A program made the translations under genes and the position numbers. Positions 1-64,000 of a stretch of 64,000 nt of DNA are shown one piece after another. This DNA is from Eledone cirrhosa (lineage: Eukaryota), in the NCBI GenBank assembly GCA_964016885.1, contig OZ024745.1:74772001-74836000 (forward strand), given 5' to 3'. The stretch's first letter is position 1. Each line of letters begins with the position of its first letter. The notes under the pieces are model-generated. The model was not told where the DNA came from and ran no database searches. It was given only the letters and a program-made list of their open reading frames with translations.

Positions 1-2
1 AA

Positions 3-1469
3 AGTACTTTAACAATACACAAACGGTTACACACAGGAGAAAGGCCCTACTACTGTGAAATATGTGGGAAATCTTATGTCTGTAACAAAAAGTTAACACA
101 ACACAAAAAAATCCACACTGGAGAAAACCTCCACCACTGTGAAATATGTGGGAAATCTTATGTTAATAATTCATATCTTGTTATCCACATTCGTAGTCAT
201 ACAGGAGAAAAACCTTATCATTGCGAAATATGTGGGAAATCTTTTGCTTGTAAGAGTAAGTTGACAGTGCACCAAAATATACATACTAGGGAAAAACTCT
301 TCCACTGTGAAATATGTGGAAAATCTTTTGTCACTGACGGTGCTTTAATATCACACAAAAGAACACACACTGGAGAAAAACTCTACCCCTGCAAAATGTG
401 TGGAAAATCTTTTGTTTCTAGCAGTAGTTTAACCACACATAAAAGAACACACACTGGAGAAAAACTCTACCATTGTGAAATATGTGGGAAATCATTTATC
501 TCTAGCACTGGCTTAACCTCACACAAAAGAACACACACTGGGGAAAAACTCTACCATTGTGAAATATGCGGGAAATCTTTCACTAGGAATTGTCATCTCA
601 CTGTCCACATACGTGGACATACCGGGGAAAAAGACTATCATTGTGAAATATGTGGTAAGTCTTTTATCACTAACAGTCATTTAAAAGTACACACAAACAT
701 ACACACTGGAGAAAGATTTTTTTGTGAAATATGTGGAAAATCTTTTTTTTATAACTCCAATTTAACCACACACAAAAGGATACACACTGGAGAAAAACCA
801 TTTCCCTGTGAAATGTGTGATAAATCTTTCAATGATAGTTCTCAGCTTAAAAGCCACAAAAGAATACACACTGAAGAAAAACCATACTGTGATATATGTG
901 GGAAATCCTTTGTTTATACTAGGAGTTTAACAAATCACAAAAAAACGCATACTGGAGAAAAATATTGCTGTGAAATATGTGGGAAATTCCTTGTTTCTTA
1001 CGATCACTTAGAAGCACACAAAAGAATACACACTGAAAAAAAAATTTGTGAGATATGTGGGAAATTTTTTGACTGTAACAGTCATTTAATAAAACACAAA
1101 CGAACACACACTGGAGAAAAACCATTTCACTGTGAAATATGTGGGACATCTTTCAGTCAAAGAGGTATGCTTAAAGTCCACAAACGAAGTCATACCGGAG
1201 AAAAACCGTATTGCTGTGAAATATGTGGAAAATCTTTTGTAACTAATAGTAATTTAACAACACACAATAAATTACACACTGGAGAAAAACCATATTGCTG
1301 TGGCATATGTGGAAAATCCTTTGTCACTAACAGTAGTTTAACCTCACACAAAAGAATTCACACTGGCGAAAAACTGTACCACTGTGAAATATGTGGGAAA
1401 TCTTTTGTCTTTAATAGTAGTTTAACTTCACACAAAAAAACACACACTGGAGAAAAACTGTATCACTAG
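3..1469 (+). CDS. Tandem C2H2 zinc-finger protein (ZNF-1), 5' end outside the window; about 17 complete fingers visible
   Basis: The frame of ORF 261..1469 is open back to position 3 ([21 protein letters not shown]...). It has repeated CxxC-x12-HxxxH units with TGEKP-type linkers and ends HTGEKLYH-TAG. Confidence 0.92.
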   Translation, partial: STLTIHKRLHTGERPYYCEICGKSYVCNKKLTQHKKIHTGENLHHCEICGKSYVNNSYLVIHIRSHTGEKPYHCEICGKSFACKSKLTVHQNIHTREKLFHCEICGKSFVTDGALISHKRTHTGEKLYPCKMCGKSFVSSSSLTTHKRTHTGEKLYHCEICGKSFISSTGLTSHKRTHTGEKLYHCEICGKSFTRNCHLTVHIRGHTGEKDYHCEICGKSFITNSHLKVHTNIHTGERFFCEICGKSFFYNSNLTTHKRIHTGEKPFPCEMCDKSFNDSSQLKSHKRIHTEEKPYCDICGKSFVYTRSLTNHKKTHTGEKYCCEICGKFLVSYDHLEAHKRIHTEKKICEICGKFFDCNSHLIKHKRTHTGEKPFHCEICGTSFSQRGMLKVHKRSHTGEKPYCCEICGKSFVTNSNLTTHNKLHTGEKPYCCGICGKSFVTNSSLTSHKRIHTGEKLYHCEICGKSFVFNSSLTSHKKTHTGEKLYH

Positions 1470-2560
<1,091 letters not shown>

Positions 2561-3019
2561 GTCATTCTCATTCAAATGTTTTTTAATATAAGCAAATATT
2601 GAGTTCATTTGTTAAAAATATTCTCTTTAAGTAGCTTTAAAAGGGACAAATAACTTTGACATTTCCCTAAAATTTTATCAGGGAAATTTATGAGGAAATA
2701 TCCATATTTATTTGTAAATTATTCTTATTTTAATAAAAATCGTATAACTCTAATATTTGATGATTGGTATTTTCTGGACAATCCAAATTATCTTTTCAAA
2801 ACGACTTTGAAATTTATAACAAGATATTAAATAATAATAATGAAAATTATTGTGGACAGTGCTCAGGTGCACTACAACTCATCAGATGTGCATGTATAGT
2901 AAATAGGATAATGTACAAATGTCCAGAAAGTGAATAGTGTATGAGTCATGATATACAGATACATTCCAAACCCATGCAAGCGTGGAATATGGACGTTAAA
3001 CGATGATGATGATGATGAT

Positions 3020-4165
3020 GCGTGAGTGTGTAGTGTTGGCAAATTTCAGGAAGCATGGTACTTTTGAAGGGTGCAGTGTCCCGACATCTAACAACCAATG
3101 CAGGTAGTTTGTTCCAGGCTTCAGCAAGTCTGAGCGTGAAAAAATGTTTCCGAAAATCATGGGAGCTGTGCTGTTTTCTGACTTTTAGGCATGCCCATGG
3201 GTGTTAGACACATGGAATTCAAACAGGTGCTCAGGGTTATTGTTGGCAAGATGGTTAATAGTTTAGTTGCCAGATGTCAAAGCATCAATGTATCCATTCC
3301 CAGTGAAGCAAGGCATTTAGAGTATGGTAGATGCCTTATGGAGGGTATTTGCTCGATTGCATGTCTCTGAACAGTTTCCATGAGGTCAATATTCTGAGCA
3401 AGATAGGGGTTTCAGACTGGTGATGCAAATTCTAAGTGTGGCTGCACCATAGCTATATGCAGCTTTAAATAGATAGCTGGAGAGCGACTGACAAAGGTTC
3501 TTACCTAGTGATGCCAAGACACCCTCTGCTTTCTTGACAATTTTAGAAATGTGCTTTGTCCAACACAAATCGTTGCTGACAGTAATGCCCAGGTCATGTT
3601 TACAAGAAAACTTCTTGAGTGCTGTGGAGGGAGTATGTGAATGCTGGGTCTTTCCTCCCAAAATGCATGGTGGTATATTTGTCTACAACCAGCTTGAGTT
3701 GCCAGTCCGTGATCCATTGCTGCATTGTGTCCGGCTCTGATTGCAGGAAAAATCTATAGTGTTTAGGACCTGTCCTTTTTATCTCAAGGTACAGCTTGAT
3801 GTCATCTGCATATTTCAGCACTGTGGCATTCTTTAAGTTGGCATCTCTGTCATTAATATAGGCAACAAATGAAAGGGAACTGAGAACAGAACCCTGCAGT
3901 ACACCAGATGACATCTCATAGGGTGAAGAATGCTGTCCTAGAACCATGACTACCTCTTTTCAACTGAGAATGAAGGACTTAACCAGTTATAAAGATCATC
4001 TTTCACACCCATTGCAGAGAGTTTTGCCATAATTCTTTTGTGGGGCACAGAATTAAAAGCTTTAGCAAAGTCAAGATAAACAACATCTACCCATCTAATG
4101 TCTTCAAGAAACTCGATGAGTTGATCACAGCAGCTGGAGTTAGGGATAGCTGAACAAAATCTCAC
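3020..4165 (-). mobile_element. CR1/L2-group LINE reverse-transcriptase relic
   Basis: Fragments VDVVYLDFAKAFNSVPH, SGVLQGSVL, KYADDIKLY, DLGITVSNDLCWTKHI across ORFs 3950..4165, 3600..3947 and 3386..3661. Confidence 0.8.
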
Positions 4166-4399
4166 TATTCATAATTTAGGCAAACTTAAAGATATTGTCC
4201 CTCACATCTTGATACATCTGAGGGAGTTAAAGCAATCCAGTAGCTTGATTTTAGTGACAGTGGTCATATTGCTTCATTGATTGACCAGTTAAAGATATCA
4301 ATGGTCTGTTGACAGTTTGTCAACAGAATATTAAAGAATCTCATTGGTTTGTTGTCTTTTATGCCATGACATCTTCCTGGAGTCCATTGTGTCAACTTC

Positions 4400-5450
4400 T
4401 TTGTTCTTGTTGATAGCCACAAGTTCAATTCCTTGAGGTCATTCTTCACAATTTCATACCATGTCATCCTTGCTACAGGTTTCATCTCCTAGTGCACAAC
4501 ACATTTTTATGCAATTTTTACTCTCCTTAAGCATCACATGACCATGCCAGCACAACCGTCTCCCTTGCACACTGCATTCAATTACGCTTATACTCAGTTC
4601 ATCTGTTCTGTTATTCATGTACACTAATTTTACATTTCCAGTAGAGAATGTATGTTTCATTTCTTTTTAGCCATCACAAATTTTCCATTCAAATTCCATG
4701 TCTCACAGCAGTTTGAACACAAGAATCATACATTGTTGCCAGCTGAGACCACAGCTAACTGAACAACCACTATGTTGTTCTCACTCAGGCTACAATACTG
4801 CTGGTACACCCACCTTCGTTGTGAATGAGGTCACCCAGATAGCTAAAGCTTTCCACTACTTCTTGTGAGCCCTCTGAACATTTGAAAGGGCTTATTTCTT
4901 GAGTGCTCTTACAGTTGAATACTCCTGTGTGCCTGTCACATATGAAGTCTACCTTCTCTGTCAGCCTTCCTATGATTGTATTCTTGTGCATTCATTGTCT
5001 ACCCTAGGTGCATTTTACTGAATTTATATGTACTTTTCTGCATATAGAGAACACCCATTATTCCTGGTGGGGAGCAGAGATCTATTCTGCTCTGGAAAAT
5101 CCTGTTAGCAAAATGTGTACAGTCACAGTTGTGCATTTGTTCTCACTAATGCTTTAAAGAAACTTGAGAATGTCATTATAAGAGACTGTTGAAGGAGGAG
5201 AATACATGGGAGAAGGAGGTCTAGTTGAAATTGATGCAATAAAGGGACTGGCCATCCAGGTTAAGTGGAGTATGGTAAATATATAGACAGGCGAGGCAGC
5301 TGGACCATTAGGGATAGTCATAGAGATGTTAAAAATATCTGGTATGGTAGGGCACACATTAGCCACATAGTTATTATAGTCACTACACCAGGTAAAACAG
5401 AACTAGCATCACCATAAACTGATACAAGAGCAAAGGAACCCTCTACCACA
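4400..5450 (-). mobile_element. Degenerate RTE-clade LINE fragment
   Basis: Peptides EVVESFSYLGD..EGGC and RRLCWHGHVM match the younger RTE copies at 38067 and 29288. Confidence 0.7.
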
Positions 5451-5879
5451 GATCATACAGACTTACCCATGAATTTAGTATGACCATGGAGTATGTTGTT
5501 TTCATCAAAGTACTAATGGAGGAAACAGCGATCTTTTTCTATTTGCTCTTTTGCCTTTGATGACCGTGCTTGTACTGGAATTGAGTGGAGCTGTCTTGCT
5601 CTGGGTTGGGCCAATGACATTTTCAATGCCCTCACATTTTGTAAATGTTTCCTGTGTCAAATGACAACTGGATGCCTCATGTAGTTGTAGCCAGTAGACA
5701 TTTCACACCATCTTGCTGTCTTTGTGTTGTTTCTTGCTATCCTCAATTGTTGCTGTGTGAATATATGTGTGACTGATGTAAGTGGCACTTGAATTATATG
5801 CTTGTGTGTCTGTGTATCCGGTATTGCAAGTGTGGGTATGCAAGTCAGTAGCAGTTATGTAGAAAGGATAGTATCAGAA

Positions 5880-5980
5880 TCAAGCCCCCTCTGCCTTAGT
5901 GAAAAATTTAAGATTTTACAAAGTTTGCCCTCATCAGAAAGATATCTGAACTCTAAAAATGAGCTGTTTATATCTCAAAA
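5880..5980 (+). mobile_element. Penelope-like GIY-YIG C-terminal relic
   Basis: PLCLSEKFKILQ...YLNSKNELF matches the CxLCxxEK..I..LNSxxE motif also seen at ~40390-40475. Confidence 0.5.
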
Positions 5981-6899
5981 GCCACCTATTTTGAACTTGG
6001 AAAGGCCTACCATAAAATATCTAGTTATTTGATCTACTACAGCCATCATCATGTCTGAGATATACCTATGTTTAGGTCCCCTACCTAATATGACACTGCC
6101 ACCATTTGCACCCAACTCACCATACTTCTTTGATTTATACCCTCCTTTCTTCTTTATCACTCTCACTCACCCTCTTCTTTGCTATACTTTACAGGCCATA
6201 TAACTGGGGTAGCTTGGGATCCTACAGACACTCACCCATCCACCCACTCCTATATTCACTGCACAATGCAACCCACAGTCCTATATATATTCACCAATCT
6301 TATGAATCTTCTCTCTTCTCCACTACTCCTAGCTGTCACTTCTAGCAACATCTACAATCCTATACTTGTTCCCCTACCCCCCTCCCTCTATCCTTCAGCA
6401 ACAAATATGTAGCTGCCATTGCTTCCCTCACAGTACCACTCCATCATACTCTCATCCCCCTCCATTATTCCAGCCTCTCTTCACCTTGCTGAGCACACAA
6501 CAATCATCTTAGCATTTGTGCCTTGATAAAATGCACTGTAAAATCCTACTGTTTGTGCCACAATGAAATACACCCAGTGCACCCTGTAAAGTGTTAGTGC
6601 TGATCCCATGATAAAACATGCCCAATACACTCTGTAAAGTGTTTAGGGAACGGTAGGGCATTCAGCCGTAGAAACCATGCCAAAATGGAACGTAAGTGCA
6701 TGATATGATACTCAGACCTGTTTAGTCTAGGAATGTATAACATATCCAATACATGCCACTATGAAAAATGGACATAAAAACCCACAACAAAAATGATGAT
6801 GATGATCAAAGCTATTAAAATGCATATTCTCTTGAGTCATGAAATATATACCAACCTGAACAAGTAATACATGGGTGATTTCTTCTCCAGATGAGGACC

Positions 6900-7215
6900 T
6901 CCATAATGGGATGTTGGTCTTGGCTACTATTACAAGTCAAATTACAACAGAAAAATTGCTAGCCTCCTAACTTCAGTCACAAAAATATCCACCATCCTTC
7001 CTAGCTTGTCAAAAGCAATGAATGTACCTTCCATCAACACTTCCTTCAATAGACCCCCCAATTTTCTCTGTTTAGCTGGTCAGTTTCGCCCCTCTCTACA
7101 TATAGAGCCACAAGACCCACCTTTGCATCCTTAATTTTCCTAATCCAAGTGACCACATCTCCCTCATCACAAAATGGTCCGAGGAAATCACTGCTAACTC
7201 TTATATCTCTTAGTG
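6900..7215 (-). mobile_element. Old gag relic related to the LTR family at 15837/22248
   Basis: GPFCDEGDVVTWIRKIK...VALYVE resembles AFTGEGDVAWLRKVR...ALYLEG of the younger copies. Confidence 0.55.
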
Positions 7216-7299
7216 GATTGATCACACCCATACATATCGCTACATTAACCCCATTGACAAGGTAGTTGGTCACAATTGCTTACACCCTTAATTGTCTTC

Positions 7300-8130
7300 C
7301 CTGTACCATAATCCCTACTTTATTGATGCCCCTACACCTAAACTCCCTTCCATCAATTGCAGTTATACTCTTCATTCCACAGTTATTAACCATCTTTAGG
7401 GTCATTAGGGTTGTTGTGCAGTCCAAATTCACGAGGGCTCTCAACCACTTCCTTCATAAGAACCTCCAATATATGCAACTAATGCAGGATCATCTCGATT
7501 GGCTTCTAGCTACCAACACAGTATCCCACCTCCTATGTCCGTTTCCCTGGCTGCAGCTGTTTCTTATATGTTGCCCTAGTCAAGACACACCAAGGAGTTG
7601 GTATCCCAATAAGCAGTATTCAGATAAAAACAGTGACATCTGAGTGCAGTACCATAGCAACTTGAGGAACGGGAAGTGCCTGCATTTATTAAGTTTAGAG
7701 ATGATGTCTGGGTAAAGCACTCCAATGCATGCTGCATGTCTCAATGGAGGAGGAAATTAGGACAGCCACAAATTCCTCAAATGATGTTTCAGTAGATGAA
7801 ATGCTGTACCATATTCTGGACGTCCACTAGGTCATTGGCTCAGAGAGAATGCGATCAGCACTCCAATCCTGCGAAGGTTGCAGAGGGAGCAATATCCACC
7901 TAAGTGAATGACCAACTTTGACATGGAATGTGTGTGTATAGTAGCAGGTCACACACAGGAAATGAAAGACTGTATTGACATCCCACTAGTAGAAGGGATC
8001 AACTGAAGCCCTCATTCATGGCATTTCATGTGTTTCGACAGTGTGTTTTCGAGTGTGTCATTTAAAGTATGATTCTCAGGTTGTACAACTAGATACATAG
8101 ATGACTAATAAGGACCACCTAAGGTAAGCA
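7300..8130 (-). mobile_element. Highly decayed Gypsy-type integrase relic
   Basis: Scattered frameshifted motifs (VDI..PL.PSQ, P..GNG) on the minus strand; no intact ORF. Confidence 0.35.
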
Positions 8131-9829
8131 ATTTGCATATCCTACCAAAGTTAAGAATCTGGATTATCTATATATAAATTTCTGCGATTCTATCACAACA
8201 CGTAAAGAGAAAGGAGTAGCTTAACTACCTCATACTACTCCTCTCTTTACGTCTGATGCCTGTGTGAATGTATGTGTGCATAAAAGGAAGAAAGGGGATG
8301 GTGAAAGTGTGAATGTATGTCTGTGGTGTGTATTTTTGTAAGCGTGTTTGTGTTTGCATGTTTATTATATACTTATACATATAAATATATGCACATACAT
8401 ATGCGTCAGCGTATGGAAAACAATTCTTGTAATGTACAATGTCCACTCTTGTGAAAGTAGTTTTCCCTGTCCCTGTACAGTATTTTTCATCAGTAATTTA
8501 TTAACTTTCACATTTGACGGTATTTCTACATTTACCTTTCAGTTTGTTTCAGACCAACCACTAGTTGTGTTCTGTTAGTATTTTCTTCATTTCACAGATT
8601 TGTTCTTCCACAATATAAAAGTACTCTCAAGTCTCAAATAATCCCCCATCCTCGCATATTCCACCCCATCCCCTATTATTTGAGTACTTTGATTAGTTGT
8701 AAATTACACATAGGAACATATGGTGGTTGTCAAACATTGGCCAGAAATTCTTTTGGCTACACAGGAAGAATATCTGAAAATGGGGTAGTGTATGACTTGA
8801 TTTTTATCATCTATTCTGTGAGATTTGGCTGTTGTTTCTAGCCAATCAAATGACCTTTTGAGAACTAATATCGGTGATATGTTTCCACCTTACAAATATT
8901 CAAGAAACAAGACAAAAAGGTATGGTTAAGTAATTTCACTATTTATTTATTTCCAACTTATGAACATTTAAAAGACATTTCAAAACAATTATGAAATATA
9001 TACAACTGTTATTTGTTTCTGTCTTTCATATACATGTTTAAGAAAATAAAGTGGATGGAGAGAAGATTGAAAAGTTATATCAATAATTTCCTTCTTTCTA
9101 TCTTATAAATACTTCAGAAAAGAAGGTAGAGGAGTGACTAGATCGATAATAATCTCAAGGAGATTGGTGTCTGTAAAAAGCAATCACCATACATAAGAAA
9201 ATGAAAGTGAGTACCTGATTGATATCATCATCATTTTGACATCCACTTCCCCTGCTAGCAAGGGTTGGACTGGTCCATATAGACCAAATCAGTACTGAAG
9301 CAGAGCCACTGATCTCCCAGGCATGCCAGGTACCTGTATCTTGCTTATGTGCAGTCTCATGCTCCATTGAATGCTCAGAAGTTGTCATGCCTTTGATGCA
9401 ACTGAGTGTCCCCCAACCCTTTGTTTGGCAAGATTTCTATGGTTGGATGCCCTTCCTATCAACAACCACTTTACAGCATGTAGTGGGTGTGTTTATCATG
9501 TGAATCACCAAAACTAGGGAGGTTGTCATGTTCTTGACACGACTGGAGGGTCTTTCCAACCCTTCTATATGTAAATTCTGAATGATTTATTAAAAAATAA
9601 AGGGAAATATAGCAACATGCATTGACATTTTTTTTATACCTGTACTATGTACCTGCAGGGATTTTATATATATAAATTCAGAATGATTTATTAGTAAAAG
9701 AAAAATGTTTCAAATTAATTGTTTGATAATGAATGAAAAAAATATGAAAGAATATAACTGTAACTGATTTAAATAAATATAAAATTAAATTATTGATCAG
9801 AAATTGTCATCTACTTAAAACAAAAGAAC

Positions 9830-10830
9830 ACCATACCCAAGTGGTCAGACAGAGCCCAGGACAAAACTCTATTCCTGTGCATCCACCACATACAAAGTCT
9901 ACATTCTTTGTCAGTCTACTTGAGATCCTGCTACACCTCATGTGCACCCAGTTTAATTTTGTGTACACAGGATAGAATGTCTACATGAATTGAACATTTC
10001 CTTTACCCTGATAGAATCTACTTAATTGGATTATAGTATTTGCTAAGTTTACTTTGAGACCTTTCAATTCCAGGTTCTTCCATATCTGGAATGTCTTCAT
10101 TAATTCTACAGCAGATTCAGCTATAAGAAAGATATTCAGCATATAGATGTTCCCATATGCAGTCAGTCTTAAAAGCTTCTATAGTTTTCTTTATCTGAGA
10201 CATCTTTGACCTTAGAGCAGTTTATGATGATGATCCTCCAATCTAATATCCATGTGGCCTACCATACCAGATATTTTCAACATCTCTATATGACTATCCC
10301 TGGTGGTCCAGCTGCCTTGCCTAGCCATATCTACCACACTGCTGTTAACTTGCATGGCTGGTCTCTCTATTGGGTCTACTTAGAGTAGACCCCTCTTCCT
10401 CTATGCATTTTTTCCTTCAACAAATTCTCATAATGGTATTTCCAATCTTCTTTCTTTTAAGCATTAGTGGGAGAAAATGTGCCACTGTCATTTCAGATAC
10501 ACAACTTGCTAATGATGGGATTTTCCCAAACAGAATAGGTCTCTGCTACCATCAAGGAAAATGGCTATGCTCAATATGCAGAAAGAGAGTATGGATAAGC
10601 TCAACACAGTGCTGTTGGACAGATTTTATCGGCAAAACCAACTGTAGGAGACCCAGCAGTAAACCCCAAGCAAGATGGTTTGATGACAACCATGAGCTTG
10701 GCTAGTCTCACTTGGGGATCCAGCTGGATCTATTGAAGATGAGTGCTTCTGAAAGGACTTTCTGGAAGATGTGCTTGAGGATTCTGCACCCATGACCCTC
10801 CCAGGAATAAGTGGGCAAAGAGGAAGAAGA
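9830..10830. mobile_element. Mixed-orientation degenerate RTE LINE fragments
   Basis: Similar to the RTE relics at 5150-5350 and 19450-19700. The 3' tail accctcccaggaataagtggg is shared with 43195-43215. Confidence 0.5.
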
Positions 10831-11328
10831 AGGTGTATATGACCTCAAGAAGAAGGTGTATATGACCTCAAGAAACTAAACCTCATGAAAAAGATGACAC
10901 AGGACTGAAATAACTGGTGATATGCCATAAAAGACTCATCCACCAATACAAGAACTGTGATGCTAAAAGTAAATATAGTGACAGTGGTAATCAAACAGAG
11001 ACAATATAGGATTTGAGATGACACTTCAGTCTGTTCCAGTTTGTAACAACCTCTCAGTACAACCTGTAACGTGTTAGTGTTAGTACCATGATAATCTACA
11101 CCCAGCCCCCTCTGTACAGTGGTAATGCTGTTCTCGCAAAAACAGACCCAGTACAAACTGTAAGATGGGCATCCAGCCATAGAGACCATGCCAAATTTAG
11201 AACTTAACAGGCAAAGTTGGTTATGACAATCCTTCCAACCTATGCTAGTATCGAGAGGGAACGTAAACATACATGCTGTATATATTTCACAATGAGAGGG
11301 ATTTTCTCCCAGTGTTAAACACCTGCTA

Positions 11329-11502
<174 letters not shown>

Positions 11503-11617
11503 TCATGGAATTCTGAGTGAAAGATGTCCCACATATTTCACAATGATAGTCTTTCTTTCCAGTGAGTGCATGGATAGTAAAATGACAATTCTTAGAGAAA
11601 GATTTCTCACATATTCC

Positions 11618-13606
11618 CTAGTGATACAGTTTTTCTCCAGTGTGTGTTTTTTTGTGTGAAGTTAAACTACTGTTAAAGACAAAAGATTTTCCACATATTT
11701 CACAGTGGTACATTTTTTCTCCAGTGTGAATTCTTTTGTGTGAGGTTAAACTACTATTAGTGACAAAGGATTTTCCACATATTCCACAGTAGTACAGCTT
11801 TTCTCCAGTGTGTAATTTATTGTGTGTTTTTAAATTACTATTAGAGACAAAAGATTTTCCACATATTTCACAGCAATACGGTTTTTCTCCGGTATGACTT
11901 CGTTTGTGGACTTTAAGCATACCTCTTTGACTGAAAGATGTCCCACATATTTCACAGTGAAATGGTTTTTCTCCTGTGTGTGTTCTTTTGTGTTTTATTA
12001 AATGACTGTTACAGTCAAAAAATTTCCCACATATTTCACAAATTTTTTTTTCAGTGTGTATTCTTTTGTGTGCTTCTAAGTGATCATAAGAAACAAGGAA
12101 TTTCCCACATATTTCACAGCAATACTGTTTTTCTCCAGTGTGTGTTTTTTTGTGATTTGTTAAATTACTAGCATAAAGAAAGGACTTCCCACATATTTCA
12201 CAGTATGGTTTTTCCCCAGTGTGTATTCTTTTGTGGTTTTTAAGCTGAGAACTATCATTGAAAGATTTCTCGCACATTTCACAGGGAAACGGTTTTTTTC
12301 CAGTGTGTATCCTTTTGTGTAAGGTTAAATTAGAGTTATTGACAAAAGATTTTCCACATATTTCACAAAAAAATCTTTCTCCAGTGTGTATTCTTTTGTG
12401 TACTTTTAAGTAACTGTTAGTGATAAAGGACTTACCACATATTTCACAATGATAGTCTTTTTCCCCAGTGTGTCTACGCATATGGATACGACGACTATAA
12501 TTCTTAGTAAAAGATATTCCGCATAGCTCACAATGATATGGTTTTTCTCCAGTGTGTGTTCTTTTGTGTGAGTTTAAACTGCTGTTTGAGACAAAAGATT
12601 TTCCACATATTTCGCAATGGCAGAGCTTTTCTCTAGTGTGTGTTTTTTTGTGTGATATTAAACTATTGCCAGAGACAAAAGATTTTCCACATATTTCACA
12701 GTGGTTGAGTTTTTCTTCAGTGTGTGTTCTTTTGTGTGATATTAAACTATTGTTAGAGACAAAAGATTTTGCACATATTTCACAGTGATAGAGTTTTTCC
12801 CCAGTATGTATATTTTGGTGTACTGTCAACCCACCCTTACAAACAAAAGATTTCCCACATATTTCACAATGATAGGGTTTTTCTCCTGTATGACTGCGAA
12901 TGTGGATAACAAGATATGTGTTACTAACAAAAGATTTCCCACATATTTCACAGTGGTAGAGATTTTCTCCACTGTGAATTTTTTTATGTTCTTTTAACTT
13001 ATTTTTACAGACATAAGATTTCCCACATATTTTACAGAAGTAGGGCCTTTCTCCTGTGTGTAACCGTTTGTGTAATGTTAAACTACTTTTATAGACAAAA
13101 GATTTTCCACATATGTCACAATGATAGGGTCTTTCTCCAAGATGTATTCTTTTGTGTATTGTTAAAATGCGATTAGTGACAAAAGACTTCCCACACTGTT
13201 CACAGTGATAGGGTTTTTCTCCAGTGTGGCTGCGTATGTGAATTTTTAGTATGGAATTTCTAAGAAACGTTTTCCCACATATTTTACACTGCAGCAACTT
13301 TTTTACAGTGTGTATTCTGTTATGTGTTTTTAGTTGATTGTTATTGATAAATGACTTTCCACATTTTTTACAATGGTACAGCTTTTTCCTTGTGTGTATT
13401 CCTTTGTGTGTGATAACTTCATCTTGTGAAGAGAATGTTTTACTACAAATCTCACAGTGATATTCACTCATCTTTCTCTCTACTGATATTTGTTCCATAA
13501 ATGTTTCACTACACAAAGGTTTCTCATCATTGTATGTCTCTGTAACTGTATCTATATTGTTATAAACTGTTTCATTAGAATTGTCAAAGTGATTAGCTTC
13601 ATCCAT
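11618..13606 (-). CDS. Tandem C2H2 zinc-finger protein (ZNF-2), 22 fingers with an acidic N-terminal leader
   Basis: Within ORF 11618..13660. The first true ATG is at 13606 (MDEANHFDNSNETV...), the same start as the paralogs. Uninterrupted ORF of 662 codons. Confidence 0.93.
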   Translation of the reverse strand: MDEANHFDNSNETVYNNIDTVTETYNDEKPLCSETFMEQISVERKMSEYHCEICSKTFSSQDEVITHKGIHTRKKLYHCKKCGKSFINNNQLKTHNRIHTVKKLLQCKICGKTFLRNSILKIHIRSHTGEKPYHCEQCGKSFVTNRILTIHKRIHLGERPYHCDICGKSFVYKSSLTLHKRLHTGERPYFCKICGKSYVCKNKLKEHKKIHSGENLYHCEICGKSFVSNTYLVIHIRSHTGEKPYHCEICGKSFVCKGGLTVHQNIHTGEKLYHCEICAKSFVSNNSLISHKRTHTEEKLNHCEICGKSFVSGNSLISHKKTHTREKLCHCEICGKSFVSNSSLNSHKRTHTGEKPYHCELCGISFTKNYSRRIHMRRHTGEKDYHCEICGKSFITNSYLKVHKRIHTGERFFCEICGKSFVNNSNLTLHKRIHTGKKPFPCEMCEKSFNDSSQLKNHKRIHTGEKPYCEICGKSFLYASNLTNHKKTHTGEKQYCCEICGKFLVSYDHLEAHKRIHTEKKICEICGKFFDCNSHLIKHKRTHTGEKPFHCEICGTSFSQRGMLKVHKRSHTGEKPYCCEICGKSFVSNSNLKTHNKLHTGEKLYYCGICGKSFVTNSSLTSHKRIHTGEKMYHCEICGKSFVFNSSLTSHKKTHTGEKLYH

Positions 13607-13917
13607 ATTAATTACTGTGGATTTCTTTAAAGCTGGGAATTGTCTATGAGAATGAATCAATTATGGTTCTGATGGGACAGTTTACATTTGTGGAAATTAT
13701 CCAATGTGGATATTATTCCTTTTTACTACAATTTGTGGATGAGAGTCCTGTCTATATAACAGACATAATCTTGTTGACAAAATGACTTCTATTTCTGCCC
13801 TTGATTCAATGTAAGTTAAACACATATAGAAGTTTCATAAATGATTAGTAGCAGGCGTTCTGGTGCTATTGAAGGTCTTCAACGATAGTTGATGTAATGG
13901 AGGGATCAGTTACCAGA

Positions 13918-13935
13918 ACTGAAAAGTCAAAAAAT
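13918..13935 (-). promoter_or_regulatory. Probable splice acceptor of the ZNF-2 coding exon
   Basis: Minus strand reads ttttttgacttttcag|ttctggtaac. Homology to the ZNF-3 upstream region ends at this point. Confidence 0.6.
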
Positions 13936-15257
13936 ATATAAGAGTATAAGATTGATGTTAGAGAAAGAAAATTGGTACATGTGTGTGTGTGTAATTAAAA
14001 ATATGAGTGTGACATGGCTAGACTGTTGAAATCCCAGCTGACTAATGGAGACCACCAAGATTTTGATGTATTCAAAACAGAATCGTTCAGTGCAGTATCA
14101 AGGAACGCAGCAAAAGACTCGACGACAACATTGAGTTTTTTTTTACTATGTTCACATGAAAACTATATGTATGTGTATGTCTGTATGCATACATGTATAT
14201 ATGTGTGTATGTAGTAATGGTGATGTGTATGTATGTGTGTGTGGGCGTATGTATGTATGTAGGTGTGTGTGTACGCGCGTTCTCATTATAAATATGGCTT
14301 TAATATTATTGTTCAATGAACTATATTATTATATTTTATACAACAAGAATAGAGCTCAATGTGTATGTTGTGATAGCAACTGAAAGAAAAAGATTTTTTC
14401 TGTTTGAAGGCTAGCTAACTTGGAGACTAAAACCAATTTTCTCTGTCCTGTAAAATGAGACGTAACCAATTTATGGTGTAGCGTAGTTTGAGAGGAACTC
14501 TATGTAATTATGAAGGTGATAAAATACCAACCCTGAAATATTAACGTTCACCATAACATTGTAACTATCAACTTTGGCATCATCGCAACTATAACCATTA
14601 ATGTTCACCATACCATGATCTAATTATCCTTCACCATATTACTGATCACCATAACGAGATATATTTATAAAGATCAACGTCTTCCTTACAATAATGGAAA
14701 TAGATTAGCAGGAGTTATCAATACAAGGTAGACGGTGTCTTTGACAATTTTATCCCTTACTTAATTCTAAGTGAACATGCATGTATTTTATTAAGTTTTA
14801 AATATATACATAAATAACATTACAAATTGCTCGCAATTCCCTCTGAATGAAAATATAAACAGATAACAAACACAACCAACTACTGCCCGTAACATCACAA
14901 ATACAACGCATCAAAATATATGACCAGAGAGAGAGAAAAAACAACAAAAACGACCTGATTGTTAACGGTTCAGAAATACGTTCAATTATTTTAATTCAGT
15001 CTTTCAATTGTAAATCAAAGAACATCAACAAACAAAATAACTTTTTCGTATCAACTATAAACTTTACATGGTTGTTCTACGTACTAGAAATAGCAAACAT
15101 ATACCAATAAAATCACAGTTAATTAAAAATGCGACAGGTTATGACAAAAAAAGGGCATAGCCGGAACACTTTTAATCATAGGTTTGAATGATCAAACTGA
15201 CCCGCGACCAAACAGCAACAACGATTTGACTAATGTTTTGGGGTTTTTTTCATTCTA

Positions 15258-15425
15258 AACATGCGGCTTGGTGGTTAGAGTTGGATCGTGAGATTGCGAG
15301 TTCGATTTACGAACCGGGCGATGCGTTGTGTCCTTGAGAAAGACACTTTATTTCACGTTGCTCCAGTTCATTCAGTTGTACAAATGAGTTGCGATGTTAT
15401 TAGTGGCAAACTGTATTGGCCTTTA
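15258..15425 (+). mobile_element. tRNA-derived CORE-type SINE (degenerate)
   Basis: A-box-like ggcttggtggttagag, B-box gagttcgat, and core tgtgtccttgagaaagacactt...ctccagttcattcagttgtacaaatg. Confidence 0.65.
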
Positions 15426-16614
15426 ATTTAGTAACAGTGGACATTTTACCCATGCAAGTCCTGTACAGACCATAGGACGAATACCTGCTGATAAATATAC
15501 TTCAGTCCCTTGCTAATGCAATATTTGCAAATATATAATTATACTTTCACCACATATGCGGCCTAGCTCCCCAACGAAATTTCGAACGCTTCAGACGGAA
15601 AAAATAGTGATTGGTCTGATATGTTAATTATACAAGCAGGCTACTCTGCTGTTCAAATAACTGGAACGCTCGTCGTTGGAACTGATGGATGTCTGACACA
15701 AACACACATATCATCATTGTCACTGTTTAACGTCTATTTTCCATGCTAGCATGGGTTAGATAAGTTAGATCAGGTGACCATGTCTTACTCATACAGAGCT
15801 GTTTCTGGCTTGGTTTCTATAATTGGATGTCCTTCCTGTGGGCATGGTGCGGTGGCCGAAGGCTGTGGAGTGCTTGACCGGAAGGGTGCTCCTGTTTTTT
15901 ATTACTTACCGCAGGACAAAATTAGGATATGGCGAGGTGATTACAAATGAGCGGAGAATAGATTAGAGCATTTACCGGTGCAGGCGATGTCGTCGCCTGG
16001 TTTCGAAAAGTCCGGCTAGTCGCAAGCTTACAAAAGATAGATGTGGTTGGCCTCATGGCACTGTACCTCGAAGGGGATGCGTTGGCACTCTTCCTAGAGA
16101 TGGATGAACACAGCCAAAGGGATGCGCAAAAGATTGAGAGGCGTATGATGGAAGCGTTCGCGGAAGGACCGTTAGCCGCTTTTGCTAAGCTGGCAAGGAT
16201 TAGATGGAACGGTGAACGCGTTGACATTTTCGCAGCAGAAATACGGCGATTGGCCATGTTGGCTGGATATCAGGTGGAATGCGAACGCACGGTGCGGTTG
16301 GCGTTCATAAATGGATTTCCAGACGACATAACGGTGAAACTGCAGCAAGTCCCCGGTTACAAGGAAATGGAGATGCGTTCACTGGTGGAGCAAGCTCGCA
16401 TCATAGCAGAAGATACCAACAAGAGTGTCGCGGCGATAGCAATGACAGAGGCCCAAGGCAGCTGGCAGCGAAATGGTGAAAAGGAGGCAACCACGGCACG
16501 TGGTCGCCCGCGAACGTGTAGAGGTCGTTGTTTTAGGTGCCAGGGCCTGTACATGGCGAGAGACTGTAGAGAGTCAAGGCCGCGACCAGGCCACATCGCT
16601 ACTAGCTGCGACCA

Positions 16615-16658
16615 GGGAAACGATCCAAGGGGAACTACTGCGCCAGTAGCTGCCCCTT
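16615..16658 (+). promoter_or_regulatory. -1 programmed ribosomal frameshift signal (gag-pol)
   Basis: G_GGA_AAC in the gag frame, a 5-nt spacer, then hairpin aaggggaactactg-cgc-cagtagctgcccctt. The pol frame is -1 relative to gag. Also present in copy 2 at 25301-25344 (-). Confidence 0.8.
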
Positions 16659-18514
16659 ACGAGTAGAGGCGCTGCCCGTGGTGAAAGTCTTCGGCGGAGG
16701 TCACGAGCCATTTACAGGGGTATGGACTGGCTGCGAAACGTTGGAGGGAGGAGATGCGCTGGGATTTAGGCTACGGCTAGACAGGACGGGCGTGTTAGTA
16801 TTCCAGATGGGAAATGAAGTTCCAGAACTGGGTCCAAGTATGAGTAGGCGGGAGCTTTTCTCGGCGTGTGGAAAGTTGGTGGGTGGCTCCGGACAGCATG
16901 CAGCTATGTCAAGAGATGAGTGGGCGGGGTGACTTGGAGTGACAGAGTGGGAGAGAGGACGGTGGCCATGATGCAGATCGTGGGGAGGGTGAAGGCCGAC
17001 GACCCAGTGCGGGGATGCTGGTATGTTCCCAAATCGCAGTACGGGACCATATGGTGCGATCCAGCAGCATAGCGCTAGGTTTCACGTTGGAGATAGGAGG
17101 TGTTGAGGTTGAGGATGCAGCCTGGCTTAGGAAGAAGGACGACTGCAACCACATCAATGTGGCCGAACTGGACGCGGTGTTGAGAGGGGTGAACCTCGCC
17201 CTGAAGTGGGAACTGCACACCATCGAGATTCGCACCGACTCGGCTACTGTACTCGGATGGGTGAGATCAGTGCTCACCAGTGAGAAGAGAGTACGAACGA
17301 GAGGGGCGGCGGAGATGCTGATAAAGGGCTACCTGGGAACTTTAGGAGAGCTGGCCACCGAGTTCGATCTGAGGCTGAGCGTAGTTTTCGTGCCCTCAGA
17401 GAAAAATAGGGCGGACGTCTTAACCAGGGTGAAGAAAGCCTGGATGGAAGCGCCGGCGGAGGTAGAAGAGGAGATAGCTACCGTGTGTCGGCTGACCGAG
17501 TCGGATCTGAAAGGGTTGCATGACATGCACCACATGGGAGTGGATAGGACTCTGTTCCTAGCCAGAAGAATCAACTCAAACGTTAGCAGACACAGTGTTC
17601 TAAGATTGGTTAGAGGCTGCGTCCGATGTCAGTCCATTGATCCCACCCTGAGTGTGCACGAAACGGGAAGCCTCCCGGTGGATTGCGACTGGAAGCGATT
17701 GGCAGTGGATTTAACACACTACCGACAAGGAACATACCTCTCAATGGTCGACTGTGGATCGGGACGGATGGCGATATGGAGGGAGATAAAGATTGGAACG
17801 GCCTAGGAAATCACGCGGACGTTGGGAGAGGTGTTCTTGGAGCGAGGCCCTGTGGACAAACTGCTGATGGACAACAGCGCAGCGTTCCGCTCAGAGGCGC
17901 TGAGGGAGATGCTCGATGGATGGAAGGTGGACCGTTTCTTCAAAGCAGCATACAGGCCGAGCAGAAATGGAATCGTGGAGCGACACCACCAGATGATCAA
18001 AGCAATGGCGGAGTGGAGCCATATCTCACCAATGGAGGCAGCGTTCTGGTTCAACATGTCTCCTCGGGTGGGACAGGTTGAGGTATCGGTGCCACACAGA
18101 GCAGTATTCAGATACGAGTGACAGCACCCATGCACGCCACCACAACAGCCAGTGGGGAGAGAGAATGCATTCGTGCAGGTGGGCGAAGAAGTCTGGGTTA
18201 AGCCCCCAGATGTACATTGCACATCTCAATGGGGAAGGGGAACAGTGACAGCCAAAAATTCCCAGAACAATGTGTCCGTGGACGTAGTACTACGTCATGT
18301 CCTGGATGTACGTAGATTTACCGTGTCAATGGACTCCGAGGAAGAGGAAACCCAAAGTGCCGCCCCAACACTGCAGAGATCGCAAAGAAGTCGCAAACCA
18401 CCAACTTGGACAGCAGACTTTCATATGCAGCAGGACGAGGGGGAAATTGATCCTTGAGATCAAGGGGAGGGGGGCATGTGGGTATGGTGTGGTGTGCGGT
18501 GGGCGGAGGCTGGG

Positions 18515-18594
18515 GAGTGCTCGACCGGAAGAGTGCTCGACCGGAAGGGTGCTCGACCGGAAGGGTGCTCGACCGGAAGGGTGCTCGACCGGAA
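18515..18594 (+). repeat. Five tandem 16-bp units g(a/g)gtgctcgaccggaa inside the LTR
   Basis: Read directly; variant copies also occur in the LTRs of copy 2. Confidence 0.9.
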
Positions 18595-19279
18595 GGGCCA
18601 GCAGGTCTGCCTCTCTCTAGCATGGTCAGCGAAGGTGGTGGACGTCAGTTTTGGAGCTCCCAGTTAACGAGTTGGATTGTACGCACATGGGAGAGGAGAA
18701 ACCAGCCATTGTATTACCGGTGCCAGCAATAAGCGGTAAGTGAAGTAGCTTTTTCTAACTGCACTTCCTAAAGTCAACTACATTACAGCGTGCACTGGAT
18801 GCTTTTTACTGTCGCACCAAAATGACCAACTGACAGGTTGAATTGGGTACTTTTTCATAGTTCAGCACGGCCACCTTAAAGGGTGGACAGGGTGCTTTTG
18901 CCATGTCACCACATGACCACCTTACAGGGTGGACAAGGGGCTTTAGTTGTGTCATCAGCATGATTTTCTTACACAGTGGACTGAGTGTATGTCCAGCTTT
19001 CCATGCTTTTATACATGGGTTGGACAGGAAAAGTCTATCAGGTGATGTGAAAAGTGGTGTGTGCATATAAGATAGTTATTGGAGAGGTAAGTCTAAGGTG
19101 GGATACTTAGCTGGTGAAAGGGGCAGTGTATGGACAGTTGAGAGGAGATTTGGTGCAGACTAGTGTCCTCTATATGTTTACTTCATCCTGTGCATCTGGG
19201 AAGCATGCAAGCTTCATTTTTTCCAAGGTTTTCATACAGCATTGCTGTTCATACACAAACATACAATCTGCCCTTCATT

Positions 19280-20150
19280 TTGAGAGAAAAAAAACTTTAG
19301 TAGCTAGCAGTGGTTGTAGCTCCCTGGACTTTTTCATCCTTTTACCTGTACTTCCCAAATACCCATCTCCACTGCTAATTTGGTCACCCAGGTAACAGAA
19401 GCTGTCAACTACTTCTACGGAACCCTCTAAGCATTTGATAGAGCTTGTTTTGTTTTGTGATGCTTACTGCTCTTGTGCATCAACATGTAAAACCTGTGTT
19501 CTTCGTTAGCCTGCCCAAGATCCTACTAGATCTCATGTGTACCCATAGTTTACATCTAGGGCAAAGGATGGAATTTCTACCAACTCCTTTTTTACACACT
19601 GAACAAGGCCATTTCCCTGAAGGGATCAGAGCCTGGTTTTCCTTTCTACTTACTTAGATTTTGGTCTTTGCCAAGTTGATTTTAAGACCATTTGCTTCAA
19701 AGTTATACTTCCAGGTCAGGAATTTATTCTAATTCTGTCAGCTATGTGGGTTAGATCATCAGCTTATAGAAATTCCCATGGGCAGCCTGTTTTTAAAGTC
19801 TTCTGTTATAGCCTGGAGGATGATAATAAACAGGAGAGGGCTAAGAATGGAGCCTTGGTGGACCCTCACAAGCCACTCATCTACTCCTAGTTTCCTAAAT
19901 GCCCATCAGATTATGGAACGTGAAACTGTCAAATGCTTTCTCCAGGTCAATAAATGCCATGTAGAGAGGTTTACTTTTAGCTAGGTAGTTCTGCAGTTGT
20001 TTCACAAAGAAGAGGGCATCAGAGGTACTTTTTATCTGACACAAATCCAAACTGCATCTCATCTAGGTTCATTTGATCCCTAATCAGCTGTGCAATGGCT
20101 CTTTCTATAACTTTCATGACTTGGTCCATCAATTTGATGCTTTGATAGTT
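19280..20150 (-). mobile_element. Degenerate RTE LINE RT fragment
   Basis: Minus-strand remnants (FIDLEKAFD, HQGSILSPLLFII, EVVDSFCYLGD). Confidence 0.7.
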
Positions 20151-22080
20151 TCCTATGGCTTAGTTGTTAGAGCGTTTGGCTTCCAATCGTGAGGTTGTGA
20201 GTTCACTTCAGGCTGTACATTTTAATGTATTCATATTTATCTAAAAACCTTCCATCACAATTTTATGGAAGAAATATTATTAATGCTCCAAACACCACCT
20301 TAATAATGACAAAGATAGTCGTATTACTAAATCTCCCTAAATTCTTTGATATTTTCAAAAATTATTTTTAAAAAATAATTAAAAATTTTTTTATTTTTTT
20401 AAATTATTTTAAAATTATAGAAGAGCATTGGATTATATTTATAGAGAGACTTCACACTGAATCATTCTTCACATATTTATTTCACATTCATTTTTTCTTT
20501 TTGTACAGTGCCTATCCAATTCACAACTACATGTTTATTTATACTTCATAAATTATTTCCTAAATATTTTAGCATAAGAATTTCACTGAAATGACAGAAT
20601 ATCTGTAGACAAGATGAGAATTTGAAGAGAATCATTTTTTAAATGTTTCACCTAGATAAATGTTCTGTAAAGTGTGCCTGTTTCTAGAAAATAAATTTAG
20701 TTTTGCAAGCGAAAGATTTTGTACATTTTAGACAAAAGTTTTCTTTCCAGTGTGTATTCGTTTGTTTTATAGATAGGATGAGAAGTTAAATGTTACCTAT
20801 ATCTTTTTAAAATCTTCTAAGAATCTTGTTTTTACAAACGGTATAAGAGAAATACCTTAGTCGATGAGTTGGTCGCTTCTTATTGGTAGTAACATGCTTC
20901 TGACTTCCAGGATATAAATAAATATCTCTTTAACGCTCAATCCTCTATAAATATAATTTTTATTGTAGAAAGGAATGTAGGAGTCATTTTATAATTTTTC
21001 ACGCATTCGTAGTCATCTCCTGGTCTTCCGTGCACTATGGTTTTTCACCAGAGAGAGAGAGTGTGTGACCATATATTTATACGCGATTTACCATTGGTCA
21101 GTTTAACCTTATTGCATATGAAAATGTTGCTATTGCGAGGTATGACGTAGTTCCACTACAGTTTGTTCAAGTGACTGTTAGTAATAAATCATTTCCTACA
21201 AATTTCAGTGATAGGGTCTTTCTCCGGTGTGCAATCGATTGTGACGTTTTAAATCACTATTAATAACAAAAGATTTCTCACATATTTCACAAGAATATGG
21301 TTTTTCTCCAGTATGTCTACGGTTGTGGATTTTAAGCCGAGAATATTCAATGAAAGCTTTCGTACACATATTTCGCAGTGAAATCGGTTTTCTCCAGTGT
21401 GTTGTTAAATGACTATTAGAAACAAAAGATTTTCCACAAATTTCAGTGATATGGTTTTTCTCCAGTGTGTTTCTTTTGTGAACTATGAGACTAAAATTAA
21501 CTGAAAATGATTGTCCACATATTTCACAGTGGTAGGGTTTCTCTCCAGTGTGTACTCGTTTGTGGATTACATTTGAATTCTTAATGAAATATTTCCCACA
21601 TATTTCACAATTAAATAGTTTTTCTTCACAATGCTTTCTAATGTGAGTTGTTAAATTACTGCTAGAAACAATTTTCCACATATTTCACAGGAAAATGGTT
21701 TGTCTCCAGTGTGTGGATTATTAGACTAGAATTTTAAATGAAAGATGCCCCACATATTTCACAGTGAAACATGTTTTGTCCAGTGTGTATTCTTTTATGT
21801 GTGTTAAATTACTATTAGTGACAAAAGATTTCCTACATATTTCACAATGATAAGCTTTTTCTCCAGTGTGTATTTTTTTGTGTGTTGTTAAATTGCTGTC
21901 AGATACAAAAGATTTTCCACATATTTTGTAGGAATGTGGCTTTTCTCTTGTGGATTGTAAGCCTAGAATTTTTAATGTAAGATTTTGCACATATTTTACA
22001 GTGTAACAGTTTTTTTCCTGTGTGTATTTGCTATGTATTTTTAATTGACCATTATTGAGAAAGGATTTTCCACATATTTT

Positions 22081-25000
22081 TATAGCGTTTGTTTGTTGGT
22101 CATGGTGATTAGTTGATTGAGTTGTGGTGTTGACTCGTTTGTTGCGTGTGTGCTCACTTGTAGCTTGCTATGTCGTGTGGTCACTGTTGTGTGCTACAGT
22201 GTGACTAGAGGTTGCGTGTGTGCAGGTGAGTGAGTAAGTGTTCATTATGTGGTTAGAAAAAGCTATCTCACTTACCGCTTTTCATAGGCGCCGCTAAATC
22301 CCATGGCTGGTTTCTCCTCTTCCACGTGCGTCCAACTCATTAACACCCGGGAGCTGCCAAACTCGCGCGTCCACACCGTTCCTGGTTACCACTAGAGAGA
22401 GACCGATCTGCTGGCCCTTCCGGTCGGTCGAGCACCCTTCCGGCCAAGCACCCTTCCGGCCAAGCACCCTTCCAGTCAAGCACTCTTCCGGTCGAGCACT
22501 CCCCAGCTTCCAGCCACCGCACACCACACCATACCCCCCCCCCCCCTGATCTCAAGGATCAATTTCCCCCTCGTCCTTCTGCATATGAAAGTCTGCTGTC
22601 CAGGTTGGTGGTTTGCGACTTCTTTGCAATCTCCGCAGTGTTGGGGCGGCACTTTGGGTTTCCCCTTCCTCGGAGTCCGTTGACACAGTGATTCTACGGA
22701 CATCCAGGACATGACGTGGTACTCCATCCACAGACACATTGTTCTGGGAATTTACGGCCGTCACCGTTCCCCTTCCCCATTGAGATGTGAAACGTGCATC
22801 TGGGGACTTAACCCAGACTTCTTCGCCCACCTGCACGAATGCATTCTCTCTCCCCACTGGCTGTTGTGATGGCATGCACGGGTGCCGCCACTCGTATCTG
22901 AATACTGCTCTGTGTGGCACCAGAAACACTTCCTCCATTGGTGAGATATGGCCCGCTCCGCCATTGCCTCGATCGTCCGGTGGTGTCACTCCACAATTCC
23001 ATTTCCGCTCGGCCTGTGCGCTGCTCTGAAGAAACGGTCCACCTTCCATCCATCGAGCATCTCCCTCAGCGCCTCTGAGCGGAACGCTGCACTGTTGTCC
23101 ATCAGCAGTTTGTCCACAGGGCCCCGCTCCAAGAAAACCTCTCTCAACGTCCGCATGATTTCCTCGGCCGTTCCAGTCTTCATCTCCCTCCATATCGCCA
23201 TCCGTCCTGCTCCACAGTCGACCATCGAGAGGTACGTTCCCTGTCGGTAGTGCGTTACATCCACCGCCAATCGCTTCCAGTCGCGATCCACCGGAAGGCT
23301 TCTCGTTTCGTGCACACCCGGGGTGGGATCAATGGACTGACATCGGACGCAGCCTCTAACCAATCTTAGAACACTGCATCTACTAACGTCCAAGTCGATT
23401 CTCCTGGTTAGGAACAGGGTCCTATCCACTCCCATGTGGTGCATGTCATACAACCCTTTCACATCCGACTCAGTCAGCCGACACATGGCAGCTATCTCCT
23501 CTTCTACCTCCACCGGCGCTTCCATCCAGGCTTTCTTCACCCTGGTTAAGACGTCCGCCCTATTTTTCTCTGAGGGCACGAAAACTACGCTCAGCCTCAG
23601 GTCGAACTCGGTGGCCAGCTCTCCTAAAGTTCTCAGGTAGCCCTTTATCAGCATCTCCGCCGCCCCTCTCGTTCGCACTCTCTTCTCATTGGTGAGCACT
23701 GATCTCACCCATCCGAGTACAGTAGCCGAGTCATTGCGCATCTCGATGGTGCGCAGTCACCACCTCAGGGCGAGGTTCACCCCTCTCAACACCGCGTCCA
23801 GTTCGGCCACATTGATGTGGTTGGAGTCGTCCTTCTTCCTAAGCCAGGCTGCATCCTCAACCTCAACACCTCCTATCTCCAACGTGACACCAAGCGCTAT
23901 GCTGCTGGCATCGCTCCATACGGTTCCGCTCTGCGATTTAGGAATATACCAGCATCCCCGCACTGGGTCATCGGCCTTCACTCTCTCCACAATCTCCTGC
24001 ATCATGGCCACTGTCCTCTCTCCCACTCTGTCACTCCAAATCACCCCTCCCACTCATCTCTTGACATAGCTGCATGCCGTCCGGAGCCACCCAGCAATCG
24101 GGTAGTGACCCACCAACTTTCCACACACCGAGAAAAGCTCCCGCCTACTCATACTTGGGCCCAGTTCTGGAACTTCATTTCCTCTCTGGAATACCAAGAC
24201 GCCCGTCCTGTCTCACCGTAGCCTAAGTCCCAGCGCGTCTCCTCCCTCCAACGCTTCTGACGGCTTCGCAGCCAGTCCATACCCCTGTAAATGGCTCGTG
24301 ACCTCTGCCACCGACACTACAGACTCGTCCACTAGGATGTCGTCAATGTAGTAATTAGTGGCCCCCTTCATCTTGTCGGCCTTTCCCAGAATGGTCTTGA
24401 GGACTGCCGCCATGATCTTCGGTGTGGAGCTCAGCCCGAAACCGAGCCTGGTCAGGCAATATGTCCGGCCCTTATACCTGACCAGCTGATACTGCCAGAG
24501 CTTCTCATCTATATGCAATTGCAAGTATGCCGACTTTAGATCTACGATTGCGGAACCCCCCGTCATGCGTCTCCACTCTACGCAGGGTTTCCCCCACAGA
24601 CATCCGTGACCTCGCCACCCGTGTGGCATGACACGTGCTCGTTCAGCTGCCGAAAGTCCAGTACCGGCCTCACCTTGTTCTTTGTGGGTTGCGCCACCGC
24701 CATTAACGGCAATACTCCGCACTTCACCTCCTCTTTCCAAGGAAGCAGTATGCCCTCCTCAATCCATCTCTCTACCTCTCGCTCGAATTCCTTCAATGTG
24801 TTGATAGCAGCCCACTTTGGTCTTCAGTGTTGGTGGTTTTCCCTTCCAGTACTACTCAACAACCAATCGCTGCCCATCGAACACAGCCTTGAAGTCTTTG
24901 TCCTGCACAGTGTAAGCGGGGTATTTCTCCTCGTGGGCCTTCTGGTTCTCCTGTCGTGTACTCACAGCACATACCGATGCAGCACCGCCAAACGACACAC

Positions 25001-26966
25001 CAACGTTGTTCACTGTGATGCCTCCTAGACGGCCAATTGCGTCCATGCCCATAACCACGCCGATCCCATCCACCACGTTGTCAACTACGATGGCAGAAAG
25101 CCTTATTTTCCTTCCCCGTACCGCCATCTCCACCTCGTTGCGACCTCGGCATTCAATTTTCCTGCCGTCGACTGCCCTTACGCTGCTCTTCCCTCTCCAC
25201 CTCTGTGGTCACCAGTGTCATCCTACAGCCCGTGTCCACGAGGGCTCGCTGTGGCTTTCCCCTCACGAAGACTTCCACCACGGGCAGCACCTCTACTCGT
25301 AAGGGGCAACTACTGGCGCAGTAGTTCCTCTTGGATCGTTTCCCTGGTCGCAGTTAGTAGTGATGTGGCCTGGTTGCTTACACCGGTAGCATATTATTTC
25401 CAGCCTTGACTCTCTACAGTCTCTCGCCATGTGCAGGCCCTGGCACCTAAAACAGCGACCTCTAAACGTTCGCGGGCGACCGCGTGCCGTGGTTGCCTCC
25501 CTTTCACCATTTCACTGCCAGCTGTCTTGAGCCTCTGTAGTTGCTATCGCCGCGACACTCTTCTTGGCATCTTCTGCTATGATACAGGCTTGCTCCACCA
25601 GTGAACGCATCTACATTTCTTTGTAACCCGGGACTTGCTGCAGTTTCACCGTTATGTTGTCTGGAAATCCATTTATGAACGCCAACCGCACCGTGTGTTC
25701 GCATTCCACCTGATTTCCAGCCAACATGGCCAATCGGTGTATTTCCGCTGCGAAAATGTCAACGCATTCACCGTTCCATCTAATTCATGCCAGCTTAGCA
25801 AAAGCGGCTAACGGTCCCTCCGCGAATGCTTCCATCATGCGCCTCTCAATCTTTTGCGCATCCCTTTGGCTGTGTTCATCCAACTCAAGGAAGAGTACCA
25901 ATGCGTCCCCCTCGAGGTACAGTGCCATGAGGCCAGCCACATCTATCTTCTGTAAGCTTGCGACCAGCCGGACTTTTCGCAGCCAAGCGACATCGCCTTC
26001 ACCGGTAAATGCCCTAATCGCTTCGCTCGTTCGTAGTCTCGTCGCCATATCCTAATTTGTCTTGCGGTATGTGATAAAAAAAACAAAACAACAGACTCCT
26101 CTCTGTTTTTCCAGTAGCTTTGTTTTCGAGAAAGGTTTTTTTTTTTTTTTTTTTCCAATCAGATCTCAGTTTCCAGTGCCGAAATAGCTTGTGGTTAGAA
26201 AAAGTTATCTCACTTACCGCTTTTCATAGGCGCCGCTAAATCCCATAGCTGGTTTCTCCTCTTCCATGTGCGTCCAACTCATTAACACCCGGGAGCTGCC
26301 GAACTCGCGTCCACACCGTTCCTTGTCACCACTAGAGAGAGTCCGATCTGCTGGCCCTTCCGGTCGAGCACCCTTCTGGCCAAGCACTCTTCCGATCGAG
26401 CACTCCCCAGCTTCCGGCCACCGCACACCACACCATACCCACACATTAAGATGATGGTGATATGATAGTTCCTTGATCAAGCACAACATGATTGTATATA
26501 AATGAACCACGGTAACACCAAACCGCTATATTATTAATTTATTGATTATAACTCACGCTGAAGCTATACGAAAAATACACAATAATTATGTACGTCATTT
26601 GTTTGTTTGTAAAAGTAGTTAAAGTCGTATTTACCAAGAAAACTTTGTGAACGTCACTGGCTTGGTTAAGAGAGAGACCAAGAGATAGAGATTGAGTGAA
26701 AGAGAGAAAGAGAAAGAGTCACTGAGATCCAAAGGTTCTATGGAAAGCAATAGTTTATATGCTTACTCTATCAAGAATTGCCTCGAACTGCTGCCAGCCT
26801 GATCTAAGGCAGACTATTTATCTCTGTCACTTCCTATGTCCCCAAGCCTTGAGAAGAAAGAGGTAACCTCTAGAGGTCGTCCAGTCTCAGACTTGTTGAC
26901 GCCCAAAAGGAGATAACCCGAAAAATGACCGTTAAATGTCACCCAGGGGTCAAAGTGAAGACAACA
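22081..26966 (-). mobile_element. Probable solo LTR (~685 bp: 22081-22247 plus 26449-26966) inserted in ZNF-3 and itself interrupted
   Basis: 4-bp TSD TTTT at 22077-22080 and 26967-26970. Minus-strand ends are TGTTGT...GCTATA, with AATAAA on the minus strand near 26540. Confidence 0.65.
22248..26443 (-). mobile_element. LTR retrotransposon copy 2, full-length but mutated (gag-PR-RT-RH-IN)
   Basis: LTRs at 26190..26443 and 22248..~22538; 5-bp TSD CATTA at 22243-22247 and 26444-26448. gag from 26048, protease LVDTGC ~25230, RT VLDFRQLN / DLKSAYLQ / GFGL / YIDD, RNase H SDAS..HINVAEL..NRADVLTR, integrase HHCC and D..D..E. Confidence 0.95.
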
Positions 26967-28784
26967 TTTTACAATGACATGTATTTCTGCAGTGTGGCTT
27001 CTTTTGTGTTCTGTTAACTTACTGTTACAGACAAAAGATTTCCCACATATTTTACAATGGTACAACTTTTCCCTTGTGTGTATTTCTTTGTGTGTGATCA
27101 CTTCATGTTGTGAAGAGAATGATTTACTACAAATCCCACAGAGATATTCACTAATCTTTCTTTGTACTGATATTTGTTCTGTAAATGTTTCACTACATAA
27201 AGGTTTCTCATCATTGTATGTCTCTGTAACTGAATCTATGTTGTTAAAAACTGTTTCATTAGAATTGTCAAAGTGATTAGCTTCTTCCATATTAAGTACT
27301 AGAGATTTCTTAAAAGCTGGGAATTGTCTATAAGAATGAATCTATTATGTTTTTTTTTATATCATGGGACTGTTTACATGTGTGGAAATTATCCAATGTG
27401 GATATTATTCCTTCTTACTACAAGGATGTTTGTTGATGAGAGTCCTGTCTATGTAACAGGCGTAATCTTGTTAACAAAAAAGACTTCTATTTTTACTTTA
27501 TGAAATGTTGATATGGTGAGTGGATGCTATGTAAGTTAAACACATATAAAAGTTTCATAAATGACTGGTACCAGACGTTCTGGTACTATCGATGGTCTTC
27601 TACAATAGTTGGTGTTATGGAAGGATCAGTTACCAGAAATGTAATGCAAGAAAAATGTCAGTGATGGTGATGTGTCCATATATGTCTGTGTCTATGTTCA
27701 CCAATAGAACAGTGAACAATATACAGCCTGTGCTTTCTATTTAAAGACCATCTGGAAATTCTCAGGATGATGAGGAACACTAATCCTCTCAGACTTCTAC
27801 ATTTTTTTATGTACACAAATCATACAATTTAAAAAGAGTACACTCCAACACCCATCCTGCACATTGCCCATGGCCATCTTCCTGTTCTTTCCACATCATC
27901 ACATGCTTTATTATTTACCATTACCTTCATCCTTCTGATATTCCCATTCATACTTTTTGCCTTCAGACATTCCTTTCACCTAGTCTTCTTCTCCCTCAGT
28001 CCATTAATATTCTCTAATACCAGATAATCTGCATACAGCAACTCTCATGGTAAAACCTCCCTTAAGCTTTATGCCAGTACCTTCATCACAACTACAAGTA
28101 GTAGTAGGCTTAATACAGACATGAGATCTCATAGATTGTCATCACCATTTTACCCAAACAACAGACATAATCTTGTAGACTAAAATACTTCTCTTTCTAC
28201 ATTATGAAGTTGTGGATCTAGTTAATGGATGCTATAAAGGTTAAGCAGACTTTCCAGTGATATCGAGATTCTTCTATAGCAGAAAGTGTAATGGAAAGCT
28301 CAATTATCAGGTATGTATGTGTGTATATATATATATACATATAATAATAAGTTGACGGACCCAGCATAGGTATCAATTCTATATATATATTTATATATAT
28401 ACATGTGTGTATGCATGTGTATATATATATATATATATATGTATACTCTCATTAAATGTTCTTGTCTGATGACTGATAAACAGGCAAAACTCCAGAGTAA
28501 CAAGACTCACTATTTTGCCTTAATAAAATGAATATATATATATAAATAACATAGCTGTGCAGAGTCCTGATAAATGAGGATTGTTCACTGCAGGTAGGAG
28601 AATACTGCAAAAAGTGTGTTGTAATGTCAATACAATCATCATCATCATCATCATCATTTTATGCCTGTTTTCCTGATAGGAAGGGTATAACATGATATAA
28701 TTATAAACATTAATGTTCAACCAGGTACTGAGGACAACTACAGCAAGTTGATATTCATTGACTCCATACCAATAATTAGAGTCA

Positions 28785-29703
28785 TCATCAATTCATCATC
28801 ATCATCAACGTTTAACGTCCGTGTTCCACGCTTGCATTGGTTTGGATGGGGGTTTTCCCCACTTGAGGCAAGAGTGATTGTCTTGCTCGCATAGGACTGT
28901 CTGGCAGGTTTTCTACAGCTGGATGCCCTTCCTAACACCAACCACATTTACAGTGTGGGTCTGGGAGGTTTTTACCGTGTTGCCTACACGGCCACATTAC
29001 AGCGTGGACTGTGTTTTTTTGTCGTGACACCTACACGATCTCATTTGTTTCGGCCTGGATGGTGTGGCACCAACATAACTTTACATAGAAGGGGGCGGTG
29101 TGGATGGGGTGGGGGTGGTGGGACGGGGGTGTATTTTGTTAGAGATGCCTACTGACTGTAGTAGGTTTTACTATGTATTTAGGTAAGGCGGGTCTTCTCT
29201 ATTACTGAGTACCGCCAAAGGTCTCGGTCCAGTGACATTGTCTTGGAGAGGTGTAAGTGTGTGAGGTCGGAGTTTATGACCTCTGGGTCAGCCTATTCCG
29301 TGGCTACCGTCTATCTTTATTGCCCTGCACTTTGTTATACAGCTATCGTCTTTCATGCGCATCACGTGTCCATACCAACGTAGCCTGCTCTCGAGTAAAC
29401 AACATCTGATCCCTCTTATTTCTAATTTTTTCCTTAGTTCGTTTATACTTTGCCGTTCACGTATATTACTATTACACATCCAGCGGAGCATGCAAGCTTC
29501 GTTCCTCTCTAGTCTGCGTATATCCTCTGCACACAATGCCCAGGTCTCACTGCCATGCAACATTGCTGTTCGTATGCAGGCATCATACAACCTGCCTTTC
29601 ATTTTTAGGGAGAACCCTTTAGCAGCTAATAGTGGTATAAGCTCTCTGAACTTTTTCCATCCAGTTCTGACTCTAGCTACTGTACTTTCAGAGCACCCTC
29701 CCT
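28785..29703 (-). mobile_element. 5'-truncated young RTE LINE with 3' UTR and (GAT)n tail
   Basis: ORF 29288..29602 (KGRLYDACIRTAMLHGSETW...RLRWYGHV) is nearly identical to 38067..38624. Confidence 0.88.
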
Positions 29704-29817
29704 AGAGTAAGTTTTGTTATTGTTAATGCATGGTAGTATGTTTTGGATTGTAATTTTTATGGACTGGGTAAGTTTTTTGGACCATATATTTTGTGTGTAT
29801 ATATATATATATATATA

Positions 29818-30174
29818 TCATCATCATCATCATCATCATTTTACATCCACTTTTCCATGCTTGCAAGGGTGGGACGGGAACTGATTCTGGCTTGATTTCT
29901 ACAGCTGGATACCCTTCCTAACACCAACCTCATTTACAGTGAGTGCTGGGTGCTTTTTTTCCGTGGCGCCTACACGTCCACTTTACAGTGTGGGCTGGGT
30001 GCTTTTTTGCCGTGGCACCTTAACGACCATTTTGGAATTTCTACAGCTAAGTAAACTGGAGCAATGTGAAATAAAGTGTCTTGCTCAAGGAAACAACACA
30101 GCACCCGGTCTGAGATTTGAACTCACAACCTTTCGATTGCAAGGCCAATGCTCTAACCACTAAGCCATGTGCCT

Positions 30175-30177
<3 letters not shown>
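29818..30177 (-). mobile_element. tRNA-derived CORE-type SINE with LINE-like tail
   Basis: Reverse complement of the SINE at 39103, with A/B boxes, core and (GAT)n tail. Confidence 0.85.
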
Positions 30178-30225
<48 letters not shown>

Positions 30226-30228
<3 letters not shown>

Positions 30229-30826
30229 CGAGAGAAGGCTACGTTGGTATGGACACGTGATGCGCATGAAAGTCGATAGCTGTATAACAAAGTGCAGGGC
30301 AATAAAGATAGACGGTAGCCACGGAATAGGCAGACCTAGAAAAACCTGGGACGAGCTGATAAACTCCGACCTCACACACTTACACCTCTCCAAGACAATG
30401 TCACTGGACCGAGACCTTTGGCGGTACTCAGTAACAGAGAAGACCCGCCTTGCCAGTAGGCATCTCTAACAAAATACACCCCGTCCCACCACCACCACCC
30501 CCACCCCATCCACACCACCCCGTCCTATGTAAAGTTATGTTGGTGCCGCGCCATCCGGGCCGAAACAAATGAGATCGTGTAGGTGTCACGACAAAAAAAC
30601 ACACAGTCCACGCTGTAATGTGGCCGTGTAGGCAACACGGTAAAAACCTCCCAGACCCACACTGTAAATGTGGTTGGTGTTAGGAAGGGCATCCAACTGT
30701 AGAAAACCTGCCAGACAGTCCTATGCGAGCAAGACAATCACTCTTGCCTCAAGTGGGACTACCCCCGTCCAAACCCATGCAAGCGTGGAACACGGACGTT
30801 AAACGTTGATGATGATGATGATGATG
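30226..30826 (+). mobile_element. 5'-truncated RTE LINE 3' end
   Basis: ERRLRWYGHV...GRPRKTW and the same 3' UTR; starts directly after (TA)n and ends in (GAT)n. Confidence 0.88.
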
Positions 30827-30838
30827 TATGTATGTATG

Positions 30839-30869
<31 letters not shown>

Positions 30870-31049
30870 TAAACAACATAAGATAATTATTTTATAAAAC
30901 CAGTGGTTTCTTGAAAGCAAACAAATTTGCTTTCAGTCATCAGAATGAAAAAATCCTGGTATTTTTATTGAATGTGGATTTGAAAAACAAAAATATAATA
31001 AATATGAAAGTGAGGCTGGAGGAAGAAGAAGAAAAGGAGAAAAAGAATA

Positions 31050-34000
31050 ATAAATATGTATATTTCTTTATTTACCATAAAGGCATAAAAAGAAGGGACA
31101 AATACAAAGGGGGAGTTTACATAAAACCGAGTAAAAAGGGTATAAAATGAAAATAATCAAAAACAACCTCAAAAGGGAGGGGACGTGATGGGGGTTGCAC
31201 ACACCCCCGAAAAAGTGTGCAATCCTTTGCCCGGGGAGCACATGGAGGAGGTGCTCCCCTCTCCTTCACTTCTTTACCTACAGGATGGTATACAGAGAAG
31301 GCCCATTTACACGAGCCATTCTCGCCACTATCACCCACCTTTCATAAAACTGCCTGTGGCCAAGCACCTCTCTCTCCATTCTTATCCTTCTTCCGAAGTG
31401 ATATCGGAAGAAGTAGACCAGACTATGGCCAGAGAGGAAGTTGCCTGACCTCAGACCTTTCAATCGTGTCCACCAAACCTCTTTCAACATGGCTATTATG
31501 CACAGAAAAACCGCCTTTGCTTCCTTTGTGAAGAGGGGAGGCGGCTTGATTGTCATCACGGACTCGGCGGTCAATCGAATCGGCGCCACCTGCGACAGCA
31601 GTTGTTCGGCGTAGCCCCACAGATCAGCCACGCCCGGACATTGCACCAATGCGTGCGCAACGGTTTCTTCGTGATGCACGCATCTAGGGCAAATCTTTTT
31701 CGAGGGATCCCTGCCCGGGCGCCCGTGTCTGTAGAGCTTTTCTCGAACGGGTAGAGCCCCCCGGTAGCACTGCCAGGCCAGTGACTTCTGGAAGTTGTCC
31801 ATTGGTCCCGGGCCGAAAGTCCTACCGAACAGGCTGGCCAGTTCGTCCTCTTCCATGTCCAGCGACTCTCCAAGGGTGTCATCGCCCCTGCTAGCAACCA
31901 GCCCTCTATAGAATGACGAGGTGGATTTTCCACCGATGGCCGGGTCCACTTGCCAGAGCCCTGAGCGCCTGGGCACACTCAGTGTGCCAGTTGCCCAGTT
32001 TTCCGGATCTTTGCTTGACCCAGGCCTGCAGCTCGGTGAGCGAGACGAGTCTCAGAAAGGCTCGTCTCACAAACGGAGCCCACACCGGTTGACCAGTGAG
32101 GAATACCTGTAGGTGCCGTAGCCTTAATGCGTGCCTACGCATCATCAACCACGGCATCCCCAGCCCAGCCCTCCTTTCGAAGGTTGTTGGCAACAGATGG
32201 ATCTTCTCACCATAGGAGGACGCTTTTTCCAAAGAAATTGAAAGAGCATGCGTTCCATGGTGGTGAGGGTTTCCTTAGGGCAAGGCACAACAGTCAGGCG
32301 GTAGTAGGTGACGGACGCTATGTAAATGTTCGCCACCTCCGCCCGACCTTTCAGAGACAGCTTACACTTGGCCCATTTCTGGGTCAGTGCAAACGCCTTG
32401 CTCGTAACCTCGCCCCAGTTCTTTTCCACCTGGAGGTCCGGTCCAAACCAGACCCCAAGCAACTTCACCGGGCCCTCCGTCCAGTGTCCGACGACACCGT
32501 CGGGAGGCATCGGTCTGCCTCTCCACGTTCCGAGTTGCAGCCCGATGGATTTTTCCCGGTTCAGTTTCGCTCCTGACAACCTTTCGTATTCCTCCAGTAA
32601 GGTGCCGATCGCCTCGATCTCTGAGTCGGTCGATACCATTACTGTTACGTCATCGGCGTAGGCCGACACTGCTTTGCTCAATCCTGGTTCCAGGGGGATA
32701 CCCTGCAACAACTCCAACTTCCTCAGTAAAGGCTCGAGAGTCAATACGTACAGAAGGGAGGAGAGAGGGCACCCCTGTCGAATGGATCGTGTGATTTCAA
32801 ACGGCTTCGAAAGGTAGCCGTTTACCTTGATCCTAGAACAGATGTGGTTGCTATGTAAGGCAGTGATCCAGCCTCTGAAAACAGGGCCGAACCCAGCCGC
32901 CGCTAGCACCGCATCCAGGTAACCATGGTCGACCCTATCGAACGCCTTAGACTGATCCAAGTTGATCAGGGCCCCACCGAAGCCGGGTTTGTTGCCAACC
33001 CTCTCTATGATGTATCGCATGAGGTGGAGGTTGTCGTGAATGGACCTGGATGGGATAGCACATGTCTGCGCATCTCCCACCAGGCTACCCACGACAAGCG
33101 CCAACCTCTTTGCTAACACCTTGGCCAAAATCTTTAACTCTGTGTTTAGCAGGGTTATGGTCCGAAAATTATTTATACTATCCCCCTTGTTCTCGTCCTT
33201 CCTCACCAGCGAGACTACGCCCTTGGCTACAGAACAAGGAATTCTCCAGTTCTGCTGCCAATTGCAGTAGACTGCTTCGAGGAGTTCGGAGAAGAAGACC
33301 GGCATTGCCAAATAAAGTTCGTAAGGTATACCATCGAGACCTGGAGATTTGCGTTTGCTGCATTGGCTCAGCGCATCCCCGATCTCATCAGACGAGATTG
33401 GTCCCTCGCAGGATTCTGCCTCTTCGCTCGAGAGACACGGCAGGCCGTCGAGGTATGGACCGAAATCCACGTCCCCGCCCGGACCCCCGCCTCCCCCGAA
33501 CAATCGGACAAAGTGCCTTTGAAAGGCCTCGCACATCTGCTTAGGCTCCCGGATCACCCGTCCATCCTCGTCTTGCAAAGACCGGATGGTGAATCGATTT
33601 CCACTCTTAGCTTCTGTCACGCGGGCCCAGCCAACGGCTTTGGCCCCCTCATTACCTAGAGCACGTATTTTACTTCGAATGACGCAGCCTTCGTACTTTG
33701 CATCGAAAAACTGGCTCAAGGCCGTCCTCGATGCCAGCACTCTGGCCACATCTTCTTATTTACCTGTTAATTCTTTCTCGTTCCTATTCCTATCGGCAGC
33801 TAACATCTTGCTATAACTTATTGATTCTGTTCTAATCTCTCTTTTGAGAGATGCCCACCATCGGTTGTTGACGATTGCACCCGTCAACCTCTCCTTAACT
33901 AATCTGCTAATTCGGTCTCTGTAAGCCTCTTTTGCCTGTAAAGACAAATTAAGTTTCCAGTAACCGGGACCCTGTCTATGTGTTCTCTCAAGGTTGACTA

Positions 34001-36850
34001 CGCAGGTCACTAATTTGTGATCTGTATAGCCAACCGTGAGCATTTCTGGACAGCTTAATATGTCCCTATCCTTACTTCTAACTAAGAATCTATCTAAGTA
34101 CGATCTAAATTGACCACTGTGGTTCGTCCAAGTCCAGGTTGGCACAGTTGGAAAATCTAGTCGATATCTATCGACCAAGTTAAAACGGTCGAGTAACCCC
34201 CTGAGGCTGTTACACCCCCCTCTATTAGGACATGCTCCTGCATAGTCCCAACGTGCATCTAGGATGTCATTCCAGTCCCCCGCTAGAAGCAGGGAACGCG
34301 ACGTTCCCAGAAAAGTCTCCAGACGCTGGAAGAAGTCGGGTCATTCAGCTCCGAAAGGGGAGTAGACGGCGACCAGTCTCAAGGCCGCACCTCCACTACT
34401 GCCAACGTCTAGCACCAACAAACGACCTTCCCGGTCCGAGTGAACAACCTGTACGGCGAGACCCAGGTGTTTTTCCAGCAGTACGACAACCCCACCCCCA
34501 CCTCCAGGTTGACAGAGAGGTGCGTGCACCTCAAAGTCATCGAAGGTAGGGGCCAGCTGCCGCACGACGCTGATCCGAGTCTCACAGATAACCATTACAT
34601 TTATACCACGTGACCTGAGGTCATTTAGAAGCTTTGCTTGCTTCCAAGTTGAGCCCAGGCCACGTGCATTCAAACATCCTACTCTTAACACATCCATGTG
34701 GGCGGCAAAGCCAAAGGAGAGTGTAGAGACTTACCTTTCTGCTTCCCGGGGTTCGGGTCGCACGACTTCCATGGGGTCGGGGGTGTTGGGTGAAGGGGTG
34801 TCTTGTGGTGGTGTGGGGTCGTCAGTGTGTGGTGGGGTTGGGATGTTTGGAGTTGTGTTGGGGAGGCGAAGGGGAGGGGGAAAGCTTTTTAGGAGGACGC
34901 GGTTTATGGGTTTGACAGAGGGTGGTCCTACGTCCTCCTTAAAATCCTTTTTTTAGTTTTTGGTAGAGGTTGATTGGGATCTTTATTAATTTTAAATGTG
35001 GGTAGTTTTCTGAAGAAACAAAGTTTACCCCTTCGGTTTGTACCGAAGGGTTATTGTTTACGAGTTCATTTAATTTATTATTGTTTCTGTTGATGTAAGT
35101 ATAGTGTAATGTCTTTTTTTCGGATGGTGTGAGTGTTTCGAAGTGGGGAGGGGCAGGTTTGGTTTTGTTTGTTGCTGGGGGGGTGTTTTGTGTTTTGTTG
35201 GATTGTGTTGACATTTGGGTAGGGGCTGTTTGGCCTTGTGTGTTTTGCACATGTTTTCTTTATTTCCTTTTAATCTGTCTGAAGGACTCCGTTTCTTCCT
35301 CCGAATTTGTTGGGTTATCTTCAGTGTTGGAGGGTAATGTTTGCTGGTAATGTTTCCGTGTTGGTTTTCTTTGTGGGGGAGATGGATGTCACTATGTTAG
35401 ACTGTGTTGTGTGTTGTGGCTGCGGTGGTTGTGTTGTTTTATTGAGTGAGGGATTGGGTGGGACTGTGTTTTGTTTTTGGGTAATGTGTCGTGTCTGTTT
35501 GTGCTATGGTGGTGGTGTAGTTTTACTGAGGGACGGGTTGGGTGGGACAGAGTTTTGTTGTTTGTTTATCTGTTGTGGTGGTGGTGGAGCTGGTGTTGGT
35601 AGCAGGGTTTTCTTCTTGTTGAGTTGTGGACAAGCCACCTTCAGGTGCCCTCTGCCTGCACAGATATGACAGGACGGCCTTCTCCCCTCCACGCTAATGT
35701 TTATATACCCGTGGCCCTCTAATAGGATTCTGTCGGGTATTTGGGCAATGCGTTCAGGCTTCATTTGCACTACAAGTTCTATACCTGTTCGACTGAACGC
35801 ATTGCCTGTGGTTTTCCCAATGGAAATCACGTTGTCATTCGCTGGATCAATGAAGCCAGCTATGAGCCAGCAGTAGTCCACATCTGGCATCATCGCATCC
35901 AGCCATATGCGCTGAGTTCTTTTACCCATATAAGATGGATAAAAGGTAAAATTTGTCGAACGAATCGGCGACAAAGCATATTTTTTTGCCGCTGATTCGT
36001 TCTTAATAATAATGGCTAGGCTTCCATACAGCCTGTCTCTTCTTATGAAAGTGGCTTCATTAAGTACTGCTTTAATTTCTGCTTGTGTTGGTTGTTGAGG
36101 TTTTTTTGAGATGTTGATGGTGCGGAAAACGACCGTCCGACTTTCAATATCTTTGGTGAGTTCTTGGGGCATTTTTACCGATAAGGTTCCATTTTCCCCT
36201 TGAGTTATGTATTGTTTGGCGTTTTTCATTCTTTGTGCCACATCTGAAATATTTTCAGGTATATATGTTAAAGATTTCTTTGTTGTTTGTGCAAATGAGA
36301 TATTATTGGTGTTGACTTTGTTGTCTGTTTTGCTTTCTGTTATGATGTTGTTTTCAAATGTTATTTTTGTGTTTGTTGTTTCTTTGTTTGTGGTATTAAT
36401 ATTGTCATGCAATTCTTTCAAATGTTTTTTTGTTGTTGGAATCAATCTCCAGATTTGTGTTTTCGTCATTTTTCTCCACACATTCGTCTGTTTTTATTTT
36501 ATTTTTTCTTTCCTTCTCTATGACGTTAGTTGGGAAGGAAGGGGGGGGGGGACTAAAGCGTGCGAGCTTACAACTCTTACCGCTGTAACCCCACCACTAT
36601 TTTCGTTAGCTTCGTTTAACATTTCTGCCAGACGATTGAAATTTTATGCCACAAAATTTTTAAAAACAGGTTTTTCACCCCTGGGAGGGGCGAAGATGAG
36701 CTGACCCACCGCCTGACAATTCAGACGGGGGGTCAAGCTACACAATAGTATCAAAATTAAAATTAAACTTACAAAATTTCCGCAATAAATTATAACAAAA
36801 CTTCTGCGCGAAGTGAATTACGTCTACGCTGTCGAACAGACGACAGCTAG
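31050..36850 (-). mobile_element. Near full-length Tx1/L1-clade LINE with disabled ORFs (ends approximate)
   Basis: ORF1 35504..36481 has a CCHC knuckle (CHICAGRGHLKVAC). ORF2 starts at 34697 with APE endonuclease (CLNARGL, SYLDRFL, TDH), then RT (SPGLDG, DQSKAFD, RQGCPLS, YADD) and C-terminal CPRC..HALVQC. A few stops and frameshifts break it. Confidence 0.92.
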
Positions 36851-36879
36851 ATTATAAAAAGAATAATAAATATATAAGT

Positions 36880-37612
36880 ATATAAACACACACGCAGACA
36901 CACACTCACACACATATACATATATATATATATATACATACACATACACATGAATACACAAACACATATATATATATATATATATACACACACATACATA
37001 CGCACACACACACATAATTATAAGAATAAATAAAAATCAATAAACAAATATATACATATACTGAAAAAAGCAGTCACATACAATGCTAAGACAAAATACA
37101 TATACATGAAATCAAAATGAAGTCAAATATAAAAATTATTAAGTTGACAGCGATACGGAAGAGGAGAAAGACACACAAAAAAAAAATAAATAAACACACA
37201 TGGTAAGCAAATGCACAAAATAAAATAAAAATATATATATACATGCATACACATACATATATACACACATACATATATACATACACATACACATACATAT
37301 AATACACACACACAATTATATACAGTACAAACATATACACAGATAAGTGTATACATACAAATACATATACACACACACACATAATTACATACATGTATGC
37401 ATACATATATATACATATATATATATATACATATATATATATACATATATATATATACATATATATATACATATATACATATATATATACATATATATAT
37501 ATATACATATATATATAAATATACATATATATATATATATATGCATATATATATACATATATATATATATACATATATATATACATATATATATATATAT
37601 ACATATATATAC

Positions 37613-37667
<55 letters not shown>

Positions 37668-38060
37668 TATATATATATACACATATATATATATATATAT
37701 ACACATATATATATATATATATACACACACATATATATACACATATATATAAAACATACACACACATATACATACTCATGCATGCATACACATTGATACA
37801 CACGCATATACTCACAATCACACGTATAGGTACATATATATAAATGTAGGTGAATATAAATGTAGGTGAATATACATATATCGAAAAACATATAAATACA
37901 TTCACATACACACATACATGAGAAAAAATACACACAACACATATATTTAAAAATAATTACTTATATAAAAACATATATATAAAAAGATATACATACATAC
38001 ACACAAGTACGTACACATATATATACGCATGCACATAACATATATATATATATATATATA
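36880..38060. repeat. Long compound (TA)n/(CA)n/(TACA)n microsatellite
   Basis: Read directly; it generates the spurious YIYI ORFs. Confidence 0.95.
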
Positions 38061-39050
38061 GAAATAGTGGACAGCTTCCGTTACCTGGGCGATAAAATCA
38101 GCAGTGGGGGAGGGTGCTCTGAAAGTACTGTAGCTAGAGTCAGAACTGGTTGGAAAAAGTTCAGAGAGCTTATACCACTATTAGCTGCTAAAGGGTTCTC
38201 CCTAAAAATGAAAGGCAGGTTGTACGATGCCTGCATACGAACAGCAATGCTGCATGGCAGTGAGACCTGGGCATTGTGTGCAGAGGATATACGCAGACTA
38301 GAGAGGAACGAAGCTTGCATGCTCCGCTGGATGTGTAACAGTAATATACGTGAACGGCAAAGCATAAACGAACTAAGGAAAAAATTAGAGATAAGAGGGA
38401 TCAGATGTTGTTTACTCGAGAGAAGGCTACGTTGGTATGGACACGTGATGCGCATGAAAGTCGATGGCTGTATAACAAAGTGCAGGGCAATAAAGATAGA
38501 CGGTAGTCACGGAATAGGCAGACCTAGAAAAACCTGGGACGAGCTGATAAACTCCGACCTCACACACACTTACACCTCTCCAAGACAATGTCACTGGACC
38601 GAGACCTTTGGCGGTACTCAGTAACAGAGAAGACCCGCCTTACCTAAATATATAGTAAAACCTACTCCAGCCAGTAGGCATCTCTAACAAAATACACCCC
38701 GTCCCACCACCACCACCCCCACCCCATCCACACCACCCCGTTCTATGTAAAGTTATGTTGGTGCCGCGCCATCCAGGCCGAAACAAATGAGATCGTGTAG
38801 GTGTCACGACAAAAAAAACACACAGTCCACGCTGTAATGTGGCCGTGTAGGCAACACGGTAAAAACCTCCCAGACCCACACTGTAAATGTGGTTGGTGTT
38901 AGGAAGGGCATCCAACTGTAGAAAACCTGCCAGACAGTCCTATGCGAGCAAGACAATCACTCTTGCCTCAAGTGGGACTACCCCCGTCCAAACCCATGCA
39001 AGCGTGGAACACGGACGTTAAACGTTGATGATGATGATGATGATGATGAT
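38061..39050 (+). mobile_element. 5'-truncated young RTE LINE with 3' UTR and (GAT)n tail
   Basis: ORF 38067..38624 (DSFRYLGD..GGGC...GRPRKTW); begins immediately after (TA)n. Confidence 0.9.
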
Positions 39051-39071
39051 ATATATACGTACATACATACG

Positions 39072-39102
<31 letters not shown>

Positions 39103-39103
<1 letters not shown>

Positions 39104-39496
39104 GAGGCACATGGCTTAGTGGTTAGAGCATTGACCTTGCAATCAAAAGGTTGTGAGTTCAATTCTCAGACCGGGTGATGTGTTGTTTCCTTCAGCAAGA
39201 CACTTTATTTCACATTGCTCCAGTTTACTCAGCTGTAGAAATGAGATGATAGGGACTGGGGTCCCTATCATTCCACTGTAAAGTGGACGTGTAGGTGCCA
39301 CGGCAAAAAAGCACCCAGCCCACACTGTAAAGTAGACGTGTAGGTGCCACGGAAAAAAAGCACCCAGCACTCACTGTAAATGAGGTTGGTGTTAGGAAGG
39401 GCATCCAGCTGTAGAAATCAAGCCAGAATCAGTTCCCGTCCCACCCTTGCAAGCAGGGAAAAGCGGATGTAAAATGATGATGATGATGATGATGAT
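39103..39496 (+). mobile_element. tRNA-derived CORE-type SINE (OR2-like by recollection)
   Basis: A box tggcttagtgg, B box gagttcaattc, CORE-like ccttcagcaagacactt...ccagtttactcagctgtagaaatg, and a 3' tail shared with the RTE. Confidence 0.85.
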
Positions 39497-39684
39497 ATAT
39501 ATATACATAAATACACAAATATATATATATAAAAATAAAAAAGTGTAAGCCGTATTCAAATAGTTGGAAATACGACAAATAATAAATAAAGATATAAATG
39601 TTTATAGCTGATTTAGAGAACTCAACAGTTTTCTGGAGTAAATATTCAATGATAATAAACATTTAATAACTTTGTATATAATTA

Positions 39685-39890
39685 TGTACATATATATATA
39701 TATACACACACATACATATACATATATATATACACACGCATATACACACACACACACACACATAAAGTTACATCACCACGTAAATAAAAATACACACACA
39801 CATATATATATATATATATACACATAAACAAATATACATACATATACAAACACACACACATATATATATATACATATATATAAAATTATA

Positions 39891-39930
<40 letters not shown>

Positions 39931-40105
39931 AAAATATATATATAAACAAATATACATACATGCACAAACACATATACAAACGTGCATATTCACGCACAAA
40001 AATTACATACTCACAAAAGCATATATATATATATATATACATACACACACACATATATATATATATACACACACATACATACATACAAATACATACATAC
40101 ACACA
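39685..40105. repeat. Compound (TA)/(CA) microsatellite
   Basis: Read directly. Confidence 0.9.
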
Positions 40106-40329
40106 GAAATAAATATCTATAAATAAAAAAGAGGTGGGTGTGTAAAGGGTAAGGTAGAAAGTAGGGGGGAATAAGAAAAATAAATAACATAGGAAAAAAG
40201 GTTAAATATAAGAGGAGATAAGGGAGAAAAAGAATATAAGGGTACAGAAAGTGAGTTCAGAGAGTAATAAAAATCATAGTGGATGTAAGGCGTAAAGAGC
40301 AAAGAAGAAGTTCAAGGTGGTTGAGTCAT

Positions 40330-41960
40330 CGTAGGAATGTCAATCCAGTTACAGAGCAGATGTGATTTCAGGTGAGGACAACATCTGAAGATCTCGGTCT
40401 TGGAGTTAAGGCAAGTGGAAGTGGCTTTCAAATTTTGTAGAATTCTAAATTTTTCAGTGGTGCACAAAGAACAATTCAGCAAGAGTAACTGATTTTAACA
40501 ATTCAGCAAGAGTAACTGATTTTAACTACATTTCTATTAAATATCTTATAATATCTATGATTAGGGGGAAAATGTTTGTCTAGGAGGTCAAGGAATTTCC
40601 TTCCTACATTAGTTTTGACAGTTAGAGAGAAAGGGAGTGTAAACCAAATAATTTTCCTTTTCCTAGTATTGTGATTAGTTTTAGGGGGAGGAGTAGGTAA
40701 ATATTTATTATGTTCTGTAAAGCCGCGGTTATTGAGGGCCTTATCATAATAAGGGGGCGGCTTTGTTAAAAATGTCTAGAGACGAAGATAAGGTAGAAAT
40801 CCTACGGTTAATATTGGGAATAAGATTTTTAAAAACTATAGGGGGATGGCAAGACTCTTTGTGTATATATCTTAGATTCTCGTTAGGTTTATGATAAGGT
40901 TTAAAAGAGGCGGTAAGTAGATCAAGATTAATGTCAAGAAAGTTAGCATTGGTAAGGTTCGTATCTATAGTAATTTTAAGGTTAAGATTAGCAAAAGTAT
41001 TGATTAAATCTTTACGGAATTTATCAAGGTTATGGCCGTTGGTGGTATGAGAAACTGCCAATCCGTCGTCATGGTATAAACCGATATTATGGGAAGGAAA
41101 TTTCTCTTTAAGAGTGTGGAGAAGGAATAATCCTACTAAGTCACACACATCAGCACTATCATATGAACCCATCGCAACATCAAAAGAATTTTCAGGGCTT
41201 GACTTTTTAACCCAAATACTTTCATTAGTAAAGAGTAGAGTTTTCCTAGCATGAAAGATGTCTTCTTCTAATTTAGAAATATTAATGAAAGGTCTTGCAA
41301 AATCTAAGGCTTTAGTTAATAAGGAAACATCAAATTGGGTAAATCTACACTTATTTTTACCTTGTATATTATTAAACCAAGAAATAACAGGATGTATTTA
41401 ACCATTGTGATAAGTCAGTCTTAGTTCTAATTTGGAGAATTATTTTTCTTAAGATTTTTTTACTTGCAAGGCCAACTTCAGATTTAGCCGGGTTAATCAG
41501 TCTACAGCTAGGTCGATTAGTAAAGTCTAATTTATGGTCTTTAAGGGTAATATATGCTTTACGTTTAGCTAGGCTTTCAATCCGGTTGTCTATTTTTTAA
41601 AATCTAGCTAGTTCTTTAGCTTCTTTATTAATAGTATTGTAGGTGTTATTGTAAGCTAATTGATATTTGTTGGTGATACTATTTGTTAAAAGTTGGTTAT
41701 ACAAAATACTATTTACTTCAAAGTTGGTTATACAAAATACTATTTACTTCAAAGTTGGTTATACAAAATACTATTTACTTCAAAGTGATTTTTAGTTTTA
41801 TCGGAAAGAACAAAGGTGTTTGTAGAATTTTTTAAATTAGAAATATCGCTAGAAAGTTTAGTTTGAAAGTTATTGTTGTACTTACGAAATTTGATATCAC
41901 TAATTAAATTAACAAGGTCTAATTCGAAGTTGGCCATGTCTTTAATTCTAGGTGGGTATT
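40330..41960 (-). mobile_element. Penelope-like element relic (RT plus end of GIY-YIG)
   Basis: MGSYDSADVCDLVG...YHDDGL...NFLDI...YIHKESCHPP; KIIWFT...KTNVGRKFL; CSLCTTEKFRIL..LNSKTE. Contains internal tandem duplications (31-bp x3 at ~41688-41784; ~27-bp x2 at ~40471-40527). Confidence 0.85.
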
Positions 41961-42039
41961 TACGGGATTTAATGTCAAAACAATCATTTGTATCAGCACT
42001 GAATAGTCCATCGTATATATATATATACTAACTAAAGTA

Positions 42040-42875
42040 TTAATAAGTAGGAAAGAGGACAAGACTCTGATTCCATCAGGGAAATGGCCATACTCAATAT
42101 ACAGAGAAGGAGTTGGCATAAACTCTATACAATCTACACAATGCAAATCTTGGGTACACAAAAGGTGTAGCAGGATAGCAGGCAAACTACCAGGAAAGGA
42201 AAATTTGTATGTAGATGTTCATGAAAAATTAATAGTAGAAGCGTCAATGATAGGCACATTTTTCAAATGCATATAGGAGCTATAGAAGTGGTTGATAGCT
42301 TCCGATATCTAGGTGATCAAATTAGCAAGGGAGGAGAATGCTCCATCGCCATAGTATCTAGAATAAGGACAAGATGGAGGAAGTTTAAGGGAGATGCTTC
42401 CTCCGTTGACAACAAAGGGTTTCTCCCTACAAACTAAATTTTGGCTGTATGATGCCTGTGTGAGATGCGCGATGGTGCATGGTAGTGTGACGTGAGCAGC
42501 AACTGCGGAGGATATGTGAAGACTGGAGAGAAATGAAGCAAGCATGTTTCAATGGATGTGCAGTGTCAATGTTCATGAACGACCAAGCATGGACGAGTTG
42601 AGAGAGAAACTATGTATAAGAAGAATAAGCTGTAATGTTCAAGAGAGATGACTACATTGGAATGGCCATGTGATGCACATGGATAATAGCCATTAGGTGA
42701 AGAAGTGCCAAGTAATCCCAGTAGAAAACATGGGCAGAGGTGGTGAGAGCTGACCTCAGATCGCTGAAGCTCACAGAGGAGATGACGAAGGACCAAGATG
42801 AGTGGAGAGATGCTGTTCTGAAGAGGACTTGTCAAAACCCCTGCAAGCAGCGAAAAGCGGATGTAAAATGATAAC
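42040..42875 (+). mobile_element. Older RTE LINE fragment
   Basis: EVVDSFRYLGD, KGFSL and RLERNEASM homology to 38067, with stops. Confidence 0.75.
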
Positions 42876-43299
42876 TATACATTTTATCTGTAACAGTAAT
42901 TAAACAGAACATAGTGCTGAGATCAGAGAGTCACTCCTGGTAAAGTCTCTACTTCTCTGAATTGAAAGATGACAGCTCCAATACTACGGACATGTGGTCA
43001 GAATGTCTAAAGAAAAACTTGCTGGACAGATTTTAAGGGCAAAACCAACTGGTGGGAGACCTACTGGTGTAAATGCCAAGCAAGATAGTTGGATAACATC
43101 CATGAGCTTGGCTGGTTTTGCTTGAGGATCGAGTCGGGTCAGTTATTTCAGACAGGACTTGCTGGAAGATATGATTGAGGACTCTGCCCCAACAACCCTC
43201 CCAGGAATAAGTGGGTAAAGAAGTAAATGTCTATAGTAGTTTTGGTTAGGTTTCAGTGGTTTGAAAATAATTTGTTCAGTATGTAGATAATGTAAGATT

Positions 43300-43630
43300 G
43301 GTTTGGAGGCATTTATGGTGTTTTTGCAGAATAGTCCCTTCACCTCACATATTAAATTAATATAATCCAAATTAATTTATTCCAAATAAGAGTTACAGTT
43401 AATTTGAACTAATTAATTTCAAATTAGGATTATAGTTAATTCATGTTTTATGTTTGTATGCCTGCCAAACTAGAGTCAGTAAATTACAGGAAACTGATAA
43501 AATTAAACTTAACATTAAACCAAACCTTAATCCTAATTTGGAATAAATTAGTTTGAATTATATTATTGTCTTATTTATGTTAATTATCATGGGAAACTAT
43601 TCAGGAAAATAAACATAATTTTCTACAAAA
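43300..43630. mobile_element. Possible MITE-like fold-back
   Basis: Imperfect inverted pairs tttttgcagaatagtccc / gggaaactattcaggaaaa and caaattaatttattccaaat / atttggaataaattagtttg. Confidence 0.4.
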
Positions 43631-44703
43631 TCCTGTCTTTTATGAGATCGGTTTGATTTGGTTTGATTTCAGGGTGGGTGTTCAGACCATTTTCTAACAG
43701 TTTAATTTCCTATTGTGTTAATTTTTTTATGAATATGTTATTTTTGGTTCCTTTGGGTTTTTCCTGTTAAGTTCCACTTGAAGGGTGGTGGTTTTTTTCC
43801 CTTTTTTCCTTCATTTTATGGGAGGCGCCCTGTCCTAAAAAATAATTTCCATTTGAGACAGGGGTGTTTCTGTTGTGATGTTGAAATTTTCCATTCGCTG
43901 ACACTTCATGTTGATTTCTTGAGCGGGAGAATCTTATTTGTTAGTTTACATGTGTATGTTTGTGTGTGTGTGTGTGTGGTGGGGTGTGTGTGTGTGTGGG
44001 GGGGGGGGGTCTTCTGTTTGGTCTTCATAGATCTATGATTTTGCCTCTGATAGTTGTTATTGGGGCTTTGATAAGGGTTATCTTGTTCTGTTGTTTAATA
44101 TTATGCCTTATAAATGTTTATTTGCAATATTTTGATCTCTGGTTAATATTTGTTTACTGCTTGAGAATTCTTCATTTCTTGTGTTTTTGATTTTTCCTGA
44201 AGTTGAGTTTCTTATGAGCTTGTTTTCTGGATTTTATTTGGTTTTTACCATAGTTCTTTTCATATTCTTGTAGCCATACTGTTTTTTACACTAAAATCCT
44301 CTTCAATTTTAATTCCTCTTTGGTTGTATTGGTCTTCCATGGGTCAATGAGTTTTCCATGAATATTGCCACTGGTTCTTTTGTTTATTCCTCTTGAATGG
44401 TGGTGTCGAGTGATTTCAGCCTCAAGTTTCTGGAATGCTAGATTCAACCTTATTTTTGTTTCTTCGTTTGACTCCAATGTTATCTCTTTAATTCAAAATT
44501 TTCTTGGAAAGATAACATGTTCCTTACTTCACCATATCTCGTATGTGTCCACTAGGTTTTCACTCCTCAAGGCTTTCCAGTATGCCTGTTTTCTTTGATT
44601 TAGTAACTGGTTCCAAAGGTTTTTCATTTGATTTCTTTTTTTAAAGGCTTCTTTTTTCAGATAAAGTTCAATTAGATCTACATAGCAAAAGTATAAAATT
44701 AAA

Positions 44704-45357
44704 TTGTTACCTCTCTTGTTCCTTATTTACATGAACAGGATTGACATGCGCAGCCAAGTTGAAAGTGGTATGACTGGTGGATGTAAAATCAATCAGCTGG
44801 AATTTGCAGACGACATGATGTTACTTAACTCGACAGAAAATGATCTCCAACTTGCAATTGATAGGTTTGATGCCAAGTGCTGCATGGCTGGAATGAAAAT
44901 CAGTGTTGCGAAAACTGAGGCACTCGTCCTCTCAAGGAAGCCTGCATGGTGCACTCTACATGAGAATGGAATTCCACTGAAGCAGGTAGAGAAGTTTAAG
45001 TATCTCGGGGTTGTATTCACGAGTGATGGAAGGCAGGAGGCTGAATTGAGCTGGTGCAGTAATGCACCAGCTTCAGCATTTAGTAATCAGAAGAGAGGTA
45101 GACATAAAAGCCAAGCTTGCTATCTTCAATTTGGTATTGTGCCAACCCTTGCCTATGGTCATGAATCTTGGGTAATGACCAAAAGAATATGATTGCGAAT
45201 ACAAGCAGCCGAAATAGGATTCTTCCAAAGGGTCTTTGGAGTAATGTTACTCTGTAGAGTGTGTAGCTCGGAGATTAGAGAGTCACTCCAAGTAGAGCCA
45301 CTACTTTTCCGAATTGAGAGCTCACAGCTCCGATACTATGGGCATGTGGTTAGAATA
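44704..45357 (+). mobile_element. RTE-clade LINE RT fragment (second family)
   Basis: PLLFLIYM..FADD...QVEKFKYLG...YGHESW; the related 3' part lies at 42900-43220. Confidence 0.8.
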
Positions 45358-45489
45358 AATGGTCTTTAATGTGTAAACTTAGATATTCAAGAGAATGGTT
45401 TCTCACATTTCAGTTAAAAGGCTTTGCTAACATGTGTATATTTGTGTCTTTTTAAGAGACTGTTAGTGATAAATGATTTCCCACATATA

Positions 45490-47490
45490 TCACAGTAATA
45501 AGGTTTTTTCTCCAGTATGTATTCTCCCGTGTCTGTTTAAATCACTATTATTGACAAAAGATTTCCCACATATTTCACAGTGATATGGTTTTTCTCCAGT
45601 GTGTCTACGTTTGTGAACTAGAAGACTAGAACTAACAGAGAATGATCTAGCACATATTTCACATTGGTAAGGTTTCTCTCCAGTATGTGATCGCATGTGG
45701 ATTGTAAGGTGAGAATTTTCAATAAAAGATTTTCCACAAATCTCACAGTGAAATGGGTTTTCTCCAGAGTGTATTCGTTTATGAACTATAAGACTAGAAT
45801 TAACAGAAAATGATTTTCCACATATTTCACAGTGATAGGGTTTCTCTCCAGTGTGTGCTCGTTTGTGAATAACAACATTTGAATGTTTAATGAAAGATTT
45901 CCCACATATTTCACAGTGGTAAGGTTTTTCTCCAGTGTGTATTCTATTGTGTATTATTAAGTTACTGTTAGACACAAAAGATTTTCCACATATATCACAG
46001 TGAAATGGTTTTTCTCCAGTGTGGCTCCGTATGTGGATTGTAAGTCTAGAATTTTCAATAAAAGATTTTCCACATATTTTACAGTGAAATATGTTTTGTC
46101 CAGTGTGTATTCTTTTATGTGTTGTTAAATTACTGTTAGAGACAAATGATTTCCCACATATTTTGCAATGATAAGCTTTTTCTCCAGTGTGTATTTTTTT
46201 GTGCCTCCTTAAATTACTGCTATAGACAAAATATTTTCCACATAATTCACAGTGGTAGGGTTTTTCTCCAGTATGACTACGTTTGTGTGCTTTTAAATTA
46301 CAGTTGGAGACAAAAGATTTTCCACATATTTCACAACGATATGCTTTTTCACCAGTGTGTATTCTTTTGTGTGTTCTTAAGTGATCGTGAGAGGTAAAAG
46401 ATTTTCCACATATTTCACAGTGAAATGGTCTTTCTCCAGTATGTATTCTTTTGTGTGTTGTTAAATTACCGTTTGTGGCAAAGGATTTCCCACATATTTC
46501 ACAGTGATATGGTCTTTCTCCAGTGTGTACTCTGCTATGTGTTTTCAAGAGATCATTAGATACAAACGATTTGTCACATATTTCGCACTGATATGGTTTT
46601 TCACCTGTGTGTATTCTTTTATGGATTATAAGCTTAGAATTTCTAATAAAAGATTTCCCACATATTTCACAGAGAAATGGGATTTCTCCAATGTGTATTC
46701 TATTATGTATTTTCAAGAGATCGTTAGATACAAAAGAATTCTCACATATTTTACAGTGATATGGTTTTTCTCCTGTGTGTAATCTTTTGTGGATTGTAAA
46801 CTTGGAATGTTTAAAGAAATATTTCCCACATAATTCACAGTGAAACAGGTTTTTAGGGTGTATTCTATTATGTGTTTTCAAAAGACTATTAGTAGTAAAA
46901 GATTTACCGCACACTTCACAATTATAGTTTTTTTTTCCAGTATGTTTAAGTATATGGACACCAAGATGTGAATTATTAATGAAAGATTTCCCACATATTT
47001 CACAGCTGAAAGGCTTTTCTCCAGTGTGTATTATTTTGTGAACTGTTAAATTACTGTTAGAGACAAAAGATTTCCCACATATTTTACAGTGAAACGGTTT
47101 TTCTCCGGTGTGACTACGTTTATGGATAACTAGACGCGAATCTTTCGTGAAAGATTTCCCACATATCTGACACTGAAACACGTTTTTTCCAGTGTGCGTT
47201 CTTCTGTGTGCTGTCAAAATACTTTTAAAGACAAAATATTTTCCACATATTTTACAATGGTACAACTTTTCCCTTATGTGTATTTCTTTGTGTGCGATAA
47301 CTTCATATTCTGAAGAGAATGATTTACTACAAATCTCACAGCGATATTCATTCATCTTTCTCTCTACTGATATTTGTTCTGTAAATGTTTCATTACATAA
47401 AGGTTTCTCGTCATTGTATGTCTCTGTAACTGAATCTATATTGTTATAAACTGTTTCATTAAAATGGTCAAAGTGATTAACTTCATCCAT
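45490..47490 (-). CDS. Tandem C2H2 zinc-finger protein (ZNF-4), 22 fingers with an acidic N-terminal leader
   Basis: 666-aa uninterrupted ORF starting MDEVNHFD. It terminates by a frameshift in a linker (HTGEKTLLL*), with a relic finger beyond. Confidence 0.93.
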
Positions 47491-48019
47491 AGTAATTACT
47501 GAGGATTTCTTAAAGGCTTGGAATTATCTATAAGAACGAATCTATTATGATTCTGTTTTTTTTTTTTTTTGTCTTGGATATCATGGGACTCTGTTTACAC
47601 GTGTGGATATTTTACTTACTTCCTACAACAATGTTTGTTGATGACCTGATCCTGTCCAAGTGATATACATATTAATGTACAAAAATAGACTTCTATTTCT
47701 ACTTTATGAAATGTGGATACCGTTGAAAAATGTATTCAGCTGACCACGTTCCGAAGTAAATAAAAAAGAATGTTAATGTAAAATGAGAAACCAAAAACTG
47801 AAAGAATTAAAACGAAAAGGGGAAACAAGTAAAATTTTAAAACCTGAAACGTAAAACCGAAACGATGAATGTACTTTCTGTTGATGCGGTCTTACATACA
47901 GTACTTAGTTGGTGTATACACGATGCTGAATACGTGCACATATGTTTGTATGGGTGTATCTATGTATAAATGTGTCCGATCTTAAGAAATCTAGAGTCAC
48001 AGACGAACCGAATAGGCCT

Positions 48020-48880
48020 CTGTGCGGATATTCAACCTACTGGAAGGTCAAATTGAACTCAGCAGTCCGGTCAAGATTTGGACTGGGCTTTTTTAAGTTC
48101 AGGAAACATGTTTACAAACCCCAACACAAGTTTTGAAACTTACAGAAGAGAAGGATCCGCTAAAGGGTAAACGATGTTACGGTTTGCCAGGGGTTTATGT
48201 AAGTATATGATTCCGATAGCGAATAGAGAGATGGTTCGGGGACCAAAAACTCCAGAAGTCTACCCCTCTATAGGTTCAACGTCAAACCGAACGGAAAGCG
48301 CCCGATACTTGTCGGTCTGTTACTGAATTCACCAGGTTATTGTTGGAGAATGTGTCGATGCATGTCACGTCACAGATGAGAAGCCATCCATCTAATACAT
48401 TGTGTGGCAAACCAACACGCTTGCAGCATTACCGCGGTTGATAGCTAGGCTAAGGACCTGGGACTACCAAACATCGTCTCGGGTATCACCTGACACCTCA
48501 ACGACTCAGCTCCACCAAACGACTCGAACGTCACAAGCTGGAAAAAATATTTCAGGATAATTCCCAGTATTTTAGAGTTTTATTCCGTTCAGCTACGGAA
48601 GCAAGTGACCCTCACATTTACCGCAGCATCCGGAATGTGGGAGGGAGCAAATGAGTCGCTGACTCCGACGTCCCAAATGAGATATCAACCTCTTAACTAG
48701 GGACAAGGGGAAAGACCATCTGGTTTCTTCTCAGCAACTCTAGACAATCCAACTGGTTGCAGATTTGCGGGGATATTTACCCAAGCCAGGACCCGCTTAA
48801 TAATTAACTTTCGCTCGGTATGGCGTGTGAAAGGACTAGCATAACGGCGGCAAGATAAACCATTGTATTTCGTAATTCGC
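48020..48880. mobile_element. CRE-clade (restriction-like endonuclease) non-LTR relics in opposite orientations
   Basis: Minus strand 48480-48880: GLSC..RH..IIKRVL..QPVGLSR..KKPDG..LIWD..KY..FESFG. Plus strand 48020-48420 carries weaker FGLG / VGLLL / Cys-His remnants. Confidence 0.55.
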
Positions 48881-49739
48881 ATTGAAGAGAACTGTGCATG
48901 CGCAAAAATTAAATTAATTGTAAATCCGACCATCAAATATTAATTTTGAACAATTTTTAGTATTTTCAAATAAATTCTTATTTAAATATTTCTTTTTTGT
49001 GTGAAAATGTTAAGATTACACCTGTGTTACGAAGCAGTGTATGAACAGAAGATTAGTACATTTCAATTTCATGTTTCGGTTTTTCGTTTTACTTCGCTGC
49101 GTTTGATTTGGATCCTGAATATTTCACCCACACTTGGTTGATAGCTCGAGCCGGTAGGGCTGGACAGTTAAAGGCCAGACAGCATCACAATCTTCCCGTT
49201 CCCTGGGATGCCACATGCTGTGACACCTACTCAAATAGCAACCTGCTGCCCGCCAAGCTGAAGAGGGCAAACTGTCCAAGTTACGGCCGCTCTCGGATAG
49301 GTTTGTGGTAGAACCTGTAGCAATGGAGACTTTTGGCCTCGGACCACATCCCTACTCACCGGAGCGGACGTGCCCCACCTACGCACACACGGTGACGTAG
49401 GTCAAAGGTTTCCAAGCATAATTTAATACATTCAGAAACACCTTAAATTATTTCATTTTATTCTTTCAATCTTAACCACCTGTTAAATAAAAAAAAGGAT
49501 CACCCAACAAAATAACTATTGCGTACTCATGAAGTAGCTTCTTAAATAATCGTTCGGCCTGCTAAATACAGTAGCCAAATCTTCCTCAAAAACGAGCTAA
49601 GCTTGGAGAGGGATGGGCGCCGCCAGGTTCACAACACCCAAGACACACTACATGAAAAAATAAATGAACAAATAACCAACGTCAATACCTGCTCGGTCGT
49701 CGCCCGTTTTAACAAGGGCCACACCAACCCCCTTACATC

Positions 49740-52700
49740 AGGCTAGATGTGTAAAATATGCTTCTGGTGAAATCACGCCGAAAAAGGTCCGCATGAGGGA
49801 GAACATCACATTTGTCACATGGAACATAAGAACACTTGCCCAAGATAACAAACTGCAGGAACTTACACATGAACTGGAGAGATATAACTGGCATATAGTG
49901 GGACTTTGAAGTCAGACAGAAAAAATTCGGTGAACACCTTACCGATGAAGGACATGAATTTTACTACTGTGGAGAACTCGATAAATTTGTGCATGACGTG
50001 GGTTTTCTCGTCAACAAGAATATCAAGAACTCTGTACTTGGACGTTGCCCAGTGTCCAGCAGGCTTATCACCATCTGCTTTCGAGCAACGCCATTCAACG
50101 TTACAGTGGTACAAGCATACAGACCAATAACGGACTATGAAGGATCACAATCAGTGATCAAAAGCTGGAGACTGTGGCGCAGTTCAAATACCCTGGGCTA
50201 TTATCAGACAAGAGGGATCAAAACCAGAGATCCTTATAAGAAGTGCTCTAACAGCCCTCTGGAGAGACAAGAACACCATTCGCAGATGGCAAATAAAACT
50301 CCTGTGTGCGTTGGTCCTATCCATCTTTCTATACGAATGCAAATCATGGACCTTGATCGCTGAATTGCAAAGGAAGATCCAACCAAACAGTGAAGATGAA
50401 ATGTCATAGAAGGATTCTAGGAATCTCATATACAGGACACGTCACGAACGAGGAGGTCCGCAAAAGAATCACAGTGCATGTAAGTCACTTTGAAGATCTG
50501 TTGTCCACGTTGAAGAGGAGAAAGTTGAGGTGATTTAGACATGTGACAAGATATGACGAATTCTTTAAGACGATTCTCCAAGTAACAGTGCAGAGGAAAC
50601 GGTGAATTGACAACATAGTTGAGTGGACGGCGAAGAACATATAGCAAAATACTAGTGTGTATAAGTATAACAAAGACGATTGGTTTGAGTGTATAATATT
50701 TAATAAACAATTTGTGGATATATAGAACAGTATAGTTGACATGACAATGAATAGATGCAAGAATGAAGCAAAGTTATTAGTTACCGTTTGGTCGCCAGGA
50801 AAACGCGGCTGGCAGAAGACGCCTGGCTAAGGCCAGGCGCCGGAAAGGCAAAATGAGAGTTAGGGAGCTTAACGTTGTTAGTTTTATAGGGTTCTGACCG
50901 GAAGTTACAGAAAGGGTTCTACTTCCTGTCTAGAGAGCGTTAATCTATTGGGGATGTGAGTGTCACAACAAGGGAGGCAACTCCTGCTACATTACTCCCC
51001 GCCAGATTTTTAAAATATAAAAATCGAATGAAATATGTATGTAGCAAGTTGGCGAGAATGTTGTAACAGGCATGAAAATTACGAAAAAAAAATAATGTTT
51101 GCAAAAATCAATTATAGATATCAAGGTAGCCAACCGCTCTTGGCCAGAGAACGACTGGACATCTATCTATCCATCACCCAAAGATACAATGTAATAAAGT
51201 AAGAGAAGAGCTCAAAGTTCAAATGTACAAAATATAGTTCACAGGTGTGCCATCACATGACAGCAGGAAAGAAAGTGTGTTCCAGAGAATGAATGCAGGT
51301 GGTTTCTGTTCTGTGGTATATCGTGAAATTTCCAACCTCCGAATGGATTTTCTCACAGGAAGAGTGCTGCAAAAATAAATTCTCTGGCTTGTTCTGCTGG
51401 TTTTGGTTGTTGGTGAAGCTGTGTTGCTGTTGATGTTGTTGTCTCGCGGAGTGAGCGTATTCGATGTTTAAATTCACAGTAAAGAAAATTTTTTCAGAAA
51501 AAATGAGTTTCGCAAAGTGCTAGAAATAACAGCCGAAGTTGATGGTCGATGTTGAGAATGCGTTGACCTGGAAGGGTCAAGAGGCCAGCGACCAAAGAAA
51601 TAAGCATTCTGAATAAATGCGCAGTTTTCAACAGCAAATTTACGTGGTAAATTTTTAAACCGGCAAATAGGAGAATATAGCTTAAGGCTGGAGAATCCTT
51701 GGCGAGAAACGTTATCCCTGGCGTGCGGTTATCTCTGTGAGTCGAGATATCTCCGTGAATCGAGAATCCTACACGTGCCAAAACAAGGTTAAGTTGAAAA
51801 AATAATATTTCTAACGCGCGAGAAAATGGCGCGAAAATGGTAGTGCAACAGGTCGTTGGCAGCCATTTTGAAAAAATGTGTGTGTGAAAGTGACAATGAT
51901 GAAAAAGAAAGAAAGGCTTCACTTAGCATAATAAATATGGCGAGTTCAATTTGTTTTTTTTTTGTGTGAACTTTGAAAAAAAAAACTTGAACGATGAAGA
52001 AAACGATGAAAAAAAGGCAATAGTTGGGGTTCATCGAAAATAAATGTTCCTGTTGAAATGTTTTTTTTTAAAAATCAAATTTATTTTTATTTTTTTAAAG
52101 TGTTTCGTTGTAAGAAACGAGAAACATATATATATATCGTGAAATGCGACAGTTAGTTGATGCGTGAGAGAAAAAGTCTGTCTGAACGCGAATTTCACAT
52201 GTGCGTGGTGTGTTCGTTTCTTGGTTGCGTATTTTCATAGTTTGTCAATAAAATTTTGCTGTGTATTCGTAATGTTATTCACACAACACTAGATTCTGCT
52301 ATTTTTTCCTTTTTTCGGGGTCACCAATTATAAAAATGAACGGCTGCGTGTTCGTATCACGTCGAGTGTCTTCACTTATAGCAAAATACTAGTGTGTATA
52401 AGTATAACAAAGACGATTAGTTTGAGTGTATAATATTTAATAAACATTTTGTGGATATATAGAACAGTATAGTTGACATGTCAATGAATAGATGAAAGAA
52501 TGAAGCAAAGTTATTAGTTACCGTTTGATTGCCAGGTGAACGCGCCTGAGCGAAGACTCCTGGCGAAGGCCAGGCGCCGGAAGGGCAAAAGAGAGAGAGA
52601 ACTTAAAGTTGTTAGTTTTATAGGTTTCTACTTCCTGTCTAGAGAGCGTTAATCTATTGGGGATGTGAGTGTCACAACAAGGGAGGCAACTCCTGCTACA

Positions 52701-53310
52701 TTACTCCCCGCCAGATTTTTAAAATATAAAAATCGAATGAAATATGTATGCAGCAAGTTGGCGAGAATGTTGTAACAGGCATGAAAATTACGAAAAAAAA
52801 AATAATGTTTGCAAAAATCAATGATAGATATCAAGGTAGCCAACCGCTCTTGGCCAGAGAACGACATCTATCTATCCATCATGTATAATATTTAATAAAC
52901 AATTTGTGGATATATAGGACAGTATAGTTGACATGTCAATGAATAGATGAAAGAATGAAGCAAAGTTATTAGTTACCGTTTGATTGCCAGGAGACCGCGG
53001 CTGGCAGATAGCGCCTGGCTAAGGCCAGGCGCCGGAAAGGCAAAATGAGTGATAGGGAGCTTAACGTTATTAGTTTTATAGGGTTCTGACCGGAAGTTAC
53101 AGAAAGGGTTCTACTTCCTGTTTAGAGAGCGTTAATCTATTGGGGATGTGAGTGTCACAACAAGGGAGGCAACTCCTGCTACAAACATTCCAACAACTCA
53201 AGCACTCGCCCATGACCGACAGAGATTGGGCAGTTGGTGCAGCGTTCGGCACTGCAGTGTCCCAACGACCCCGAAAGGTGCTAGAGGACCATGATGGTGA
53301 TGATGATCGA
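49740..53310 (+). mobile_element. Deleted RTE/BovB-like LINE interrupted by the LTR element at 50640..53183
   Basis: APE start TWNIRTL..ELTHELERYNWHIVGL. The C-terminal DNIVEWT continues after the insert with ..QALAHDR and a (GAT)n-like tail at 53290-53310. Confidence 0.75.
50640..53183 (-). mobile_element. Non-autonomous Gypsy (CsRn1-like) element with three LTRs
   Basis: LTRs at 50640..50991, 52377..52700 and 52882..53183 (truncated). Ends are TGTAGCA...TGCTATA; 4-bp TSD AACA at 50636-50639 and 53184-53187. PPT ggcggggagtaa precedes two LTRs; tRNA-Trp PBS TGGTGACCCCGA at 52315-52326. Confidence 0.88.
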
Positions 53311-54036
53311 TAAATTACATCTATCCGCTTGTTGAATTCAAGACGTTGGCCGTAGCTGGGTTGTTGACAATGAAGCTTTTATTATCGTTGGCACTTCGTC
53401 TTTCTAAAATATAAGATTCTACTCGTGAATGTGCTTGTCTGTTCCGGCACTTCAGCCATGCTATCACCCGCAATAATGATGCCGATAGCGTTTTTGATGC
53501 CTCAAACATTGCTAGAGAGCAACGCCAGCACTCATTGTTGAAGTATATAATTAAGAATTTATTTTCATTGATAATAACCACTTGCTTTGTTTAATAAAAT
53601 CACATCTCAATTAAACCAGATGAGATTTGACATTTCTGAACTCAATACTGTTTTAAAATTATTATGAATTACATATAATGTAAGTATATTATTATACTAG
53701 CAGTGGTACCCGGCCTTGCATGGGATAAGGTATTTTGGAACGCGGGCCGCCAACAGACCTCATCGTGGGAAAACTGCATGCCTGGACAATATGTAAAGAA
53801 AATAAACCGAATACTCTGATGGCTGGATAATCTTTAAAATTTTCCTCGATGAAGCAGGGAAAATGCAGGTCTTCACCTAATGCGGGCCCTAGGGGATCAA
53901 GAAAGCGAATTTTTTTTATGCCTTGAAATTTCGGGGAAATCTGCTAGTTGTAACGCCTCCAAAAAGCCCTAAGAAGCTGAAAAAATGAAGTTTGAAAATA
54001 GTCGGTTAGGTGGTTCTCGAGTTTTAGGGATTCGAA

Positions 54037-54038
<2 letters not shown>

Positions 54039-54094
<56 letters not shown>
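54039..54094 (+). repeat. (CA)n microsatellite
   Basis: Read directly. Confidence 0.95.
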
Positions 54095-54100
<6 letters not shown>

Positions 54101-54624
54101 GATATCCGCTGGGCAGTTTTCTGCTAACAAATCTAGTGTATATACTGATATTGTTGAGATTTGGATGAGAAATGCTTTCGGCACCACATGTTCACCGTCT
54201 CTCGGTGTGTCTTTTATGCATGTATAAATATATATGTTATCTATACGGTGAAATCTTTGAAATAAATATATGTTAAAACGAAAAAGGAGAAAAAGAGATT
54301 AGTGACGGAAATATAAACGTTATGATACATAAACGTTATGATATAACGATGGAAATATATCTTCAAATGGTCCTTCGCATGGTGTCAAGTCAGAACCGCC
54401 TCGAACTGGTTACTTCTGGCTTGTGCAAAGTGTCTCTATAGCAACGAGCGATTCCCTCGGCCTCAGTGACCAAAGTCAGTGGAGAGGGGAAGGTAATGTT
54501 TCTATAGCGACAGTGTTTCTCTTGGTAGTACCAAAGTGGAGAAAGGAAGGGGAAGGTAATATTTCTGTAGCACCTACATTTGAGTTTTAGGGAAGGACAG
54601 ACAGACAGACAAACAGAGAAATGC

Positions 54625-54635
54625 CCATATATTTC

Positions 54636-54684
<49 letters not shown>

Positions 54685-54715
54685 CACACACAGAAATGTA
54701 TATATATTTCTGTGC

Positions 54716-54753
<38 letters not shown>

Positions 54754-55537
54754 CACACGCAGAAATGTATATATATTTCTGTGTGTATATATATTTCTGT
54801 GTGTGTATATATATATATATTACACACACAGAAATGTATATATATTTCTTAGAACAAAATTATTATTAATGTTTTGCTGTTCATAACAATTGGAATTGAA
54901 AAATTACTTTTGAAATTATTAGTTATTTTACTAATGCTTAGATATGAAGCAATGTTTCTAATAATTGTTTCTACTTTTGGCACAAGGCCAGCAATAACCC
55001 AGTACATTACTGGTACTTTATTTTATCGACCCCGTGAGGATGAAAAGCAAAGTTAACCTCGGCGGTATTTGAACTCAGACCGTAAAGGGACGTAACTCCA
55101 TGCTATGAAGCATGGTGTCCGACTCTCTACAGATTCTGCCAATCCACCGCCCTAATGTCTGTACGTAATGAGGGAGTGAGAGAGGAGAGAAAGAAAGGCA
55201 GAGGTGAAGTGACGAAGTGACTCTCTCCTCCAGCTCCTCCTCCTCCTCCATCTCCCCATTCGTCACAGCGATAGAGGGGGGGGAATGTTAGTGTGTTACA
55301 AAGAGAAAGAGTGAGAGTGAGAGAAAGAGACAGACTAAAAGAGAGGGATAGCTGGAGAGAGAGAGAGATAGCAACAGATACAATACAGTAGCTAAGGGAT
55401 GTATATATATTTCTGTGTGTATATATATATACATTTCTGTGTGTGTAATATATATATATATACACACAGAAATATATATACATTTCTGTGTGTGTAATAT
55501 ATATATATATACACACACGGAAATATATATATATTTC

Positions 55538-55598
<61 letters not shown>

Positions 55599-55675
55599 CA
55601 CACACAGAAATGTATATATATATTTCTGTGTGTGTATATATATATATATCACATACAGAAATGTATATATATTTC

Positions 55676-55724
<49 letters not shown>

Positions 55725-55822
55725 CACACACAGAAATGTATATATATTTCTGTGTGTATATATATATATTTCTGTGTGTGTATATATATTACACACACAC
55801 AGAAATGTATATATGTTTCTGT
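54625..55822. repeat. Two arrays (54625-54850, 55400-55822) of palindromic atttctgtgtgtg-(TA)n-tacacacacagaaat units
   Basis: Read directly. Confidence 0.9.
54980..55155 (-). mobile_element. Second tRNA-SINE family (Meta/MESC-like core); further relics at ~56125-56260 (-) and ~58010-58050 (+)
   Basis: Minus strand: gagttcaaataccgccgagg..ctttgcttttcatcctcacggggtcgataaaataaagtacc. Confidence 0.6.
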
Positions 55823-58286
55823 AGCACTCCTCAATTCCCCCCTCTTGTAGTCTGTCTCTTTCTTTCACTCTCTCTCTACGCGTCGCGTGCGCAAAAAACA
55901 TTCGCACGCGCGCACGTGTTTCCACTGTCGGACAGACAGACAGAGAAATTGCTGGTTATATATTATAAGGAGATAATGTTTGGAATGGTCCCGTAACTTC
56001 AAATGGGATCGCAGGGATGCCCTATTGATATACGGCGTTACTTGGGCGTTTTAAGCCTGGCGGAGCCCACCTCCTCTCCAGGCCTTGAGTACAGCAGATT
56101 TCTTCCAGAGAGAGGAAGAATCAACCTCAGTACTAGACAGGTACTTTTCCATCGACATTGAAAGAATGAAAGGCAAAATTTACCTCGGCGGGATTGAACT
56201 CAGGGTGCCAGACCGAATAACACAGAACATTATATCCGACATTCTAACGACTTTCCCAATTGACCGTCCTGTATATAATGTTTACACTTTACAAAAAAGA
56301 CAAGTAAAAACAAAAGGAAGCAGAAAGAATTATACTCTACAACAGGGAATGCTGGTGTTGTCTTCTAAACATTTTTAGATAAGCGAAGATACTCACTTCA
56401 TTACCGCGGATGATAGCGAGTCTGCGGCGCTGGAATAGCAAAGCACTGTCTCGAATATCATCTGATACTTCGGTAATGCAAGCTGCTAACGATAATAAGA
56501 TTCTCATTTTTCAGCAGCCTTGCTACTCTAAATATCTAGAATGTCACTAATGCTGGACTATTAAAATAACTATCCAGTGGAATTAATATCGGGTAAAACA
56601 GTTCAATTCCTGTTAATTATGTTTTATACATATAAACATATGGTTAATTATAAACATTCTTATTCTAACTCAAAGCGTACCAGTCGTATTCGTCCTTTTC
56701 CTTTTTAAACGGGTAGGTGTGATATGGTAGATTTTGCTGTTATTTTTAACAGACCGAGGGACTACATGTATGCTTCCTCAAGGGAGGTAATTCTAATTGC
56801 AAGTTTTAATCAGTCTTATTTAGAAGAATATTCTCGTGAATACTTTTCGCAATCAATGCTTTAGTGAACAATCTGACAGGTAATTTATAATTTTTCCGAA
56901 AATAATTCAAGAATGTAGCGTAACAAAATTATAGTATTCTATTGACCTGACTGTATCTGACAATTCAGTTTTTATTATTTTACCAACCACACGTTCGGTA
57001 TTTCACATTACCCTATTCAGTCTTATTTCCTTAACACAACTTATTTCTTCTCAGAAACGACTTACCCCATACATTATACTTTGCTTCATTTCGCAGCACA
57101 ACAATATATAAATATTCTTTTTTTCCTTCTTTCTCTCTTTCTCATAAGATTCTAATAACTATTTGGTGGTGAATTGATAGTCGTTTTTGTTTATTTTATT
57201 TCTCTCGCTCTTGTATATTTTGGTGCGTTATATTTGTGAGGTTCCTAGTAATAGTTAATTGTATTTATTATTTGTGTTTATATTTTCATTCTGAAAGAAT
57301 TGTGAACAATTTGTAATGTTATACAAGTGTGAATAAAATTATATAAATGTTTATTTATATATGTTAGTAGCTTATCTTGTTTAATTTCTCAGATAATTGT
57401 ACATGTACATAAAGAAAATATTACCGTTAAAGAACATGATAAAATTAATACTTATTTTTAATGTAATCCCCAATCTTGATAATGGATGTTAATTTAAATG
57501 TCCTTGTGGCAAGTCTTCATGGATTGCCTTTGCCTTCTCAATTCTTGTACTGAGCTAAACCTACTTATCAAACAGACTCTGGCGAGACAATGTACCTTCA
57601 GTTCTGGAGCAAACTTGATTATCGGGGGTCTATTGGAAGAGATCAAATGATATTACCCTTTACTCTTGAATAAGGGATAGATGTTTCATTTGGGACACCA
57701 AAGTTATGCTCCTTCCCACATCATGGATGCTGCTGCGAAGGTGAGGGTACTGCAATCGTAGCCGAACGGAATGAAATTCTAAAATTCCAGGAATTATCGA
57801 CAGATGGGCACTTGGGCCGCTGACCACACGGTTCTTTTCATTAGCCTCTCTGTCACCTGCAACAACATAGCGAGTATGTTGGATTACCTAAAGAATTATT
57901 AAAGAAACACTCCAGTACCCCTTGTATCGAGTGATTGTGCATGTCGTCTACTTTTCTCCTTAAATATATGTGTGTTTATATGTAAATAGTTTTTTTTTTT
58001 TAATATACTGAGCTCAACTTTGCCTTTCGACCTTTCAGGATCGATATAATAAAGCAGTGGATTGGTAGAATTGTTAGGATGCCAGATGAGATGCCTTATA
58101 ATCACAATGTAGCTAACTGGGGTGGTATATTTAATCCTTTTCCCAGTTTAACAAACCACCACTCTGTTGCAAGCATTCAAACCAAGTTTACAGTTATATA
58201 GAGAATTGTATTTCATAAATACATTACAAATCGTTTGCAATTTTTTCAGAATGAAAATATAAACAGAGCATATAAATAAATTTACA

Positions 58287-58568
58287 GTAGAATAACATAA
58301 CAAATATGTTTTAAATATATACATAAATAACATAACAAATGATTAGACAACATTATAAATAGCTCGCGATTCTTTCAGAAAGATATATTCTTTTAATGTT
58401 ACAATATTAAAGAAAATGTAAAGGAAGGGTCCTTTACATTTTCTTTAATATTGTAACATTAAAAGAATATATCTTTCTGAAAGAATCGCGAGCTATTTAT
58501 AATGTTGTCTAATCATTTGTTATGCTATTTATGTATATATTTAAAACATATTTGTTATGTTATTCTAC
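58287..58568. repeat. Near-perfect palindrome with 139-bp arms and a 4-nt loop
   Basis: 58287-58425 is the reverse complement of 58430-58568, with one mismatch seen (58330/58525). Confidence 0.95.
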
Positions 58569-59542
58569 AACGTTATGAACAACGGAGCCAACACCTATAT
58601 TGATACTTAATTTTTTGGAGATAAAGGAAAACTTAATATATTATATACAAGCTTATATTGGTACAGAGGAGAGAGGGGGATAATTGGGGCCTTTAGTTAG
58701 TTATTTTAAAGAAGTAGGACAAAAAAAATCAACATTAGATTCATAATCAAAGGTCTCTCTCTCGCTCTCTCTCTCTCTCTCTCCACCCCTTTTCTTTCCA
58801 TTTGCATTGTTTTTTAAGGTAAATAAAAGTATGATGAAATGTAGTTTCAAAAGGCACAAAATTGCAGCTTTATAAAGGAAATGAGCAAAGTCCTGATTTC
58901 GTTCTGCAAAAAAGTGACAGTAAAATAACACGTTTTGACGTAAGAAAGAGGTAAGTGCAATGAAAATGTTGATACCATGAAATAAATAAACAGTTTTTGT
59001 GTGGTTTTGAATGGTTCAAATGAATCTCCCATAATGCAGTTTCTTTTCTCTTTTTGATCAATCTAAACAATATTTAATACACAAGTGACTTGCCAGACAG
59101 GTATAATTCCATATAATGGCTTCACACACATTCTACCTAAGAAGAACCCCCCCCCCCCCTGTTTCTGTTAAGTACTAAACTTCAAAGCTACCCACTCCTC
59201 TGGCCTCATTCCTTCACACTCCCATTAAACTGGCCATCCTCAAGCAACACCACCACTACCACTACTACCTTCTTGCTATTGTTGCCAGATCAATCTAGTT
59301 TATGCCAGTATGGGAAAGCAGATGTTAAAATTATCATTATTGTCATCATTGTTTTCCATGATAGCATGGTTGCATGGGTTTGAAGGTGAATTTTTGATGC
59401 ATTTCCTGGTGCCGATTCTTTTAATCCTCTTTACAACATGTAGGGATATGATGTATCTATTTTGAAACTAAGATACACAAATATATGAATTGTATTTTTA
59501 TCAGATTATTTTGTATTATTTCAGATTTAATTCAATGCACAT

Positions 59543-59788
59543 ATGTCAACCTCAAATCTACCAAAAGGTAAAGTTGATACCCCTATTCCTCTAAAGCCAT
59601 CAAACAGCCACAAATCTGAGAGTAAAAAGGATTCTTCACAAAACACTGCTTCAAATTTGGAAGGAGCCACATCTGCAGGTCTTTCCTTTAATTTAAATGA
59701 GAAAAAAAATGAAAAACCATCTAGTAAATTGTGTCGGGCATGTACAGATTTTAAAAGCTGGATCAAATTACAATCTGCTGCAACGAAG
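59543..59788 (+). CDS. GFER: GFER/ERV1/ALR FAD-linked sulfhydryl oxidase, first coding exon
   Basis: CRACTDFKSW shuttle motif; acceptor tttcag at 59524 and donor AAG|gtaggc at 59788 (phase 0). Confidence 0.88.
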
Positions 59789-60109
59789 GTAGGCATATTG
59801 TTTTTATAATGCAATGGTAATATGATTACATAACTCAGAAGACACTGTGATTAACAACTTGATTTTCATCACAGAATCAATCCAGGAACTGTAAAAGTGA
59901 TTTTATATTTAGAGTTGTAAACTTTTGACAAAAAGCCTAAAGATGAATATAAGCAAGTATTCATTAGCAACAAAGATCATTAAAACTTTTTAGCATTAAG
60001 AAAATTGGTTCTGCTTTTTGGGTAGAAAGGAGATTTGCAAGACAGATTAAAAGAGGTTGTTCCATCTCTGGAAATACCAATACAATCTGCCTTTCACTCT
60101 GAGGGAGAA

Positions 60110-60420
60110 ACCAACAATGGTAGTAGTTCCTTGAACTTTATCCACCTATTTCTCACTATGGTTACTGTACTTTCAGAACACCCACCTCCACTGCTAATTT
60201 TGTCGCTGCCCAGGTACTAGAAACTGTCAACTATTTCTAGGAAGCCATCTGAGCTCTTGATAGAGCTTGTTCATATGAGCTGTTGCTGCTTACTGCTCCT
60301 TCGCCTCTGTCACATAATTTGTCTACTTGAGATCCCATTACATCTCTTGTGTAATCATAGTTTACAGGTACATAGACAAAAGCAGTCAAGGGTGCATTTT
60401 TGTACTTCTCTTGTCTGGTT
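60110..60420 (-). mobile_element. Intronic RTE fragment
   Basis: EIVDSF.YLG..SSGGGCSESTV homology to 38067. Confidence 0.7.
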
Positions 60421-61401
60421 ACTGCTTATTATTTCAAGGAAGGCTAATAAAGTTTTTATTATTATTTAGGGGCTATTTATATTGTTATAATTATTCAAAA
60501 TTATTTACAATACCTGCCATCCCATGTACACGGGTTGAAGCATACATCTAGTATGCACCACTTAACCATTATCCTCCCTCCCCCTTCCAAACACCTTCCA
60601 CGCCTTGACACTCCAACAACATCCTAATCACCCCACCTTCTCCCACACCTTTACACCCCCACCCAGTCCACACTGTAAATTGGTTGTTTTGGTGTCACGA
60701 CAAAAAGCACCCAGTCTACACTGTAAAGTGGTTGCATTGGTATCTCAACAAAAATCAACCAGCCCACACTGTAAAGTGTTTGTGTAGATGTCATGGCAAA
60801 AAGTACTGTCCACAGTGTAAAATAGTCCTGTTGGTGTCAAGACAAAAAGTGCCCAGTCCACACTCTAAATCTGGTTGGTGTTAGAGAGGGCATCCAGCTG
60901 TAGAAACCAAGCTAGAACTATTTCTGTATGAGCAAGACATAGTCACCTGTCTGACTTGCCTTACATAGGACAACCTGTCTAACCCATGCTAGCATGGAAA
61001 ATAGATGTTAAACAATGTGGATGACGATGTGTTGTTTACAAGTTATTTCTATAAAAACATGATATTATTATTGCTTAGGTGAAATTTCTATTATGATTAT
61101 TCAGAATTATTTATGCATTGTTAGTTGTGTGAAATAAGGTCTGAACAAGCAGCTTATAACCATCAAAAGAAGAAATAAAAATTGTCTCATATTTGTTTTT
61201 AATAGCTTCAACAAGCTTATAACAGGTTCTATATTGAAAACAGAATATTTGAATATATGAGAAGTAAGGAAAGAGGATATATATGTGTACACGGGTTGAA
61301 GCATACATCTAGTATGCACCACTTAACCATTATCCTCCCTCCCCCTTCCAAACACCTTCAACCCGTATACATGGTCTTCTCTATTACTGAGTACCGCCAA
61401 A

Positions 61402-61956
61402 GGACCGAGACCTTTGGCGGTACTCAGTAATAGAGAAGACCCGCCTTACCTAAATACAAAGTAAAAACCTACTACAGTCAGTAGGCACCTCTATCAAAAC
61501 ACACCCCCGTCCCACCACCTCCACCCCACCCACACCGCCCCTTTCAATGTAAAGTTATGTTGGTCCCACAACATCCAGGCCGAAACAAATGAGATCGTGT
61601 AGGTGTCACGACAAAAAACACACAGTCCACGCTGTAAATGTGGCCGTGTAGGCAACACGGTAAAAACCTCCCAGCCCCACACTGTAAATGTGGTTGGTGT
61701 TAGGAAGGGCATCCAGCTGTAGAAAACCCGCCAGACAGTCCACGCTGTAATGTGGCCGTGTAGGCAACACGGTAAAAACCTCCCAGCCCCACACTGTAAA
61801 TGTGGTTGGTGTTAGGAAGGGCATCCAACTGTAGAAAACCCGCCAGACAGTCCTATGCGAGCAAGACAACCACTCTTGCCTCAAGTGGGAAAACCCCCGT
61901 CCAAACCCATGCAAGCGTGGAACACGGACGCTAAACCTGATGATGATGATGATGAT
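61402..61956 (+). mobile_element. Intronic RTE 3' UTR copy with an internal ~113-bp tandem duplication
   Basis: Matches 38596-39050; the segment cagtccacgctgtaa...gccagacagtcc occurs twice; (GAT)n tail. Confidence 0.85.
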
Positions 61957-61957
61957 A

Positions 61958-62378
61958 TAGCGTAGTGGTTAAAGCATTGGGCTTGCAATCGAAAGGTTGT
62001 GAGTTCAATTCTCGGACCGGGTGATGTGTTGTTTCCTTGAGCAAGAGACTTTATTTCACATTGCTCCAGTTTACTCAGCTGTAGAAATGAAATGATAGGA
62101 CTGGGGGTCTCTATCATTCCACTGCAAAGTGGTCATGGAGGTGCCACGGCAAAAAACCACCCAGCCCACACTGTAAAGTGGACGTGTAGGCACCACGGAA
62201 AAAAGTACCCAGCTCTCACTGTAAATGAGGTTGGTGTTAGGAAGGGCATCCAGCTGTAGAAATCAAGCCAGAATCAGTTCCCGTATGAGCAAGACAAGGT
62301 CAGCCGACTGGACACTGCCCACAACAAGACAACCCGTCTAACATGGAAGAACGGACGTAAAACGGTGATGATGATGAT
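61958..62378 (+). mobile_element. Intronic CORE-type SINE
   Basis: Near-identical head and core to 39103; ends in (GAT)n then (TA)n. Confidence 0.85.
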
Positions 62379-62545
62379 ATATATATATATATGTGAATTC
62401 ATCATCATCATTTAATGTTCAATCAATTACCCTGCTATACGTATATATGTGTTGGACATGAAAAACAAGTGGAAATCGGTGAATCATCATCATTATTTTT
62501 GTTTACCTTTTACATATATGCATCTATATTTTGAAATTATTACAG

Positions 62546-62736
62546 ATAGAAAGAAAAAATGAATGTCCACTGGCTAAAAGTGAATTAGGAACTAACACAT
62601 GGTCATTTCTTCACACAATGGCTGCCTATTATCCAAATAAGCCAACGCGACAGGAACAACAGGACATGCATTCATTTATAAATATTTTTGCAAAATTTTA
62701 TCCATGCGAATATTGTGCTGAACATCTGAGAGAAGA
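62546..62736 (+). CDS. GFER: GFER second coding exon (redox CxxC); last exon not found in the window
   Basis: tacag|IERKNECPLAKSELGTNTWSFLHTMAAYYP...FYPCEYCAEHLRE|gtaagt, in frame with the previous exon. Confidence 0.92.
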
Positions 62737-62889
62737 GTAAGTCATTATTAACTTTTTCTAATTAATTTTTTTTCTTTTTTGCCATCTTTATACAAGCCTT
62801 GATGGAGCTTCCACGTGGCAGCTTAATCTGCTAGAAATAGTAAGCCCTATCAGTCACTAATGACCATGGTTTTGTACTTAGAAAGTTTC

Positions 62890-63118
62890 CCTCCATGGCA
62901 CAAGCTGGGGCAAGGTTTGTTTGTGGAAGACCAGTAGTCACCCATGCACACCACCAATGTTGTCCAAGGGAAAGGCAATGGCCAATACAGCTGAGTGAAC
63001 TAGAGTAACATGAAACAAAGTATCTTGCTCAGAGACACATCACCCAGTCTGAGAATCGAACTCACAACCTCTCAATTACAAGCCCAACTACTAAGCTAAC
63101 TACTAAGTCATGCACCTT
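62890..63118 (-). mobile_element. Degenerate CORE-type SINE
   Basis: Reverse complement of the B box (gagttcgattctcagac) and core (tgagcaagatactt). Confidence 0.55.
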
Positions 63119-64000
63119 CACATCTGCTAGAAATAGCTGTAAAATATCCCTCAAACCATACTTTACTGTCTAAAAAAAGTGACATATTGATAATGTGGTC
63201 TTGGTTGGAATGCCTTTGATCATTGGTCTACTGGATCAGTACTGAGCTGAGGCTAAACAACATCTGTTATTCATGTTAATGTAGTGTGAATGGTTTAGTT
63301 AAATATAGACATTTGCATATTTCTCTGTGCCTTTAAATAAAGCCTTCTAGAAATAGTAATCAATCCTCCCTCATATCATACCCTATTATCTTAAAAGAAA
63401 GACACCTTGGACAAGGCAGTCTCGATGTGGTTGCTTGACTTATGGGAAATCACAGCTAAATCTCCTCCATATCATACAATGTCCTCATAAAAAATAATAT
63501 AGCCCTAAATACAGTCATCATCATCATCATTGTCATTTTGCATATGCTTTCTATGCTGGCAGTGGTTGGCAGGACATGGTTTAAGACTGGCTAAGTTGGA
63601 AAACTTTGTCTCGCTCGTATGTTCCATTTTTGACATGGTTTCTATGGTTGGACACCCTTCTTAATGCCAATGACTTTACAGCGTGTACTAGGTGTTTTTT
63701 GTTATGGCCCCAGCACTAGAGAATTTGTTATGTCCTGAACATGACTAAAGAAGTCTTCTCAATGATACACTGTCTTGGTTGAGTCGTTACCACTTTACAG
63801 AGTGTTTTGACTACATTTTATCATGGCACCAGCATAATTGGAAAATCAAGATAGGATGGTCACAGCTATAACACCAAGTATAGGATGGCCACAGCTATAA
63901 CACCAAGTGTTAGAGGAAGGTCACAGCTATAAGTTTGAATATAGGTCTGTTACATTAGGGCTGAGCAGTGACTAAAGCTCTAAGAAATGACCTTATTCCT

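Follow-up and report, generated by a model that had tools for sequence, protein, structure and literature searches.

A divergent LTR retrotransposon lineage carries a putative primer-binding site complementary to the 5' end of a tRNA

The window (the whole 64-kb stretch of DNA that was analysed) contains two copies of one LTR retrotransposon family. C2H2 zinc-finger repeat clusters with an 84-nt period, partly broken and with a large inverted duplication, lie at 1-2170 (plus strand) and at 11355-13660, 21160-22080 and 45440-47520 (minus strand). On the minus strand, 31278-34340 holds a broken non-LTR retrotransposon, whose domains are endonuclease, RT and zf-RVT, and an ORF upstream of it (35504-36493) has no Pfam match. 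The two LTR retrotransposon copies are made up as follows:

15837..18763, plus strand: copy 1, same family, TSD CTTCC; the 12-mer, most of the 5' LTR and part of pol are deleted
22243..22247, minus strand: TSD TAATG, 3' side of copy 2
22248..22536, minus strand: 3' LTR of copy 2
about 22261-22270, minus strand: intact counterpart, in the 3' LTR of copy 2, of the U5 stretch at 26203..26212
22534..22553, minus strand: polypurine tract (PPT) running into the 3' LTR, limits approximate
22552..25292, minus strand: pol remnants (protease, RT, DUF7047, RNase H, integrase) with stops, frameshifts and one deletion
25293..26048, minus strand: gag, interrupted by stops in copy 2; CCHC zinc knuckle in relatives
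26049..26177, minus strand: leader with an A-run and a T-run; subfamilies diverge from the first base past the 12-mer
26178..26189, minus strand: putative primer-binding site (PBS), 12 nt, abutting the LTR end and exactly complementary to nt 1-12 of host tRNA-Phe(GAA)
26190..26443, minus strand: 5' LTR of copy 2, 254 bp, TG..CA
26203..26212, minus strand: U5 stretch that is a partial complement of the 12-mer in family A; mutated here and not conserved across families
26444..26448, minus strand: TSD TAATG, 5' side of copy 2

Copy 2 has the make-up of an LTR retrotransposon, with direct LTRs, TG..CA ends, a 5-bp TSD, gag together with protease, RT, RNase H and a DDE integrase, and a G-rich PPT ahead of the 3' LTR. 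On the minus strand, the 3' edge of its 5' LTR reads ...AACCACA and is followed immediately, with a spacer of 0 and no TGG start, by AGCTATTTCGGC, a 12-mer that occurs once in the 64-kb window. The boundary is secure because the 3' LTR terminates at the identical base, TAATG is found on both sides, and a PPT and remnants of gag, RT, an RNase H-like domain and integrase lie between, which bears out the first-pass annotation in placing the 12-mer directly past the 5' LTR. That annotation had also pointed to a possible hairpin partner, GAGATAGCT, near the LTR end. This partner is intact only in the 3' LTR of copy 2; the 5' LTR reads GAGATAACT in its place and pairs just 4 nt with the 12-mer. Of 114 distinct junctions, from families whose U5 otherwise differs, 94 have a splice-donor-like GGTARG at 25-29 nt ahead of the LTR end (window 26213-26218, minus strand). 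An mRNA spliced from this donor to the leader may lack the primer site; alternatively, bound U1 may protect the 5' LTR.

In the host genome (3.0 Gb), a 19-nt pattern of the tRNA-Phe 5' end gave 234 matches and a reversed control 0. ARAGORN called tRNA-Phe(GAA) at 10/10 fetched loci, and nt 1-12 of these genes are the exact complement of the 12-mer. The identification as the first 12 nt of tRNA-Phe(GAA) is thereby confirmed on the host's own genes, and a different start of the host tRNA-Phe is excluded. With the number of tRNA 5' ends assumed to be about 60, a given 12-mer would be complementary to one of them by chance with a probability of about 4e-6. Host tRNAs were seen in part, through an Rfam tRNA search that gave 16 loci, and against this partial set the match lies at tRNA-Phe nt 1-12 and not in the anticodon arm, where a half-tRNA PBS of the copia/Ty5 type would have it. 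Pairing with a pre-tRNA leader was ruled out, as the flanks of the tRNA-Phe genes are not complementary to the bases beyond the 12-mer; a sense TTTCGGC match to the tRNA 3' strand merely reflects the acceptor-stem complement; and a C9-to-A variant of the PBS that mirrors a variant tRNA-Phe gene is no more frequent than other transversions. The host genome also holds a tandem array of tRNA-Phe and tRNA-Asn at G000:C4, about 117.36-117.56 Mb and beyond (L034-L040), with a unit of about 1.26 kb and at least 97 copies.

More than 1000 candidate copies of the family are present in the host genome. A search with the junction sequence returned 1224 candidates, and 30/30 fetched loci had the site or a one-base variant; as this sample is biased, copies were resampled by gag alone, in four protein searches with 30 loci fetched of 150 scored in each, giving 120 loci, 108 of them distinct. 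The 12-mer was found with at most two mismatches in 99/108 gag-picked copies (73 exact, 19 with one mismatch, 7 with two), a figure that measures stability and not independent events or origins, since these copies are kin and mostly family A. It stood directly after CA in 91 of the 99, and in the remaining 9/108 it had three or more mismatches or was gone, through deletions or decay. Among 2160 shuffled control regions, 26 reached two mismatches and 0 did better. The conservation at the LTR junction that the first reading called for is therefore present, and an ordinary TGG-type PBS, which would have spoken against it, was not seen: TGG lies within 8 nt of 0/114 exact junctions (which for exact 12-mers holds by construction), and no TGG downstream is conserved. 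Over the 12 columns the commonest letter has a frequency of 0.92-1.00, and over the next three 0.60, 0.42 and 0.49, a drop that arises because subfamilies continue with different bases (ACTGG, GACTG, GTTTA or ATCTG). The conserved block thus stops exactly opposite tRNA nt 1. Substitutions within it are mostly C-to-T or G-to-A, as expected of decay after insertion.

At least four host families (A-D) share the 12-mer, with gag 34-89% identical to the window copy and with differing LTR ends, U5 and leaders. A junction pattern that left out the usual family-A context gave 92 hits in the host genome compared with 3 in the control, and although C was allowed at PBS positions 7-8, TT was found in 92/92 of these hits. 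Clade gag lay just downstream in 26/30 that were fetched; both LTRs were visible in 11/20 longer stretches, 9/11 of them ending at the base that adjoins the 12-mer, and a 5-bp TSD was visible in 4/11. Family C, sampled by gag, retains the site. In a search with the LTR of the old family D alone, CA plus the 12-mer within 2 edits followed 11/12 LTRs with downstream coding sequence (one being the query), the twelfth having it within 4 edits, and 0/18 solo or 3' LTRs had the 12-mer within 3 edits. Diverged gag queries in the host genome mostly recovered the same large family.

Relatives elsewhere keep the site as well, as the first-pass reading had asked to be checked: a 12-nt site is present in 3/3 outside loci with a recovered 5' junction (L101, L198 and L200), and these 12-mers differ from the host version only opposite tRNA acceptor positions 4-6. 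L101, whose gag is about 55% and pol 53% identical to the window copy, reads ...TACTACA and then AGCTATCCCGGC. L198 (pol 37-39%) reads ...TACTAAA and then AGCTATCCGGGC. The degenerate copy L200 reads ...GCTTACA and then AGCTATCACGGC, its LTR edge being inferred from CA alone. Within one study, contigs of runs X1-X3 contain the L198 site, and a branch in the run X4 assembly at base 371, immediately before the 12-mer, sends one contig into the element and the other into unrelated sequence. The LTR end is thereby fixed at that base. This LTR (100-371) starts with TG and ends in AA, not CA, in the majority of contigs. The runs that contain L198 are marine or algal metagenomes, with no RNA run among those listed. 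L198, L199 and L362 (G001) and L200 (G002) are eukaryote-type retrotransposon contigs within bacterial MAGs, probably through binning contamination; the 5' junction is missing from L199 and L362. A match was lacking in 84 of the 85 genomes around G001, and neither the scans of viral contigs nor a first scan of genome contigs found relatives.

Human tRNA-Lys3, in the sequence given in PMC8715211, begins with the 12 nt that are complementary to the L198 12-mer. The complement of L101 opens ARAGORN-called tRNAs at 14/57 listed viral-collection loci and that of L200 at 4/23, the called tRNAs being Thr, Ile, Phe, Arg and Leu; at 62/80 of these loci no tRNA was called at the motif, and the search pattern presupposed the next three tRNA bases. 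Going by these calls, made on viral-collection tRNAs, a tRNA can begin with the L101 or the L200 complement. In the host genome, the 1 match to those variant starts is not a tRNA-like gene, which agrees with its families carrying only the Phe version. The feature is apparently wider than first supposed, being lineage-wide and not limited to tRNA-Phe.

The relatives have the domain order protease-RT-DUF7047-RNase H-integrase, which includes the RT-RNase H-integrase order of Ty3/Gypsy (Metaviridae). In three relatives, Pfam matched DUF7047 and RVT_3/RNase_H, while RT_RNaseH (Gypsy) and Peptidase_A17 (BEL) were absent in 3/3. Judged by these domain matches, the clade is atypical of both Gypsy and BEL. 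Among 8000 scored sequences, 983 were relatives at E<=0.001, the named hits being molluscs and crustaceans (Argonauta, Aplysia, Petrolisthes, Oratosquilla), and a cluster look-up of 10 relatives gave no names. The listed PDB matches of the clade enzymes are Ddi1 or, at low identity, retroviral enzymes, and the Atlas neighbours of the RT-RNase H are unnamed Euglenozoa clusters. An alignment-based fold (pLDDT 84) matched retroviral RTs at 13-14% identity, which does not place the clade; a single-sequence fold reached pLDDT 33. The RNase H motifs may resemble those of DIRS. The clade may be an unnamed LTR lineage that combines a DIRS-like RT/RNase H with a DDE integrase and has a highly divergent pol (window copy; P0024, P0020, P0081).

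In LTR elements the 3' end of the primer must lie at the LTR edge. We hold it to be probable, from the sequences compared here, that a 5' piece of a tRNA serves as the primer for minus-strand synthesis. Element RNA would invade the acceptor stem and the first D-stem strand of the tRNA, likely within the particle, and pair at the LTR edge. A cut would be required, since the pairing stops at U12, where an intact tRNA has no 3'-OH; cleavage near the duplex end, after U12, would likely free one. Alternatively, if AG is a 2-nt spacer, the cut would fall after G10 and the primer would be 10 nt long. The gap between PPT and LTR has two or three non-purine bases in several families, which hints at integrase-trimmed ends and bears on such a spacer; 2-LTR-circle junctions, which would give the spacer length, numbered 0 in the host genome. 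The most likely single cutter would be the element's own RNase H, carrying out the Tf1 reaction in trans on a host tRNA, and we weigh this evenly against a host nuclease or a ready-made fragment. tRNA fragments are usually reported at 16-35 nt (PMC7515703), longer than the 12 nt proposed here, which weighs against the proposal.

Several other explanations were weighed. The 12-mer could pair with the element's own RNA, in Tf1-like self-priming or in the U5-leader hairpin that the first-pass annotation had offered, the tRNA match then being incidental. In family A, U5 indeed forms 10 contiguous pairs with the site, 8 of them Watson-Crick, with 7 in family B and 8 in one D copy, so that the hairpin stands for families A and B and partly for D. 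It fails for family C (4-6 contiguous pairs) and for L101, L198 and L200 (6, 5 and 6), which have no LTR complement. Ungapped, the 12-mer complement matches each of 9 LTRs with 4-6 mismatches at best, and a Tf1-type near-complement of the PBS inside the LTR was not found, partial ones occurring only in families A, B and D. Even in family A the 12-mer stays constant across copies whose U5 partner differs, the terminal GGC of the site is left unexplained by the hairpin, and locally the sequences fold no better than their shuffled versions (z 0.15 to 1.59). The predicted duplex energy is -20.4 kcal/mol with the tRNA, compared with -11.6 to -19.3 for the best site in the 300 nt upstream. On the LTRs compared, self-priming cannot explain the lineage as a whole because several lineages have no LTR complement to start from, and we regard this explanation as highly improbable.

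A tRNA 5' end might also bind without acting as a primer in the manner proposed, with an intact tRNA docking for packaging or dimerisation, or with another priming chemistry such as a 2'-OH branch or a 3' end that pairs elsewhere. Contacts of the tRNA 5' side are known as auxiliary in Ty1 and Ty3, which lends this some plausibility. Yet in every family with a fixed boundary the last pair coincides with the LTR edge, where the primer 3' end must lie, and the lack of TGG at the exact junctions (by construction) and of any conserved TGG downstream also speaks against docking, which we consider improbable. The primer could instead be some other small RNA of the host whose end coincides with the 12-mer complement. 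This has a very slight probability, as conservation stops at tRNA nt 1 and the pattern of a tRNA 5' end is preserved in the variants of L101, L198 and L200 alike.

Priming from a tRNA 5' piece, as favoured here, resembles and differs from known systems in several respects. Tf1/sushi, Tj1 and Tcn1 prime from an RNA 5' terminus of about 11 nt, which pairs at the LTR edge and is released by RNase H (PMC7175516, PMC4600332), in Tf1 as an 11-nt primer cut off at the end of the RNA duplex (PMC7175516), and the same is proposed here. Their RNA is the element's own transcript with a complement in the LTR, whereas in the clade it would be a tRNA 5' end, and an LTR complement is absent in several lineages. 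Like Drosophila copia, yeast Ty5, plant Osser/Bryco/Bianca and fungal Copia and Helenus, the clade would use a 3'-truncated tRNA and not its CCA end (PMC10886601, PMC6317226). In those half-tRNA elements, described from Copia-type lineages only, the PBS matches the anticodon arm (PMC10886601, PMC6317226). The PBS of the clade instead matches nt 1-12 of a tRNA that would be cut in its D-stem, and the clade has its domains in the order RT-RNase H-integrase. With canonical Ty3/Gypsy, BEL/Pao and retroviruses the clade shares LTR-PBS-gag-pol-PPT-LTR, a 5-bp TSD and protease-RT-RNase H-integrase, but it lacks the TGG of their PBS, which pairs with the tRNA 3' CCA. Fungal GalEa, with a conserved hairpin site, bivalve biv-TRIM and Cryptococcus Tcn2-5 are likewise LTR elements without a canonical PBS; unlike in the clade, a match to a tRNA 5' end is not reported in the portions of their descriptions that were available.

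The priming modes listed for LTR elements in the available text of PMC10886601, PMC6317226 and PMC7175516 are the tRNA 3' end, an anticodon-cut tRNA half and self-priming. A PBS complementary to a tRNA 5' end, or a retrotransposon with these 12-mers, was not found in the accessible portions of the open full-text literature (as distinct from Repbase and subscription journals), among them PMC3587641, PMC3286476, PMC4402516, PMC6238403, PMC6934838, PMC5445492 and PMC8556966. A prior description somewhere is rather unlikely, if by no means negligible, and members of the clade may sit in the supplements of mollusc, annelid or errantivirus surveys.

The full picture would be that of a deep, unnamed, compact LTR lineage, widespread in invertebrates, that uses a fourth priming mode: its RNA opens the acceptor stem, its own RNase H cuts the D-stem, a 10-12-nt 5' piece primes, and the tRNA type switches between lineages (Phe, Lys, others). 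Taken with all its parts, this picture has in our judgement an even chance of being right. If true, a 5'-terminal tRNA primer would bridge tRNA priming and the self-priming of Tf1. PBS finders may test only tRNA 3' ends, as in the methods of PMC13524379; such tools would score these elements as lacking a PBS, and the mode may thus be hidden in many genomes. Very short 5' tRNA fragments would also acquire a definite function, and an RT whose RNase H is unusual is predicted to be able to cut tRNA.
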